In this document: piece by piece, positions 1 through 64,000 of the stretch
How positions within the stretch are numbered: position 1 is the first letter of the stretch
How the letters are laid out: every line of letters begins with the position of its first letter
The notes under the pieces: generated by a model
What the model was told of the DNA's origin: nothing
Databases searched by the model: none
What the model saw: only the letters and a program-made list of their open reading frames with translations
Source: an uncultured delta proteobacterium
Lineage (GTDB): Bacteria; Myxococcota_A; Polyangia; Polyangiales; Polyangiaceae
Reading direction: 5' to 3'
Length of the DNA: 64,000 nt
Assembly (NCBI GenBank): GCA_963850305.1
Contig: CAWKKR010000007.1
Span: forward strand, 416,001 to 480,000
Position numbers and translations under genes: made by a program

Positions 1-1517
1 GTGAGGAGTCGGGCAGCATCGTCGAACCGAACGCCGGACGTGACGGTACTGTGGCTGCGATGATCCTTCGATGACATCTGGAGTCCGGTGGCCACGTCCC
101 ACACGCGGTCTTCGCTCTGGGTATTTGCGTCGCAGCCTTCGTTCGACACGGACTCGGCCCAGCTCGAGTAGCGGCCGACCCAGCCGAACACACTCGTCTG
201 GCGAGATAGCTCGAAGTCCGCCCTCATTCGCCCTCCGGTCACGCAGGTGTTGAACCCCTCGTACTCGGTGTCGACCCAGAGGGCTTCGGTCGTCGGCGGC
301 GCACTATATTGTACGGCTGAAAACTCCGGCGCGTGAGCCAGGTCGACGTTCGCGAGGAGCGGGAAGAAGCGCCGGTAGTCTTTGAACTCCGCGGTGACGG
401 TGACGGGTGCAAACTGGCCGCTCAGGCTCGCGTAAATGGCGTGACCCGCCGCAGGTAAACCGGACGAGGCGGCGACCTGAGCGGGATAGGAGAGGCCCTG
501 CAACGCCGCTTCGACGTAAAGTGCGCCGTGCCCTCCGAGGTTTGGCGCCGAGAGGGAGACGCTCCCCGTGCGCACGGTGTCGGCGCTACGGACGACTCCG
601 GGGGAGAGCGGCATCGGCATCCCGGAGGGACCGTCCAGCAGCGTCCGTCCGAGCAGCGAGCCTTGAACGCCGACTAGAAGGTCATCGGTGCCCCCTTCGA
701 TCTGCGCACCCGCGAGGCGATCCGGCGAATAGGTCGGAGTGGCCGCCGCATCGAACGGGCTCGCCTGCGCGGGGGGCATGCCCGCCTCGGTGATCCCGGC
801 AATTCCCCGAGTCACGCTCGACGTGACGCCGAGATAGCGCCCGCTCGCCTCGTCGACGCGGAGCGGATTCATCGTGCCGCCGAGGACCGTCAGTTTGAAG
901 CGAGTCGAATCGACGCGGAAGCGGCCCGTCAAGCGGCCGCCCCGCACCGTGGTGTCGCTCGCGAGCGCGTCTTGCTGCCTCACGCTGAGCACGAGGCCGC
1001 GGCCGAACTGCGCCGAGAAGTCTCCGGCGGTCACGTCGAGGTAGCGGGACGTGTACCCCATGTAGTATTTCGAAGGGTAAAGCCAGCTCGTGTAGCGAGT
1101 GGCAAGCTCCCTGGACGTTTCGGTGGTGTTCTCCACGAATGAATTGGCGTCCTCGGGCGTGTACGTCGCAGGGAGCGTTCCCCCGTGCTGTTCGCGCAGG
1201 AGCTCCAGCGCGACCTCCGTCGGAGTCTTCGCCGTGAAGAACCATGCTGAATCGAGCCGAAGCCCTGCGTGGAAGTGGCCGTAACTCGCCAGCGCATTCA
1301 GGCGATTGTAATAGACGCCCCAGTCGTCATCGACGTGGCTCGCGACGCTCGCCTGGTCGGAGTTCCGGTTGTCCACGTTGTAGAGGACGCTCGCCGTCTC
1401 CGTCACGTCGAGATGGATCGGTTGCCCTCCGACCGGCGCCGTGTCCACGGCGCCCGCGGTCCGTGCGCCGAGCAGGATCAACGAAAGAAAGCGCGACGCG
1501 AATCGAAATCGGCTCAC
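1..1517 (-). CDS. DUF6029-like outer-membrane beta-barrel protein (3' end runs off the window; absent from ORF track)
   Basis: Hand translation gives an open frame from GTG at 1517 to base 1 with no stop. Signal-peptide-like start MSRFRFASRFLSLILLGARTAGA; motifs VTAGDFSAQFGRGLVLSVRQQDALASDTTVRGG, GHAIYASLS and AEFKDYRRF..YSAPPT resemble DUF6029. Confidence 0.7.
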   Translation of the reverse strand, partial: MSRFRFASRFLSLILLGARTAGAVDTAPVGGQPIHLDVTETASVLYNVDNRNSDQASVASHVDDDWGVYYNRLNALASYGHFHAGLRLDSAWFFTAKTPTEVALELLREQHGGTLPATYTPEDANSFVENTTETSRELATRYTSWLYPSKYYMGYTSRYLDVTAGDFSAQFGRGLVLSVRQQDALASDTTVRGGRLTGRFRVDSTRFKLTVLGGTMNPLRVDEASGRYLGVTSSVTRGIAGITEAGMPPAQASPFDAAATPTYSPDRLAGAQIEGGTDDLLVGVQGSLLGRTLLDGPSGMPMPLSPGVVRSADTVRTGSVSLSAPNLGGHGALYVEAALQGLSYPAQVAASSGLPAAGHAIYASLSGQFAPVTVTAEFKDYRRFFPLLANVDLAHAPEFSAVQYSAPPTTEALWVDTEYEGFNTCVTGGRMRADFELSRQTSVFGWVGRYSSWAESVSNEGCDANTQSEDRVWDVATGLQMSSKDHRSHSTVTSGVRFDDAARLL

Positions 1518-1538
1518 CCGGTCTCCGTGGCCGTCGCG

Positions 1539-2237
1539 CTAGGGACCCGTGCCGGCCAGGAAGGTGTCCACGGCTCCGAACAGCACGGAAGGTTCATTGC
1601 CCGAGAGCGCGAGCACGATCTTCATCGTCTTCGTGTCGATGAGCAGGTTGAACGGAGCCGTGACCGTCGACGTGAAGAGCCCGAGCTGATGCTCGGCATC
1701 GAGAGCGAACGGAAAGTCGAGCGAGTACACTTCGGCCCAGGTCGCCGCGTCAGCCGGTGTCGCGGGTTTGGCCGCGGCGTCCTGGAAGATGGTGCCGAGA
1801 ATCCGGAACCCTTGGCCCTGCAGCGCCGCCAGGCGCGCCGTGAGCGAAGGCTGAGTCGCGCCGTCGCCACCGTACTCGGAGCGACAGGATACGCACCAGA
1901 CGGCACACGACTCGACGAGCAAGAGTCGGGCGTCCGGATCGGCGTGGAAGTTCGAGAGGCAAATCGGTTGGAAATGGGTGATGTCGTAGTTTGCTGCCTT
2001 CGGATCTTCCCAGCCCTGGAAGCAAAGGTCCCTCGTCACGTCTCCCACTTGAGTGCCATAGGGGCCCGCCGGATAAGTCGATGTGCCGCCGTCCGCGGGT
2101 CGTGCCCCCGCGCGAATGGCGTCGAGCAAGCCCTGCGGAACGGCCGCGTCGTTCGAGCCGCAGCCGACGGCCAGGAGGGCGAGTAGCAGAAGGGAACGGG
2201 CGGGGGTCACGTCGAGACCTCGCATGAATACGGCCAT
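1539..2237 (-). CDS. TlpA/ResA-like thioredoxin-fold (redoxin) lipoprotein
   Basis: Lipobox LAVGC; AVWCVSC (CxxC); later 'FPFALD' and 'APFNLLID' cis-Pro region. Start may be 5 codons later. Confidence 0.8.
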   Translation of the reverse strand: MAVFMRGLDVTPARSLLLLALLAVGCGSNDAAVPQGLLDAIRAGARPADGGTSTYPAGPYGTQVGDVTRDLCFQGWEDPKAANYDITHFQPICLSNFHADPDARLLLVESCAVWCVSCRSEYGGDGATQPSLTARLAALQGQGFRILGTIFQDAAAKPATPADAATWAEVYSLDFPFALDAEHQLGLFTSTVTAPFNLLIDTKTMKIVLALSGNEPSVLFGAVDTFLAGTGP

Positions 2238-2455
2238 CCCGCTGACTTGTTACAAAAATCGACGCCAGCCTGGCGCAGCCGCCGGAGTGAGTGCGAGCGT
2301 CCTGGAGTGGAGCCGAGCGTCCGTCTCGGTCGGAAGGAAAAATCGCCGGAGGATGATGAGAAATGTTGGGTCAGGCGTGTCACTTTATCCTTGGTCGCCG
2401 CGTAGGTGCTGAAAGAGCCGTCCCCGGCTCGCGCCGAGTGACGTTGGAATTTTTC

Positions 2456-3364
2456 ATGAAGCTTGCTTACTGGCTCGCCCTCGCTCCTCTCATCACCGGC
2501 GGCTGTAGCTCCGGCTCGGACACCCATGGGGACTCGAAGACCCTCGGCGCGGCGGACGCGGCGCCACCTGGATTCGGTCCGTCGGATGCGGACACGTCGG
2601 GGATCTTCGTGAAGACGGTGACAGGGCGATTTCTCGATCCGAACGGAAACCCGCCATCGTCGGCGGACTTCACCGTCTCCGTTTGTGGCCCCATCTGTTA
2701 CTTCGGCGATTCGGCGTCCGATGGCAGCTTCTCGACCCCGATCGGTGCGCGTATCGATCTGTCGCAATACTCGGCGCTTCCCCACGGGCGGCCCTACATC
2801 GCCGGATTCTATTTCGCGCTGCCGACGGACGCGCCTGGACCCGCGATCGATCTCGGCGATCTCCGGATCATCCCGATGCCCCAGGACGGCGCGCCCATCG
2901 ATCCGACGGGCGCGACGGCACAGACGCTGACCTCGGGTCCCGTGACGCTCGACATTGCCCAGGGCCTCGGCACCCACCTCGAGTTCGACGACCTCGCAGC
3001 AGCCGCCGCGGGCTCCGAGTTCCGCGCCGTCACCGTGGACCCGCACCTCATGGGCCGCTTCGTTCCACAGGACGCGGACGCGATCATCGCCCTCGGTCCT
3101 TTCGAGTCCTATGAGTTCGACGCGGGGAGCAACGTCGTTCCCACGCACCTGACGTTCGCCAACACGGCCGGCCTCGCTCCGGGCAAGGCCGTCGAGTTTC
3201 TCGCACTCGGAACCTATCTGCATCCCGACTGGATCCCACCGGCGGAGTTCACATCCGTCGCGACGGGTCGCGTTTCGGCGGACGGCGCTCGTATCGATCT
3301 CGATGCAGGGGAAGGGCTTCTCTATCTCACCTGGGTTGCCATCCGGGCAACGGGTGGCGAGTGA
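2456..3364 (+). CDS. Hypothetical lipoprotein (beta-rich)
   Basis: ATG at 2456 gives MKLAYWLALAPLITGGC (lipobox); stop overlaps the next start (GTGA). Confidence 0.7.
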   Translation: MKLAYWLALAPLITGGCSSGSDTHGDSKTLGAADAAPPGFGPSDADTSGIFVKTVTGRFLDPNGNPPSSADFTVSVCGPICYFGDSASDGSFSTPIGARIDLSQYSALPHGRPYIAGFYFALPTDAPGPAIDLGDLRIIPMPQDGAPIDPTGATAQTLTSGPVTLDIAQGLGTHLEFDDLAAAAAGSEFRAVTVDPHLMGRFVPQDADAIIALGPFESYEFDAGSNVVPTHLTFANTAGLAPGKAVEFLALGTYLHPDWIPPAEFTSVATGRVSADGARIDLDAGEGLLYLTWVAIRATGGE

Positions 3365-5049
3365 CCCCGTCGATGGGCGTAAGGAGAGCCGTGGCGCGGC
3401 GCCGAAGCGGGCGTTACCGCGGCAGTGCGCTCGCGGGCTTGCTCGCGGCTTTCGCCACGGCATGCAGCAGTGGCACGAAGGGAACGGGCGGGGCGGAAGC
3501 CAGCGCACCAGCGTGTGCCGCGGAGCCGGCGACCGCCGCTGCCGCGCCGGAGCTGAACGGCGGAGTCTCGTGGCTGAACACCGATCACCCGTGGACGCTC
3601 GCCGAGCTCAAAGGCCAGGTCGTTCTCCTCGATTTCTGGACCTACGGATGCATCAATTGTCTGCATCAAGTGCCGGTGGTCTCGGCGCTCGAGGATCAGT
3701 TCGCGGGGCGTCCGTTCGTCGTGATCGGCGTCCATTCGGCGAAGTTTGCGAACGAGAAGGACGCGGACAACATCGAGCTCGCGATCCAGCAATACGACAT
3801 CCGCCATCCTGTGGTCGTCGACAGCAACCTCGCCATCTGGAACGCCTTCAACGTCAACGCCTGGCCGACGGCGGTCATCATCGATGCCGAAGGCCGCATT
3901 CGGTACATGCAGGCCGGGGAATATTCAGCGTCCGCGGCCGCCGGGCGGATCACACAGCTTCTCGATCAAGCCGAATGCCTCGGCGTGGCCGCAGCGCCGA
4001 TCTCGTATCTGACGGACCCGAACGCGAGCGCCACGACGCCACTCCTCTTTCCGACCGCGGTGCTCGCGCTGCCCGACGGCAGGATCGCGATCTCCGACTC
4101 CTCGCACAATCGGATCGTCGTGATGCAGAGCGAAGGGACGGTCGGCGACGTCTTCGGCTCGGGGACCGCGGGATTCGTCGATGGAGCCGCGGCTGACGCC
4201 GAATTCTCAGCGCCCGAGGGGCTCACGTTCGCAGGCGGGCTGCTCTACGTCGCCGACTCTGGAAACCACTCGATCCGTGCCATCGATCTGACCACACGGA
4301 CGGTCACCAACGTTGCGGGCACGGGAGCCCCTGGGGGTGATCTCTCCACTGCCACGGACTGGATGCCATCGACGACCACGCGTCTGAACTCGCCCTGGGA
4401 CCTCGAGCCCGCGGGCTCGATGATCGCCGTCGCACTCGCCGGCGTTCATCAGCTCGGCATGTTCGATCCCGCCGGCGCGCGATTCCGCTGGTTCTCGGGC
4501 ACTGGAGCCGAGGGGCTGGTCGACGGTACCGCGACGACGTGCGAGTACGCGCAGCCGAGCGCACTCTCGCCCAGCCAGGACGGCTCGACGCTGTACGTCG
4601 CCGATGCCGAATCGTCTTCCGTGCGCGCCGTGAACGTCGCCGACGGCTCATGCTCGACGCTGGTCGGGCAGGGGCTGTTCGACTTCGGCGACCGGGACGG
4701 GACCGGGGATCAGGTGTTGCTCCAGCACGTCTCCGGGCTCGAAACGCTCGCCGATGGAGACCTGCTTCTCGCCGATACGTACAACTCCAAGATCAAAGAT
4801 CTGGTCCCTTCCACCCGCACCGTCACGACCGTCGATTGGCCCCCGGTGAGCCTCGCGCTCGACGAGCCCCGCGGCCTGTCGCGGCTCGGCAACGTGGTTT
4901 ACGTGGCCGACACGAGCCATCACCGGATCCTCGTCCACGATCTCGCGTCCGGCGACACCCACGTGCTCGATCTCGGCGATCTCGCGCCCCCGTCTTCATC
5001 CGGCGACGGCGGGGTGATGGGCGCGCCGAGCGGCGACGCAGCGCCCTGA
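3361..5049 (+). CDS. Thioredoxin-like + NHL-repeat beta-propeller lipoprotein (NHLRC2/SOQ1-like architecture)
   Basis: LDFWTYGCINCLH, IGVHSAKFANEKD and NAWPT motifs, then NHL repeats (LYVADSGNHSIR, LYVADAESSSVR, ADTYNSKIK); lipobox ATAC. Confidence 0.9.
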   Translation: MTPSMGVRRAVARRRSGRYRGSALAGLLAAFATACSSGTKGTGGAEASAPACAAEPATAAAAPELNGGVSWLNTDHPWTLAELKGQVVLLDFWTYGCINCLHQVPVVSALEDQFAGRPFVVIGVHSAKFANEKDADNIELAIQQYDIRHPVVVDSNLAIWNAFNVNAWPTAVIIDAEGRIRYMQAGEYSASAAAGRITQLLDQAECLGVAAAPISYLTDPNASATTPLLFPTAVLALPDGRIAISDSSHNRIVVMQSEGTVGDVFGSGTAGFVDGAAADAEFSAPEGLTFAGGLLYVADSGNHSIRAIDLTTRTVTNVAGTGAPGGDLSTATDWMPSTTTRLNSPWDLEPAGSMIAVALAGVHQLGMFDPAGARFRWFSGTGAEGLVDGTATTCEYAQPSALSPSQDGSTLYVADAESSSVRAVNVADGSCSTLVGQGLFDFGDRDGTGDQVLLQHVSGLETLADGDLLLADTYNSKIKDLVPSTRTVTTVDWPPVSLALDEPRGLSRLGNVVYVADTSHHRILVHDLASGDTHVLDLGDLAPPSSSGDGGVMGAPSGDAAP

Positions 5050-5208
5050 GCCCGCGCCGCCGCCGCGGAACCAAGCGTCGTTCGCGAGCGGCCGGTGGCG
5101 TGTCGCGCCGGCAAACTCGTCCACGATGCAGCGAGCAGGCCGGGCAAGTGCGTGATCACCGATTCGCTGGCTTGCACACCACGTCCGTCCGCGCGCAAGC
5201 TCCCTTTC

Positions 5209-5628
5209 ATGGACGAGCACATCGATCCGACGAAAGAGCAGTTCGCCGCCTTCAAGGACCTGAAGCGTGAGGGGCGGATTCACATGCTGAACCTCGTGCG
5301 CTTGCGCGCGGCGGCCGCATATCCGGACGGTCGCGAGGCGACGGGCGACGATGCCTACCGCGCTTACGCGCGTGAGAGCGGCCCGGTCTTCAAGCGGGTC
5401 GGCGGGCGGCAATACTGGGTCGGGGGATTCGAACAGATGCTGATTGGCCCGTCCACCGAGCGCTGGGACCGCGTCTTCATTGCCGAGTACCCGAGCGGGC
5501 AGGCGTTCGTGGAAATGCTTCGCGACCCGATCTACCGCGAAGCCGTCAAGCACCGGCAGGCCGCCGTCGAGGATTCGCGACTGATCCGGCTGAAGCCGCT
5601 CGAAGCCGGAGAAGTATTCGGAGAGTGA
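5209..5628 (+). CDS. DUF1330-domain protein
   Basis: HIDPTKEQF...IHMLNLVRL...AYRAY...WDRVFIAEYPSGQAFVEM...YREAVKHRQAAVEDSRLI. Confidence 0.85.
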   Translation: MDEHIDPTKEQFAAFKDLKREGRIHMLNLVRLRAAAAYPDGREATGDDAYRAYARESGPVFKRVGGRQYWVGGFEQMLIGPSTERWDRVFIAEYPSGQAFVEMLRDPIYREAVKHRQAAVEDSRLIRLKPLEAGEVFGE

Positions 5629-5650
5629 ACGCGCGCTACCGAGGCGCCCG

Positions 5651-5986
5651 TCAGGGATACTCGAACGTGACGGTCACGCCGCCAGCGTCCGTGCAAAGCG
5701 TGGCGCCCGTTTCGCCCTGGATGCAGTCGCAGGACGGGTTGTCGGAGCACTTCGCAGGAATGGGCTTGCAGGTGTAGTTCGGGGGCGCGCAGCAGGGGCC
5801 TCCCTCGGTCACGTTGCAATAGTCGGTCGCGATGGGACACGTCAGGCTGTCGCCGCAGCTGAAGGTGAGCCGTGTGTTGGCGGAACCGCCCGCGCCTGCG
5901 ATGCTCCCACTCGTCGCGCCGCCGCACGCGACGAGCAGCCAGAGCGTTGGAACGGCCGCGAGTGTTGCAGGTCGCAGTACGTACAT
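5651..5986 (-). CDS. Small Cys-rich lipoprotein
   Basis: Lipobox LVAC, Gly/Ser linker, ten-Cys domain. Start at 5986 (TAGCCT 6 nt upstream) or 5992. Confidence 0.7.
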   Translation of the reverse strand: MYVLRPATLAAVPTLWLLVACGGATSGSIAGAGGSANTRLTFSCGDSLTCPIATDYCNVTEGGPCCAPPNYTCKPIPAKCSDNPSCDCIQGETGATLCTDAGGVTVTFEYP

Positions 5987-6002
5987 GAGCATAGGCTAAC
6001 AG

Positions 6003-6068
6003 GGCGTCACCGCGTTCGCGGGCGTCGCCGGCATCGTCCTCGGGTTCGCTGCCCAGCGCACGCTCTCG
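6003..6068 (+). pseudogene. Relic of a small-conductance mechanosensitive channel (MscS TM3 segment)
   Basis: Translates GVTAFAGVAGIVLGFAAQRTLS, like the TM3 region of the intact MscS at 46498-47424 (LAGVGVLGLALGFAFQDIAAN); in-frame TAA at 5997-5999, no start. Confidence 0.55.
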
Positions 6069-6098
6069 CCGCGAACCCGTCAAGGATCTCTCTGGCCT

Positions 6099-6365
6099 TC
6101 ATCGCGCCGGGTTGCCGATCGCGTCGGCGAGTCGGGTCAGGAGGTGACGCATGTCAGCGGGCGACCGCAACCGATACCGTGCGTGAGAGACGCCCGGGTC
6201 GACCCGCACCGAGACATCGCCTTGCTCGAACGCCGCGAACAGATCCTCGTCGGTTCGATCGTCACCCGCGCCGAACAGCAACGGCCGCAGGCGATGCCTC
6301 TCGATGATCTCGCCGACGACGCTCGCCTTGGTGACGCCCGGGATCCTCGCTTCGATGATCTTCGT
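6099..6365 (-). pseudogene. C-terminal relic of trehalose-6-phosphate phosphatase (OtsB or the phosphatase domain of OtsAB)
   Basis: TKIIEARIPGVTKASVVGEII...LFGAGDDRTDEDLF...VRVDPGVSHARYRL: HAD motifs III/IV of TPP; motif I and the N-terminal part are absent. Confidence 0.75.
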
Positions 6366-6392
6366 TCGGTGACGACGCTCGAAGGGTCGCCC

Positions 6393-7514
6393 TCAATGCT
6401 TCGGAACGCTCGCCTTGCCGCACGTCGGACCGATCGGAAACCCGCCAGGGGGCGCCTTCCTCAGCCGCTCCTCGGTGGCCGGGCTGTAGTGGCCGTCGGC
6501 TGCAATCGGGTCGTCGGGGTGGTTGCGGTTCCAGAGCGTCTGGAACGCGAGCACGTCCATGCCGCCACGGGGCGATTTGTTGCCGCCCTTGTAATCGAAA
6601 TGCACGCGGTCCGACGTGCCGAGCCAGTGAAACTCCTGTGCCTCGAGGGCGGGCCGCCACTGGGCGTGCTCGGCGATGTCCAGGGCAACGCCAATCTCGT
6701 GATTGCTTTCCCCCGGCAGCGTTGCGAGCTGGACCCCGCAGTGCTTGCCGGCAGACCACCGCCAGACGAGATACTGCTGCGCGACCGTCCTGAGCGCGCT
6801 GTTGATCGTCATCTTTTCTTTGCGGTGGGCATCGAGCACCTGGAGGAGATGATTTCGCGCGTCGAGTTCGAGATAGGGGAAGACGTTCGTGGCAAACGCC
6901 AGGTTCGGACGTCTCGGCAGTGGCACGAAAGCATTCGGCTTGATGCAGCGGGCTTGCTCGATAATCTGCCGGCTCAAGCCTTCGACACTCGCCGTCGAGC
7001 AGCTCCCGGCTGCGGCTTCTTGCACCGTGGAGAAGTGTCTCGGGGGAGTCCGTTTCGCGGGCCTCGGCTCGCCGTCATCCGTCTCGTCGTCCAGTACGGG
7101 TGACGACACCTCGGCGGTCTCGGCCGGCGGCTCGCCGCTGCTCGCGACTCCCATCGCTGTGCCGGAAGCCGGGAGCTCGACGGCACGAGGCGTCTCGACC
7201 GGCGGCGCTGAGGTCGCGTTGGTTCCACGTCGAGCGGTGTCCCTCACGACCGAGAACACGCTGAGAACAATCACGGCACCGGGGGCCAGGATCGCCGCGC
7301 ACAACGCCATCGTACGGGTTGGCCGCCAGGCGTGCGGTGCGGAAAGCTCGGTCGAACGACGACCCTCCCCTTCGGGATTCTCCGCGTGCGGCGGCGCAAC
7401 GCTCTCGGGGCCGTCCCCCGTGGCGGCACCGTCCGGGGTCGTCGACGCGCCGTCGTCCTTGGCAGCGTCGTCCGCCACGGGCGCTTCGGTACCGCGATCG
7501 GCAGTTCCGGGCAA
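6393..7514 (-). CDS. Membrane-anchored M15-family Zn peptidase (D-Ala-D-Ala carboxypeptidase-like) with C-terminal peptidoglycan-binding domain
   Basis: SALRTVAQQY, SNHEIGVALDI (H-x6-D), DRVHFDY; C-terminal DVLAFQTLWN...ADGHYSPATEERL; one TM helix. Start uncertain. Confidence 0.8.
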   Translation of the reverse strand: MPGTADRGTEAPVADDAAKDDGASTTPDGAATGDGPESVAPPHAENPEGEGRRSTELSAPHAWRPTRTMALCAAILAPGAVIVLSVFSVVRDTARRGTNATSAPPVETPRAVELPASGTAMGVASSGEPPAETAEVSSPVLDDETDDGEPRPAKRTPPRHFSTVQEAAAGSCSTASVEGLSRQIIEQARCIKPNAFVPLPRRPNLAFATNVFPYLELDARNHLLQVLDAHRKEKMTINSALRTVAQQYLVWRWSAGKHCGVQLATLPGESNHEIGVALDIAEHAQWRPALEAQEFHWLGTSDRVHFDYKGGNKSPRGGMDVLAFQTLWNRNHPDDPIAADGHYSPATEERLRKAPPGGFPIGPTCGKASVPKH

Positions 7515-7545
7515 CCACGACGACGGACCCGCCGCGATCGCAGCG

Positions 7546-7700
7546 CGCAGTGACCCATCCCTGCGCCGCAGTAATCGATGATCCTCGCCGCCGGGACTGC
7601 CGATCGAGTCGGAGTTGTCGATCCCCGCGGCGCGGGGATGGGTTACTGCGAGTCGATCACGTGTACGCGGAGTCGGAGGGACGAGGTACTGCGGCGCAGG
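7546..7700. repeat. Overlapping inverted repeats (24-bp imperfect and 14-bp perfect)
   Basis: 7546-7569 pairs with 7627-7650 (two G:T wobbles on + strand); 7560-7573 CCTGCGCCGCAGTA is the exact reverse complement of 7687-7700. Confidence 0.75.
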
Positions 7701-7823
7701 CGTTCATAAAGGCGACGGGTCGACGGGCGGGCCGGCGGCGGGGAGCGGGAGCAGCAGCAGGCGGGAGCGCGTAACCTCGTGCTGTCCGCGTCTCCAGCCG
7801 CGCTCGTTCCTGCGAGGCGACCT

Positions 7824-9554
7824 TCAGGCTGCGGGGCTCTGTCCCGACGAGTCCTTCTTGTCGCCGTTGGCGCCTTCGCCGTTCGGCTGGATCTCGTTCA
7901 GGAGCTCGCGGCACTCGGGTTTGCCCTTCAGATGAGTCATGAGGGTGCCGGTGGCCTTCTGAAACGTGTCCTCGAACTTCAGGCCTTCGCGCGTGCGGGC
8001 GGCGACCTTTTCGCGGCCCGAGGCCAGATCTTCCTCGAGCGCCTCGGCGTAGCGAGCGAGCTGGGCGCGGAGTTCTTCTATCTGACGCCGCAGATCCTTG
8101 GCCGTCGTTTCGCGGGCCACGCGCTTGGTCTCGCGCTGCTTCAGCAGCTGCCGCTTGACGTCGACGAGGGCCGTCGCCGCGCCCGCTTGCTCGTATGTCG
8201 CACGCGTTCCTCTGCCGGCGCGTTCCGCTTCATTGGCCTTCGCCGAGGCTTCGATCGACTGCTTTTCGGCGACGAGGAGCTCCGCGCGGGCGGTCTCTTC
8301 TTCCTCGGCGTGAGTGGCCGCGTCGCGGAGGGCTCGCGATTCTTCCTGGGCGAGTTCCTCCACCTTTCGACCGATTTCCGCGCGGAGCGCTCGGCCGCGC
8401 CGCTCGAGCGCTTCCAGACGGCGGGTGTGGCTCGCGATCTCGCCTTCGAGGCCGTTCGCTTTCGCGGCGACGTCCCAGGACGTCGCGAGCGATTGGAGGA
8501 TCTCTCCGGGCGCGTTCCCGGACGGGTATGCGCGCGCGAGCATGCGCGAGAAGAGACCCGCGCGGCTCGCCCACTCCGTGACGTTCGCCGAGCGCGGGGG
8601 CGGGGGCGGAAACTGCTGTGGCGCGGCGACCTGCTCGCCACCCTCCTTGTCCCACGCTTGGGAGGGCAAGGAGCGCTGGAGCGCCTTCAGTTCTTCGAGA
8701 AGATGGTGACCGTCGCGATAGCGCCGTCGCGGGTCCTTCTCCAGAAGTCGCATGATGATGCGCTCGGCCACGGGATGGCAGTCCTTGCGGAGCGTGCTTG
8801 GCTTGGTCGCGGGCGCGGTGCGCTGCATCTCGAGTAGCGTGTCGCGATCGCTCGATCGGAAGGGGAGCTGTCCGGTCAGCATCTCGAAGAAGAGGATGCC
8901 GAGCGCATAGAGATCCGACTGAGGACCTGCTTGCTCGCCGCGTGCCTGCTCGGGAGACATGTACTCGGGCGTTCCGAACACGGCTCCCTTCGGAGCGAGG
9001 CGCGGATCGTGCGCCAGCGCGGCGAGCCCGAAGTCGAGGATCTTCACGAAGTCTTTTCGGCCGCCGCGCGCGGTGAGAAGAATGTTGTCGCTCTTCAGAT
9101 CGCGGTGCACGACGCCGAGATCGTGGGCGCGCGCAAGGGCGGCTCCCATCTGCTCGAGAATGTCGACGGCACGCTGGATAGGCATCGGACCGCGCGCGAT
9201 CTCGGCGGAGAGCGGGGTGCCGACGAGGTACTCCATGACGAGATAGAGTTCGCTCTCCTCGGTCTCGCCGATGTCGTGAATGTCGATGATGTGCGCGTGG
9301 TCCACCCGATTCGCCGCGCGGGCTTCGCGCAGCATCCAGGCACGCAGATGCGTCTCGCTCCGCAAATCGGGTCGGATCAGTTTGACCGCGACGACGCGAT
9401 CGATGAGCACGTGGCGGGCGCGATAGACGATGCCCATCCCGCCTTCGCCGATGCGTGCTTCGAGCCGATAGCGCCCAGCAATGACCTTGTTCAGCGCCGG
9501 ATCGTTCACGGTCCGGCGGGCTACCTTCGATTTCTCGGCGACTGCGTCAGGCAT
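7824..9554 (-). CDS. Ser/Thr protein kinase with C-terminal coiled coil
   Basis: IGEGGMGIVY, VAVK, HRDLKSDN, DFGLA, GTPEYMSPE; charged helical C-terminus; no TM helix. Confidence 0.95.
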   Translation of the reverse strand: MPDAVAEKSKVARRTVNDPALNKVIAGRYRLEARIGEGGMGIVYRARHVLIDRVVAVKLIRPDLRSETHLRAWMLREARAANRVDHAHIIDIHDIGETEESELYLVMEYLVGTPLSAEIARGPMPIQRAVDILEQMGAALARAHDLGVVHRDLKSDNILLTARGGRKDFVKILDFGLAALAHDPRLAPKGAVFGTPEYMSPEQARGEQAGPQSDLYALGILFFEMLTGQLPFRSSDRDTLLEMQRTAPATKPSTLRKDCHPVAERIIMRLLEKDPRRRYRDGHHLLEELKALQRSLPSQAWDKEGGEQVAAPQQFPPPPPRSANVTEWASRAGLFSRMLARAYPSGNAPGEILQSLATSWDVAAKANGLEGEIASHTRRLEALERRGRALRAEIGRKVEELAQEESRALRDAATHAEEEETARAELLVAEKQSIEASAKANEAERAGRGTRATYEQAGAATALVDVKRQLLKQRETKRVARETTAKDLRRQIEELRAQLARYAEALEEDLASGREKVAARTREGLKFEDTFQKATGTLMTHLKGKPECRELLNEIQPNGEGANGDKKDSSGQSPAA

Positions 9555-9756
9555 CGTATTCGGGTGCGGTGGGCTCGCCTCAGGGCGCGAGCACGGCAAC
9601 GTTCGATAACTTCACCCGAAGTTCGAACTCGCGACAAGAACAATCCCCGCCATCGCCGTCACTCCACAGCTTGCACCAGAGGAGCGCGCCATTCCCCGGA
9701 GCCACCGGCCCGCGCTCGTGGCGAAAGCGAAAGGCCTTGTTCCGTGTCGCCTCGGG

Positions 9757-10395
9757 TCAGAAAACCACATTCACGAGCGGAATCGATACTTCCGTTCGTT
9801 GCTTGATGCCAAGCTCCGCGATCTCCGTGCGGGTATACATCTGTCGCACCTCGACGTCCGGCACCGACATCGTCACTGAGCCTTCGTCGACGGCTACGAG
9901 CGCCGGCGGCAGCTTCGGGAGCTTCGCGATGGTCTCGGAGTGATGCGTCGTGGCACGGCTGGTGGGCGCGCTCGGCGCTGGCGGCGCACTCTGGGCCGGA
10001 TTCGCAACCGGCTCATCCGCGGGTGGTCGATCTTCGACGTAGTTGACCGGTTCGTACGCAGTCGCGCTGAGGACGGCGACGGTCGTGGGGATCACGAGAA
10101 CCATTCCGCCCACGAGCATGTAGAGGGAGACCTTCGTGGCGGCGTCAGTCTCCACGAAGTGCCCGCCCACCGCTCCGGCGACCGCACCGAGGCCGCCTCC
10201 GACGGCGTACGCCCAGGCGGGCTTCACGTCCGCCGCAGCCTCGACGAGCATCACCGTCTCGCCGCCGAGCAAGCCGCCGCCGACGATCCCCTTGCCCGTC
10301 GGAGACCCGACGCCGTCCGCGTGAGCGACCTGCGGCAACGCAGCGCTCGCGAAGACGACGACACCACCAATCAAATATTGTCCGAACCCTCGCAT
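9757..10395 (-). CDS. Hypothetical exported/membrane protein
   Basis: Signal peptide MRGFGQYLIGGVVVFASAALPQVAHA, Gly-rich hydrophobic helices, Pro-rich linker, C-terminal Phe. Confidence 0.7.
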   Translation of the reverse strand: MRGFGQYLIGGVVVFASAALPQVAHADGVGSPTGKGIVGGGLLGGETVMLVEAAADVKPAWAYAVGGGLGAVAGAVGGHFVETDAATKVSLYMLVGGMVLVIPTTVAVLSATAYEPVNYVEDRPPADEPVANPAQSAPPAPSAPTSRATTHHSETIAKLPKLPPALVAVDEGSVTMSVPDVEVRQMYTRTEIAELGIKQRTEVSIPLVNVVF

Positions 10396-10576
10396 GGGCC
10401 CTCCAAAGTTTACGTGACGGCAGAAAGCGGAGGCCCGCATTAGACCGACTTTCCGCGTCCGGTGACAGATAAAACGGTCCGCCCTCACGGTTTCGGCCGG
10501 TCCGCGCTTAATCTCGGTTTCCTGGCCACGCCCATTCTCGCTGCTTGGGTGAGAAGGCCGCGCGGACATTCACGCC

Positions 10577-11533
10577 GTGAAGGCACTGATAACCCACTCA
10601 GCTCGGGCGGCGGCCGCCGCGACGGGCCTCATTTTCGCCATCGGCCTCGGCGCCGCGCTGGTTCGGCTGCTGCCATGGCTCGTCGCGCCGGAAGTCCCCT
10701 GGCGCATCTGCGCCCCGTTCGCCGCCCTTCTGGCCGGGTCTGCGTTCGAGGTCGCGATCCTGATCGGAGTACCCCTGGGCTTCGGGGTAGGGGCGGCCTT
10801 GTTCGTCGAGCGAGGCGAAGCGCTGGCCCTTCTGGCTCTCGGAGCCAGCCCGAGCCGGCTCGTCCTCGGCCTGGTCGCCCCGGGTCTGATGATCGTCGCT
10901 CTCGGTGCCGGCGTCGGCGCGGGGCGCGGAAGCCTTGCCGCCGGCGGACTCTTCACCCACCTGGTCGACGAAGGGCATGGCGCCTGTGAGTCGCGTTCCA
11001 GTCGGCGTCGCGTGGACGTTCCGCTGACGTCCTTGTCCTGGCTCTGTCTCCATTCCGGCGCCCGTCTCGCGGGGAGAATCCCGGGGTTTCCGGGTCCCCT
11101 CTGGTTCTCGGCGACGAACGTAATACCGAGCGAGGATCTCGGCGCTCTCGTCGTGTCCGACGTGGGCGTCGCAGGCGAATTGGGCCAGCGGACCCTGGAG
11201 TTCCGGGCCCGGCGGGTGCGCATCACGGGACTTTCGACGTGGGGCTCCTCGGCCTCGGCTCTCGGCGGGTGGCGGCGTGGGGGTTTGCTCTCCGGAGGAG
11301 CCCTCCTGATCGCCCTGCTGGCCGCGCTCCTCATGATCCGTGAGACGAGGGGGCATCCCCTGGTGGCAGCGATCATCGTCGTGCCGGCAACGGTCGTCAT
11401 GCTCGCGCTCGTTCACGCCCTGGACGCCCGGGTCGCGCCGGCCGCCGCATATATGGTGGCCCCGGCGGCAGGCGTCCTCTTCTTGTTCGCCGCGAACCGT
11501 CTGGCGCGCGTTGCTCCGAATCGGTCGGGGTGA
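10577..11533 (+). CDS. LptF/LptG-like permease (divergent)
   Basis: Three N-terminal TM helices with RGEALALLALGASPSRL motif, a soluble middle part and three C-terminal TM helices. Confidence 0.55.
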   Translation: MKALITHSARAAAAATGLIFAIGLGAALVRLLPWLVAPEVPWRICAPFAALLAGSAFEVAILIGVPLGFGVGAALFVERGEALALLALGASPSRLVLGLVAPGLMIVALGAGVGAGRGSLAAGGLFTHLVDEGHGACESRSSRRRVDVPLTSLSWLCLHSGARLAGRIPGFPGPLWFSATNVIPSEDLGALVVSDVGVAGELGQRTLEFRARRVRITGLSTWGSSASALGGWRRGGLLSGGALLIALLAALLMIRETRGHPLVAAIIVVPATVVMLALVHALDARVAPAAAYMVAPAAGVLFLFAANRLARVAPNRSG

Positions 11534-11575
11534 TACGACCCGCCTCGTCGACAGGTCGCCGAGTCCCCCCGCGCC

Positions 11576-12505
11576 ATGATTTCTTATCCCGGCCCCAGCG
11601 CGCCTTCGAGGCCGACTGTCCTCGCCGATGCGCCCCAGGGGCGTGACGTGGCTGGTCTGGCCACATCCCTGGTCCAGCTCACGAAGCCTGCCGTGACGCG
11701 GATGGTTCTCGCCACCGCGTGGTGTGGCGCGGCGATCGCGCCGGGGCCAATCCACAGCTACGCACGGCTCGCCTTCACGTTGCTCGGCACGACGCTCGTC
11801 GTCGGATCGGCAAACGCGCTCAACATGTACCTCGAGGGCGACGTCGACGCGCTGATGTCGCGCACCCGGAATCGCCCGATCCCGAGCGGCCGTCTGGCCC
11901 CGGAGGTCGCTCTCTGGTTCGGTATCACGCTCGCCGTCGTCGGGCTTCCGGTCCTCGCGTTCCTCGTCAACCCGCTCACGGCGTTCATCGGTGCGTTCGC
12001 GCTACTGTCGTACGTGCTGGTCTACACGCCCATGAAGCGTGTATCCCCGCTTGCGGTCTGGATGGGCGCCGTGCCGGGTGCTGCGCCGCCGCTCATGGGG
12101 TGGACCGGTGTCACGGGACACGTCAGCGCCGGGGCCCTGAGTCTGTTCCTCGTGCTCCTGGTCTGGCAGATTCCACACTTTCACGCGATCGCCATCTTCC
12201 GCGCCGAGGAGTATCGCCGCGCGGGGCTTCGCGTGCTCCCGGTCGTGCGCGGTCTCGACTACACCAAGTTCTCGATCGTCATTCTCCTGATTCTCCAGCT
12301 CGTCGTGAGCGCATTGCCGGCGTTCGCGGGCCTCGGCGGAAAGCCGTACGTGATCGTGGCGGCTCTGCTCGGGGCGATCTACGTGGGGTGGGGGCTCGCG
12401 GGACTTCGACCGAAGGCGGGAGCGCGCTGGGCCCGGTCGCTGTTCTTCGCGTCCATGCCGTATCTCCTGGCGCTCTTCATTGCGCTAGTCGTGGGCGCCA
12501 GCTGA
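11576..12505 (+). CDS. cyoE: Protoheme IX farnesyltransferase (heme o synthase)
   Basis: LTKP, NALNMYLEGDVDALMSRTRNRPIPSGR, YTPMKR, GAVPGAAPPLMGW, WQIPHF. Confidence 0.95.
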   Translation: MISYPGPSAPSRPTVLADAPQGRDVAGLATSLVQLTKPAVTRMVLATAWCGAAIAPGPIHSYARLAFTLLGTTLVVGSANALNMYLEGDVDALMSRTRNRPIPSGRLAPEVALWFGITLAVVGLPVLAFLVNPLTAFIGAFALLSYVLVYTPMKRVSPLAVWMGAVPGAAPPLMGWTGVTGHVSAGALSLFLVLLVWQIPHFHAIAIFRAEEYRRAGLRVLPVVRGLDYTKFSIVILLILQLVVSALPAFAGLGGKPYVIVAALLGAIYVGWGLAGLRPKAGARWARSLFFASMPYLLALFIALVVGAS

Positions 12506-13951
12506 ACTGATGACGGACTCGTACAGTGCGGCGTACGCGCCGGCGGAACGACCCCAGCCGAAGTTCTGCGACATGCCCGAGCGCTGGAGCGCTCTCCAGC
12601 CGGTCTTGCCGCGGTAGAGTCGGAGTGCGCGTTCGATCGCGTGACGGAGCGCGTCCGCGTTGTCGTCGACGAAGTCGAAGCCTGTCGCCGTGCCGGCGGC
12701 GCGAGCGTCGTCGGTTGCATCGACGACGGTGTCGGCGAGCCCACCCGTCCGCCGGACCACGGGCGGACTACCGTAGCGAAGTGCGTAGAGCTGCGTGAGC
12801 CCGCACGGCTCGGACCGCGACGGTACGAGCATCGAGTCGCTCCCCGCTTGCACCAGATGAGCGAGTCCCTCGTCGTAGCCGACGAGCGCCGCGACGCGGT
12901 CCGGGTACTGGCGGGCGAAACTCGAGATGGCCGTCGTGATGCCGGCATCTCCAGCCCCGAGCACGACGAGTTGCGCGCCGCTGGCGACGAGCCACGGAAT
13001 GATTTCCACGACCCAGTCGATGCCCTTTTGCCAGATCAGGCGGCTCACGATTCCGAAGAGAGGCGTCTTCGGATCGCGCGCCACCCCCGCGCGACGCTGG
13101 AGCGCCTCCTTCGATGTGGCCTTTCCACGCATCGACCTGGCCGAATAAGTCGCCGGAAGGTGGCGGTCCTTTGCCGGGTTCCATTCGCGGTAGTCCACGC
13201 CGTTGAGGATTCCGGTGAGCACGTCCTTCCGGCCCCGGAGCAGGCCTTCGAATCCCCCGCCCAGTCCTTCCATCTGGATCTCGCGCGCGTACGTCGGGCT
13301 CACGGTCGTGATGCGATCGGCGTAGTAGAGCGCGGCCTTCAGGAACGAGACGCGGCCGAAGAACTCCACTCCGTTCAACGAGAAGGTGGATTCGGGGAGC
13401 CCGAGCTCGCCGAACACGCTCCGCTCGAAGGCTCCGGGGTACGCGATGCTGTGGATCGTCGCGATGCAAGGGGGTCCGTTCGCAAGCTTCGTGTAAGCCA
13501 CGGCGAGACCGCCGGGCCAATCGTGGGCGTGTACGACGTCCGGCTTGTGGGCGTCATCGTTGGATGTGGCAAGCCACCGCGAAGCCCAGCCGAGCGCCGC
13601 GAATCGTCGATGATTGTCGGGCCAGTCAGCCCCTCTTTCGTCCTGGTATGGCCCCCCCGGGCGCCGGAACAGACCGGGCGAGTCGAGAACGTAGGCCGGG
13701 ACTCGACTTTCGCCCAGGCGCGCCGCGATGAGGCGCGCTGGGCCAGCACCAAAGAGAGCCGCGGCGGTCGTGAGCTCGCGTTCGTCGCGAGCGGCGTCGA
13801 GGACCGCCGTGTATCCGGGGACCAGGATCCGCGCGTCGACGCCCGCCTCGATCAGGGCGGGGGGTAGCGCTCCCGCGACGTCTCCGAGCCCTCCGGTTTT
13901 CACCCAGGGGTAGACTTCCGAGACGACATGGAGAACGCGCAATCGTGACAC
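12485..13951 (-). CDS. glgA: Glycogen synthase
   Basis: VVSEVYPWVKTGGLGDV, HAHDW, SRLIWQKG, PSRSEPCGLTQ; GTG start at 13951; 3' end overlaps cyoE convergently by 21 nt. Confidence 0.95.
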   Translation of the reverse strand: MSRLRVLHVVSEVYPWVKTGGLGDVAGALPPALIEAGVDARILVPGYTAVLDAARDERELTTAAALFGAGPARLIAARLGESRVPAYVLDSPGLFRRPGGPYQDERGADWPDNHRRFAALGWASRWLATSNDDAHKPDVVHAHDWPGGLAVAYTKLANGPPCIATIHSIAYPGAFERSVFGELGLPESTFSLNGVEFFGRVSFLKAALYYADRITTVSPTYAREIQMEGLGGGFEGLLRGRKDVLTGILNGVDYREWNPAKDRHLPATYSARSMRGKATSKEALQRRAGVARDPKTPLFGIVSRLIWQKGIDWVVEIIPWLVASGAQLVVLGAGDAGITTAISSFARQYPDRVAALVGYDEGLAHLVQAGSDSMLVPSRSEPCGLTQLYALRYGSPPVVRRTGGLADTVVDATDDARAAGTATGFDFVDDNADALRHAIERALRLYRGKTGWRALQRSGMSQNFGWGRSAGAYAALYESVISSAGAHD

Positions 13952-13977
13952 GGAGCTCCGGCTATTTCCGACGTCCG

Positions 13978-15237
13978 TCAACGAAGGCGTTCGATCATGT
14001 CGGCGGTGACGAGGGTGATGCCCTGTGCGGTGCGATGGAAGCGGGCCGCATCGGCGTCCGGATCTTCTCCGACGACGAGCCCCTCGGGGATCACGACGCC
14101 GCGATCGATGATGGCCCTCCGGATGTGCGCCTTCCGGCCAATCTTCGCATCCGGGAGCACGACGGATTCGTGAACGACCGAGTACGAATTGACGCGAACG
14201 CCGTACGAGAGAAGCGAGCGGCGAACGGTGGCTCCCGAGACGACGCAACCGTCCGCCACGACGCTGTCGACCGCCATCCCTCGACGAGTCGCGTCGTCAA
14301 AGACGAATTTTGCCGGCGCGAGCTGTCGGCGCTCCGTGAAGATTTGCCAGCTCTCGTCGTAGAGATTCAGGTCCGGTGTCACGCGGGTCAAGTCGATGTT
14401 CGCCTCCCAGTACGCGTCGAGGGTCCCGACGTCGCGCCAGTACGGCGGCGCATCGACGTTGCGCACGCAGCTCTTTCCGAGGCGGTGCGCGTAGACCGCC
14501 ACCCGGTCCACGAGCTTTGGCAGGAAATCTCGGCCGAAGTCATGCGTGGAATTCGGATCCGCGGCGTCCAGATCTAGCAGGTCGTAGAGGAACTCTGCGC
14601 GACAGACGTAGATCCCCATGCTCGCGAGGCACATCTCGGGTTGCCCAGGGATCCCGGGGGCGTCCTTCGGCTTCTCCAGGAAGCGAGTGATGCGATCGCT
14701 CGCATCGACCTCCATGACGCCGAATGCGGGGGACTGCTCGCGGGGCACCTCGAAGCAACCGACAGTCAGGTCGGCGCCGCGTTCGGCGTGCTCTTCGAGC
14801 ATGATCGAGTAGTCCATCTTGTAGACGTGATCGCCCGCCAGGATCACGACGTATTCGGGGTTTTCCGCGCGCAAAATGTCGAGGTTCTGCCAGACGGCGT
14901 CCGCCGTGCCACGGTACCACATCAGCTCGTCCACGCGCTGTTGCGCCGGCAGGAGATCCACGAACTCGTTCAGCTCCCCGCGCAGGAAGTCCCAGGAGCG
15001 CTGGATGTGCCGCAGGAGGCTGTGCGCCTTGTACTGAGTGAGGACGTAGATCCGACGCACACCCGAGTTGATGCAGTTCGAGAGCGCAAAGTCGATGATG
15101 CGATAGCGCCCGCCGAAATGAACCGCCGGTTTGGCTCTCCGGTCCGTCAGTTTCCCGAGTCTGGCGCCGCGCCCCCCCGCGAGGACGAGCGCGACCGAAC
15201 GATTTCCAAACCGGCGCGCGGATGTTTCGGGCGACAT
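13978..15237 (-). CDS. glgC: Glucose-1-phosphate adenylyltransferase
   Basis: [55 protein letters not shown]. Confidence 0.97.
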
Positions 15238-15403
15238 GATTCCGTCCTCTCGAGAGCTCGCTTGAATCATGAGCCCGGTGGCACCCGATTCGCAATGTCT
15301 CGATCGCTCGTTGTGACCCGGGCGTTTTCGGGTGAGTCTTCAGCCCTCAGGGCGCCGAGGCGTCCGAACGTTCGGGATCCATCTCCGAAGGCCCCAGCGA
15401 CCC

Positions 15404-17899
15404 ATGCCATCTTTACAACGATCCCACCCGCCGGTGGGAACCGACGACCGGACTGGCCTGACCCCCGACACGCTGAGGCGGGCCGTTCTGGACCATCTGC
15501 ACTACACGTGTGCTCGCGACCGTGAGTCGGCGACGCTGCAGGATCTCTACAACGCGATGGCTCACGCCATGCGCGATCGCTTGCTCAGCCGCTGGCTCTC
15601 GACGCGCGCGACGTACCGGAGCCTCCGTTCGAAGCGTGTCTATTACCTGTCCGCGGAATACCTGCTCGGTCGCGCGATGTCTCAGAATCTCGATAGCCTG
15701 GGGGTCTATGAGATCGCAGAGCGCATGCTCGCGGACGAGGGACTACACCTCGCGAGCGTGCTCGAGGAGGAGCCCGATCCCGGCCTCGGCAACGGAGGCC
15801 TCGGGCGACTCGCGGCGTGCTTCCTCGACTCGATGGCGGCGCTCGCGCTTCCCGGATTCGGTTACGGCATCCGCTACGAGTACGGCATCTTCGAGCAGCG
15901 CATCGAAGGAGGCGAGCAAGTCGAGCGCGGCGACACCTGGCTGAAGTACGGCAATCCCTGGGAAATCCCTCGCTACGATCGAGCCGTCGACGTGCACTTT
16001 TATGGCCGCGTCGCGAAGCACATGGACGGCGGCATGGAGAAATCGACCTGGGTCGAGGGGAAGCGCGTCGTCGGCGTGCCCTACGACATTCCCATCGCGG
16101 GCTTTCGAAACGGCACGGTGAACACACTCCGGCTCTGGTCGGCGCGGGCCGCGGACGAGTTCGATCTGCATCTGTTCAATTCCGGGGATTTCAGGCGAGC
16201 AGTGGAGGAGAAAGTGACGAGCGAGACCATCTCGCGCGTTCTTTATCCCGCGGACCATTCGGTCGAGGGGAAGGAACTCCGGCTCAAGCAGCAGTACTTC
16301 TTCGTCGCGTGCTCGATCGGGGACATCATCCGTCGATACAAGACTCATGAGGCCGGATTCTCGGGGTTTCCGTCGAAGATTGCCATCCAGATGAACGACA
16401 CGCATCCGTCGATCGCGGTCGCGGAGTTGATGCGCGTGCTCGTCGACGAAGAGGGGCTGCCCTGGGACGAAGCGTGGTCGATAACGGAGCGGTCGGTGGC
16501 GTACACGAACCACACGTTGATGCCCGAGGCCCTCGAGAAGTGGCCCGTCGAGATGTTCGAGCGCCTGCTGCCGCGTCATCTCTCGATCATCTTCGAGATC
16601 AACTCGCGCTTCTTGCGCAGAGCCAGCATCCAGTGGCCCGGCGACAACGAACGTCTGAGGCGGATGTCGATCATAGAAGAAGAGCCCGAGCGCGCCATCC
16701 GGATGGCGCATCTCGCCGCCGTCGGTTCGAGTCGCGTCAACGGCGTCGCGGAGCTCCATTCGGAGCTCGTCCGGACGCGGCTGTTCCCCGACTTCGCGGC
16801 CCTCTGGCCCGACAAGTTCATCAACGAGACCAACGGCGTTTCGCCGCGGCGATGGCTCCGTATCGCGAACCCAGCGTTGTGTCGCGTCTTCGACCGGAGG
16901 CTCGGTGATGGCTGGCTCTCCGATCTGAGAAAGCTCGAGGGACTTCGGGACGTTTCGGACCCGCAGGCGCTATACGACGAGCTTCGCGCGGTGAAGCACG
17001 AAAACAAGACGCGGCTAGCCGAGTTGTCGAAAACGCTCACGAAGGTGTCGCTCGACCCGGAATCCATGTTCGTTGTTCAGGTGAAGAGGATTCACGAGTA
17101 CAAGCGCCAGATCCTCTGCTGTCTCCACGTGATTTCGCTCTACCTCCGCATCAAGGACGATCCGGCGGCGGCGATGCTGCCGCGCACCTTCATTTTTGCC
17201 GGGAAGGCCGCGCCGGGGTACGCGATGGCGAAACAACACATTCGCCTCATCTCCGACGTCGCGAGCATCGTCAACGAGGACCCCGCCGTCGCGGGTCGTC
17301 TACGCGTCGTGTTCTTGCCGAACTACAGCGTCACGCTCGCCGAACGGATCATTCCGGCTGCCGATCTATCCCTGCAGATTTCGCTCGCGGGCACGGAGGC
17401 ATCCGGCACCGGCAACATGAAGCTGGCGATGAACGGGGCGCTGACGATCGGCACGCTCGACGGTGCGAATATCGAGATTCGCGATCGAGTCGGCGTCGAG
17501 AACTTCTTCTTGTTCGGTTCGACCGCGAGTGCCGTGGACGAAATACGTCGCCGCGGGTATCGCCCGGCAGACTTCATCCGGAAGAGCGAGACGCTGAGGC
17601 GCGTCGTGGAGTTGCTGAACACGGGCTTCTTCAGTCCTGATGATCGCTCGCGCAGCGCGGCCATGGCGGCATACCTCCGAGAGCACGACCCCTTCCTCGT
17701 CTGTGCCGATTTCGACGATTATCTTCGAGTTCAGGAAGAGGTGGCGCAGGTTTACGTGGATCGAGCGGAATGGATGCGGCGCGTCGTCTGGAACGTTTCC
17801 CGCATGGCGCCGTTTTCGAGCGACGAGACCATCCGGCGCTATGCGCGGGACATCTGGGGCATCGTCCCCGTGCGGATCGCCGAAGAAGTGGGCGGTTGA
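15404..17899 (+). CDS. glgP: Glycogen/starch phosphorylase
   Basis: LGNGGLGRLAACFLDS, ELRLKQQYFF, KRIHEYKRQ, PLP site EASGTGNMK. Confidence 0.97.
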   Translation: MPSLQRSHPPVGTDDRTGLTPDTLRRAVLDHLHYTCARDRESATLQDLYNAMAHAMRDRLLSRWLSTRATYRSLRSKRVYYLSAEYLLGRAMSQNLDSLGVYEIAERMLADEGLHLASVLEEEPDPGLGNGGLGRLAACFLDSMAALALPGFGYGIRYEYGIFEQRIEGGEQVERGDTWLKYGNPWEIPRYDRAVDVHFYGRVAKHMDGGMEKSTWVEGKRVVGVPYDIPIAGFRNGTVNTLRLWSARAADEFDLHLFNSGDFRRAVEEKVTSETISRVLYPADHSVEGKELRLKQQYFFVACSIGDIIRRYKTHEAGFSGFPSKIAIQMNDTHPSIAVAELMRVLVDEEGLPWDEAWSITERSVAYTNHTLMPEALEKWPVEMFERLLPRHLSIIFEINSRFLRRASIQWPGDNERLRRMSIIEEEPERAIRMAHLAAVGSSRVNGVAELHSELVRTRLFPDFAALWPDKFINETNGVSPRRWLRIANPALCRVFDRRLGDGWLSDLRKLEGLRDVSDPQALYDELRAVKHENKTRLAELSKTLTKVSLDPESMFVVQVKRIHEYKRQILCCLHVISLYLRIKDDPAAAMLPRTFIFAGKAAPGYAMAKQHIRLISDVASIVNEDPAVAGRLRVVFLPNYSVTLAERIIPAADLSLQISLAGTEASGTGNMKLAMNGALTIGTLDGANIEIRDRVGVENFFLFGSTASAVDEIRRRGYRPADFIRKSETLRRVVELLNTGFFSPDDRSRSAAMAAYLREHDPFLVCADFDDYLRVQEEVAQVYVDRAEWMRRVVWNVSRMAPFSSDETIRRYARDIWGIVPVRIAEEVGG

Positions 17900-17922
17900 A
17901 CGGCCCGGCGAGGCCGTGCGCG

Positions 17923-20034
17923 TCACGCCTGGCGCGGACGGACGAGGCACACGACGGCGTGGGCGTCGACCGGCACGTTTTCTCCTGCTGCGACGCGAGC
18001 AGCGCTGTCGGTCGCGAACCCGCCGACGGTGTCGAACACGAGCCGCCACGGCTCGTGGTTCAACGTCTTCGGTACGACGAACTCGATCGGTGACGAGCCG
18101 GCGTTGAAGAGCACGTAGAAGCTGTCGTCGACGATCTGATCGCCCCGTGGATCCGGGCTGTCGATGCCGTCGCCGTTCAGGAAGACACCGAGGGCACGCG
18201 CGAACGTTACCGTCCAGTCCTGGTCCGACATCTCCGTGCCATCGGGCTTGAACCAGCCGATGTCCGTGAGGTTGGAGCCGCGGATCGACCGGCCCTCGAA
18301 CCACCGTCGCCGGCTGAACACCGGGTGCCGCCGCCGGAACGCGACGAGCCTCGTGACGAAGTCCCTGAGGTTGACGTCAATCTGGTCCCAGCGAACCCAG
18401 GAGAGCGGGCTGTCCTGGCAATATGCGTTGTTGTTGCCCCGCTGCGTCCGTCCGAGTTCGTCGCCCGAGAGGATCATCGGCACCCCTTGCGAGAGGAGGA
18501 GCGTCGCGAAGAAGTTCCGCTGGTGTCTTTTCCTCAGCGACAGGATCTGCGGGTCGTTCGTGTCGCCCTCGACGCCGGAGTTCCAGGAGCGATTGTGAGG
18601 CTCGCCGTCGCGGTTGTCTTCCCCGTTCGCTTCGTTGTGCTTTTCCGAGTAGCTCACGAGATCGCGGAGCGTAAAGCCGTCGTGGCACGTGACGAAATTG
18701 ATGCTCGCGTGCGGGCTACGCCGAGCGGATGCGTAGAGGTCCGAGCTTCCCGTGAGCCTGTTCGCGAACTCGCCGAGCGTCCGTTCGGCTCCGCGCCAGA
18801 AGTCGCGCACGGTGTCCCGGTACTGGCCGTTCCACTCCGACCACAGCACCGGGAAGTTGCCGACCTGGTATCCACCTTCGCCGACGTCCCACGGCTCTGC
18901 GATGAGCTTTACCTGGCTGATGATGGGGTCTTGCTGGATCAGATCGAAGAACGCGGACAGCCGATCGACCTCATGAAGCTCGCGCGCGAGCGCCGCGGCG
19001 AGATCGAACCGAAAGCCATCCACGTGCATCTCCTGCACCCAGTATCGGAGCGAATCCATGACGAGCTGGAGCACGTATGGATTTCGCATGTTGAGGCTGT
19101 TGCCCGTGCCCGTGTAGTCGACGTATCGGCTTGGGTCCGCTGCGACGCGGTAGTACGAGGCGTTGTCGAACCCGCGGAAGCACGCGGTCGGGCCGCGATA
19201 GTCGCCTTCGCCCGTGTGGTTGTACACGACGTCGAGAAGCACTTCGATCCCCGCTTGGTGCAGGGTTTTCACCATCTGCTTGAACTCGAGCACCTGTTCG
19301 CCGGCGTCTCCCGAGCTCGAGTATTCGTTGTGCGGCGAGAAATAGCCGATGGAATTGTAGCCCCAATAATTCCTGAGCCCGAGCTTCGCGAGCCGTTCGT
19401 CGTGAATGAAATGGTGCACGGGCATCAGCTCGATCGCCGTGACGCCGAGATCTTTCAACGTGTCGATGACGACCGGGTGCGCGAGCCCGGCGTACGTGCC
19501 GCGGAGGTTCTCCGGCACGCGCGAATGAAGCATGGTCAGCCCCTTCACGTGGGCTTCATAGATCACCGTCTTGTGCCACGGTGTCCGCGGCCGCCGATCG
19601 TCGCCCCACACGAAGTAGGGACTCACCACGATGCTCCGCGGCACGACGGGCGCCGAATCCACGCCGTGCGTCGTCGACTCCTTTCCGGCATCACCCCAGC
19701 GGAACTGTCCGGAGATGGCCTTCGCGTAGGGGTCCAGCAACAGCTTCGACGGGTCGCACCGATGACCAAGCTCGGGCGCGTAGGGTCCTTGTACGCGGAA
19801 GCCGTAGCGACGGCCGGGGCGGCATCCGGGGAGGTACCCGTGCCAGACCTGGCCCGTCACTTCCGGCAGGTTGACGCGCGTCTCAGAGCCGTCCTGTGCG
19901 AACAAGCAGAGCTCCACCCGCTCCGCGACGCCCGAAAAGACGGCGAAGTTCGTCCCCGCCCCATCGAACGTGGCCCCGAGCGGGTAGGGCGAGCCCGGCC
20001 AGAGGTTCGCGGCGGGGGGTACACTGCTCCGCAA
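17923..20034 (-). CDS. glgX: Glycogen debranching enzyme (GH13)
   Basis: PYPLGATFDG, NYWGYNSIGYF, DVVYNHTGEG, DGFRFDLA, IAEPWDVG, NFVTCHDGFTL. Confidence 0.97.
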   Translation of the reverse strand: MRSSVPPAANLWPGSPYPLGATFDGAGTNFAVFSGVAERVELCLFAQDGSETRVNLPEVTGQVWHGYLPGCRPGRRYGFRVQGPYAPELGHRCDPSKLLLDPYAKAISGQFRWGDAGKESTTHGVDSAPVVPRSIVVSPYFVWGDDRRPRTPWHKTVIYEAHVKGLTMLHSRVPENLRGTYAGLAHPVVIDTLKDLGVTAIELMPVHHFIHDERLAKLGLRNYWGYNSIGYFSPHNEYSSSGDAGEQVLEFKQMVKTLHQAGIEVLLDVVYNHTGEGDYRGPTACFRGFDNASYYRVAADPSRYVDYTGTGNSLNMRNPYVLQLVMDSLRYWVQEMHVDGFRFDLAAALARELHEVDRLSAFFDLIQQDPIISQVKLIAEPWDVGEGGYQVGNFPVLWSEWNGQYRDTVRDFWRGAERTLGEFANRLTGSSDLYASARRSPHASINFVTCHDGFTLRDLVSYSEKHNEANGEDNRDGEPHNRSWNSGVEGDTNDPQILSLRKRHQRNFFATLLLSQGVPMILSGDELGRTQRGNNNAYCQDSPLSWVRWDQIDVNLRDFVTRLVAFRRRHPVFSRRRWFEGRSIRGSNLTDIGWFKPDGTEMSDQDWTVTFARALGVFLNGDGIDSPDPRGDQIVDDSFYVLFNAGSSPIEFVVPKTLNHEPWRLVFDTVGGFATDSAARVAAGENVPVDAHAVVCLVRPRQA

Positions 20035-20079
20035 GGGAATGACTTTAGCCTAGCTTGAGCCGCCCCACCGTCGCAAAGC

Positions 20080-24116
<4,037 letters not shown>

Positions 24117-24248
24117 AGCGCCGCGCCGCGCGGAGTCCAGACGGCCATCCTTGGATTCGAACACCAGGCCGGTGTGGCGGTTCGCACGTTCGCGTCGCGC
24201 TGAAGTTTTTCTAGCAACCCGCCGCTGCGCATTGCCGACCAGGGCGCC

Positions 24249-26228
24249 ATGCGGAAAAAACTCTTGCTGGGATCCTTTCTGGCGCTCGAGGCGCTCTGCT
24301 TGGGCGCGTGTTCGGGGCCGCGCTTCACGTGCGAAGCCACCCACAGCTGCACCGGAGACAACGCGCAACCGGACGCGTCGCCAGGCGGTAGTCCTGACGG
24401 CGCGTCCGCCACGGCGAACGGCACCGGAGGAGGGAGCAACTCCGAGGGCAACGCCAGTGGCGGAGCCCCCATGGACCGATCGGATGCGGGATCGCGCCTT
24501 TCGAATACCGGCGGCGCTAGACCGAGCGGCGCTGAAACTGGCGGGGCCGCGGACGCATCCACCGGGGGCAACCCGAGCGCCGGCGGAACCGACACCGGGC
24601 CCGACGCGGGATCGGGGATCTCGCAGCCTGGGCTCACCGCGGACTCGGGCACCAAGATCGTGACGCCGCCGCCCCCGGACCCGTGTCTCAAGTGTGCAAG
24701 CATCGCGACCTGCACGCGCAGCGGCGACGCGGCATTATGCACGTGTCCGTCGGGCTACGACGGCAATGGTGAGAGCTGCACCCGCAATTACTGTGAAGCG
24801 CTTTCAGGGCAGGCAGCGCCGTGCTCGGCGCACGCGACGTGCACATCCGGGTCGACGGCCGCCGTCTGTGAGTGCCTCGCCGGCTATGATGGCAATGGCG
24901 TCACGTGCAGCCGGAACTATTGCGAGCCGCTCGCGGGGCAAACCGCAACCTGCGGCGCGAACATGACCTGCGCCTCAGGGACGAGCAGCGCGACCTGTAC
25001 GTGCAAAGCCGGCTTCTCGAGCTGCGATGGCGCGAGCGATCCGTCACCGGGTTGCGAAACCAATATCGAGACCAGCTCGAAAGACTGCGGCAGCTGTGGC
25101 CTGGCATGCGCCGGGAAGTCGACCTGCTCGGGCGGCAAATGCACGCAAGCCGTGACGAAGCTCGCCGGGGGTAGCGTGACGATGTGCGCGATCCTCGCTC
25201 CCGCACCGGGGGCAGGCGGCGGGGTGGTCGACTGCTGGGGCTCGAACGAGTACGGCACGCTGGGGGTGACGAGTACCACTCAGAACAATACGACCCCGAC
25301 GCCCGTCGCGATCGCGCCGCTCGCGCGGGACCTCGCCCTTGGGTATGCCCACACCTGCGCTCTCTCCGCGCTTTCCGACACCGTCTCTTGCTGGGGTGCC
25401 AATGGCGCGGACCAGCTGGGGTCCAGCGGGACCGTGCCCGCAGGAACGGCCGTTCAAGTAGCCGTCACGGGCGCAACCGCTGTAGCCGCCAGCGCCGGCG
25501 GGACCTGCGTGCTCACGCAAACGGGACGCGTCGTGTGCTGGGGAAGTTCTTCGACGATCGGGTCGAACACTACGACGACTCCGAGCCCAACCAGCGTTCC
25601 AGGCATCACGGACGCGAATGCCATCGTCGGTGGATACATCGGCACCTGCGTCATTCGTGCGCTGGACGGGTCGGCGCTGTGCTGGGGAACAGGACCATTC
25701 ACGCAGACTCCCGCTCCCGTCGATGATGCCACCGGAAACCTCGTGACGAACATCGTCTCGATGTCCATCGGATATAATTTCTATTGTCTCGCGAAGAAGG
25801 ACGGCGCCGTGGCATGCGCGGGGGACAACGCGGTGGGGGAGCTAGGGCAAGGCGATGTCGCGGCCCACACGGCGCTCGTCACGGTCCCAGGTTTGAGCGG
25901 CGTCGCACAGGTGGCCTCGGCCCCAACATCGACTTGCGCGAGAACGGCCTCGGGGTTGCTGTATTGCTGGGGGAACTCGTCCTTCGGGCAGCTCGGGTTG
26001 GGCCCGGCCGTCGTCACGCCCCACGCGGACGGCGGCGTTTACGTTGCCACTCCGACGCTCGTCCCTGGCCTTCACGGCGTCGTCGAAGTCGCCGGTGGGT
26101 TCGAGGACACCTGCGTGCGCCTGAACAACGCGCAGCTCGAGTGCTTTGGCGACAACGAAGGCGGCCAGGTCGGCGATGGTACCGAGATCCAGCGGTACAG
26201 CCCCGTGAGCGTCGCGGGACTGCCGTAG
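24249..26228 (+). CDS. Lipoprotein with EGF-like Cys repeats and RCC1-like beta-propeller
   Basis: Lipobox LGAC; Gly/Ser/Thr linker; CTCPSGYDGNGESC repeats; CGSCGLAC; repeated CWGxNxxGQLG. Confidence 0.88.
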   Translation: MRKKLLLGSFLALEALCLGACSGPRFTCEATHSCTGDNAQPDASPGGSPDGASATANGTGGGSNSEGNASGGAPMDRSDAGSRLSNTGGARPSGAETGGAADASTGGNPSAGGTDTGPDAGSGISQPGLTADSGTKIVTPPPPDPCLKCASIATCTRSGDAALCTCPSGYDGNGESCTRNYCEALSGQAAPCSAHATCTSGSTAAVCECLAGYDGNGVTCSRNYCEPLAGQTATCGANMTCASGTSSATCTCKAGFSSCDGASDPSPGCETNIETSSKDCGSCGLACAGKSTCSGGKCTQAVTKLAGGSVTMCAILAPAPGAGGGVVDCWGSNEYGTLGVTSTTQNNTTPTPVAIAPLARDLALGYAHTCALSALSDTVSCWGANGADQLGSSGTVPAGTAVQVAVTGATAVAASAGGTCVLTQTGRVVCWGSSSTIGSNTTTTPSPTSVPGITDANAIVGGYIGTCVIRALDGSALCWGTGPFTQTPAPVDDATGNLVTNIVSMSIGYNFYCLAKKDGAVACAGDNAVGELGQGDVAAHTALVTVPGLSGVAQVASAPTSTCARTASGLLYCWGNSSFGQLGLGPAVVTPHADGGVYVATPTLVPGLHGVVEVAGGFEDTCVRLNNAQLECFGDNEGGQVGDGTEIQRYSPVSVAGLP

Positions 26229-26414
26229 CGTCGCGCTCGATAGCCAAGGGAATACGGGAGGAGCAGGCGCTCGAAGACCGTCGTTGAACGGCCCCGCGGC
26301 TGCTACCATGCGGTCCGGGTCGCCGCGCACTACGGTCCCTACGGTCGCTGGCACCGGGGGCACTGAGTCTGCGGCGGGCCGCGCACCGTCGTCGTGGTTC
26401 GATAGAAAACCCCA

Positions 26415-27572
26415 ATGCGTCCGCTCGAAGGCGTTCGTGTCCTCGACCTCTCCCGGTTGCTTCCCGGGCCATTCGCCACCGTCGTTCTCGCGGACCTCGG
26501 TGCCACCGTCGACAAGGTGGAAGACCCCGAGCTCGGCGACTACATGCGCCACGCGCCACCGCAAGCAGACGGGACCAGCGTTGCGTTCCATGGCTTGAAT
26601 CGCGGCAAGCGGAGCCTCGTCTTGAATTTGAAGAGAGAGCGAGGCGCGCGGACCTTTCGGCGGCTCGCTGCGAGCTACGATGTCGTCGTCGATCAGTTCC
26701 GCCCCGGGGTGATGGACCGGCTCGGGCTCTCACACGCCGCGCTCCTGGTCGAACATCCTCGCCTCATCATCTGCGCGCTAACCGGGTACGGCCAATCGGG
26801 CCCGCTTCGTGATCGCGCGGGCCACGATCTCAACTATCTCGCGCGAGCGGGGATTCTCGGCCTCATGGGTCCCGTGGATCGGCCGCCGCAGTTGCCGTCG
26901 TTCCAGCTTGCGGACATCGGAGGTGGCCTCTGGAGCATCATCGCGATCCTCGCGGCGCTTCGCGAACGCGATCGCACGGGCTGCGGGCGCGTGCTCGATA
27001 TCGCGATGACCGATTCGGTGATCCCGTTCGCGACCGTTGGCCTGGCCCGCCTTCTCGGTGGCGAGATGCCCGCGCGCGGCGCGGAATACCTCACGGGAGG
27101 AGTCGCCGGGTACAATACGTACTTCACCAAGGATGGGGGCGCCGTGGCGCTTGGTGCGCTCGAGCCGAAGTTTCTCGCGCGGTTCTGCGCAGGAGCGGGC
27201 CTGGAGTTCGATCCTCTGGCCATAGTGCCTGGTCCGCACCAGGCCGGGTTGAAGGCTCGGTATGCGGAGGTGTTCGCGACCCGGACGCGCACCGAGTGGG
27301 AAGAGTTCGGCAAGCTTCATGACTGCTGTCTCGAGCCGGTATTGAGGCCGGACGAGCTGCTCGGGGACCCTCAGCTGGCCGCGCGCGGCGTGTTCGCGCA
27401 GACGGAAGCGGGTGGAACGCCCCTCTACGAATATCGAACCCCGGTCACTCCAGGAGACCTGCCGCTGGCGCCGTCGCCGAAGACCGGGGCGGACACCGAT
27501 TCGATACTGAAGGACGCCGGCTTTTCGGCGGCCGACATCGCCGAGCTCCGAGCCGCGGGCGTCGTGGGATAG
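26415..27572 (+). CDS. CaiB/BaiF family III CoA-transferase (alpha-methylacyl-CoA racemase-like)
   Basis: PLEGVRVLDLSRLLPGP, LNRGKRS, FRPGVMDRLG, AGHDLNYLA, ADIGGG. Confidence 0.93.
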   Translation: MRPLEGVRVLDLSRLLPGPFATVVLADLGATVDKVEDPELGDYMRHAPPQADGTSVAFHGLNRGKRSLVLNLKRERGARTFRRLAASYDVVVDQFRPGVMDRLGLSHAALLVEHPRLIICALTGYGQSGPLRDRAGHDLNYLARAGILGLMGPVDRPPQLPSFQLADIGGGLWSIIAILAALRERDRTGCGRVLDIAMTDSVIPFATVGLARLLGGEMPARGAEYLTGGVAGYNTYFTKDGGAVALGALEPKFLARFCAGAGLEFDPLAIVPGPHQAGLKARYAEVFATRTRTEWEEFGKLHDCCLEPVLRPDELLGDPQLAARGVFAQTEAGGTPLYEYRTPVTPGDLPLAPSPKTGADTDSILKDAGFSAADIAELRAAGVVG

Positions 27573-27593
27573 TCCCTGAATCCTCTGCCCGCG

Positions 27594-28724
27594 TCAGCTC
27601 TTCTCCAGCTCGTCGAGGAAGTCCTGATCCGAGATCAGATGCTTTCGGAGCAGCGACGACAAGAGGGCAGCGAACATCGCTTCCCAGCGGGGTTTCTCCC
27701 CGATGATTTCACTCGCGTCCACGCCGCGCGCGGCGGCACGCAGGGCGGCGACGATGTCGCGCGCCGTCAAGCGATCGCCAGCGCCTGGTAACGACGGCTC
27801 GGTCGGGGGTTCTTCTTTCCTTTTTCCCTTCGCCGGAACATTGATGGTCGTTCCGTCCAGCAGGGTGAGGGCGATCATCTTCCGGCCGAGCTTCGGTGGT
27901 GCCTTCTGGGCGTGGTCGCCGGCGCGCTTTCCCGGCTGAAATTCTGGCTTGCTGTCCTGATCGCCGGTGCTGGAGGGCGCCGATGGGCCCGGGCGCGATC
28001 GCGACGCGTCGGGCGACGAGGGGGGAGTGGATGCACGTGGCGAGGAAATGGGCGGGGTCGATGCTCGCGGTGGGGACGGAGGCGCGAGGGGCGCCACATT
28101 CGCGGGGGCCCGAGGGCCGTCGACCGGCGCCCCGGCGGCCGGCGTTTCGGCGCGCGCCAGCAGAGCCTGGCGCGAGTGCGAGTGGATGCCCGTCGGGACG
28201 TCTTCCTCCTCGGTGTCGTCGAGGGGCGGAAGTGGCGATGGTGCGCGCACCTCGGCCGGGGGCTTCGGTGGTTGTCCCACACCGTAATATGTCCGGATCG
28301 CGTTACGAATGTCCGAGGGCGGGGCGATCATCGCGCGCACGTGCAAGCCCGAACGCTCGCCTACTTCGTTCAACGCCTGCGCGTTCGTGGGATCGTCCAT
28401 GGCTATGTAAAGCGCATCGCCGAGTCCGCGGACGCGCCTGACGTAGATGGGAATGAGGCAATAGCGCTCGACGAGATCGACCGTGACGAGCTTCAGGAGG
28501 TCTCGCGAAAAGTCGATGTGGTGCAGGGACACCCAGGGGACGCTGAGCTGCTGACTCAGTATCTGGGTGACCTGAGTCTCGGACACGAGGCCGGTCTCCA
28601 CCAGCAAGCTGCCGAGTCGCTTTCCGACCCGGCGCTGCTCCACAAGTGCCTCCTCGAGCTGTGCATTGGACACGAGCCCGGCTCGGACCAAAAGCTCGCC
28701 CAGCCGTACGCGCGGGGTCTCCAT
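27594..28724 (-). CDS. Stand-alone MshEN (GspE/PilB N-terminal) domain protein
   Basis: Tandem RLGELLVRAGLVS..QLEEALVEQ and RLGSLLVETGLVS motifs, IAMDDP; Pro-rich linker; no Walker A motif. Confidence 0.85.
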   Translation of the reverse strand: METPRVRLGELLVRAGLVSNAQLEEALVEQRRVGKRLGSLLVETGLVSETQVTQILSQQLSVPWVSLHHIDFSRDLLKLVTVDLVERYCLIPIYVRRVRGLGDALYIAMDDPTNAQALNEVGERSGLHVRAMIAPPSDIRNAIRTYYGVGQPPKPPAEVRAPSPLPPLDDTEEEDVPTGIHSHSRQALLARAETPAAGAPVDGPRAPANVAPLAPPSPPRASTPPISSPRASTPPSSPDASRSRPGPSAPSSTGDQDSKPEFQPGKRAGDHAQKAPPKLGRKMIALTLLDGTTINVPAKGKRKEEPPTEPSLPGAGDRLTARDIVAALRAAARGVDASEIIGEKPRWEAMFAALLSSLLRKHLISDQDFLDELEKS

Positions 28725-28842
28725 ACGCCCTTTAAGCTACTCCGCCCGCGCTAAACGAGCCAGAATGCTGCGGGATCCGGACTACAAAAGCGGCGATTCT
28801 AGGCCACCCCGCGCCGGGGAAATATGGCATTCTCCGACGGCG

Positions 28843-31503
28843 ATGCGTCCGTGCCCGCAATGTGGGACTGCCTGCGAGACGTCGCATCAATATTGCCCGG
28901 GGTGCGGATTTCCCATAGGAGCCGTCGCTGTAAATAGCGAGGACAAGCTCGTCGGGCGTACGCTCCCCGGCGGGTACCTCGTCCTCGACCTGATCAGCGT
29001 CGGAGGCATGGGCCGCGTCTATCGTGCCGAGCAGCGCGCGCTCGGACGGACCGTTGCGGTCAAGGTCATCCACCCGCATCTCCTCGCCGACGAGAACTCG
29101 ATCGTGCGGTTCATGACCGAGGCTCGTGCCGCGAGTCAGCTGAATCACCCGAACTCCGTGAGTGTCATCGACTTCGGGCGGACCGACGATGGGCAGCCCT
29201 ATCTCGTGATGGAGTTCCTGCGCGGCAAAGATCTCGCTCGAGTCGCCTACGAGCAGGGGCCACTGCCATTCAAGCGTATCGTCGACGTGCTCGGGCAAAC
29301 GCTGATGGCCTTGAGCGAAGCGCATGATCTCGGCATCGTTCATCGGGATCTCAAGCCCGAGAACATCATCCTGGAGCCGCTCCGCAGGGGCGGCGATTTC
29401 GTCAAGGTCGTCGATTTCGGGCTCGCCAAACTGAAGGCGGATTCCGCGACCGCGACGAACGTCACGATGCCCGGGATCGTGTGCGGAACGCCGGACTACA
29501 TGGCTCCCGAGCAAGGCCGTGGCGATCCCATCGATGGTCGCAGCGACCTCTACGCGATCGGGGTCATCCTCTTTCAGCTCCTCACGGGCAGACTTCCGTT
29601 CGAGGCCGACAGCCCCACGCAAGTCGTGATGATGCACATCACCGTTCCGGTACCCGACCCGCGCCAGGTCGTTCCGGAACGCAACATCCCAGAGTCGCTG
29701 GCCCGCATCGTCATGACGGCGATGAGTAAGGACGCAAAGGAGCGATACCAGGATGCGCTGGAGTTCGCGGACGCGCTTCAGACCTCGCTCGACGATTCGC
29801 GTACCGTGAAGTCGAGCAAGCCCGCGACGGCGTCCCTCCGCCCGACGTCGACCGTCGAATGCCGGGTGTGCACGTCCATGGTTCCCAAGACGCGCTTTTG
29901 CTGCGAGTGCGGCGCGCGCCTCCCCGTGAAGAGCGACTCGAGCGTCCCCACCGCGGCACCGACCTTTCCCCTTCCGTTCGTGGGAAGGGAAGAGGACCTG
30001 GCGTGGCTCGGTGATCGTCGCCGGGAAGCGGAAGGCAAGGTCGTCGGAGCGCGACTCGTTGGGGAGCACGGAGTCGGCAAGACGAGGCTGCTCTCCGAGT
30101 TTCTGGAAATCGTGGCCGCAAAGGGTGACGAGGTGGTGCGTGCCGGCCCTGACCCGTACTGGGCCGAGGTAGCTTATTACGCGCTCCGGAAGGCGATCAC
30201 CGGGCTCGCTCGGCTGGACGTGACTTCAGGAGCAAGGCGTAGTTGGGACGGCGCGTCGGCCGCCGCGCGTCGCGGGCTCGAGGAGGTTTACAGCGGTATC
30301 CCGTCGCGTTCGGACGTCAGGATGCCGATCGAGCGGCGCTCGGATCTCGCCGAGGCCCTCCGGTGGGCGATGCAACGCGCCGCGATGCTGACGAAACCCC
30401 AGCGCGTCGTGTTGGCCATCGATGATCTGCAGAGCATCGACGGTTCGAGTCGCCGAGCCTTCGCGGACGTGCTCGGCGAACCGCCCGGCGGCCTCAGCCT
30501 GCTCGTACTCGGGGCACATGCTCCCGGGTTCGACGCGGGTTGGGGCGCCGCCCATGCGGCTCACGTCGTCAGCGGGCTCCCCCCGCCGGTGGTGACGCGC
30601 CTTCTCCAGGCGACGCGCCCGAGCGACCGCATGGGGGCGCTCACGGAGAACGGAATGCGCGGGATCCACCCGCTCTATGTCGAGCAGCTGCTGCGGTTCA
30701 CGCTCGAGGGTGGCTCCGAACCGCCACCCCGTCTCGCCGATCTCATCAGTCACCGCATGGCGACGCTCGAGCCGCGCGCACGTCGTGTGATGCAGGCGCT
30801 CGGCGTACTGGGTGATTCGGTCGAGGCCGAGGGCATCGGTGAGGTGCTCGGGCGCCCCGATGGGATCGAGGAGACCCTCGCGGAGCTCATCGCAGCGGGC
30901 ATGGTGGTCCGGGAAGGCGGTACGCACTCGCTTTCCCACCCGCTCGTTCGCGAGCTCGTGCTCGGTGCCATCCCGGCCGAGGTGCGCCGCGATCTCCACG
31001 CGCGCGCCGTCCGCGTGTACGAGAAGCGAGAAGCCCCCATCGAGGCACGTGCACTTCACGCTTTTTATGCACAGGCGACACTCGAGGCATTACTGCTCCT
31101 CGAACAGGTCGCCGAGCGCGCGCTCGCCCGCGACGACGTGACCGCGGGGGTGGACGCTCTCCGCCGGGCGCTCGAGCTGGCGCGCGCGGATGTTTACCGC
31201 GGCGAGCTCGACGACCCGCTGCGCGCCGTTGCGATCTTCGCGCGCAAGCTCGGGGACGCGCTGATCCGCGGTGGTTCGTTCTCGGATGCCGAGGGGGTAC
31301 TTCGCGAAGCGCTGCATGTCGCCGGGCCGACCGGCGCCGAACGCGCAAACCTGCTTGCGTCGCTCGCGCGTGTGGCACACGGCCGCGAACGTTCGGACGA
31401 AGCCTTCGGATTCATCGACGAGGCGATTGAGGTCGCGCGCCGTTCCGGGTCGCACGAACTGCTTTCGTCCCTGACGAACACGCGACGCGCCTGGGTTTCG
31501 TGA
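28843..31503 (+). CDS. Ser/Thr kinase with zinc ribbons, AAA-type ATPase and TPR-like C-terminus
   Basis: CPQC..CPGC; GGMGRVY, HRDLKPEN, DFGLA, GTPDYMAPE; CRVC..CCEC; FVGRE and GEHGVGKT Walker A. Confidence 0.93.
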   Translation: MRPCPQCGTACETSHQYCPGCGFPIGAVAVNSEDKLVGRTLPGGYLVLDLISVGGMGRVYRAEQRALGRTVAVKVIHPHLLADENSIVRFMTEARAASQLNHPNSVSVIDFGRTDDGQPYLVMEFLRGKDLARVAYEQGPLPFKRIVDVLGQTLMALSEAHDLGIVHRDLKPENIILEPLRRGGDFVKVVDFGLAKLKADSATATNVTMPGIVCGTPDYMAPEQGRGDPIDGRSDLYAIGVILFQLLTGRLPFEADSPTQVVMMHITVPVPDPRQVVPERNIPESLARIVMTAMSKDAKERYQDALEFADALQTSLDDSRTVKSSKPATASLRPTSTVECRVCTSMVPKTRFCCECGARLPVKSDSSVPTAAPTFPLPFVGREEDLAWLGDRRREAEGKVVGARLVGEHGVGKTRLLSEFLEIVAAKGDEVVRAGPDPYWAEVAYYALRKAITGLARLDVTSGARRSWDGASAAARRGLEEVYSGIPSRSDVRMPIERRSDLAEALRWAMQRAAMLTKPQRVVLAIDDLQSIDGSSRRAFADVLGEPPGGLSLLVLGAHAPGFDAGWGAAHAAHVVSGLPPPVVTRLLQATRPSDRMGALTENGMRGIHPLYVEQLLRFTLEGGSEPPPRLADLISHRMATLEPRARRVMQALGVLGDSVEAEGIGEVLGRPDGIEETLAELIAAGMVVREGGTHSLSHPLVRELVLGAIPAEVRRDLHARAVRVYEKREAPIEARALHAFYAQATLEALLLLEQVAERALARDDVTAGVDALRRALELARADVYRGELDDPLRAVAIFARKLGDALIRGGSFSDAEGVLREALHVAGPTGAERANLLASLARVAHGRERSDEAFGFIDEAIEVARRSGSHELLSSLTNTRRAWVS

Positions 31504-32552
31504 CGGCCGGCGCCGTCCCCCCGCTCGTCACGCGCTGGGACCTCGACAAGACGTATCTGCGCACGGAATTCGACACGATGGGCGACCTGTTGCGGAACGC
31601 GCTCGAGCGTCCGGAACAGAAGCGCGCCGTTCCCGGAGCCGCCGCCCTCCTTCACGCGCTGGGGAAGACAGCCGAGCGCGTGCACATTCTCTCGGGGAGT
31701 CCTCGACAGCTTCGAGGAAAACTCGAAGAGAAACTCCGGCTCGATCGTGTCCGGTGGGACGAACTCACGCTCAAGCCCAATCTGAGTAACCTCCTCAGAT
31801 TCCGGCTACGCGCCCTCCGAGATCAGCTCGGCTACAAGCTTCCGGTGCTTCTCGGTGCACGGAGCCGGGATCAGCATCTCGGCGTTTGCGGTCCACGTGA
31901 AGTCCTGGTCGGCGACGATGCCGAGGCCGATGCGTTCGTCTATTCCCTTTACGCGGACCTGTGCGACGGAACCGTCGGCCGAGAGTCGCTCATCGAAATT
32001 CTCGCGGCGGGGCGGGTGTACGCAGATCAGCGGGAGCAATGCCTCGCCGCGTACGACGCGATCCGGATCGGGCCTGCGGTGGAGCGCATCCTCATCCATC
32101 TGGATCGGCAAAGTCCACCGAGCACCTTCGATACCTACGGGCCTCGTGTCGTTCCCTTCTACAATTATCTTCAGGCCGCGTTCGTCCTGGCTGAAGACGG
32201 CTGGCTCGGCGGTGCTGCGATCATGGACGTCGCGACCGTCCTCTCGCAGCGGTACCGCTTCGACGGCGAAGCACTGGGACGAAGTTACCTCGACCTTCTG
32301 CGCCGGGGGCACGCCCGCGGCACCATCTTGCCGCTCCTCCGGGAAGGGCTGGCGGTCGTCAACGAGAGCTCTGCCGCACCGCAGGTCTCCATGCCCCTCG
32401 TCGAAATGACGGCCCTGGTGGAGGGGTATTTGCGCCGTGCGCCCGTCGAGGCAGGTGGCAGTCGAGTCTCGCGCGGAGCGGACTACGTCGAGCTTGCGTC
32501 TCGTCATCAGGGTGGCAAGAATAGAAAACGAATTCAAAGGCTTACTGGGTAA
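31500..32552 (+). CDS. HAD-superfamily phosphatase (App1/DUF2183-like)
   Basis: WDLDKTY (DxDxT), HILSGSP, GYKL, LVGDDAEAD; GTGA overlap with the kinase stop. Confidence 0.75.
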   Translation: MTAGAVPPLVTRWDLDKTYLRTEFDTMGDLLRNALERPEQKRAVPGAAALLHALGKTAERVHILSGSPRQLRGKLEEKLRLDRVRWDELTLKPNLSNLLRFRLRALRDQLGYKLPVLLGARSRDQHLGVCGPREVLVGDDAEADAFVYSLYADLCDGTVGRESLIEILAAGRVYADQREQCLAAYDAIRIGPAVERILIHLDRQSPPSTFDTYGPRVVPFYNYLQAAFVLAEDGWLGGAAIMDVATVLSQRYRFDGEALGRSYLDLLRRGHARGTILPLLREGLAVVNESSAAPQVSMPLVEMTALVEGYLRRAPVEAGGSRVSRGADYVELASRHQGGKNRKRIQRLTG

Positions 32553-32705
32553 GCCAGAACGGTCCAACCTGGGCCGACGCAATCTGGCAGAAGACCGCGG
32601 AGGCCGCGTTTTTCCGGGGAGCCCAGCCGCCGGAGTTCCGCTAGGCTCCCTCGCGCGCTAAGTACTGATTTCCTATCTTTTGACCGAAAGCTCCGGGGTC
32701 GCGAA

Positions 32706-33311
32706 GTGGACAGCGATCTGGCCGAGTCTGTAGCTGCACTGAAGTCGTCGTTCGAGTCTCGCGGGCTCGCGCTGCGCTTTGGCAAGGCTGATCCGGCGCT
32801 CGTCCGGGCCCTCCATCAGAAACTCCGGGTACCGCGCCGTTTCCGAGACTTCCTCTCCGAGTGCGATCCTCTGAGCGTGGAGGCCGTCACGCCGGCCGAG
32901 CAGATCCAGCTGCTCGCTTCGACGGAACTCGAGGCGGCGCAAAAGGGGTTCGCGCTGTCCCTGGACGGCGAGCCCATTTCGGCGCCGTCGCCGAACGGGT
33001 GGCGGCCGGCGTGGATCATCATCGCCCAGAGCGGTCTCCTCGGAGATCCGTATTTTCTCGACACGTCGAAGCCGGACGCCGAGGGCGACTGTCCCGTCTA
33101 CACAGCCATGAGCGGCACGGATACCTGGCAGCCGAAGCTCTGCGCGTCCACCTTTGCGTTGTTCCTGCGGATCCTGGCGATCGGCATGGAGGTCGCGAAG
33201 GGGTTTTCGCACGACTACGACGTGGACAACGAGCAGGTGTTTCGCGAAGCGATCGGCCCCAGGATCCGAGAATACGATCCGGCCGCCTTGAAGGCTGGTC
33301 ATTGGACCTGA
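32706..33311 (+). CDS. SMI1/KNR4 (SUKH) family protein
   Basis: VPRRFRDFL, WIIIA..GDPYFLD, DCPVY, ASTFALFL. Confidence 0.7.
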   Translation: MDSDLAESVAALKSSFESRGLALRFGKADPALVRALHQKLRVPRRFRDFLSECDPLSVEAVTPAEQIQLLASTELEAAQKGFALSLDGEPISAPSPNGWRPAWIIIAQSGLLGDPYFLDTSKPDAEGDCPVYTAMSGTDTWQPKLCASTFALFLRILAIGMEVAKGFSHDYDVDNEQVFREAIGPRIREYDPAALKAGHWT

Positions 33312-33322
33312 GGGCCACCGGC

Positions 33323-34612
33323 ATGCTGCTTTCCGTCGCCCGCGAGGGCACTCCAATCTTCGAAGAGACGCTCCGCCGCCTCGAACGGCGCGGCGAAGCC
33401 GACCTGGAACGCGTCGAGACCACCGTGCGCGAGGTACTCCGCGAGGTGCGCGCCCGAGGTGACGCCGCGGTTCGTGCCTTCGTCGAGCAGTTCGAGAATC
33501 GGCGCGTCGAGACGCTCCTTCGCTCCGAGTACGATGGTCAGGAAGCGCTCGAGTCGCTGCCGAAGGAAGTTCGCGAGGCGCTCCTCGAAGCGGCACGGCG
33601 CATTCGTCGCTACCACGAACGGCAGCTCGAGGACCTCGTGAGCTTCGAATACGAGGAGGAGGGTGTGCTCCTCGGGAGTCGCGTGCGGCCGCTCGCGAAG
33701 GTTGGCGTCTACGTCCCGGGTGGCAAGGCGAAGTACCCTTCGAGCGTCTTGATGTCGGCGATCCCCGCGAGCGTCGCCGGGGCGGCCTTCATCATCGTCG
33801 CCACACCCTCGGCGGGTCCGGAAGTGCGCGCGGCGTGTCACCTGGCGGGCGTCCACGCGCTTCTCGACGCGGGTGGCGCCCAGGCGATCGCCGCGCTGGC
33901 ATACGGGACCGAGACGCTGCCTCGAGTGGACAAGATCGTCGGGCCGGGGAACCTCTACGTTGCCGCAGCCAAGCGTCTCGTCTTCGGCGAAGTGGACATC
34001 GATAGCATCGCGGGGCCGAGCGAGATCCTCGTCGTGGCCGACGAGGAAGCGGATCCGGCCATCATCGCGGCCGATCTCCTCTCTCAGGCCGAACACGACG
34101 AAGCCGCGTATCCGCTCCTCCTGTGCACGAACGCTGCCCTCGTCGAAGCCGTGGATCGCGAACTCGCTGAACAACTGGCGACGTTGCCGCGACGCGCGAT
34201 CGCCGAGGCATCGGTGAAGTCGCAGGGATACGCGCTGGTGGTCGGTTCCCGCGGCGCGCTCGCGGACGTCGCGAATCGCCTCGCCGTCGAACACGTCGCG
34301 CTGCACGTGGAAGAGCCCGACGATTTCGCGGACCAGATCGATCGAGCCGGGGCAATCTTCGTCGGAGACTGGACGCCGGAGGCCGCGGGCGACTATCTCG
34401 CCGGGCCGTCGCACGTGCTCCCGACGGGCGGCGCCGCACGCTACGGCGCGCCGCTCGGCGTGTATGATTTCGTCTCGCGCACGTCGATCATTCGCTACGA
34501 CCACGCGGCGCTCGGAGCCCAGGCTCGTAGCATCACCGCACTCGCCCGCGTCGAGGGGCTCGAAGCTCACGCCCGCGCGGTCGAAGCACGCTCGAGACCC
34601 CGCCGCAGCTGA
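33323..34612 (+). CDS. hisD: Histidinol dehydrogenase
   Basis: VGVYVPGG, GGAQAIAALAYG, KIVGPGN, AGPSE, LSQAEH, GDYLAGPSHVLPT. Confidence 0.97.
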   Translation: MLLSVAREGTPIFEETLRRLERRGEADLERVETTVREVLREVRARGDAAVRAFVEQFENRRVETLLRSEYDGQEALESLPKEVREALLEAARRIRRYHERQLEDLVSFEYEEEGVLLGSRVRPLAKVGVYVPGGKAKYPSSVLMSAIPASVAGAAFIIVATPSAGPEVRAACHLAGVHALLDAGGAQAIAALAYGTETLPRVDKIVGPGNLYVAAAKRLVFGEVDIDSIAGPSEILVVADEEADPAIIAADLLSQAEHDEAAYPLLLCTNAALVEAVDRELAEQLATLPRRAIAEASVKSQGYALVVGSRGALADVANRLAVEHVALHVEEPDDFADQIDRAGAIFVGDWTPEAAGDYLAGPSHVLPTGGAARYGAPLGVYDFVSRTSIIRYDHAALGAQARSITALARVEGLEAHARAVEARSRPRRS

Positions 34613-34650
34613 GCCAGCGTGTCTCGATCGGGATCCCCCGAAAACGAGCC

Positions 34651-35640
34651 TCACGTCTTTTTCAGGTAGCCCTTTTCCACGAGTCCGGCGACGGTCAAGG
34701 TCACGTCGAGGTCCGTCTGTGACGAGCCGTCCAGCACCGCGCGAAAGGTGGCGCCGTTCAGCACCGCCTGAACGACGTCGAGCTCGGGCGGTGAAAGATC
34801 GCGCAGTGGCTTCGAAAGTGGGAGCAGAAGCTCGAGCCGTGCGTCGAGGGCCGGCAGCTTGCCCTTGATGTGCTCGAACTCGTCGCGTTGACGGAAGCCC
34901 TCCATTAAGACTTCTTGCACGGATGCGTTGAGCGGGGACTCGAACTTCCGCGTGGTCGGGGGCTCGAGCTCGAACGAGCCCGTCTCCCACGACAGCATTC
35001 GGTAGAACGCCTTGAGCGGCGCGAGCGCGGTCTCCTTGCCGCTTCGCTCGACCGTCACGTAGTGGATGAGCCCCTGGTCGAGAAAGATTCGCCCGACGTC
35101 GGCGGCGGACTCCACGACGAGCACGCCGGACTTTCGCGACGTGCCGAACAGTTGGAGCAAATCCGGAAGCGGGATCTCTTCGATGCTCCCGCGCATGCGG
35201 CTCTCGTTGCTCTCTGCAGATCGGCGAGGCGGCGCCGGCTTGGGAACCGTCAGGTTCTCGTTCCGGCGCGTGTTCGGCGGCGCGGCTTCGTCGGACGCGA
35301 CGATCACCTTGAGAATGTTGCTGCCGATGAGGACGCGGTCGCCCTCCTTCAGCCAGCCCTTGACGATGCGCTCGCCGTTCACGAACGTGCCGTTCGTCGA
35401 CCCGAGATCCTCTATTTGAATCTTGCCGTCCCGCAGCTCGATCTTCGCGTGCTTCCGCGAAACCATTTCCTCGACCAGGACCATGTCGAGGTCGCTCGAT
35501 CGCCCGACGACGATGGGACGATTCTCGTCGATCGGAAACTCCCCTCCCTGGTACTTCCCCGAGATGAACCGGAGAGCTAACCGGGTTCGGGACGAACCTT
35601 TCAGAGGAGCCGCAGGCATTCCAAGGGGATCTTGCATCAC
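34651..35640 (-). CDS. FHA + DUF4388 domain protein
   Basis: VGRSSDLDMVL..VSRKHA..DLGSTNGTFVNG (FHA); MRGSIEEIPLPDLLQLF..SGVL..GRIFL..W.TGSF (DUF4388). Confidence 0.9.
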   Translation of the reverse strand: MMQDPLGMPAAPLKGSSRTRLALRFISGKYQGGEFPIDENRPIVVGRSSDLDMVLVEEMVSRKHAKIELRDGKIQIEDLGSTNGTFVNGERIVKGWLKEGDRVLIGSNILKVIVASDEAAPPNTRRNENLTVPKPAPPRRSAESNESRMRGSIEEIPLPDLLQLFGTSRKSGVLVVESAADVGRIFLDQGLIHYVTVERSGKETALAPLKAFYRMLSWETGSFELEPPTTRKFESPLNASVQEVLMEGFRQRDEFEHIKGKLPALDARLELLLPLSKPLRDLSPPELDVVQAVLNGATFRAVLDGSSQTDLDVTLTVAGLVEKGYLKKT

Positions 35641-35775
35641 AGCTTATCCCGAGACTTCGACACTAAAGCATCGCGCGCGATCCCAGGACAGAATCGGGCC
35701 CGCGTTCGAGAGCCTCGACACGGGCGACGCCTCGCGGGCAAGGTGTCTAAAGATAGGATCCGGTTCAGGAAACGG

Positions 35776-37888
35776 TCAAGAACCACCGGAGTCCGGAGCC
35801 AGTTGAGCCGCTCCAGGCTCGGGCGCGATGGCGCGCGCGCTCGGTCCGGGCGTCTCGAAGACCGGTAAGAGGATAGTGAAGGACGCCCCGGAACCCGGTT
35901 GAGACAGGACCTCGATTCTACCGCCCATGGCCTGGACCATCCGCTGGCTGATGGCGAGTCCGAGCCCGGTTCCTCGCGGTTTTGTCGTGAAGAAGGGTAC
36001 GAACAAGTGGTCGATGACCTCCTGCGGGATGCCTGGCCCTCGATCGGCGATGGCGATCTCGACGTAGCCCGAACCCTTGGGAGCAGGGCGCCTCCGCGTG
36101 GTGACGGTCACCTCGCCGGCCCCGCCCATGGCCTCCTCGGCATTGTTGACCAGATTCATGAGGACCTGCCGGAGCTGCTCTTCGTCGACCCGGACCGGCG
36201 GCAGGTCCTCGGAGGTCTGGAGCACGCGGCGGGTCGCCTGATCGCGGCTCGAGCCGATCACCTGGAGCGTCCGGCGGACCGCGGCGTTCACGTCCACCGA
36301 TCCCGGATTGCCCTTCGACGGACGGCCATAGTCGAGCACCGAGCGGACCACGCGGTCGAGCCTGTCGACCTCCTCGAGGATGATGCCGACGAACTCTTCG
36401 GTCGAAGCATCGAGCTCGCGCCCGTCAGCAGGCTCGCCGAGGAGCTGCGCGGCACCCTTGATCGCGCCGAGCGGATTTTTTACTTCGTGCGCGAGCCCGG
36501 CGGCCATCTGCCCGAGCGCAGCGAGACGGTCGCGTTCCTGGAGCCGGCGGTACTGGCGCGAGTTCTCCACCACGACGCCGATCTGAAGGGCGAGAGACTC
36601 CACGAGCACGACATCGTCCCCGCTGAAGGCATCGCTGACGCGATCGTCCACCAGGATGAGCATGCCGAGCAGCTCGCCGGACTCCGAGCGAATGCCGAAG
36701 CAAGCGCCTCCCTTGAACGCTTCGAGCAGCTCCGCCGCCGCGAGTAATCGCTCTTCGGCGTCGGCCTTACGGCCCTGTCGCCGCTGTTCGGCGACCTCGG
36801 CGGCGACGCTCTCGAGCACGACCGACGTCGCGGCGAGACGGTCCACCAGCGGGCGGATTGCAGCCCAGTCGAGCCGCGCAGGCGGACGTGGTCCGAACGA
36901 GTCAGCGAGCTCGAAGTCGAGTCCGACGGGATCCCGGAGGTAGAGCGCCGCGCCCGTCGCGCGGTGGGAATCTGCGAGCGCCGCGATGACGACCTCGGGC
37001 ATTTCGTCGACCTTGAGCACGTGGACGAGCGCCGAGCGCGCGCGCGTCACGGCGCGCTCCAGGTCCACCCGCTCGCGAAAGGCGCGATGGATGTACGCGC
37101 CGACTTTGTCGCGCAGCGGCTCGAACAGCGTCAGCATGCCGATCGCGGCCAGGATCGCGTTCAGGTACATCGTCTGGAAGCCGCCGATGAGCTCCGCGAA
37201 CACGTAAAAGATGCCCGCGAGGGCGAACGCCACCGCAGTCGACACCATGGCACGACCGAGCATCTCGTACAGATCGAGCAGCCGCTCGCGGATGAGCGAC
37301 TCCGCCAGCACGTAGAGGAACACGATGCTCAACACCTCGCCGACCGGCGGCAGCGGCGCGCCGATGAACCAGAGAAAGTCCGCCAGGCTGAAGAGCGTCG
37401 CCGCGGCGCCGATGATCACGAGGAATCGGACGCGACGTTGCAATGCGCGGGAACGACTGCGCGACCCCCGGACCCACAGAGACCAGAGTCCCGCCGCGAT
37501 CAGACCCGAACACGTAAAGGAACACCAGCCCGCGCGCGACTCCGCTCGCGTGATAGGGCGAGAGGATCAGCAGCACCGCTGGAACGGCCAGGACCCCCGC
37601 GACGCGCAGGAGCAGGGATCTGCCCGTCTGCCGTGGAAAGATCGATTCGAACAGATGCAGCGCAAACTGCGGCAGAAGAATCGCGAGCACGGCCGTGAAG
37701 CGCCACCAGAGGAGCGCTTGGTGCACGAAGTGGTACAGCCATTGCGCGAGGTACCAGAGCCCCATGTCGAGCGAGAACAGGCCAAAGAAAATCTGAGCGC
37801 GCCCCGTCCGTCCCCGAAGAAGGATGGATACCGCTATGATGACCGCGAGGGCCCCGCACAGGAGCGATGTCCGGGTCCGCAGGTCCAC
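35776..37888 (-). CDS. Membrane sensor histidine kinase (multi-TM, GAF, HisKA, HATPase); 1-nt insertion at 37505-37507
   Basis: TM region in the 36902..37888 frame to YVFG; removing one base gives LIAAGLWSLW.. in the 35776 frame, with AHEVKNPL, NLVNNA, DRGPGI, FFTTK, GTGLGL. Confidence 0.9.
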
Positions 37889-37906
37889 GCGGCAAGCGTA
37901 GCAGCA

Positions 37907-37931
37907 GCGCGGGGCCGGCAGGGCCCCGCGC
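37907..37931. promoter_or_regulatory. Perfect 10-bp palindrome in the divergent kinase/WYL intergenic region
   Basis: GCGCGGGGCC-N5-GGCCCCGCGC; regulatory role unproven. Confidence 0.35.
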
Positions 37932-38007
37932 CCATGACACCGTACCCGGGGGGTCGGTGCCCCCGCGCGTTTGCCCTTCCGCGGCCCCTGTAATAAACGT
38001 CGCCATC

Positions 38008-39039
38008 GTGGGAAAGGCGCGAGCCGGAAGACCTCTGGGTCGGTTTACGCAGCACCGGCGGCTCGACAAGCTAAGGGACATCCTGGAGCGGCATCCCCGA
38101 GGGCTCGAACTCGAGGAACTGGCGAGTGCACTCTCGGTGACGACCCGGAGCATTCGCCGATATTTGAAGGAGATGGAGCGGGAATACGAGCTCGAAGCCG
38201 TACCGGTCCGCGGCGGGGGACCGTTGCTGTGGCGGATTCGCGCCGGCGAGATTCCGCGAAAAGTCGAGCTACGAAGGACGCAGGCGTACGCGCTGCTGGC
38301 CGCGAGGCGCGTCTTCAACCCGCTCCGCGGGTCCGCCCTGTTCGAGGAGATCGATCTCGCGGTGAACAAGCTGCTCGCCGTCGCGCAGCGACCCGGGCGG
38401 GGTCCGAACGCCGGCATAGCGGACGCACGCCTCGAGGAGCGGTTCCTCTATTTGCCGTTCGCGCCGAAGAACTACGCCGAAAAAACCGACGAGCTGGACG
38501 ATCTGTTCCAGTCCGTTTCCGATCTTCGTCCACTCACGTTGCTCTACAGGAGCGCCGGCAAGGAGCGCGAAGAACGGATCACGATTCACCCATATGCGAT
38601 GGTCCTGCACCGGGATTCGATCTACTGCGTCGGTCATCACGTGGGGCGCGGCGAGGTCCGCACGTTTTTGCTCGATCGCATGCGCGACACGCAAGCCGCG
38701 GCCACGGAACGCTTCGAGCTGCCACCGGATTTCGTCATAGACGACTATTTCCAGGGCGAGTTCGGGATCTGGAAGAGCTCGGAGCGGCACCGGGTGGTCA
38801 TCGACTTCGACGCGCAGGTGGCGGAGTACGTCCGCATGCGCCGCGTGCATCCCACTCAGAAGCTCGCCGCGACGGCGGGCGGCATTCGCCTCACCATGTC
38901 CGTCGGCAGCCTGACGGAGCTCACGAGCTGGGTTCTCGAATGGGGTCAGCGTGCCCGCGTCATCGAACCGCCCGAGCTCGCGGAGCGCGTCAAGGCCGAG
39001 CTCGAGGGCGCGCTCAAGGGTTACGCGAAGAGGACGTGA
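38008..39039 (+). CDS. wHTH-WYL-WCX transcriptional regulator (YafY/PafB-like)
   Basis: ELASALSVTTRSIRRYL (HTH); RITIHPYAMV..IYCVG..RTFLLDRM (WYL); WVLEWGQRARVIEPPEL (WCX). Confidence 0.93.
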   Translation: MGKARAGRPLGRFTQHRRLDKLRDILERHPRGLELEELASALSVTTRSIRRYLKEMEREYELEAVPVRGGGPLLWRIRAGEIPRKVELRRTQAYALLAARRVFNPLRGSALFEEIDLAVNKLLAVAQRPGRGPNAGIADARLEERFLYLPFAPKNYAEKTDELDDLFQSVSDLRPLTLLYRSAGKEREERITIHPYAMVLHRDSIYCVGHHVGRGEVRTFLLDRMRDTQAAATERFELPPDFVIDDYFQGEFGIWKSSERHRVVIDFDAQVAEYVRMRRVHPTQKLAATAGGIRLTMSVGSLTELTSWVLEWGQRARVIEPPELAERVKAELEGALKGYAKRT

Positions 39040-39640
39040 GCGAAGCGTCGCGATAGTACTTGTAGTACTCGAGCACCTTCACCACGTATTGGCGCGTCTC
39101 TTCGTAGGGCGGGATGCCGCCGTATTGCATGACGGCGTTCTCTCCTGCGTTGTAGCCCGCGAGGGTCAGCTGGATGTCACCGTTGAAGAGATTCGCCAGC
39201 ACGCGCAGGTAGCGTACGCCGCCAAAGATATTCTGCCGTGGATCGAACACGTCGCTCACGAGCATCCGCTCCGCCGTCTCCGGCATGAGCTGCATCAGGC
39301 CACGCGCGTTCGTCCGCGAGACCGCGCGGGGGTCGAAGCCGCTCTCGACCCGGATCACCGCGCGGACCAGCTGCTCCGGGATCTGGTAAAGCGCCGCAGC
39401 CTGGTGGATGACATCGTCGTAACGCGAGGCGCCGCCGAACGCGAAGTCTCCCGAGCTCGGCTTCGGGGGATCCGGCACCCGAGCGTACAGCTTCCCCTTC
39501 TTGTGCGTGTTCGTGAAGCTGATGACCCCGTTCGGGCTCACGGTCTCGTAAATGTCCGCGCGACTCGCCGCCGGCGCGAGCACGAGCGCGGCGCCGCAAA
39601 GCAGAGAAGCCCGAACTCGCGAAGACAGGAATCGACCCAT
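39014..39640 (-). CDS. Lytic transglycosylase (SLT domain) with DUF4124-like N-terminus
   Basis: Signal peptide; ADIY...GVISFTN; AVIRVESGFDPRAVS..ARGLMQLMP; LAGYNAG; ETRQYV. Confidence 0.93.
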   Translation of the reverse strand: MGRFLSSRVRASLLCGAALVLAPAASRADIYETVSPNGVISFTNTHKKGKLYARVPDPPKPSSGDFAFGGASRYDDVIHQAAALYQIPEQLVRAVIRVESGFDPRAVSRTNARGLMQLMPETAERMLVSDVFDPRQNIFGGVRYLRVLANLFNGDIQLTLAGYNAGENAVMQYGGIPPYEETRQYVVKVLEYYKYYRDASLTSSSRNP

Positions 39641-39756
39641 AAGACGCCGCCCAGATGTTACCCGTGACTCCCCCAAGAACGCCACTCGACGGCCGTCCAT
39701 TCGCTTTCCACTACAACACATCGATAACCGAGTTCCGGGATTGGAAGCGGTTTTTG

Positions 39757-39883
39757 GGCGGAGGGGGTGAAGGCGAAGACGGCATGGTCAGCTAGGCGGG
39801 TGAGGCGCGGAAGCGTGCGCATGCACGCTGAGCACCGAGAGCGCCTAGAGGGCCGTGCCCTCGAAGCCAGCACCCCCTCCGCC
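39757..39883 (+). repeat. Structured intergenic repeat, copy A (127 nt)
   Basis: 13-bp terminal inverted repeat GGCGGAGGGGGTG/CACCCCCTCCGCC; 24-nt core 39796-39819 identical to 57745-57768 and 57871-57894. Confidence 0.85.
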
Positions 39884-39888
39884 GCAGT

Positions 39889-41863
39889 TCAGTCGTCGGC
39901 GGTCAGATACGTATAGCTACCGAGCGCTTGCTCGTAATGCCGGAGGAGAAGACGCATCTGTTCCAGCGTGATCTTGCCGCCGCCGAGGGCGGCTTCGGCC
40001 TGTTCGCGCACCGATTCCATCATGCCCTCGGGCGTGTGCGCGACCGAGCGCAGCACCTCGGACATGCTGTCTCCGCGAATGACGTGGGTCACCTTGTAGC
40101 CGCCGTCGCTCAGCCGGACGTGGACGGCGTTGGTGTCGCCGAAGAGATTATGAAGGTCGCCTAGGATCTCCTGATACGCGCCGTTCAGGAACATCGCGAG
40201 GAAATAGGAGTCGCCCTGGCTATAGGCGTGCACGTCGAGCGTGCTCTTCGTATCCTCGACGTCGATGAAGTGATCGATGACCCCGTCGCTGTCGCACGTC
40301 AGATCTGCGAGCGTCGCGCGCACGGTCGGCTCTTCGCCGAGCCGCTGGATCGGCATGATGGGGAAGAGCTGATCGATCGCCCATGAGTCCGGCGCGGACT
40401 GGAACACCGAGAAGTTGCAGTAGTAGATGGTGCCCATCGCGCGCTCGATGTCCTGGAGTTCTTCCGGGACGAACCTGAACCGGCGCACCGTGTCGCGGAT
40501 CTTCTCGCAGCAGTTCCAGTACAGGCGCTCCGCCTGAGCACGCTCGCGCAGCGTCAAGTATCCATACTTGAACAGGTTCTGCGCCTCTTCCTTCATCTGA
40601 CTCGCGTCGTGCCACGACTCCTGCACGTTCTTTGGGCGGATCCCCCGATACGTGTCGAACAGCTCGCGGAGCACGCGGTGCGCGTCCGACTTCGGCTCCA
40701 GCGGCTGACCGAAGTGGATCTCGTTGGCGCCGACCACGTCGAAGATGAGCACGGATTGATGCGCCACGACGGCGCGGCCGCTCTCGCTCACGATGGTCGG
40801 ATTCGGGACGTCGCGCTTGCCGCACGCACTCTGGATCGTCGAGACCACGTCCGCGGCGTACTCATGGAGCGTGTAGTTCCGCGACGCGTGGAAGTCCGTC
40901 TTCGAACCGTCGTAGTCGATGGCGAGTCCGCCGCCGACGTCGAGGTATCCCATCGCGCAGCCCATCTTGGCGAGCTCGACGTAGATGTTCGCGGCTTCCT
41001 GGATCGCGTTCTTGACCGGAATGATGCTCGAGAATCTGGCTCCCGATGTGAAAGTGAAGCAGCTTGAGGCAGTCGAGCATGTTCTTTTCGGACAGCCGAT
41101 CGACGAGCTCCACGATCTGCGCCGTCGTCAGTCCGAACTTCGCGCGATCCCCGGCGGACTCCTTCCACCTTCCCATGCCCTTGCTCGCGAGTTTCGCGCG
41201 GACACCCAGGATGGGCCGAATGCCGAGGCGCTCGCTCGCCTTCAACACGAGGTCGAACTCCTCGATGCGTTCGAGGACGACGATGACGGTGCGATCGAAG
41301 CGCTGCGCGATGAGCGCGGTCTCGATGTACGTCAGGTCCTTGTAGCCGTTGCAGATGACCAGCCCGGACGAGTCGCGCATGAACGCGAGTGCGATGAGGA
41401 GCTCCGGCTTCGATCCGACTTCGAGCCCGAAGCTCCAGGGCTTCCCGAACTCCACCACCTCTTCCACGATGTGGCGCTGCTGGTTGACTTTGACCGGATA
41501 GACGCCGCGGTAAACGCCCTGATACTCGTACTCCTCGATCGCCTGCACGAAGGCTTCGTTGATCGAGCGAATGCGGTGCTGGAGGATCTCCGAGAAGCGC
41601 ACCAGGATCGGGAGCTCGATGCCGCGTGCCTGTAGATCGTGCGCGAGATCGTAGAGGTCGATCGCGCGCTCGCAATCCGGATCGGGCGTGACTTCGACGT
41701 GGCCCTTCTCGTTGATCGAGAAGTAGGGCGCTCCCCATCCTCGAATCTGATAGAGGTCAGCGCTTTGTCCGACGTCCCACTCCTGCGCGCCGTTCGGCTT
41801 GAGACGCCGAACGTTCGGACGGGTGGGAGGCGTCGGACGAACCTGCGGGGTCGGTCCTGCCAT
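39889..41863 (-). CDS. speA: Biosynthetic arginine decarboxylase; 1-nt insertion at 41033-41034
   Basis: WGAPYF, YPVKVNQ (PLP Lys), GLEVGSKPEL, HFHIGSQI, then in the next frame SSIIPVKNAIQEA..LDVGGGL, ESGRA, DLTCDSDG, GAYQEILGDLHNLFG. Confidence 0.95.
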
Positions 41864-41930
41864 GCGAAGCTACGCCAAGCATTCGCAGAACCAGGCGGAA
41901 ACGCAAGAGGGGATCGTCATCTCCGGAACC

Positions 41931-42903
41931 TCATCCCCAGAACTTCACGGGCAGCGCGGCGCGCTTGTACAAGGACAGGACGTCCATGCTGACGGCCACG
42001 CTGATGTGGACGAGGAAGCCGGCGTAGATGCTCCGCGTCCGCATCGCGAGGGAGCCGAGCACGATGCCGGCGATGATCGCACCGTTCGCCTCGAAATAAG
42101 GCTTCCCGAAGTGGATCATGCAGTAGGGGAGGGCCATCGCGAAGATGGCGCCGGAGCCCATCGTCCGCCGGAGCGCGCCGACCATCCACCCTCTGAAAAA
42201 CAGCTCGAGCGAGAAGAACTGGACCCAGTAGATCGCCTCCCAGAGCAGGAAGTCGAGCCAGCTTCGCGAGGCGCTCTTGTAAAACGGATAGTAGGACCCG
42301 AAGTCGGGCTGCGTCGAGACGAGGAGCATCAGTGGCACGACGATGCCGAGGCACGCTCCAGTAAATCCAGATGTGGTCCAGGAACCCACGCCCCCGGAGC
42401 CCCATGTCGAGCAGGCGATCCTCGGGGAAGAGCAGCTTCCAGAGCGGCAACGGCACGAGGACGTAGCCAATGAAACGCGCCATCACCCACCAGCCGTAGC
42501 CGAGGAGCTCGTCGTACTTGGCGACCTTGAACCACGGGTGGAGGACCGCGAACTGCTGGAGCGGTTCGCGCAGCACCTCGTCGTAGAACGGCCTGGCGCC
42601 GTAGTACTCCTGCATCGTCAAGACCGCCGCGACGATGACGAAGCAGGCGGCGGGCCGGTAATCCATCTTGCCGGCCGCGGCGAGCTCGGCCCGGTAGCGC
42701 GCGGCATCCGCGTCGAGCTCTCGCCAAGTGTCGCGGAAAAACCACCAGATGGGCCACGCGACCGCCGCGAGGATCGGCAGGGGGAGCAGCACCTTGAGCG
42801 GCGCGTACGAGAGCAGCGCATCGATACGGCTGATTTCCGGGATCTGCCGGACCGGGAGATCGAGGGGCAGCGGGCCGAGGGCGGTGGCGAGCGGCGCGAA
42901 CAA
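41931..42903 (-). CDS. CPBP/CAAX-family intramembrane glutamic protease; 1-nt insertion at ~42360
   Basis: N-terminal TM region to HIWIY, then GACLGIVV.. in the 41931 frame; ELFFRG, MIHFGKP and VH motifs. Confidence 0.85.
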
Positions 42904-42904
42904 T

Positions 42905-44335
42905 TCAGTGGCCCCGCGCGATGCGGATCCCGTGTTCCAGCCGCGCGAGCGCCGTCTCGCGACCGAGCACGGCCATGACGTCGAAGAGCCCGGGGCTCGC
43001 TTTTCTCCCCGTGAGCGCGACGCGCACCGGCTGGGCGAGCTCCTTCATCTTGATCCCCGCGGTCTCGAGCCACGCCTTGGTGCGCGTCTCGAGCTCCTGT
43101 GCCGCGAAGGGTTCGACGGAAGCGCAGAGGTCCCGGAACGCCTCCAGGCGCTGCGCGGACTCCGGCGTCAGGAGCGGACGCGCCGCGTCGTCCAGGACCG
43201 GCGGCTCGCGGAAATAGAAGTCGAGCAGGTCCGCCGCTTCCACGAGCGTGTGGGCCCGGTCGCGAATGGTCGGGAGCGCCCGCGCGAGGCGAGCGCCGTC
43301 CACGTCCGTGATCCCGCGCGCGCCGAGGAACGGTGTCACGGAAGCGACATAATCGGCATCCGGAGTCAGCTCGGGGCGCTTCAAATGTTCGAACGCGACG
43401 TCGGCGAACTTCCTTTCGTCGAACTTACCGTCGCTCTTGCCGACCCGATCCCAGCTGAAGAGACGGACGAGTTCATCGCGGCTGAAGATTTCCTGGTCCC
43501 CGTAGGACCAGCCGAACCGGGCGAGGTAATTGAGGACGCCCATCGGCGTGAAGCCGCGTTCGCGGTAGTCCTGGACTCCGACCGACGCATTGCGCTTGCT
43601 GAGCTTGTCTCCCGTCGACGAGAGCATGAGCGGCAGATGGGCAAACTCGGGAGGCTCCCACCCGAGCGCGCGGTAGACGAGCACCTGCTGCGGCGTGTTG
43701 CCGACATGATCCCGACCGCGGGCCACCAGGGAAATGTCCATCATGTGGTCGTCGACGACCGCGGCGAAATTGTAGAGCGGAAACCCGTCCGAGCGCATCA
43801 GGACGAAGTCCGGTTGCTCCGAGTTCGGCGTGCTCACGACGCCGAACACCTTGTCCTTGAAGTCCGTCGAGCCGTCTCGAGGCGTCCGGAAGCGGATGAC
43901 GTGCGGCCTCGACGGATCCTTGCATTCCCGGAGCGGCCCCTTGAAGACGAACTCGCCCTTCGGGTTCTTCATCTTGAATTCGAGCCGCAGCCGCTCGAGC
44001 TCCTCCTTCGTCAAATCGCAGCGGTACGCCTTGCCGTCGCGGATGAGCAGCTCGCCGACCTCCCGGTAGAGCGCGCGCCGCTCGCTCTGGAAGTACGACC
44101 CCTTGGACCCACCCACCTCGGGCCCTTCGTCCCAGTCGAGCCCGAGCCAGCGCAGCGCGTCGAGGACCGCTCGTACGCTGTCGAGGCTCGACCGCTCCTG
44201 GTCCGTGTCCTCGATCCGGAGCACGAAAGTCCCGCCTTCTCTTCTCGCCCAGAGCCAGTTGAAGAGCGCCGTTCGAGCGCCGCCGATGTGCAGGTACCCG
44301 CTCGGTGACGGAGCGAAGCGGACGCGCAGAGCCAT
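42905..44335 (-). CDS. gltX: Glutamate--tRNA ligase
   Basis: RFAPSPSGYLHIGGAR (HIGH), LRIEDTD, KLSKR (KMSKS). Confidence 0.97.
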   Translation of the reverse strand: MALRVRFAPSPSGYLHIGGARTALFNWLWARREGGTFVLRIEDTDQERSSLDSVRAVLDALRWLGLDWDEGPEVGGSKGSYFQSERRALYREVGELLIRDGKAYRCDLTKEELERLRLEFKMKNPKGEFVFKGPLRECKDPSRPHVIRFRTPRDGSTDFKDKVFGVVSTPNSEQPDFVLMRSDGFPLYNFAAVVDDHMMDISLVARGRDHVGNTPQQVLVYRALGWEPPEFAHLPLMLSSTGDKLSKRNASVGVQDYRERGFTPMGVLNYLARFGWSYGDQEIFSRDELVRLFSWDRVGKSDGKFDERKFADVAFEHLKRPELTPDADYVASVTPFLGARGITDVDGARLARALPTIRDRAHTLVEAADLLDFYFREPPVLDDAARPLLTPESAQRLEAFRDLCASVEPFAAQELETRTKAWLETAGIKMKELAQPVRVALTGRKASPGLFDVMAVLGRETALARLEHGIRIARGH

Positions 44336-44410
44336 GGGGCGGCCGCGTACCATGCACGCGCGGAGGCGTCACGCGGCGACGAGAACGCGCCCCTCCCTCC
44401 GATGCTGAAC

Positions 44411-45046
44411 TCAGTTCAAATACACGACCGCACACCTGCAAAGGATGCTCGCCGGGCTGGTGGAGCATTGGGCAAATTGTCCGAACGCCTCTTCGCACGC
44501 GCCGCAGTTGGTGGCTGCCTCGACACACGAGCACTCGAACGGCACCTGCACGGTGCCGCCGTCGTTCACGAAGGAACCCTGCTTGCAGACGAAGGACTGC
44601 CCGGGCTCGCAATATTCGGCGGACGTTGGACGACTCGCGTCGCAAGAGCATCCGTACGAACCCTGCACGTCGTAGCCGGCCGGGGAGTAGCACGGGAGTT
44701 CCGCGCGAGAGCAGTCCCATTGAGCAGGAACGCAGGGGAGCAGGTCCGTTGGGGGGCCGGCGTCGATGGGATCCTCCAAGCCGCCGGTCGTCTGGATAGT
44801 CGACAGGTCGCCGTTGCCCCCATTGGACGGGACGAAGGCCTCCCCCCCAGAGCCGCCATTCGCGGTGAATACTGCGCTCCCCGCGACCCCGTCATGGCCT
44901 CCCGCGCCGAACGAATCGGGTGCACCCCCGGTATTCGATGCACTGCCGTCCCCATTCGCCTGCCCGACGATTCCGCCGCACCCGAGCGTCACGGTGCCGC
45001 CCATCAGGACGAGCGCGTGGAAAAGGGGATGACGACGTTCGCTCAT
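44411..45046 (-). CDS. Cys-rich lipoprotein, paralog 2 (211 aa)
   Basis: MSERRHPLFHALVLMGGTVTLGC lipobox; Gly-rich linker; 14-Cys domain; ATGA overlap with the upstream ferritin-like gene. Confidence 0.85.
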   Translation of the reverse strand: MSERRHPLFHALVLMGGTVTLGCGGIVGQANGDGSASNTGGAPDSFGAGGHDGVAGSAVFTANGGSGGEAFVPSNGGNGDLSTIQTTGGLEDPIDAGPPTDLLPCVPAQWDCSRAELPCYSPAGYDVQGSYGCSCDASRPTSAEYCEPGQSFVCKQGSFVNDGGTVQVPFECSCVEAATNCGACEEAFGQFAQCSTSPASILCRCAVVYLN

Positions 45047-45729
45047 GCTGCCTGACCGAGATTCAGATGTTCGAGGCCGGGGCGAATCACCGACCCGAGC
45101 GCGTCGTCGAGGGCGGCGCGGAGCAGACGCGGCGTGAAGTAGCCGAAGGGCACGAGTTCCTCTCGTTCCTCGGTGTTGTCCCTGCAGCAGATGTGCGGAA
45201 GGAGCGCGAGCAGTTGCGGTATCGACGCCCGGAGCTCCTCCTTCTTTCGTGCGTCGAGGGTCGAGAGGTGCGCCCAGCAGGCCCGGCCGTGCTGGAGCTC
45301 GTCCGCCAGATGGCGCTGGTTCAACTTCCGTAGCGGCTCGGCGTCGATCGCGGGTCGCGCGTGTCGGAGGATGAAGCAGCCGACCGTCTCCGTGAAGCAG
45401 CAGAGCGTGATCCGGAGCAGCCGGTTCTCGGCGTCGCTTGCGCCCGGCAGGACGAAGGGACGCCCCTCGCGGGGACGGATCTCGCCGCAAGCATGACCGA
45501 ATCTTTCGGCCCAATCGCGACACCACAGCGCATGCCGATACTCATCCGCCACCGCGCGTTCGCCGAGCGCGATCACGGGCTCAGGCGACCCCTCCGCGCG
45601 AAGGTCCCCGAGAACGTGCTGCCAGCCGACCCATGAGGTCATTTCAGCCGCTGCGCGCTGCCACCAGTACGCGGCCACGAGGACTCGGCCTTCAGGGTCC
45701 AGCGAGTCCACCCCCTTGCCATCCTTCAT
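45043..45729 (-). CDS. Ferritin-like diiron-carboxylate protein (228 aa)
   Basis: RAAAE ... ADEYRH ... FTET ... ADELQH: the E, ExxH, E, ExxH ligand pattern of four-helix diiron proteins; no signal peptide. Confidence 0.85.
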   Translation of the reverse strand: MKDGKGVDSLDPEGRVLVAAYWWQRAAAEMTSWVGWQHVLGDLRAEGSPEPVIALGERAVADEYRHALWCRDWAERFGHACGEIRPREGRPFVLPGASDAENRLLRITLCCFTETVGCFILRHARPAIDAEPLRKLNQRHLADELQHGRACWAHLSTLDARKKEELRASIPQLLALLPHICCRDNTEEREELVPFGYFTPRLLRAALDDALGSVIRPGLEHLNLGQAA

Positions 45730-45793
45730 GCGCTTCAGAGGATCCGTCCGGCGTGCCCGAAAAGCAAGCGTGCCTTCCGGATCGATGCCGAAC

Positions 45794-46420
45794 TCAGTGC
45801 AACAAGGAGATGTACACGCACCCACAAAGGATGCTCGTGGAGCTCGTGGAGCAACTGTAAGGTCGACAGACGCTGCAATCGGCGGGTCCTGCGACACACG
45901 AGCACTGGAACGGTATCTGCACGGTAATGCCGTCGCTCTCGAAGGCGCCCTGTTCGCAGACGAAGGACTTACCAGGTGGGCAATCGTCCGGAGAGCTTGG
46001 ACGTTCCGCATCGCAAACGCATCCGTACGCGCCCTGCACCAGGTAGCCAGCGGAGTAGTCGCACGCGAGCTGCGTCCTCGCACAGTCCCATTGCGCTGGA
46101 ACGCAGGGGAGCAGTTCAACTGGCGCGCCGCCGCCGTCGAGCAGGGCTGGCCCCTTCCCACCGGTTCCCGGCAGAGTCGACAGCCCGCCGCTGCCTCCCG
46201 CGAGGAGAGCCGGCTCGCCCCCGGCGCCGCCAGCTCCCGTGAATGCGGGACTGCCGCCGCTCCCGGCGCCGCCGCCGTTGGCGAATGAATCCGCTGCGCC
46301 CCCCGTGTCCGCCGCACTGCCGTCGCCGCTCGCCTGTCCGACGATTCCGCCGCACCCGAGCGCCACGGTGCCTCCCATCAAGACGAGCGCGTGAAAAAAG
46401 GGATGACGGGGTTCGTTCAT
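45794..46420 (-). CDS. Cys-rich lipoprotein, paralog 1 (208 aa)
   Basis: MNEPRHPFFHALVLMGGTVALGC; the same 14 Cys positions as 44411-45046. Confidence 0.85.
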   Translation of the reverse strand: MNEPRHPFFHALVLMGGTVALGCGGIVGQASGDGSAADTGGAADSFANGGGAGSGGSPAFTGAGGAGGEPALLAGGSGGLSTLPGTGGKGPALLDGGGAPVELLPCVPAQWDCARTQLACDYSAGYLVQGAYGCVCDAERPSSPDDCPPGKSFVCEQGAFESDGITVQIPFQCSCVAGPADCSVCRPYSCSTSSTSILCGCVYISLLH

Positions 46421-46452
46421 GCTGCCGAGCCCGACCCCTTGCCAGTCACCAT
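46417..46452 (-). pseudogene. 11-aa mini-ORF, internally deleted copy of the ferritin-like gene
   Basis: ATG GTG ACT GGC AAG GGG TCG GGC TCG GCA GCA TGA (MVTGKGSGSAA): start resembles MKDGKG and end resembles GQAA-stop of 45043-45729; upstream DNA is also homologous. Confidence 0.7.
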
Positions 46453-46497
46453 GCGCTTCACAGAATCCGTCCAGCTTGCCGGGAAAGCAAGCGACCC

Positions 46498-47424
46498 TCA
46501 GCCGTTCCCGGGCACGACGCGCAGGGTCATGGCGTCGAGGCGCTGCCCGCCGACGGTGCCGGCGCCGAAGTCCAGGGTCCGGATGGGGAAGGGGAACGTG
46601 ATGCCTTCGCGGTCGAAGGCCTTCTTGATCGCGATCATCGCCTCCGAGCGTGCCGCGAGATACGCGGGCTGAGTCGAGTCCATCAGCCAGATGCGCAAGT
46701 CGAAGTTGATCGAGCTGTCGCCGAACGAGGCGAAGAACAGCTCGGGTTCGCGCCCCGGGTCCCGCTTGGGCACGTCGCGAACGGCGGCGAGCACGGTGCT
46801 TCGCACCTTTTCCATGTCGTCCGCGTAGCTCGCACCCATCGAGAGATCCATCCGTCGATGGGCGGTGCGCGTATAGTTGATGATGGGATTCTGGAACACC
46901 GCCTTGTTGGGCACCAGGATGCTGAGCCCGTCGAGCGTTTCGACCTCGGTTGCGCGGAGCTCGATGCGGATCACCCGGCATTTCTTGTCCGCTATCTCCA
47001 CGAGGTCGCCGACCTCGAAGGGCCGGTAGAGCGCCATGATGAACCCGGACATGAAGTTCGCTGCGATATCCTGGAACGCGAAGCCGAGCGCCAAACCGAG
47101 GACGCCCACGCCGGCCAGGACGGAGGTGACCGTCTTGTCGAGGTGTAATAGCCCCAGCGCCCACAGCCCCGTCACCGCGAGGAGGCCGATCCGGCCCAGC
47201 GAGCCGAGTAACCTACTGATCGGTTCGTTGCCGGTCACGCGCTTGAGCGCGGACTCGACGACACGCTGAGCCCAGCGAGAAATGACCAGTCCAATTGCCA
47301 GGATCAGCCCCGCCAGGACGAGGTTCGGCAGCATGACGACTAAGTCCCGAAGCCAGGTCTCGAGCTTCTGGAACAGTTGTTCTGCGAGAGAGGTGATCTC
47401 CGTAACGTGCAGCTTTGCCATCAT
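46498..47424 (-). CDS. mscS: Small-conductance mechanosensitive channel
   Basis: LAGVGVLGLALGFAFQDIAANFMSG, RPFEVGD, VPN, FGDSSINF, GITFPFP. Confidence 0.95.
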   Translation of the reverse strand: MMAKLHVTEITSLAEQLFQKLETWLRDLVVMLPNLVLAGLILAIGLVISRWAQRVVESALKRVTGNEPISRLLGSLGRIGLLAVTGLWALGLLHLDKTVTSVLAGVGVLGLALGFAFQDIAANFMSGFIMALYRPFEVGDLVEIADKKCRVIRIELRATEVETLDGLSILVPNKAVFQNPIINYTRTAHRRMDLSMGASYADDMEKVRSTVLAAVRDVPKRDPGREPELFFASFGDSSINFDLRIWLMDSTQPAYLAARSEAMIAIKKAFDREGITFPFPIRTLDFGAGTVGGQRLDAMTLRVVPGNG

Positions 47425-47469
47425 CCAACTGATTTATCAGGGCCGCCGCTGGCAATCGAGAGGCACGCA

Positions 47470-48216
47470 ATGCTTTACGAGCGAGCGGTAGAAATCGAGC
47501 TTGGCGCCGCCGCCGTGACGTTCGTGGCGTCGATGTTCGTCGTCGCGCCTTATGGTCGGCACGTTCGCGATGGATGGGGGCCGAGCGTGTCCGCGCGGCG
47601 CGCCTGGATGGTCATGGAAACGCCCGCCGTGCTGGGCGTCGCGGCGCTGTTCGCCCTGGGTCGTAACCGAACGAGTCCCGTGGCGCTCTCGATGCTCTGC
47701 TTGTGGCTACTCCACTACGTGAGGCGAGCGTGGATCTATCCGGCGCGCATGACCGTCAACAACAAGCCCATGCCCATCCTGGTCGTTGCTCTGGCCGTCG
47801 CCTTCAACTCGCTGAACGCCGTCGTCAACGGTGGCTGGATCTCGGACGTCGGAGTGTATCCGGCGTCGTGGTTCGGCGACGGCCGGTTCCTGGTCGGGAC
47901 GGCTCTCTTCCTGATCGGTTTCGGCGTGAACGTGAAGGCAGACGCGATCCTCGTGCGTCTCCGATCACCGGGCGACCGCGCGTATCACGTGCCCCACGGG
48001 TGGCTGTACCAACGGATCTCCTGCCCGAATTATTTCGGCGAAATGGTCGAATGGCTGGGCTGGGCCATTCTCACGTGGTCCCTCGCGGGCGCCGCATTCG
48101 CGCTCTACACGGCCGCAAACCTCGTGCCCCGGGCGCTCGCCCATCACCGCTGGTATCGCGCCCATTTTCCGGACTACCCGAGTACGCGCAAAGCCGTCAT
48201 CCCCGGCTTGCTGTGA
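47470..48216 (+). CDS. 3-oxo-5-alpha-steroid 4-dehydrogenase (SRD5A/DET2-like reductase)
   Basis: APYGRH, AWMVMETP, HYVRRAWIYP, ISCPNYFGEMVEWLGW, ANLVPRALAHHRWY, FPDYP..RKAVIP. Confidence 0.9.
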   Translation: MLYERAVEIELGAAAVTFVASMFVVAPYGRHVRDGWGPSVSARRAWMVMETPAVLGVAALFALGRNRTSPVALSMLCLWLLHYVRRAWIYPARMTVNNKPMPILVVALAVAFNSLNAVVNGGWISDVGVYPASWFGDGRFLVGTALFLIGFGVNVKADAILVRLRSPGDRAYHVPHGWLYQRISCPNYFGEMVEWLGWAILTWSLAGAAFALYTAANLVPRALAHHRWYRAHFPDYPSTRKAVIPGLL

Positions 48217-48238
48217 CCGGGACGGGGCGCGTCGGACG

Positions 48239-49141
48239 CTACTTCGCTGCCGGTAACGCGACGAGCTCGTCGATATTCGGCTGGAGAGCGATCTCGATGC
48301 GGCGGTTCTTGGCGCGGCCGGCGGGGTCGTCGTTCGACGCGATGGGATCGAACTCGCCGTAACCGGCGGCAGAGAGCACCTCACCCGGGAGACCGAGCCC
48401 CACGAGAAAGCGCACGACCGCGACGGCCCGCTCCGTCGAGAGCTCCCAGTTGGAGGGGAATCGCGCGGTCTGGATCGGAACGTTGTCGGTGTATCCGGCG
48501 ACCTGAAAACGCCGGCCGGTGATGGTCTTCAGGACGTCGGCGACCTCGGTGAGCGCGCGCTGCCCTTCCGGCTTGATCGCGATCTGTCCGGAATCGAAGA
48601 GCACGTCGTTCGCAAGCTGGATCACCATCCGTCCGTTGCGCAAGGTGACCTTGAGCTGCCCGGCGTCGATCATGTGCTGGAACTTCGCCGCGAGCTGGCG
48701 GAACAGAGCGGCTCTCGCGTCCGCGGCCGCCTGCGCTTTTCGCAGCTCCTCGAGCCGCGCCTTTGCGTCGGCGAGGGCCGTCGCGAGCGTTCCCTTCTCG
48801 GCGAGCAAAGCGTCCGCGTTCTTGCCGAGCCGCTCGAGCTCCGCTCGTAGCTCTTGATTCACGGCCGTCGCATCGTCGAGCTTCGCCTGCAGATCGTGCT
48901 CATCGACCTGGGCCTGCGCGAGTCCGCGATCGCGTTCGTCCGCCAGCGCCTGCACGGTTGCGAGCGACGCATTCAGTTGGTCGATCGCGGCGTGTGCAGC
49001 CGCATCATCCGTCGCGCATTTGCTGGCGGCCGCGTGCGCTGCGGTCGCATCGCGCACGCTCTCGTCGTATCTCCCCTTGGGCACGCAGCCGAGGAACGCG
49101 ACGGCTGCTAGCAGCGGAATGAAGGGTCTGGCGCTCGACAT
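48239..49141 (-). CDS. OmpA/MotB-family lipoprotein with coiled coil
   Basis: Lipobox FLGC; coiled coil; VLFDSG, VAGYTDNVP, SNWELSTERA, KNRRIEI. Confidence 0.92.
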   Translation of the reverse strand: MSSARPFIPLLAAVAFLGCVPKGRYDESVRDATAAHAAASKCATDDAAAHAAIDQLNASLATVQALADERDRGLAQAQVDEHDLQAKLDDATAVNQELRAELERLGKNADALLAEKGTLATALADAKARLEELRKAQAAADARAALFRQLAAKFQHMIDAGQLKVTLRNGRMVIQLANDVLFDSGQIAIKPEGQRALTEVADVLKTITGRRFQVAGYTDNVPIQTARFPSNWELSTERAVAVVRFLVGLGLPGEVLSAAGYGEFDPIASNDDPAGRAKNRRIEIALQPNIDELVALPAAK

Positions 49142-49438
49142 CGCGCGGACCGTATCACGCGGCCCCGACGATGCTTCCGTTCCAGTCCTGCTGTCCGCCG
49201 GACTCCGCCGATGCTCGGCGGACACGCTCCAGGTCGAGTCTGCCGTGCCCGCGCGTTCACGGAACGTCTGGAGTCTTTGCCGGTGTTCGGTCCCGCACTC
49301 GCCCGCGCGCGATTCGCGAGTCGGCGGTGCCGAGCGAACACGCGCCCGCGAGACGGCGATCCGGGATTCCCACTGATTGGTTTCGCCCTTGCTGGAACGC
49401 GGATGCCGGCCGAGCGCGCCGGGATTCTCGAACAGCGC

Positions 49439-50290
49439 TCACGGTTTCACGAACTCGAGGACGAAGCGATCGCTCGTTCCGCGGCGCGCACCGGCCTCGC
49501 GCGGAGACGTGCTCCAGTCCCGGGTGTCCGCGGGGTTGCGCAGGAAGTCCGCTTCTTTGACGAACTCGAAGCCCGCGTGCTCCACCTCTTCGCGGACGAC
49601 CGGTTCGTCGATCCGGTGCAGCGTCTGGACGTCGGTGAGGCCCGCGCCCACCCGACTGCTGTGGTCGACGATGCCGTAGATGCCGCCGGGCCGGAGCGCG
49701 TCGAACACGGCGCGATTCATCTTGGCTCGGTCGACCTTCTGCCAGACCGTGTCGTGGTAAAAAAGGACGATCAGGACCGCGTCGAGATTGCGGACCGTCG
49801 GGGGAAACGGATCGTCGAACTCCCGGTCGAGGCGCACCACGTTTTTCATGGCCGGCTCCGTGAGCCGCGCGCTCCACGGCTTCTCGGCGAAGCGCCCGAG
49901 GATCCACTTCGAGTTCTGACCATAGACGGTGCCAGTCGGGCCGACGACGCGAGCCAGAGCTTCCGAGGTGTAGCCGCCGCCCGCGCCGAGCTCCGCGACC
50001 TTCATCCCGGGGGCGATGCCGAAGAAGGCGAGCATCTCGGCCGGGTGGCGTCCGGGGTCGAGCTGCCGGTCGTCAGCGCTACGCTCGGGAGTGTCCAGCG
50101 AGTGCTGGATGGCCGCGACGTCGCCGGCTGGCGGGGTCGGCGCCGGGCTCGCGGAGGCGGATGTGAGGGCGGCCACCGGCGCGGCAGCGGACGGGGTGGG
50201 CGACGGGGCAGCAGCAGGGGGCGGCGTGCTTCCGCCGCAAGCGGGAACCAGGAGGAGCAGGAGCGCAGTACGAGCCAAAACAGGCGTCAT
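49439..50290 (-). CDS. Class I SAM-dependent methyltransferase-like lipoprotein
   Basis: VPAC lipobox; RHPAEMLAFFG, VAELGAGGGYTS, YHD, LRPGG, HRID, RGTSDRF. Confidence 0.88.
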   Translation of the reverse strand: MTPVLARTALLLLLVPACGGSTPPPAAAPSPTPSAAAPVAALTSASASPAPTPPAGDVAAIQHSLDTPERSADDRQLDPGRHPAEMLAFFGIAPGMKVAELGAGGGYTSEALARVVGPTGTVYGQNSKWILGRFAEKPWSARLTEPAMKNVVRLDREFDDPFPPTVRNLDAVLIVLFYHDTVWQKVDRAKMNRAVFDALRPGGIYGIVDHSSRVGAGLTDVQTLHRIDEPVVREEVEHAGFEFVKEADFLRNPADTRDWSTSPREAGARRGTSDRFVLEFVKP

Positions 50291-50378
50291 CGGCGCTACG
50301 TATCACAACGCACGGCGCGGCTCCTCGCGGCCGGTCTTGCGCGGGCGGGCCGCCGTTGGTACTAAGGCGCCCCTCGTC

Positions 50379-50829
50379 ATGAAAACCTCGCCCCTTCAAG
50401 CCCTGAAATCGCGCTTCGGTGAGAAGCAGAAGCTCGTGGACGCCGTGAAGGCGCTGACGACGGACGATTCTCTGGCTCGACCGGGTGAACGGCGAAAAGG
50501 GGCTCGCGCACGTCTCGAACGCCAAGCTCCTCCGGCTCCACGACACGCTGTCGGCCGTGAAGAAGGATTTCGGCAGTCGCGCGAAGCTCATTGACTCGAT
50601 CCTCGCGCTCTCGAAGCGGCCGAAGGACGCTGGCCTGCGCGGACGGCTGGAATCGTTCCCGACGCCGCGCCTCGTCGATCTGCAATCGAGCGCCGCACGC
50701 CAGGCGAAAGCGGCGGAGCGCACGGCCAAGACCGCTGCCCCCAAGGCCGCGCCGACGAAGAAGCCCGCCCGCTCCAAGAAGGCGAAAGCCAAGGCCGCCA
50801 CGGGCGTGCCGAAGGCGAAGAAGAAGTAA
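50379..50829 (+). CDS. Small basic protein with internal duplication and Lys/Ala/Pro-rich tail; 1-nt insertion at 50468-50469
   Basis: MKTSPLQALKSRFGEKQKLVDAVKALTTDD joins LWLDRVNGEKGL..VKKDFGSRAKLIDSILAL..KAAPTKKPARSKKAKAK after removing one T. Confidence 0.75.
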
Positions 50830-50838
50830 ACGAGGAAG

Positions 50839-50883
50839 CCCGACCTGGGGGGTTCGTCCGGAGCTCAGGGCCCCACCGGTCGG
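50839..50883. terminator. Imperfect hairpin between convergent genes
   Basis: CCGACC-TGGGGG...CCCCCA-C-CGGTCGG; no U-tract, so terminator role uncertain. Confidence 0.3.
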
Positions 50884-50918
50884 CGCGGTCACTGCCGCGC
50901 AGCCGCTCGACGCCGCGA

Positions 50919-51422
50919 TCAGAGGCCCTTTTCTTTGATCCAGCGGTTCGTGAATTCGGCGGCCTTGTCGTAGCTCGCCTTCACTTCGCCCACGATCCGG
51001 CTCTCGATCATGCCGCCGATGCCGAAGACCTTGGCGACGACGCTGGTCTCGTAGATGCGCCGGCATTTTCCGTCGCCCGCCGGCTGGGTGTACATGTTGC
51101 CGCCGATGGTCAGCTTGCCCTGGAGCACGCTCGGCTCCACGACGATTTTCATCCTCTTGGCGGCCCGGTCGAACGAGCCGCGCTCGCGATAGCCGGCGCC
51201 GCCCTCCACGAGCTTCTTGAGCGGACCCGGCAAATCCCCGATCTTGGGCACGACGTCCACGACGCGCTCGACGCGCGCGCCGCTGTCTTCCAGGCTGACG
51301 AGCTTCCACGAATCGAAGGCCAGGACCTTCAAAAATAGCTCGTGATTGAACTCGGGGTCGAAGAACACTTTCCAGAAAGTGTCGTCGGTGCAATTCAGGG
51401 TGTGTTCTATGCGGGCGTCCAT
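50919..51422 (-). CDS. DUF2505-like (SRPBCC/START-fold) protein
   Basis: 167 aa; LPGPLKKLV and VKVFGIGGMIE-like C-terminal motif. Confidence 0.7.
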   Translation of the reverse strand: MDARIEHTLNCTDDTFWKVFFDPEFNHELFLKVLAFDSWKLVSLEDSGARVERVVDVVPKIGDLPGPLKKLVEGGAGYRERGSFDRAAKRMKIVVEPSVLQGKLTIGGNMYTQPAGDGKCRRIYETSVVAKVFGIGGMIESRIVGEVKASYDKAAEFTNRWIKEKGL

Positions 51423-51451
51423 GGGCGGGAGAGTAGAGTAGAGTTTTTTTC
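51423..51451. promoter_or_regulatory. Putative bidirectional -10 promoter pair
   Basis: TACTCT (- strand, 51435-51430) 7 nt before ATG 51422; TAGAGT (+ strand, 51439-51444) 7 nt before GTG 51452. Confidence 0.6.
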
Positions 51452-52165
51452 GTGTCCCTCGAAAACGGCGTCGTCCGCGGACCTCGGCCGTCTTGGATGA
51501 CTCAATCGGTCATCCTCTTGAAGAAGGACGTGCTGATCGAGCTCCGGACCGGCGAGATCCTCGTGACGAGCGGCTTCTTCGCCGTTCTCGTCGTCGTGCT
51601 CGGCTCGCTGTCTTTCTATATCGGACCGGATACGCGGGCCCAGGTCGCGGCCGGGGTCATCTGGCTAGCCGTAGCATTTTCGGCGGTGCTCGGGCTCGGA
51701 CGCCTGTGGCAACGCGAGCGTGACGAGGGGGCGCTCGAGGGGATCCTGTCGGCACCGGTGCACCGCGGCGCGATCTTCGCCGGCAAGACTGCGAGCCTCG
51801 TTCTGTTTCTCTTGCTCATCGAAGCCGTCGTGATCCCGCTGTCGGCGCTTTTCTTCGCGCTCGACCTCGCGGAGGTCGGGCCCGGGCTCGTCGCGATCGC
51901 CGTGTTCACGACGCCCGGAATCGCTGCGGCGGGGACCCTGTTCGGCGCGATGACCGCGCGTACCCAGGCGCGCGATCTGGTGCTTGCCGTCGTCCTGTTT
52001 CCACTCCTCTCGCCGACACTCATCACGGCCGTCGTTGCAACGCGCGAGCTGCTGGGTGGCGCGGCATTCGGAGAGCTCGGGGACTATTTCCGGATCCTGG
52101 GCGTCTTCGACGTCGCGTTCGTGGCGGGCGGGCTCGGGCTCTTCGGGACACTGGTCGACGGCTGA
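51452..52165 (+). CDS. ccmB: Heme exporter protein B
   Basis: LKKDVLIELR, AAGVIW, RERDEGALEG, IFAGK, GTLFGAM, LLxVVLFPL-like motif. Confidence 0.9.
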   Translation: MSLENGVVRGPRPSWMTQSVILLKKDVLIELRTGEILVTSGFFAVLVVVLGSLSFYIGPDTRAQVAAGVIWLAVAFSAVLGLGRLWQRERDEGALEGILSAPVHRGAIFAGKTASLVLFLLLIEAVVIPLSALFFALDLAEVGPGLVAIAVFTTPGIAAAGTLFGAMTARTQARDLVLAVVLFPLLSPTLITAVVATRELLGGAAFGELGDYFRILGVFDVAFVAGGLGLFGTLVDG

Positions 52166-52246
52166 GGTGACTATCGTGCGGACTTTCCCGCGGATGCCCC
52201 GCGGGTTCGACCGAGGGCCGCCTCCGGTGTAGGGTTGATTTTGGTC

Positions 52247-52855
52247 ATGCGTCTTGCCTTGCTCGGCCCGTCCGAGGGTCAAACGGAGGCGCTCGAAACC
52301 GTTGCGCGTTTCGTGCTGCAGGGGCACGCCGTCGATCGCGCGGTCTATCTTGGGCTCGATGGCGAGCTGGACGCCCTGGTGCGCCGCCTGGCCTCGGACC
52401 TCGTCGGGGACAACCCGAGCGAAGACGGAGTGTGGTCCCGCTCGGTACGAGCGTGCCTGCGAGCGACGCCGGTCGAGATCGATCGTTACCTCGGCGCCGA
52501 GCGAGAGCGCGCCGCGCTGCGGATCTTCGAGTCGCTCCCCGACGTCGAGACGCGCGCCGTGGAGATGCTCGCCGGCGCCCTGGTCGTTATGACCCATGAC
52601 AAGGGCGTGCTGACAGAGGAAGACATGCTGCCAGCCCGGGTCTTGATCTTCGGCAAGGCGAAGGCGGCCGTGGTCAAGCAGGTGGGGCCACGCTGGTTTC
52701 TGTCGCCCGGCAATCTGGTGGAGGGCGGGCTCATGACGCTGGACGACGACGACGACGGGATCGTGCTGAAGCTCTACGACTCCAGGTGTACCGAGCTGCG
52801 CACGGAACGGCTTTCGACCCAGCGCGCGACCAAGATGAAGGTCGGCGCGGGCTGA
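52247..52855 (+). CDS. Hypothetical protein, possibly a degenerate metallophosphoesterase fold
   Basis: MRLALLG, DRAVYLG, VMTHD, FLSPG echo the fold but lack most metal ligands; stop overlaps nadD start. Confidence 0.6.
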   Translation: MRLALLGPSEGQTEALETVARFVLQGHAVDRAVYLGLDGELDALVRRLASDLVGDNPSEDGVWSRSVRACLRATPVEIDRYLGAERERAALRIFESLPDVETRAVEMLAGALVVMTHDKGVLTEEDMLPARVLIFGKAKAAVVKQVGPRWFLSPGNLVEGGLMTLDDDDDGIVLKLYDSRCTELRTERLSTQRATKMKVGAG

Positions 52856-53418
52856 TGAATGTCGCTCTCTTCGGCGGGAGCTTCGATCCGCCTCACATCG
52901 GACACGTTCTCGCCGCCGCCTACGCGCGGGCGACGGGAGAGTTCGAGCGTCTGCTGGTCGTTCCGGTCTACGCCCATGCGTTCGAGAAGCCCCTCTCGCC
53001 GTTTCCAGACCGGCTCGCCATGACGCGGCTCGCGATGTCCGGACTCGCGGAGACCGAGGTCTCTCCCGTCGAGGCATCCCTCGGCGCGCCGAGCCGCACG
53101 CTCCGGACCGTGCAGCACCTGCTGAGCGAACACCCCGAATATCGTCTGCGCCTGGTGGTCGGCTCGGACGTCCTCGGCGAGACCGGTAGCTGGCTGTCGT
53201 TCGAGCGGGTCATCGAGCTTTCTCCACTCTTCGTCCTCGATTGTCGTGGCTTCGAGCGGGCGGGCACGCCTGCGCCGGTCCTTCCCGCGGTCTCGTCCAC
53301 GGACGTACGCGCCAGGCTGCGCGCGTGCCAGGGCCCGCGCGCCGCCGACACCGAGCTACGCCAGCTCGTACCGCGCGCGGTGCTGCAATACATCGACGAA
53401 CGAGCACTGTACCGGTGA
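52855..53418 (+). CDS. nadD: Nicotinate-nucleotide adenylyltransferase
   Basis: FGGSFDPPHIGH, SRT, VGSD, VSSTDVR, VLQYI...LY. Confidence 0.93.
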   Translation: MNVALFGGSFDPPHIGHVLAAAYARATGEFERLLVVPVYAHAFEKPLSPFPDRLAMTRLAMSGLAETEVSPVEASLGAPSRTLRTVQHLLSEHPEYRLRLVVGSDVLGETGSWLSFERVIELSPLFVLDCRGFERAGTPAPVLPAVSSTDVRARLRACQGPRAADTELRQLVPRAVLQYIDERALYR

Positions 53419-53451
53419 GCCCGCGTCGATTGTGGTAAATGGCGCCGCGCG

Positions 53452-54291
53452 ATGGGCATCCTGGACGGCAAAGCGATCGCCGTGACCGGCGCCGGCCGCG
53501 GCATCGGGCGGGCCGTCGCGCGGCTGCTTGCAAAAGAGGGCGCGTGCGTCCTGGTGAACGACGTGGGTTGCGATGTCCACGGCGCCGGCACGGACGCGTC
53601 GGTCGCGGACGCGGTCGTCGCGGAAATCGGGGCCGCGGGAGGCGCTGCCGCGAGCCATCACGAGTCGTGCGCCACTGCCGCAGGCGCGGAGAGCGTCGTT
53701 GCCGCGTGCGCGAGCGCGTTCGGTCGCGTGGATGCGCTGGTCTACGCGGCAGGCATCCTCGGGGACCAGGTGCTCGCCCGCGCGGACGAAGCGACGGTCC
53801 GTCGCGTCCTCGACGTGCACGTGATGGGCGCGTTCTTTGCCACTCGTGCCGCTGCGGCGTTCATGCAGCGCTCGGGTGGCGGTCGCATCGTGCTATCGAC
53901 GGGCGTCGCGGGCCTGTTCGGCAGTTTCGGGCAGAGCGCTTACTCGACGGCGGCGGCGGCGACCTACGGCCTAATGCGTGCGGCGTCGATCGAGCTCCAG
54001 CGGCACGGTGTGTTCGTGAACGCCGTGGCTCCGATCGCGAAGACCCGCCTCACCGAGGAACTCCCTCTGTTCGAACACGTGGACACCATGACGCCCGAGC
54101 ACGTCGCGCCGGCTTACCTGTTCTTCGCGAGCGAGCTCGCGACGGACCTCACCGGCAACGTCATGAACGTCGCCGGAGGCCGTATCAGCCTTTACCGGGT
54201 CGTCGAGACGGGCGGCCGGTTCAACGAAGCCGATGGCGGCATCTGGACGGCTCGAGAAATCCGGGATCACTGGAGCGCCGTCGGCAAATAG
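53452..54291 (+). CDS. SDR-family oxidoreductase (3-hydroxyacyl-CoA dehydrogenase-like)
   Basis: TGAGRGIG, VNDVG, GLFGSFGQSAY; the catalytic YxxxK appears as YSTAA (Lys missing). Confidence 0.9.
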   Translation: MGILDGKAIAVTGAGRGIGRAVARLLAKEGACVLVNDVGCDVHGAGTDASVADAVVAEIGAAGGAAASHHESCATAAGAESVVAACASAFGRVDALVYAAGILGDQVLARADEATVRRVLDVHVMGAFFATRAAAAFMQRSGGGRIVLSTGVAGLFGSFGQSAYSTAAAATYGLMRAASIELQRHGVFVNAVAPIAKTRLTEELPLFEHVDTMTPEHVAPAYLFFASELATDLTGNVMNVAGGRISLYRVVETGGRFNEADGGIWTAREIRDHWSAVGK

Positions 54292-54444
54292 TAACTGCTG
54301 GCGATATCGGCAGGCAGGTCTCCATCCTGGGGCAACCCCGCCGCTGGCGCGAGCGATGCTTCGGGCGGTAGATTTGCTGGCCGCTAAGCCTGATGTTAGC
54401 GTTTCGCGGCTGGAGGTAGCGATGGTCGTGCCCCAGTCGCGCGC

Positions 54445-56235
54445 ATGTCTCGCGAGCCGCATATCCCGCTCTTCCTCTGGATCGCGACGGCGCTTCTGGT
54501 GCACCTGACCGGCGGCGAAGGGGCGCAGCGCGCCGCGGACCTGATCGGCGAGCGGCTCGAAGTGCAGCGATTCGCGGACGCGGTGCGCCGGCACGTCCGT
54601 TCTTCCGCGCGAACCGTGGAAGTGGCGCTGGTCGATGAAAAGGACGAACCGCTGCCACCCGATGACGTGAAGCCCGACAACACCGCGCCCGACACGAAGA
54701 CGGAATCGAAGGAGCCCTCGCCGGACACCGTGGTCCCCCGGCGGGACAAGACTAAACCCAAGCCTGTCGACCTCAAGGAAAAGGAGAAAGCAAAGGAGCT
54801 CGCGAAGCCGAAGGAGGTCGAGAAGCCCAAGGTCGCCGAGGAAAAGAAGAAAGACGCGCCGAAGCAAGACCTGCCGGTGGTTCGCGTCCAGAACCGGATC
54901 GCCGTCGCGCAGAACGTCCAGGACAAGAACCAGAAGGACAATCCCAACGCGCAGTTCATCGGCAACGAGGCGAACCACGTTCAGCAGCAGACGCGAGCGC
55001 GCATCACTGCCACCGATCAGAACGACCCCAATCCGACGCCAGGCTCCGCCGAGCCCGGCCCGACCCCCGATCCGGGCAACGCGCACGTGAACGACGTCGC
55101 GAACTCCGAGGACTCTCCGGGACGCGCCGATCACGCGCCGAACGCACACGCGGCCGGGGCCCGGACTGCCTCGGCGAAAGAGCCCGCCGCGAGCGGCGCC
55201 GCCGCGAAGGTGCGGGAGGTCACGCCGGGCTCGCACAAGGGTCAATCGACGGGGGACGCCAGGGGTTCGCAGACCGCGGACGCGCAGAAGCTCCAGCCCG
55301 AGCGCGAGGCGATGGCCGGCGCCACCGCGACGCACGAGGCGCCCGACATCCAGACGTCCCGAGACGGTGCGGAGGCCACCGGCCGAGCCGCGGACGAGAG
55401 AGTGGCACAGGAAGCTCACCCCGCGCGACCCAAGCGTCTACCGCCGATGCGCGGCGAGTCGGATCCGCTCGACTTCCTCGGACTCGGCGCGAGCGGCACG
55501 ACCGCGGGCGGGATCAATCTGAACCTCACGCCAGGCGCGGCTCTCGCCGCAGTGGGACACGACGAGCTCGGTCGTGAGCTCGTCGCCGACGGCGAACGAC
55601 GTCGCAGCAAGCACCGTGGTTCGTGGCACACGGTCGGCATCGAGCGCTGGCGAGCCGCGATCGAAAACTACGACTCGAGCGTCAAGCCTGGCAACCAGAC
55701 CGCCCTCAACACGGCGCGCGTGCCATTCGCGACCTACCTGAACCAGATCCACAACCGCATTCATCCGATCTTCGCGGACGGCTTCCTCGCGTCGCTCGAC
55801 TCGCTGCCGGCGGACAACCCGATGAACCGCCCGGACATGAAGACGAACCTCGAGATCGTCCTCGACAAGGACGAGGGAAAGATCGTCAGGATGGGCGTCA
55901 CTCGCTCCAGCGGCTCGACCATGTTCGACGTGGCGGCGCTCGAATCCGTACAGAACGCCTCGCCGTTCGGTAAACCGCCGTCGGTCATTGTGTCGCCGGA
56001 CGGGCGGGTCTACTTGCACTGGGAGTTCTACCGGAATCCTTATTACGCTTGCTCGACCTACTTCGCTCATCCGTACATGCTGAAGGCCTCCCCCGAGAGC
56101 GCGCCGTCGCACCTTCCCGCGCCCGTGCCGCCGGCATTCGGACCGCACGAACAGCCCCTCCCAGCGCCTGGCCGGGGGGATCTCGGCACGCTCGATCCCT
56201 CGTATCTCGGTGGACCGCGCGCACGGCCCGAATAG
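54445..56235 (+). CDS. TonB/TolA-like single-pass protein with C-terminal TonB domain
   Basis: N-terminal TM ending SxxxH-like ATALLVH; Lys/Glu/Pro-rich linker; YLNQIHNRI..RSSGSTMFDVAALESV..ASPF. Confidence 0.85.
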   Translation: MSREPHIPLFLWIATALLVHLTGGEGAQRAADLIGERLEVQRFADAVRRHVRSSARTVEVALVDEKDEPLPPDDVKPDNTAPDTKTESKEPSPDTVVPRRDKTKPKPVDLKEKEKAKELAKPKEVEKPKVAEEKKKDAPKQDLPVVRVQNRIAVAQNVQDKNQKDNPNAQFIGNEANHVQQQTRARITATDQNDPNPTPGSAEPGPTPDPGNAHVNDVANSEDSPGRADHAPNAHAAGARTASAKEPAASGAAAKVREVTPGSHKGQSTGDARGSQTADAQKLQPEREAMAGATATHEAPDIQTSRDGAEATGRAADERVAQEAHPARPKRLPPMRGESDPLDFLGLGASGTTAGGINLNLTPGAALAAVGHDELGRELVADGERRRSKHRGSWHTVGIERWRAAIENYDSSVKPGNQTALNTARVPFATYLNQIHNRIHPIFADGFLASLDSLPADNPMNRPDMKTNLEIVLDKDEGKIVRMGVTRSSGSTMFDVAALESVQNASPFGKPPSVIVSPDGRVYLHWEFYRNPYYACSTYFAHPYMLKASPESAPSHLPAPVPPAFGPHEQPLPAPGRGDLGTLDPSYLGGPRARPE

Positions 56236-56251
56236 CCGGGAGCGAGCGCGC

Positions 56252-57319
56252 ATGAGCTCGCTCGAGCTCAGTGGCGGCGCCGTGACGGTCTCCGATCCGG
56301 ACAAGTGGGGTGCCTCTTCCCCTGCACTCCTTCGGGTCGTCGCTGTCGTCTCCTGGGCTGCGCTCTTCGTGCGTCTCGTCGCGGCCGCGTTGCCTGGTTC
56401 GCGTTCGGGGATCGCGACGTGGATCGTCCGCTCGGATCTGGCGTCGAGCCTCCTGACCCAGAGCGCCGCGTTGCTCGGCTCGGCGTTGCTCGTGCTCCTC
56501 GCCATCGGAACGCTCGCGGAACGCGGGCTCCCTTACATGTATCGCATCGCTCTCATTCCGACCTCGGTCGTCGTCGTGATGCTCGTGATGCTCGCGGCCA
56601 CGACGGGGCTCGAGCCCGCCGGGAGCCTCGCGCTCGGCTCCGCGTGCCTCTTGCTTTCGGCTTCAGGGGCAGGGGCCGCCCTGCGCGTCCCATCGACACG
56701 CGCAACAGGGATGGTACTCACGCTCGTCATTCTCGGAGCGACGGGCCAGCTCGCGGTCCGGTTCCTCTCGATGGACGCGTCGCATCGGGACCCCGCATGG
56801 ATCACCCGCGCTTCGTGGCTCGCGACGACGGGACACGCCTTCGACGCGTTCGGCATCGCGCTCGCGGCGGCCCGACTCAGGGCCGAGCAGCGCGGGCGCG
56901 CGGCGCTGGCCCTCGTGGTCGTGATTGCGCTCGCGATCCTGCTCTCGTGGGGTGCGATGCGCGGTTCGCTCGACGGCGCGCCCCTCTGGCAAGTACTCGC
57001 GGACCGCGCGATGAGCGAGCTCACGACGTCGCCGATCGCGTTCAGCACGCTTGCGAGCCGCACGTCGGTCGATGTTCTCGCGGTCCTTCTCGCGGGCGTG
57101 ATCGTGGCCTGGCCGGGGCGTATTTCGGTCGGCGCGATGTGTGCCGCGCTCGCCTTGACGGCGCGCGCGGGAGTCGACGTCCCCGAAGCGGCGCTCGTCC
57201 TGTCGCTCGGTGCTCTGGCCGCACCCCTCGGCGGCATGCCGATCTCGGAGAGCACTGCAAGCAGGCGCGCGACGCACGCAGCGGAGCCCGAACGGAGCGG
57301 CTCGGCTGGAAGAGCATGA
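56252..57319 (+). CDS. Hypothetical polytopic membrane protein
   Basis: About ten hydrophobic segments; ATGA overlap with the next gene. Confidence 0.7.
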   Translation: MSSLELSGGAVTVSDPDKWGASSPALLRVVAVVSWAALFVRLVAAALPGSRSGIATWIVRSDLASSLLTQSAALLGSALLVLLAIGTLAERGLPYMYRIALIPTSVVVVMLVMLAATTGLEPAGSLALGSACLLLSASGAGAALRVPSTRATGMVLTLVILGATGQLAVRFLSMDASHRDPAWITRASWLATTGHAFDAFGIALAAARLRAEQRGRAALALVVVIALAILLSWGAMRGSLDGAPLWQVLADRAMSELTTSPIAFSTLASRTSVDVLAVLLAGVIVAWPGRISVGAMCAALALTARAGVDVPEAALVLSLGALAAPLGGMPISESTASRRATHAAEPERSGSAGRA

Positions 57320-57675
57320 AGGCCAGGGCCATCTTGCGTCGCGCGCTCTTCCCCGCCGTGCTTCTTGCGCTCCTGCTCACGAGTGGTTGCCATCATCCGC
57401 AACCCGCTCCTGCCGAGCGCGGTCGTGACGTCTTCCTGGCCAACTGCGCCCGGTGTCACGGCCCCGACGCTCGAGGCACGCACCCTCCCGGCTTCACCGT
57501 CGCACCCCGCGACCTCACCGATCCGGCGCTCCAGGCGCGTCTCGACGACAAGGCGATTCGCGAAACCATCCGCTACGGCAAAGGCCAGATGCCCCCCTTC
57601 GGTGCCGCCCTATCCGACAACGAAGTGACCGACCTCACCGCCTACATCCGCACCCTCAGACGATCCGCGCCATAA
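57316..57675 (+). CDS. Monoheme class I cytochrome c lipoprotein
   Basis: Lipobox TSGC; CARCH heme motif; GQMPPFG distal Met. Confidence 0.92.
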   Translation: MKARAILRRALFPAVLLALLLTSGCHHPQPAPAERGRDVFLANCARCHGPDARGTHPPGFTVAPRDLTDPALQARLDDKAIRETIRYGKGQMPPFGAALSDNEVTDLTAYIRTLRRSAP

Positions 57676-57703
57676 GCGGAGGCGAGGCGCGACGCCAAGG
57701 GCA

Positions 57704-57959
57704 GACGCGGAGGGTCCGATTGCGAAGACCGCGCGGGTAGCCGTGCGGGTGAGGCGCGGAAGCGTGCGAACGCCCGCTGAGGCCCGAGAGCGCCGAGATG
57801 TCCGCGGGGTGGACGGCAGGCGAAAATGGAGACGCGGAGGGTCGATTGCGAAGACCGCGTGGGTAGCTGTGCGGGTGAGGCGCGGAAGCGTGCGAACGCA
57901 CGGCGAGCACCGAGAGCGCGCAGATGCCCGCGCGCTCGAAGCAAGCGACCCTCGGCGTC
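57704..57959 (+). repeat. Structured intergenic repeat, tandem copies B (57704-57830) and C (57831-57959)
   Basis: Both start GACGCGGAGGGTC and share the 24-nt core GCGGGTGAGGCGCGGAAGCGTGCG with copy A; copy C ends pair (GACGCGGAGGGTCGATTGC / GCAAGCGACCCTCGGCGTC). Confidence 0.88.
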
Positions 57960-60900
57960 AGTTGCAGGCGCCGGCGGTGCACGTCTTCGGACTCGCGCAC
58001 GCCAGATCGCTGCTGTTGTTGTAGCTGTGATTCCAGCTCTCCGCGGTCACGAGCTGCGCCTTCAGCTGATCCGACTGACACACGAGCAGATCGGTGTTGC
58101 TCGCGATGGTCAGGTTGCCGGCGACGTTCGTCAGAGTTCCCGTCGGCTTGATCAGACCCGTGATCGATGTGAGCACCCCGTTCCCATAGATCTGAAGGTA
58201 ATCGTTCGTCGTCGTGCCCACGCTCGAGAGCTTCGTGAGCCCGCCGAGGCTCGTCAGCGCGCCGTCGTACTGAATGTTGAAGTAACCCCCGACCGTCGTC
58301 AGCGCCGAGAGGCCGCCCACGTTGGTGAGCGAATTGTTGTTGTAGATCTGGAAATAGCCGCCGACCGTCTTGAGCGCCGTCAGTGCGTTCACATTCGTGA
58401 TGGCGTCCGACTGGAGGTTGAAATAGCCGCCGACCGTCGTGAGTGCCCCGAGGCCGTTGAGGCTCGTGAGCGAGCTGTCGTTGGTGATGCTGAGCTCCGC
58501 GTCGACGCTCTGCAGGTTCGCCAGCCCGTTCAAATTGGGGATGGCCGTGCTGTCGATGTGGAGCGACCCGGCGACCTCCGTGACGTTCTTCATCCAGGCG
58601 ATGTCCGCGGCCGTCGCGATCGAGACGTTACCGGTGAACACGCCGCTCTGGCCGGCGGTGCCGCCGGCACCCGCCGTGCAGGCCGCAGCCGTACACGTCG
58701 TGCAGCCGGAGTTCGCACCGCTCTCGTTGTTGTCCGACTGGACGGCGAGCTTGGTGGCGAGGGCGTTGACCTCGCACGCGGAGAGCAACGGGTTGCCCGC
58801 AATGTCCAGGATGTTGCCGAGCGCGCCGCTCTTCAATGTTCCGGACCTCAACCCGGTGATGTCGGCCAGGACGGCGTTCGACGTCACCATCAGGTTCAGC
58901 CCGATCGCCGTGAGCTTGTCGATGCCGTCGAACTGGGCGAGCGCGGGGTTGTCGTAGATATTGAGCGAGCCGCCGATCTGTCCGAGGGTCCCGAAGCCCG
59001 CGATGCTCTGGAGACCGCTGTCCGCGTAGATGTTCAGGTTGCCGATGATGTCGGTGAGGCCTCCGAAGCCCGCGATCGTATGCACGCCGTCGCTGTAGAT
59101 GTCGACGTCGGCATTGGCTGTCGCATAGGCCGTGAACCCGCCGATGCTCGTCAGCGCGGGATCGTTGTAGATGAGCAACGCGCCGCCGGTCGTGGTGAGC
59201 GCCGCGAACCCGTCGCTCGCGTCGAGCGCCGAGAGCTTGGCGTCGTCGTGGAGCTCCAGGGTGCCGCCGATGGTAGCGAGCTGCCCGAAGCCGCCAATCG
59301 TCGCGAGCACCCCGTTGCTGTAGATCTTCACGCTTCCGGACACGTTCGTGAGCGCTCCGAAGCCGCTGATCGACGTGAGCGCTCCGTCGTTGTCGATATG
59401 AATGTCGCCCTCGACGTCGCTGAGGGTGCTGAAGCCGCTGATGGTCGTGAGCGCGCTGTTGCCTTCGATGTAGATGTACTGCGCGACCGACGTGAGCGCG
59501 TTCAGCGCAGAAGAGAAGCTCGCGAGGGACGAGTTCTGGGAGATGTTGACGTACTGGCCCACCGTCTGCAGCGCGGACAGCCCGCCGATGTTCTGAACGC
59601 CGTTCGAGTAAATCTGCAGGTAGCCGCCGATGGAGTTGAGCGCCGTCATCCCGAGGCTGGTCAGCGCGCCGTTATACTGGACGTTCAGGTATCCACCGAC
59701 GGACGTAAGGTTCGTCAGCGCATTGACGTTCGTGAGGGCGCCATTGTTGTAGAGCTGGAAGTAGCCGCCGACGGTCTGCAGGGCGCCGAGACCGGTGAGG
59801 CTCGTGAGAGCGCTGTCGCTCTGGATGTTCAGGTTGCCGTCGATCGTCGTCAGTGCTCCGAGGCCGTTCAACGTCGTGATCGAGCCGTCGTTCGAGATGT
59901 CGACGTTGCCGGTCACGTGCGTCAGCGCTCCGAGGCCGGTGAGGACCGAGAGCGAAGTGCTGTCGATCGTCAGGTTGCCGTCGATTTCCGTCACGGTGGC
60001 CAGGGTTGCGAGATCGCTCGTCGTCGAGACGGTGACGTTCCCGGTATAGACGCCGTTCTGACCGGCGGTGCCACCCGGAGTGCCCGAGCACGTCGCTCCG
60101 GTGCACGCGGTGCACCCCTGGTTGCAGCAACTCTGGTCCGTCCCCGCCCATGAGCCCGTTGCCTCCAGCTCGTCCAGGAGCGCACTGACTTCGCAGCTCG
60201 GCAACGCGGGGTTGTTGGAGATCGCGAAGTTGTTGCCGACCGTCTGCATCTGGGCGGACAGAAGCCCGTTGATGCTCGAGAGCGCCTGGTTGTCCTGGAT
60301 GTCGAGATCGGTGCCGACATTCTTCAACTTCGAGATGCTGTCGAAGTTAGTCAGCTTCGGATTCCGGATGATCGCGAGATACGCGCCGATGTCCGTGAGA
60401 TTACCGAACGCGGTGCCGTTGAACGACGTCAACAGGGGGTTGTTCTGGATCTCGAGGTGGCCGATGATCTTTTGCAGGTTCCCGAAGCCGGAGAGCGTCG
60501 CGAGCGCCGCATTGTCGTGGATCTCGATGTGGCGGTTCGCAGTGGTAAATCCGCCGAATCCGGTGATGCTCGAGAGCGCGCCGTTGTTGTAAAGAGTGAC
60601 GTCGCTGCCGACGAACTGCACGGCCCCGAATCCCGCCAGGGTCGTCATCGCCGCGTTGTCGTGGATGGTCACCGAACCAGTCACGTTCGCGAGCGCGCCA
60701 AACCCGGTGACGTTGCCGAGCGCGGCCTCCGTGTCGATGTCGATCCCGCCCACGTCCGTGACGTGCGTGAAACCGGCCAGGGTCGTCTGCTTGGCATCGT
60801 TGTTGAAGGTGATCGTGCCGCCGACCGTCTGCAGCTTGGTGAACCCATCGCACGCGGTCATGACCGAGTTACCCGTGACGGAGACATACCCGCTCACGTT

Positions 60901-62546
60901 CGCCAGATTCGCGAAGCCGATGATGTTGGTGAGGGCGCCGTTCTGGGCGATATTGACGTATCCGCTCACGGTCGTGAGCGCGGGGAAGCCCTTCAGGGTG
61001 AGGATCCCGTTCGAGTACACCTGCAGGTACCCGCCCACCTGTACGAGGGCAGGGAACGCGCTGTCCATACTCAGCAGGTTCCCGTTGTACTGGACGTTCA
61101 GGTAGTCCGTGACCTCGACGAGGTTCGTGAACCCGGTCACGTTGTTCAGGGTGCCGTTGTTGTAGATGTTCAGGTTGCCAGTCGTCTTCAGTGTCGCGAG
61201 TCCCGTCAGATCGTTCAGAACGCCATCGCTCTGGATCTGGAGGCCGCCCATGACCGTCGTGAGCCCCGTCAGGCCCTTCAGCGACGTCATGCTGCCGTTG
61301 TTGTTGATGTTCACGCTGCCCCCGACCCACTGCAGCGATTCCATCCCGGTGAGGTTCACGAGAGCCGTGCTGTTGATGTTGACGTTCCCCTGAACGCAGG
61401 TGGTGTGTGCGGTCTGGAAATTCGCGATGTCGGTCGTCGTGCTGATGTTCAGATCGCCCGGGGTGATCGTGCCCAGACAACCTTCCGGCTGAATCTCGGT
61501 GCCGCACACGCCTGCGATGCACGTCGCGGGGCCGGACGTCGTGTCGCACGCAGTCTCGTTGCCGCAGGTCGTCCCGCACGAGGTCGGAACGTTGAGGGTC
61601 GTCTCGCAGCCGTCATCGGGGTCGGGCGTGCTGCAGTTTCGCGTTCCGGCCGCGCAGGGTACGCAGGTTCCTACGATGCATGTCTGCGCTTCTCCGCCCG
61701 GGCACGGAACCGTTGCTCCCCACGATTTACCGTCGTCCGCGCAGGTCTGGTAGCCGTTGCCGGAGCATTGCGTCGCGCTGGGTTGGCAAATCTGCCCGCC
61801 GGTTCCCGCTCCGCCGGTTCCCGCTCCGCCGGTTCCCGCTCCGCCGGTTCCGCTCCGCCGGTTCCCGCTCCGCCGGTTCCCGCTCCGCCGGTTCCCGCTC
61901 CGCCGGTTCCCGCTCCGCCGGTTCCCGCTCCGCCGGTTCCCGCTCCGCCGCCGCTCTCGGCGCCGCCTGTGCCGGGGGTGCCGCCGCTCTCGACCCCTTC
62001 GCCGCCCGCGCCGGAATCGACGGCCGAGCCGCCCGCGCCGATGCCACCGCCCGCGCCGATGCCGCCGCCCGCGCCGGTACCGCCGCCCGCTCCCGCGTCG
62101 AGGACCGTGACTGCTCCGATTAGCTTGCCGTTCGCGACTTCACTCGGATTGGCGCAGACCGTTTGAACGCAAACCTCGCCGGAGATGCAGTCGCGCTGCG
62201 TCGCGCACTGATTGTGACACCGTTGGTCGATCGCGCAGATGAGAGGGGCGATGCATTGCGAGTTGAGTGTGCACGTCGCTTCCGACTCGAGCTGGCAGAC
62301 GCTCGACTTCGGGCCGCCGTCGACACCGCCGACCGTCACGCAGCGCTGATTCGCGGGACAATCCTTCGCGTTCGCGCACTCGATGTGACAGAGCCCGAAG
62401 CTGCAGATGAGCCCGCCGGAGCAGTCGCTGTTCAGCGTGCACTGCGTCGCCGCCGGGGAGTGCGAGCTGCTCGAGCCGCAGCCCGCCGCGACGACGAACG
62501 CGAGTCCCATACTCCCGAGCGCCAGCCAGCGACGAACCTTGCCCAT
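57958..62546 (-). CDS. Large Cys-rich surface lipoprotein with receptor-L-domain (LRR-like) repeats, ~1530 aa; 1-nt deletion at ~61850
   Basis: Lipobox AAGC, Cys-rich modules and (GGAGT)n in the 61671..62639 frame; restoring one base joins GGQICQPSATQC.. and the 57958..61509 ORF with many LxxLTxVGGxLxIxxNxxLT repeats. Confidence 0.85.
61796..61944. repeat. 15-nt tandem repeat, 10 units
   Basis: (CCGCCGGTTCCCGCT)x10; unit 4 (61841-61854) lacks one C; encodes GGAGT on the - strand. Confidence 0.95.
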
Positions 62547-62890
62547 GACCTCGGACCTCTCCGACGAAGAAAGCGACATGCGAAAAACCTCTGTTGGCTC
62601 CCCCGAGACACCGTGCGGAGGAGGAAGACTGCGAGTCATCGCGGAGACAATTGCCCTCGCGAATCACCCGGCACGATACAACGAGTCCACCTCGCTTGGA
62701 TAGTGTCCAGGAGTCCCACGGCTCGTTAGTTTTTCGATTCGTCGGTTCATCGTCATGGTCGTCCGTGGTTTGCCGTTCCTTCGGATTCCCGAAATATTCG
62801 TGCGCCCTTTCCAATGGAGCAGCAAAAGGCGTCTCCTCTCGTGGTTGCTCTCGGTGGTGTGATAACTTCTTCAACTTCCGAACCATTGCC

Positions 62891-63940
62891 ATGGATCCTT
62901 TGCGTTCCTTTCGGTTCCTCGCGCCTTCCCGGATCGGTTGCGCGCGCCTCTTCACTGCGCTCCTGGCGCTATCCGTCGGTGGCTGCGGCAGCAAATCCGC
63001 CGGCAAGACGGGGACCGGGTGCGTTTCGGGCGAGTCGATAGCTTGCGCCGGCGTTCACGGGTGCCCGGGCTATCAGGTCTGTCGATCCGACGGGAGCGGC
63101 TACGAACCGTGCACCTGCGGTGACGGAGGCTCTCGCGCCTTCCCCCAGGTGGGCCCTTACTCGGGCCTCCTCGGCGCCGCGTGCAGCACGAACGACGATT
63201 GCCGGACCGGGTTCGACTGCGTGGCCGCGAGTTCGAACCTCATCAAGGGCGAGGGCCCGAGCTCCGGCATGTGTCTTCAGCAGTGCATCGTCGCCCACGA
63301 CTTCTGCACGAGCGTGGACGCGACCGCGCAGTGCGTGGTGCTCGACGACAAGGGAACGGCGGACACGTCCGACGACCTCTCGTATTGCATGCCGGGGTGC
63401 AAGATCGGAAAGCAGCCTGCATCGGCCGACAAGTGCCGCGGGCGCGTGGATCTCGTCTGCAGCGAGACCCCCGTGGGTTCCGGGGCAGGTTACTGCCGCC
63501 CCGCCTGTCGCAACGACGTCGACTGCGCTCCGCGGAAGTGCGACCTGAGGACGGGTCTGTGTGGCGACGCGACGCCGAGCGGCGATCCCATCGGCATCGC
63601 ATGCGCCCCGGGCAGCGCGACGTGCGCGGCGGCCTGTTACGCGGCCAGCGACACCTTCGACGAATGCAGCGGCGTGTGCAGCTACGGCACCGAAGGCTGC
63701 GGCCAGACGACGTTTCCGCCCCTCGACTTCTTCTGCGCCATACCCGTCGCAGCCGGCTCGGGCCCCGGCGACCTCGGCTACTGCGCGAAGCTCTGCGACT
63801 GTGATGACGACTGCGGCCGTCAAGACGCCGTCTGCGAAGCCGAGAGCAGTCTCGTGTCGAGCGCCGGTCGCCACGGTTACTGCGCGTCGAAAGCTCTGCC
63901 TACCGGCGGAACGCGGACCGGCCTGCCGTGCGCACAGTGA
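62891..63940 (+). CDS. Cys-rich lipoprotein
   Basis: Lipobox VGGC; many Cys modules (LGAACSTNDDC, CRNDVDC, CDCDDDC). Confidence 0.85.
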   Translation: MDPLRSFRFLAPSRIGCARLFTALLALSVGGCGSKSAGKTGTGCVSGESIACAGVHGCPGYQVCRSDGSGYEPCTCGDGGSRAFPQVGPYSGLLGAACSTNDDCRTGFDCVAASSNLIKGEGPSSGMCLQQCIVAHDFCTSVDATAQCVVLDDKGTADTSDDLSYCMPGCKIGKQPASADKCRGRVDLVCSETPVGSGAGYCRPACRNDVDCAPRKCDLRTGLCGDATPSGDPIGIACAPGSATCAAACYAASDTFDECSGVCSYGTEGCGQTTFPPLDFFCAIPVAAGSGPGDLGYCAKLCDCDDDCGRQDAVCEAESSLVSSAGRHGYCASKALPTGGTRTGLPCAQ

Positions 63941-64000
63941 AGGGTGAGCGCCCGGGATACGAGGCGATGCTCAGCTCAGCTTCGCGCGGTGCGCGGCGAC

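Follow-up and report, generated by a model that had tools for sequence, protein, structure and literature searches.

A multicopy 127-nt rod-shaped repeat in Polyangiaceae, likely a distant relative of ERIC sequences

The analyzed stretch (hereafter the window) comprises 64,000 nt of an uncultured member of Polyangiaceae and contains three copies of a rod-like element: copy A, located between two genes of the same strand, and copies B and C, arranged in tandem between convergent genes (Table 1). A 24-nt core is common to copies A, B, and C, and its 3 occurrences in the window compare with 0 expected from 100 shuffles. Copies A and C form unbranched rods with the + strand folding better, and the fold of copy A has z-scores of −9.5 as RNA and −5.7 as DNA, while copy B, with its decayed right arm, reaches −1.2. 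The arrangement of the copy A apex is common to rods of other lineages. Re-reading and folding recovered everything described in the sequence-only reading: each stem, both the GAA/GAA internal loop and the C-C mismatch, the core of 24 nt, and the hairpin at the apex. Its remark that the + strand is antisense to both flanking genes holds for copy A but not for copies B and C. As for the surroundings of copy A, speA seems to be split by a frameshift (window positions 41033-41088), where a congener protein aligns in two frames, owing to either a real mutation or an assembly error, and a WYL/WCX-domain gene (38164-39039) converges on the SLT gene.

Table 1. Copies of the rod in the window and adjacent genes (window positions)
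Feature	Position	Strand	Remark
SLT-domain lytic transglycosylase gene	39014..39583	-	about 170 nt from the 5' side of copy A
Copy A, complete 127-nt rod	39757..39883	+	+ is the GA-rich, better-folding strand
GAA/GAA 3x3 loop of copy A, 5' half	39775..39777	+	partner 39863-39865
Conserved apex of copy A (2-bp stem, 3x2 GA loop, 7-bp stem, variable tetraloop)	39806..39835	+	
Arginine decarboxylase (speA), 3' part	39889..40965	-	TGA 39889-39891, 5 nt from the 3' base of copy A
Cytochrome c gene	57316..57675	+	convergent neighbor 5' of copies B and C
Copy B, tandem unit 5' of copy C	57704..57830	+	left arm and apex region intact, right arm degenerate
Copy C, complete rod	57831..57959	+	last 2 nt fall within the stop of the gene on the other strand
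1183-aa gene with Receptor L domain	57958..61509	-	its TGA, 57958-57960, extends into the base of copy C

The covariation that the sequence-only reading had predicted from two copies is present in a larger alignment. Among 39 distinct copies, both sides change in 32 of 43 pairs (not corrected for kinship), and 95.4% of cells pair, vs 75.6% in shuffles (none of 500 reaches the observed value) and 31-41% in slid controls. All stems turn over, including the terminal one, and sequence is kept only in the apex and the GA-rich loops; the loops constant among copies are GAA/GAA, C·C, a tandem GA step, a 5x5 loop, and the 3x2 GA loop beneath the apical stem. The outer stem has a fixed length and a free sequence within the window genus. 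Its arms pair with their own partners at 0.92-0.96 and with the arms of other copies at 0.49-0.77, and pairing falls to chance level after ~11 bp. The median rod length is 127 nt (n = 72), which is that of an ERIC-like stem-loop of ~127 bp. In another genus of the set, referred to here as g70, rods have their own end consensus, and fixed ends overlapping TAG or TGA are seen there and in several metagenome rods. In two loci (L078:1460-1675 and L086:1460-1680) the predicted pairing continues for 15-20 bp outside the rod and seems to enter the end of the gene.

The wobble pairs point to one of the two strands as the structured one. On the + (GA) strand of the 39 copies, G·T pairs outnumber A·C pairs 111 to 12, which is not expected from homogenization of the arms alone, so the fold under selection appears to be that of the GA-rich strand, in line with the earlier proposal of selection on a single-stranded structure. 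This strand is also the better folder in 38 of the 39 copies as RNA and in 37 as DNA. The predicted folds of 152 diverse rods show a weak G·T excess (405 vs 342). No Rfam match, which would have removed novelty, was obtained for the element (window and rods of 36 loci). A stand-alone non-coding RNA or ribozyme, also suggested earlier, receives no support: the scan of copy A, in which promoters were sought with a sigma-70 model only, returned no promoter- or terminator-like site and no U-tract terminator, the tetraloops are variable and not RNA-typical (GNRA in 3 and UNCG in 5 of 147), and no Rfam family applies. The element is accordingly judged not to be a catalytic RNA.

As for copy number, an iterated profile gives 37 matches in 27 loci of the source genome (94.8% complete), one of them deemed spurious, and a second profile gives 35 matches in 26 loci. 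A strict pattern is present in 5 of 6 congeners and in none of 54 other relatives, while covariance model R1, built from rods of the window genus only, has matches in 28 of the 150 family genomes searched, including the sixth congener. All 52 pattern matches in named genomes belong to Polyangiaceae, and within the phylum the apex is sparse (5 of 400 genomes by pattern and 4 of 150 by model). In genus g70 it occurs in 19 of 19 genomes, many of them single-contig, and two congeners there carry 63 and 17 copies, respectively. The apex pattern was also detected in at least 120 metagenome stretches with a DNA G+C content of 41-77%, nearly all of which fold as rods of similar length. Viral contigs yielded no matches with two patterns and 6 with a looser one, 3 of these folding as rods, and the pattern search of plasmids gave no real match.

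Comparison of orthologous sites shows that rods are patchily distributed. The speA site of copy A is rod-free in all 5 informative congeners. At the rpmG-tRNA-Trp site, three species have a rod, whose fold is kept with turned-over stems, and one species has none. In genus g70, one site is filled in 2 of the 8 loci recovered, two sites are filled in genome G140 only, and one is filled in both genomes. Such filled and empty sites indicate that the rod behaves as a mobile repeat; together with the 26 loci and the tandem arrays they bear out the repeat or MITE-like branch of the sequence-only reading. Mobility is suggested here by patchy presence, a picture that loss could also produce. Rods also occur in tandem arrays, and truncated, tandem, or partial copies lie on 5' sides, while 3' junctions are clean. 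None of 37 rods is flanked by TA, and a 2-nt direct repeat flanks 4 of the 37. No readable target duplication was found at the empty sites, since the intergenic spacers are too diverged for insertion junctions to be read. Behind the same speA stop, four congener loci without copy A (L147, L148, L149, L150) have other, unrelated hairpins or short tandem repeats. The free 5' side of many genus g70 copies (L385, L387, L389, L392, L394, L396, L404, L410) shows C/T-rich tracts and repeated fragments of the rod 5' end.

The position of rods relative to genes is strongly polar, according to counts made with a codon-based gene caller written for this analysis, with orthologous sites counted. On the 3' side of the GA strand lies a gene of the opposite strand in 23 of 26 own loci and in 54 of 60 loci of relatives with a called neighbor (3 more are uncalled). 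Of 36 rods in co-directional gaps, 30 are antisense, and in convergent gaps the 3' gap is shorter than the 5' gap in 42 of 45 (medians of 8 and 145 nt, respectively, from profile ends). Of 72 copies, 57 have a stop codon no more than 60 nt away; in 35 it is at −5 to +8 nt from the rod base, and in 19 it overlaps the base. Metagenome rods share this polarity (41 of 53, vs 15 of 53 on the mirror side). Rod neighbors include translation and housekeeping genes. Contacts with tRNA genes number 15 among 268 loci, all 15 at the rod 3' base and 12 of them in the 5' leader; the leader rods, in sense orientation, precede tRNA-Trp, -Ile, -Thr, or -Gly, and several are orthologous. Rods immediately before tRNA-Ile were seen in L259, L305, L166, and L172, with L259 and L305 lying within the 16S-23S spacer.

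No replichore bias of rod orientation was seen, with 26 of 63 rods in a one-contig genome (p 0.21, origin set at dnaA; skew samples in G140 are noisy) and 15 of 26 in the source genome. Rods follow gene orientation and not replichores, and the fork-tied orientation of IS200/IS605-type elements was not observed. The intergenic, orientation-dependent placement at gene 3' ends resembles that of ERIC, for which the E. coli copies show the same lean in small numbers only (4 of 11 vs 1 of 11). A general rule by which the left arm would be copied from the target was considered as well; pairing of the arm reaches into the stop codon in 19 of the 57 copies that have one, and the constant stem length and the separate end consensus of genus g70 speak against such a rule.

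ERIC sequences have been known since 1990. Also called IRU or RU-1, they are described as 127-bp elements of Enterobacteriaceae and Vibrionaceae (PMC2229807, PMC2759123, PMC10969869), the last of these sources also giving these two families as their range. Rods share with them the length of 127 and the unbranched shape, a GA strand that folds better (in 16 of 16 ERICs), a small GA loop under a 6-7-bp apical stem with a variable tetraloop, and, in some ERIC copies, a 3x3 purine loop near the base. Both are intergenic near gene ends, and the transfer mechanism is elucidated for neither, as PMC2759123 states for ERIC. Rods differ in lacking the TA termini characteristic of ERIC, in the letters of the apex, in belonging to another phylum, and in occurring as tandem arrays and in tRNA leaders; no significant match links ERIC directly to the window copies. 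In the Rfam search of the window and of rods in 36 loci, only ERIC copies match CssrA and V_AS5 (L190:1479-1661, L191, L337, L338), and owing to this overlap both families may be ERIC-derived transcripts. V_AS5 appears to correspond to V. cholerae AS5, reported as a 133-nt antisense RNA detected on northern blots (PMC2665243).

Support for kinship comes from covariance models, whose E-values are rough. Copies of ERIC for these comparisons were drawn from viral contigs and E. coli K-12. Model R3, built from ERIC alone, was applied to 63 rod loci (81 kb) and has full-length, in-register matches to rods of L214 (42 bits, E 6e-9), L349 (33), L305 (31), L259 (26), and L212 (25), and another at 20 bits. 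Of its 35 matches, 30 lie on the rod GA strand with the apex centered within 2 nt, 1 lies on the opposite strand, and 4 are off rods. The best control score, from 95 kb of further myxobacterial DNA selected for hairpin repeats of other kinds, is 15.7 bits. Model R1 scores the rods of the same five loci at 42, 30, 32, 22, and 22 bits, respectively (E 1e-8 for L214), and an off-rod hairpin in L206 reached 21.6 bits, so only the top R1 links count. On ERIC itself R1 is weak (E 0.024-0.17 at 3 of 15 ERIC loci), models R1 and R2 missed ERIC in E. coli, and R3 has no match on the window copies or elsewhere in the source genome. Sequence-only HMMs comparing ERIC and rods are not significant (best E 0.15 and 0.7), and 7 of 152 rods retain a resemblance to ERIC arms at z > 3 when the apex is masked. 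The gene next to the L214 rod resembles, by a weak match, clusters commonest in Thermodesulfobacteriota. According to these models, rods are likely distant relatives of ERIC and not ERIC proper, the homology being transitive via intermediates.

Among other known systems, REP/REPIN elements with RAYT resemble rods as extragenic palindromes near stop codons that form tandem arrays and are recognized as single strands. Rods, however, are a single 127-nt structure and not a 20-40-nt unit or doublet, and no Y1 (HUH) transposase or RAYT was found in the 94.8% of the source genome that is represented, which leaves the REP/RAYT option of the sequence-only reading without support. Integron attC sites likewise lie at stop codons, fold better on the antisense strand, and keep structure as sequence varies. 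In alignment, rod ends lack the AAC/GTT core by which attC sites are defined, and the neighbors of rods are core genes and tRNAs rather than cassette arrays. Geobacter metallireducens Gmet_R1001-R1024, listed as "predicted short RNA elements," are ~113-nt intergenic multicopy sequences (PMC2700814, Additional file 4). Judged by eye only, they share the apex arrangement on the reverse complement, with a different apex loop and different arms, and their entries in PMC2700814 give no structure model, strand, polarity, or mobility. In 12 of 15 supplementary files for G. bemidjiensis no motif match was found, although spaced letters in PDFs may mask matches. The family, which the sequence-only reading did not recognize, is not entirely novel, given the bridge via intermediates to ERIC and the visual one to Geobacter.

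The search for a mobilizing enzyme covered the source genome, its congeners, and genes adjoining rods. No reverse transcriptase (RT) was found in the source genome at its 94.8% completeness, so an msDNA-like repeat was dropped; RT is present in 4 of 7 genomes of the window genus and missing from the rod-bearing G001 and G005. IS630-type DDE_3 is likewise present in 4 of these 7 genomes, with only a fragment in the source genome, which carries several DDE transposases. The resident IS110 (8 copies) and IS91-type (3 copies) elements were rejected as sources, their ends being different from the rod. Among 129 of the 184 ORFs adjoining metagenome and viral rods, no transposase, RT, or HUH nuclease was detected; the same set has one serine recombinase and many housekeeping genes. 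A further 373 rod neighbors, which were clustered only, contain no recurring mobile-looking family. The eight IS110 copies (L002-L009; contig:position C5:149490, C5:297725, C7:1030107, C11:72567, C8:718545 of genome G000, and three more) adjoin other GA-rich hairpin repeats, often long tandem arrays, of a family distinct from the rod. As for the three IS91-type transposase genes (C6:9222, C7:14866, and C2:15708; L060-L062), a ~105-nt piece of their downstream end occurs alone at ~15 other places of the source genome as candidate non-autonomous origins. What we take to be an IS91-type gene tail lies just 5' of a rod array (C11:376500-376960; L014).

Based on these results, with a probability of roughly 0.6 the rod is a non-autonomous multicopy repeat, distantly related to ERIC, that is copied as a folded GA-rich single strand and recognized by its shape by an unlinked enzyme. 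Such an enzyme would act on the folded strand through a DNA or an RNA intermediate, with the apex and the rod length possibly serving as recognition site and ruler. New copies would land, or survive, only where the 3' base of the GA strand meets the end of a transcribed unit, and local slippage would generate the partial and tandem copies at the free 5' side. On mRNA the complementary strand would form a 3'-UTR hairpin and may alter transcript stability, as reported for ERIC.

Part of the same evidence could be read as a SINE-like retro-element, in which RNase P would free GA-strand RNA from tRNA-leader master copies and reverse transcription in trans would be primed at the sense strand just behind the stop codon. 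We regard this as improbable: the 12 of 15 tRNA contacts with the rod 3' base at the tRNA 5' end, the clean 3' junctions opposite truncated, tandem, or partial 5' sides, the polarity set by genes and not by replichores, the V_AS5 matches on the GA strand of ERIC copies, and the discrete AS5 RNA all agree with it, but RT is missing from the source genome and from two rod-bearing congeners, tetraloops are not RNA-typical, and a clean 3' side is also expected because the gene constrains it. A broader version is similarly improbable; it places ERIC as a single branch within an ancient superfamily of bacterial, SINE-like 127-nt rods extending over multiple phyla. In this version, masters in tRNA or rRNA-operon leaders would yield a discrete GA-strand RNA, and a trans enzyme reading the apex would write copies behind stop codons with no need for a terminal repeat sequence.

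A cut-and-paste MITE moved through its ends by an IS5- or IS630-like DDE transposase, with orientation and strand bias due solely to selection on transcripts, would fit the fixed ends overlapping TAG or TGA in some subfamilies (genus g70 and several metagenome rods), the several DDE transposases of the source genome, and the classification of ERIC as a MITE in reviews (PMC2229807, PMC3184786, PMC10969869). It is nevertheless quite improbable, given that terminal inverted repeats of conserved sequence, as in DDE-type MITEs, are not seen: the outer stem pairs but varies freely in the window genus, which conserves the center, the reverse of what is typical for an element with such repeats. Moreover, none of the 37 rods has TA flanks, no duplication was readable at empty sites, the selected fold is on the strand antisense to the abutting gene, and DDE_3 has the limited distribution given above. 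Least probable, and very unlikely in our estimate, is a domesticated cis-acting RNA element (terminator, nuclease site, or protein site) that the host retains at gene 3' ends and in pre-tRNA leaders and that spreads by gene conversion and not by transposition. Orthologous tRNA-Trp copies that keep the fold in three species despite stem turnover, the translation and housekeeping genes among neighbors, and the orientation-dependent effect of ERIC on mRNA stability (PMC2229807) speak for it, against which stand the patchy presence at orthologous sites, the lack of a U-tract terminator at copy A, and the fact that the conserved fold is absent from the mRNA of the abutting gene.

Repeats of the ERIC class as such are already known (PMC2229807, PMC3184786, PMC10969869, PMC2759123). 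New are the rod family of myxobacteria, its connection to ERIC through covariance models, the copies in tRNA leaders, and the absence of replichore bias; the literature covered, to which most subscription journals do not belong, describes neither the myxobacterial rod family nor any connection to ERIC beyond Gammaproteobacteria. Genus g70, with copies in all 19 genomes, many in single contigs, offers a means of testing candidate genes and insertion junctions. If rods are indeed relatives of ERIC, the family spans phyla, and the comparison would show that the apex, the GA loops, the length, and the use of one strand are kept and the ends are not, which would argue against the usual terminal-repeat picture and may guide the search for the enzyme.

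Follow-up and report, generated by a model that had tools for sequence, protein, structure and literature searches.

The three minus-strand genes that fill positions 44411-46420 raise the question of what a predicted cytoplasmic diiron protein does beside two lipoproteins, and whether it acts on them. All three genes are intact as read from the ORFs of the window, by which we mean the whole 64,000-nucleotide stretch of soil myxobacterial DNA that was analyzed. Their features are as follows, in the order of transcription.

46420..45794, minus strand: lipoA, predicted lipoprotein of 208 aa, made up of a lipobox-bearing leader, a Gly/Ser linker and, at the C-terminus, a 14-Cys domain; upstream paralog
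46346..46420, minus strand: leader of lipoA, residues 1-25 (MNEPRHPFFHALVLMGGTVALGCGG), a predicted signal peptide whose lipobox Cys23 precedes GG
45797..46114, minus strand: putative 14-Cys domain of lipoA, residues 103-208, tail ILCGCVYISLLH, from the match to the Cys-domain profile
45729..45043, minus strand: predicted ferritin-like diiron-carboxylate protein of 228 aa without a signal peptide, from its invariant ligands and AF2 fold
45043..45046, minus strand: ATGA overlap of the enzyme stop (TGA) with the lipoB ATG, from the coordinates; recurs in related loci
45046..44411, minus strand: lipoB, predicted lipoprotein of 211 aa with the architecture of lipoA; downstream partner kept across the subfamily
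44972..45046, minus strand: leader of lipoB, residues 1-25 (MSERRHPLFHALVLMGGTVTLGCGG), from alignment and leader statistics
44414..44743, minus strand: predicted 14-Cys domain of lipoB, residues 102-211, tail ILCRCAVVYLN, from the AF2 model and Cys alignment

The enzyme starts 64 nt after the end of lipoA, and its own stop shares the ATGA with the start of lipoB, which reads as translational coupling. The initial annotation had described this coupling to a lipoprotein preceded by its paralog, with all 14 Cys kept in both copies, a drifting Gly linker and the two tails given above; the gene coordinates, the 58% identity of lipoA to lipoB (BLASTP E 6e-79) and the two protein sequences bear out each of these points. 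The window also holds a CPBP-type protease gene, at a distance of 1.5 kb.

The diiron protein and its family

The ligand residues E29, E63-x-x-H66, E114 and E144-x-x-H147 were invariant among 31 aligned relatives, a 39%-identical paralog included, and the protein has no hydrophobic N-terminus, in agreement with the full E/ExxH/E/ExxH set that had been noted in a signal-less 228-aa protein. The AF2 model is confident (pLDDT 95.4) and all-helical, with seven helices that contain the four-helix-bundle core of the ferritin-like diiron-carboxylate superfamily. When this model was compared with solved structures by VIA-align, 84 chains matched at Z >= 8, the best being 4mud_A (SSO1313; Z 17.1, rmsd 2.9, 205 residues aligned), with PaaC (3pvr_B) at Z 16.0 and aldehyde-deformylating oxygenase (ADO; 5ux2_B) at Z 14.9; AurF (2jcd, Z 11.4) and CmlI (Z 11.5) fell below PaaA/C and ADO. 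Foldseek returned the same entries, with a best E of 6e-3. Storage ferritins have bundles of about 140-180 residues that build 12- or 24-mer shells; Dps and bacterioferritin chains matched no more than about 135-150 of the 228 residues of the seven-helix enzyme, at Z 9-11. Its length, helix count and PaaA/ADO-type matches make the protein look like a member of the oxygenase branch rather than a storage ferritin, and ligands and model together support an oxygenase-type ferritin-like diiron fold (PaaA/C, ADO, AurF-like), so that the earlier ferritin-like diiron assignment stands on both invariant ligands and fold matches. With these ligands, a confident model and oxygenase-type best matches, the protein also looks catalytic.

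We found 248 relatives of the enzyme, and 38 of the 401 sampled Myxococcota genomes carry it in at most five copies each. Neither Pfam nor NCBIfam holds a model that any of the three proteins matched at threshold. The AurF model (PF11583) did not match the window enzyme at its gathering score or even at E 1, and gave weak matches in 11 of 31 relatives at E <= 0.01 (best 7.5e-4); DUF692 (MNIO) likewise gave no Pfam match in the window enzyme, whose predicted fold is a ferritin-like helical bundle. A profile search of PDB sequences with the enzyme alignment (A1) yielded chance rows only (E >= 0.5) and no relative, and an atlas search with the enzyme led only to unnamed Myxococcota clusters and ferritin-like families. 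Elsewhere in the same genome, at C4:480363-481439, one protein combines a ferritin-like domain, by fusion, with a lipoprotein signal and a Cys-rich stretch.

The lipoproteins and their pairing with the enzyme

Lipoprotein signals consist of a basic n-region, a hydrophobic h-region and a lipobox that ends in an invariant Cys. Both lipoproteins of the locus begin M-x-E-x-RHP-x-FHALVLMGGTV-x-LGCGG, and the signal as read from the sequence divides into MSERRHP / LFHALVLMGGTVTL / G-C, which marks the N-terminus as a predicted signal peptide with lipobox and the protein as a predicted SPII substrate. The initial annotation had singled out this His-containing N-terminus as unusual; its strong conservation holds, but the segment is itself the predicted signal peptide and lipobox. 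Within the lipoprotein alignment (A2, 20 sequences), C23, G24 and G25 are invariant and F9, V13, M15, G16 and A20 are kept in at least 90%. Tat export, suggested by the RR in lipoB, was rejected because the twin arginine is kept neither in lipoA nor in the family consensus. Mean pairwise identity, computed for the 89 sequences (of 152) that a fixed-length pattern matched, was 0.637 over the 21 leader positions and 0.351 over the 123 columns of the Cys domain (0.259 minus the Cys columns). By these measures the leader is the best-conserved part of the lipoprotein, to an unusual degree.

Between the leader and the Cys domain lies the drifting Gly/Ser linker. Each lipoprotein has 15 Cys because the lipobox Cys adds to the 14 of the domain, and 13 are invariant in the Cys-domain alignment (A3). 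The AF2 model of lipoB reaches pLDDT ~82-95 over residues 100-210, a confident, compact domain of ~110 residues for which the structure searches returned no solved fold alike (best VIA Z 2.3, Foldseek E 1). Since a word-based search with the Cys domain gave only 3 relatives, an exhaustive profile search was needed and found 224; an atlas search with the same domain gave no usable match. The C-terminal consensus of this family, [IV]LCGCAxxxL[KR], is nearly invariant, and CxxAQWDC and CxCDxxRP are its other motifs. After the CGC come just 4-5 hydrophobic residues, and the AF2 model makes the tail one of the strands of the domain.

Searching genome contigs by tblastn, we observed that 19 of 20 related loci have a lipoprotein homolog directly downstream of the enzyme. 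In 15 of these 19 the two genes overlap by 4 nt, in three they are 2 nt apart and in one 14 nt apart; the close locus L021 has lost its lipoprotein. The genome of the window holds just one further family member, at C1:686242-686991, and a homologous lipoprotein gene immediately precedes it. That upstream position is also where, in Myxococcota with more distant enzymes, the leader type [LMFY][FY]x[ASV][LI]V..G...C occurs on unrelated tails. Among 29 loci of this kind it was recognized by pattern in 19, clearly by eye in four more and probably in one, and among 20 further loci by pattern in five and by eye in four; 9 or 10 of the 49 show no adjacent lipoprotein. Some of these enzyme-adjacent tails carry one to four Cys, or quite different motifs, with leader and neighbour the same. 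Across all six frames, the 6.26-Mb genome of the window yields no more than 18 matches to the pattern, three of them in enzyme-adjacent lipoproteins, and ~0.002 matches are therefore expected per 1.5 kb. The pairing of enzyme and lipoprotein is far beyond chance. Where it had been asked whether homologs have unrelated neighbours, we thus found the pair kept in 19 of 20 loci and further clades adjoining lipoproteins with the same leader, and the earlier proposal is not refuted on this count. No description of the pairing had been known at the outset, and a full-text literature search found none in print; the cassette is conserved and unnamed.

In an enzyme tree of 50 rows, the enzymes beside the WPTTK and CIL tail classes each form one branch (100/98 each) and those beside the 14-Cys class fall within one branch at 94/96, while genomes from one taxonomic family carry enzymes of several clades. 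Enzyme clades thus track lipoprotein tail classes, a clustering that plain co-inheritance of the gene pair would equally yield. A Pfam survey of 78 of 132 candidate flanking ORFs at 14 loci, enzyme ORFs, lipoprotein ORFs and obvious opposite-strand shadows having been left out, found varying neighbours, no conserved third gene and, nearby, no conserved RRE-like recognition partner, reductase or dedicated transporter; an HTTM-domain gene stands directly upstream in 3 of 20 loci. One apparent fusion of the two proteins (P0273, 414 aa), in which the enzyme part leaves the family frame at about residue 185 before the lipoprotein begins, was read as frameshift read-through rather than a true fusion. 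Co-folding of the enzyme (A1) with the full-length lipoprotein (A2) gave scores of 0.35, 0.05 and 0.01 in three runs without controls, which weighs neither for nor against contact. No RNA run was listed as sharing sequence words with the locus; small shares of these words occur in three soil-metagenome DNA runs from one study.

Possible roles of the cassette

Gene order, leader conservation and published analogy suggest that the enzyme may modify or process the lipoprotein. The reading we tentatively rank first is that the leader guides an O2-dependent modification of the precursor while this is still in the cytoplasm, ahead of Sec export and lipidation. Under such a scheme, the enzyme would bind two metal ions, activate O2 and recognize the leader, which would serve at once as a RiPP-style leader and as the Sec/Lsp signal, and it would oxidatively change the tail of the still-unfolded precursor by hydroxylation, a cross-link or other chemistry. 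Candidate sites here would be the C-terminal LCGCAxxxL[K/R], the QW of CxxAQWDC and the CxCDxxRP motif. Sec export, lipidation by Lgt, cleavage by Lsp and disulfide folding would follow in that order, and, with the ATGA overlap, each precursor would be made only where fresh enzyme is at hand. The conservation of the leader, its recurrence on different tails and the enzyme clades that follow those tails lend this reading indirect support. Several considerations speak against a modification: the confident, compact 14-Cys fold fits an ordinary disulfide-rich periplasmic protein that would need none; the enzyme-first gene order of this subfamily, with its near-stoichiometric coupling, is more usual for complexes than for an enzyme and its substrate; and the loci have no conserved RRE-like partner, reductase or transporter, while some distant loci show no adjacent lipoprotein and L021 has lost it.

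The general claim, that diiron proteins of the ferritin fold are a new superfamily of enzymes that modify proteins under the guidance of a leader, is possible but doubtful. Under it, the signal peptide would act both as leader and as export and lipidation signal, and many classes of myxobacterial surface lipoproteins, among them one with a 14-Cys domain whose fold has no match in solved structures, would receive a modification that depends on O2 and may sit at the C-terminal Cys motif or at a Cys/Trp site.

The same tight, near-stoichiometric coupling would suit a partner that binds the leader without chemistry, holding the signal peptide or its Lsp-cleaved remnant as a holdase, an export gate, or an O2- or iron-sensing regulator of export. 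A leader that is the most conserved element and common to unrelated tails agrees with such a role, as does the lack of conserved accessory enzymes nearby. We nevertheless consider it unlikely: diiron ligands that stay invariant over deep divergence are expected for catalysis or metal sensing and not for a plain chaperone, and the enzyme clades track the tail classes, not the leader alone.

Equally improbable in our assessment is a functional pair without contact, in which the lipoprotein buffers or senses metal or thiol-redox stress in the periplasm and the diiron protein handles the same stress in the cytoplasm (ferroxidase, peroxide or metal). An exported domain with 14 conserved Cys beside a ferritin-like partner points that way, and the fusion at C4:480363-481439 joins ferritin-like and Cys-rich themes outside the cytoplasm. 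Such a pair, however, would leave unexplained both a signal peptide better conserved than the mature domain and the occurrence of one leader and one neighbour with tails of one to four Cys or other motifs, and the enzyme looks more like the oxygenase branch than like the storage ferritins.

A small-molecule substrate has distinctly poor prospects. The enzyme would then act on a lipid, an acyl chain or an aromatic compound, as do ADO, acyl-ACP desaturases, PaaA and AurF, with the lipoprotein as periplasmic receptor, carrier or user of the product; the characterized structural neighbours all use small molecules or carrier-bound substrates, and the weak AurF matches in 11 of 31 relatives agree with this. 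No further pathway genes are conserved nearby, however, and the conserved leader and tail-specific enzyme clades would go unexplained. A SitA/SitI-type toxin-immunity pair was also rejected, since the cytoplasmic partner here is better conserved and keeps its metal site and the 14-Cys domain is unsuited to a cytoplasmic target. Finally, the window is 66% G+C with many long spurious ORFs, and frameshifts split two neighbouring genes, but the idea that these are chance neighbours or spurious ORFs in GC-rich DNA is refuted by the 248 enzyme and 224 Cys-domain relatives with conserved architecture, two confident AF2 models, adjacency in 19 of 20 loci and a recurring start/stop overlap.

Should leader-guided modification prove true, the ferritin-like diiron fold would be added to the short list of folds whose enzymes are known to act on ribosomal peptides or proteins, a signal peptide would double as a recognition leader, and many diverse myxobacterial surface lipoproteins would bear a hidden modification. 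Even if the modification fails, two unnamed families are defined, one enzyme-like and one a 14-Cys domain that lacks a relative among solved structures, and their linkage is among the tightest visible in genomes.

Comparison with known systems

SSO1313 (4mud), PaaA/PaaC, aldehyde-deformylating oxygenase and AurF/CmlI share the fold and the E/ExxH/E/ExxH pattern with the cassette enzyme, but at only 10-18% identity, and we know of none among them that acts on a ribosomal protein. The YSIRK-G/S and ESPR elements are sorting motifs conserved inside signal peptides. The cassette leader resembles them in being conserved beyond the needs of export, whereas no dedicated gene for a cytoplasmic metalloprotein is known to accompany YSIRK-G/S and ESPR signals.

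The MYXO-CTERM/myxosortase tag of Myxococcota surface proteins, as described in PMC11980579, has an invariant C-terminal Cys followed by hydrophobic and basic residues. The cassette tail has the same order of elements, and the CPBP-type protease gene nearby is a further parallel. With 4-5 hydrophobic residues and one basic residue, however, the tail is too short for a membrane helix, and the MYXO-CTERM NCBIfam model, which describes a Cys motif, a transmembrane helix and an Arg-rich end, gave no match (NCBIfam returned only a chance match at E <= 1).

Bufferins and oxazolins are, in the account of PMC13056109, short, metal-binding Cys peptides that carry Sec or SPII signals and are modified by MNIO enzymes, the iron enzyme oxidizing the product in the cytoplasm before export. 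The cassette likewise has a predicted exported Cys product; its enzyme belongs to another superfamily, a BufC/MbnC-type partner is absent, and the Cys-bearing unit is a 110-residue, 14-Cys domain (PMC13056109).

Closest in outline are the DAG-RiPPs of the same report (PMC13056109, PNAS 2026), in which cytoplasmic MNIO iron enzymes of the ChrH/DybH/MelH type modify C-terminal Cys motifs of precursors with lipoprotein signals before lipidation; the substrates include proteins above 30 kDa, and Myxococcota examples exist. The general logic, in which an iron oxidase of the cytoplasm acts on precursors with lipoprotein signals, is thus already published for another enzyme family. Both systems encode a signal-less cytoplasmic non-heme iron oxidase (predicted here) beside an SPII/lipobox precursor with a conserved Cys motif at its very C-terminus (PMC13056109). 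They differ in the enzyme, which has a predicted ferritin-like four-helix-bundle diiron fold here and the TIM barrel of MNIO/DUF692 there, and in the motif, LCGCAxxxL[K/R] here and CPxCGxG there (PMC13056109). The main text of PMC13056109 contains neither 'ferritin' nor 'diiron'. In addition, the signal peptide is the most conserved element of the cassette lipoproteins, whereas we know of no statement in PMC13056109 that the signal peptide of DAG-RiPPs guides the enzyme. By this analogy, we infer that the cassette may follow the DAG-RiPP logic with an enzyme of a different superfamily.

The three-gene cassette and its relatives

The window has a G+C content of 63-70% and long spurious ORFs are abundant in it; the three ORFs within 44411-46420 on the minus strand are real genes, encoding two paralogous predicted lipoproteins, lipoA and lipoB, with a ferritin-like protein (the enzyme) between them.

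46420..45794, minus strand: lipoA, 208 aa
45729..45043, minus strand: ferritin-like protein, 228 aa
45046..44411, minus strand: lipoB, 211 aa
46498-47424: MscS-type gene, upstream of the cassette
42905-44353: gltX, beyond lipoB

The end of lipoA lies 64 nt from the downstream enzyme start, and the TGA of the enzyme gene and the ATG of lipoB overlap as ATGA at 45046-45043. The two lipoproteins are 58% identical (E 6e-79). The initial annotation, which had described the ATGA coupling and the 14 Cys kept by both paralogs, proved correct in every particular. A terminator-like hairpin, a pattern match only, follows the upstream MscS-type gene (46504-46492, minus strand), and the pattern search found none between lipoB and gltX. 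Two genes close by, speA and one for a CPBP protease, carry frameshifts, so single-base indel errors are possible in this assembly; the three cassette genes are intact and full length compared with their relatives. The speA-like biosynthetic arginine decarboxylase gene (39889-41863, minus strand) is split over two frames, its N-terminal part at 41863..~41000 and its C-terminal part at 40965..39889, a frameshift that reflects an assembly error or marks the gene as a pseudogene. The CPBP/Abi-type intramembrane protease gene (41917-42903, minus strand; LELFFRG motif), immediately downstream of gltX, is likewise in two frames with a break near 42400; its protease family is the one that includes the published myxosortase.

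We compared the cassette with 20 related loci in MAGs of Polyangiaceae and of other Myxococcota, with two of the records titled Pseudomonadota. In 19 of the 20, tblastn places the start of a lipoprotein homolog (27-40% identity over most of its length) immediately behind the enzyme gene, the exception being L021, where an unrelated lipoprotein-like ORF lies ~180 nt downstream. Enzyme stop and lipoprotein start share a 4-nt overlap (ATGA or GTGA) in 15 of these 19, and the start falls 2 nt past the stop in three and 14 nt past it in one. The upstream paralog is peculiar to the window among these loci; a second copy in L017 is downstream. The window's own genome (6.26 Mb, 11 contigs) encodes one further enzyme-family member, at C1:686242-686991, with a lipoprotein homolog directly upstream (C1:686995-687579), so that the window combines both gene orders. 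Elsewhere in this genome, at C4:479704-481439 (plus strand), a gene for an 18-Cys lipoprotein stands ahead of an ORF in which a lipoprotein signal and a Cys-rich stretch are joined to a ferritin-like domain containing ExxH motifs; this domain itself appears to be exported.

Pfam searches of flanking ORFs, covering 78 of 132 candidates at 14 loci, returned mutually unrelated genes (pectate lyase, LuxR, GNAT, DUF885, SET, NUDIX, methyltransferases, peroxiredoxin, rpoC and others). Only one neighbor recurs, a gene with an HTTM domain (PF05090, a vitamin-K-carboxylase-like membrane domain) whose end immediately precedes the enzyme gene at three of the 20 loci; the window's own genome has none. This gene may be an optional third component of the cassette.

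L005:151-1005: HTTM-domain gene
L006:1344-2297: HTTM-domain gene
L022:2759-3958: HTTM-domain gene

The conserved unit is the enzyme and its lipoprotein or lipoproteins.

Sequence and predicted fold of the enzyme

Neither Pfam nor NCBIfam searches with the window enzyme gave a match, including to the AurF family (PF11583), and a PDB profile search with the 31-sequence enzyme alignment (A1) also returned none. PF11583 matched 11 of the 31 aligned sequences at E 0.01 or better (best 7.5e-4). A search of a large protein collection with an E cutoff of 0.001 gave 248 relatives; among the best 120 of the 248, identities were 58-84%, all named relatives were hypothetical proteins from Polyangiaceae MAGs, and three carried a precomputed PF11583 match. 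Residues E29, E63, H66, E114, E144 and H147 are invariant across A1, which includes the own-genome paralog at 39% identity. Six cysteines are also kept, C70 and C111 invariantly and C110, C118, C181 and C182 at at least 90%, with a CC pair three residues ahead of ligand E114; the paralog keeps only C70 and C111. Since the N-terminus has no hydrophobic stretch, we take the enzyme to be cytoplasmic.

An AlphaFold2 model built from A1 is all-helical with a mean pLDDT of 95.4, and its top structural matches are oxygenase-type members of the ferritin-like fold. Foldseek placed the same entries on top, at E 6e-3 and weaker. Helical bundles easily reach high scores; the oxygenase-type matches listed here span the whole enzyme and share its ligand pattern.

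Structural matches of the enzyme model
SSO1313 (4mud_A): Z 17.1, rmsd 2.9 over 205 residues
PaaC: Z 16.0
Aldehyde-deformylating oxygenases: Z 14.9
Toluene and methane monooxygenase hydroxylases: Z 13.5-13.8
RNR R2: Z about 13
CmlI and AurF: Z 11.5 and 11.4

Leader and tails of the lipoproteins

By general sequence rules or reading by eye, lipoA and lipoB carry a signal peptide and lipobox: a basic N-terminus and a hydrophobic stretch run to LGC-GG. A Gly/Ser-rich linker differing in length and sequence leads to a C-terminal domain with 14 Cys, giving 15 per protein with the lipobox Cys. Across the 20 members of the full-length alignment (A2), the leader (the signal peptide including the lipobox) reads ..H[PR][LF]F[RH]A[LM]V[LV]MGGxLA[LV][GS]-C-G-G with C23, G24 and G25 invariant, the linker is unalignable, and the domain has 13 invariant Cys and conserved Q-W, R-P and D residues before its C-terminal tail. 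AlphaFold2 on A2 gave pLDDT 82-95 over residues 100-210 and below 50 elsewhere, and no solved structure matched the 14-Cys domain (best VIA-align Z 2.3 over 48,161 chains; best Foldseek E 1).

A domain-only profile (A3) searched against 1.84 billion representative proteins matched 224 with E up to 0.001, of which 151 reached 1e-10; almost all are 180-250 aa long, with the domain running to the last residue. Among the 150 matches listed, the ten-residue C-terminal consensus is [IV]-L-C-G-C-A-x-x-x-L-[KR], where position -9 is Cys in 131, position -7 Cys in 127, position -2 Leu in 135 and position -1 Lys/Arg in 125; lipoB and lipoA end in N and H, respectively, in place of Lys/Arg. The search also found P0237 (704 aa), which has a leader-like N-terminus, a large middle part and the domain at its C-terminus, without the usual LCGCAxxxL[KR] ending. 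A leader pattern fits 87 of the 118 sequences that look full-length; inspection by eye showed many misses to be gene calls from an internal leader Met, and several others do not have the motif. For the 89 of 152 sequences that a fixed-length pattern fits, pairwise identity averages 0.637 across 21 leader positions and 0.351 across 123 domain columns (0.259 without Cys columns), a contrast somewhat inflated because the selecting pattern fixes a few leader positions.

The enzyme profile (E 1e-20 or better) matched 38 of 401 Myxococcota genomes, the window's own included, with up to five copies per genome, and 9 of 29 genomes of the window's taxonomic family. In 19 of 29 stored loci of other genomes with 1.5-kb flanks, the enzyme is preceded, at a distance of 0-330 nt, by the end of a small same-strand ORF with the leader pattern; inspection by eye of the other ten added four clear cases (L034, L035, L040, L045) and a probable one (L031). 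A second batch of 20 further matches yielded five leader-bearing lipoproteins by pattern and four by eye, five loci with another lipoprotein-like neighbor and six with none visible. A six-frame search of the whole own genome gave 18 pattern matches, three of them the enzyme-adjacent lipoproteins, from which chance expectation is ~0.002 per 1.5 kb. The upstream ORFs of distant loci all open with a basic residue, followed by [LMFY][FY]x[ASV][LI]V and the lipobox Cys. Their tails resemble neither the 14-Cys domain nor one another; the classes include CCW..PCC, GWPTTK, short C..CIL ends, Trp-terminal ends and some single-Cys forms. Some distant cassettes have two tandem small leader-lipoprotein genes upstream of one enzyme gene (L024:908-1492, with CCWLM..HPCC tails), mirroring the two copies in the window; at L027 a lipoprotein with multicopper-oxidase-like motifs (HCHVPSHMEGGM) lies downstream of the enzyme, at about 2200-3100.

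In a maximum-likelihood tree of 50 enzyme sequences, which left out the truncated L050, window duplicates and the second batch, the WPTTK and CIL classes, assigned by eye like all tail classes here, each formed one branch (100/98), and the 14-Cys class fell within one branch (94/96) together with L021. Different enzyme clades occur in genomes of one taxonomic family, so the clades are paralogous lines, and each goes with a single kind of tail. The tree thus lends support to enzyme-tail specificity and is not proof of it, since a gene pair that was simply inherited together would look no different.

Possible modes of action and precedent

A protein that we take to be cytoplasmic, its diiron-type site intact, is tightly coupled in translation to a lipoprotein, whose signal peptide is conserved above the mature protein and is common to unrelated tails beside related enzymes. 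We tentatively favor a reading in which the enzyme recognizes the leader and then modifies the tail with O2 before export. The leader would be recognized on the nascent or unfolded precursor, the tail modified at the dimetal site, and the precursor passed to Sec export, lipidation and cleavage at Cys23, and disulfide folding. The gene overlap would ensure that the precursor is never translated without adjacent enzyme, which would be important should export compete with modification. In this subfamily, the terminal LCGCAxxxL[K/R], the QW beside the first Cys pair and CxCDxxRP are candidate sites.

Several observations speak against such a modification. The order of the genes and their stoichiometric coupling are what a complex would show, and the mature domain looks, as modeled, like a self-sufficient disulfide-rich fold. 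No conserved recognition partner or reductase appeared among flanking ORFs at the 14 loci, and some distant enzyme-family members have no lipoprotein neighbor. Three other readings seem less likely. The enzyme may be a non-catalytic gate or sensor that binds the leader, against which its intact site speaks; about as probable is a metal or redox pair acting without contact, which would leave so conserved a leader unexplained. That the enzyme acts on a small molecule whose product the lipoprotein uses is the least probable of the three.

Full-text searches of freely available main articles turned up no account of a pairing between a ferritin-like enzyme and leader-bearing lipoproteins. A precedent in print for our reading is given by the DAG-RiPP paper (PMC13056109), in whose main text the words 'ferritin' and 'diiron' are absent and whose genome mining, as described there, concerned MNIO-associated precursors only. 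According to that account, signal-less MNIO enzymes modify the C-terminal CPxCGxG of precursors with SPII signals, their substrates include proteins above 30 kDa, and the modification precedes lipidation by the lipoprotein pathway (PMC13056109).
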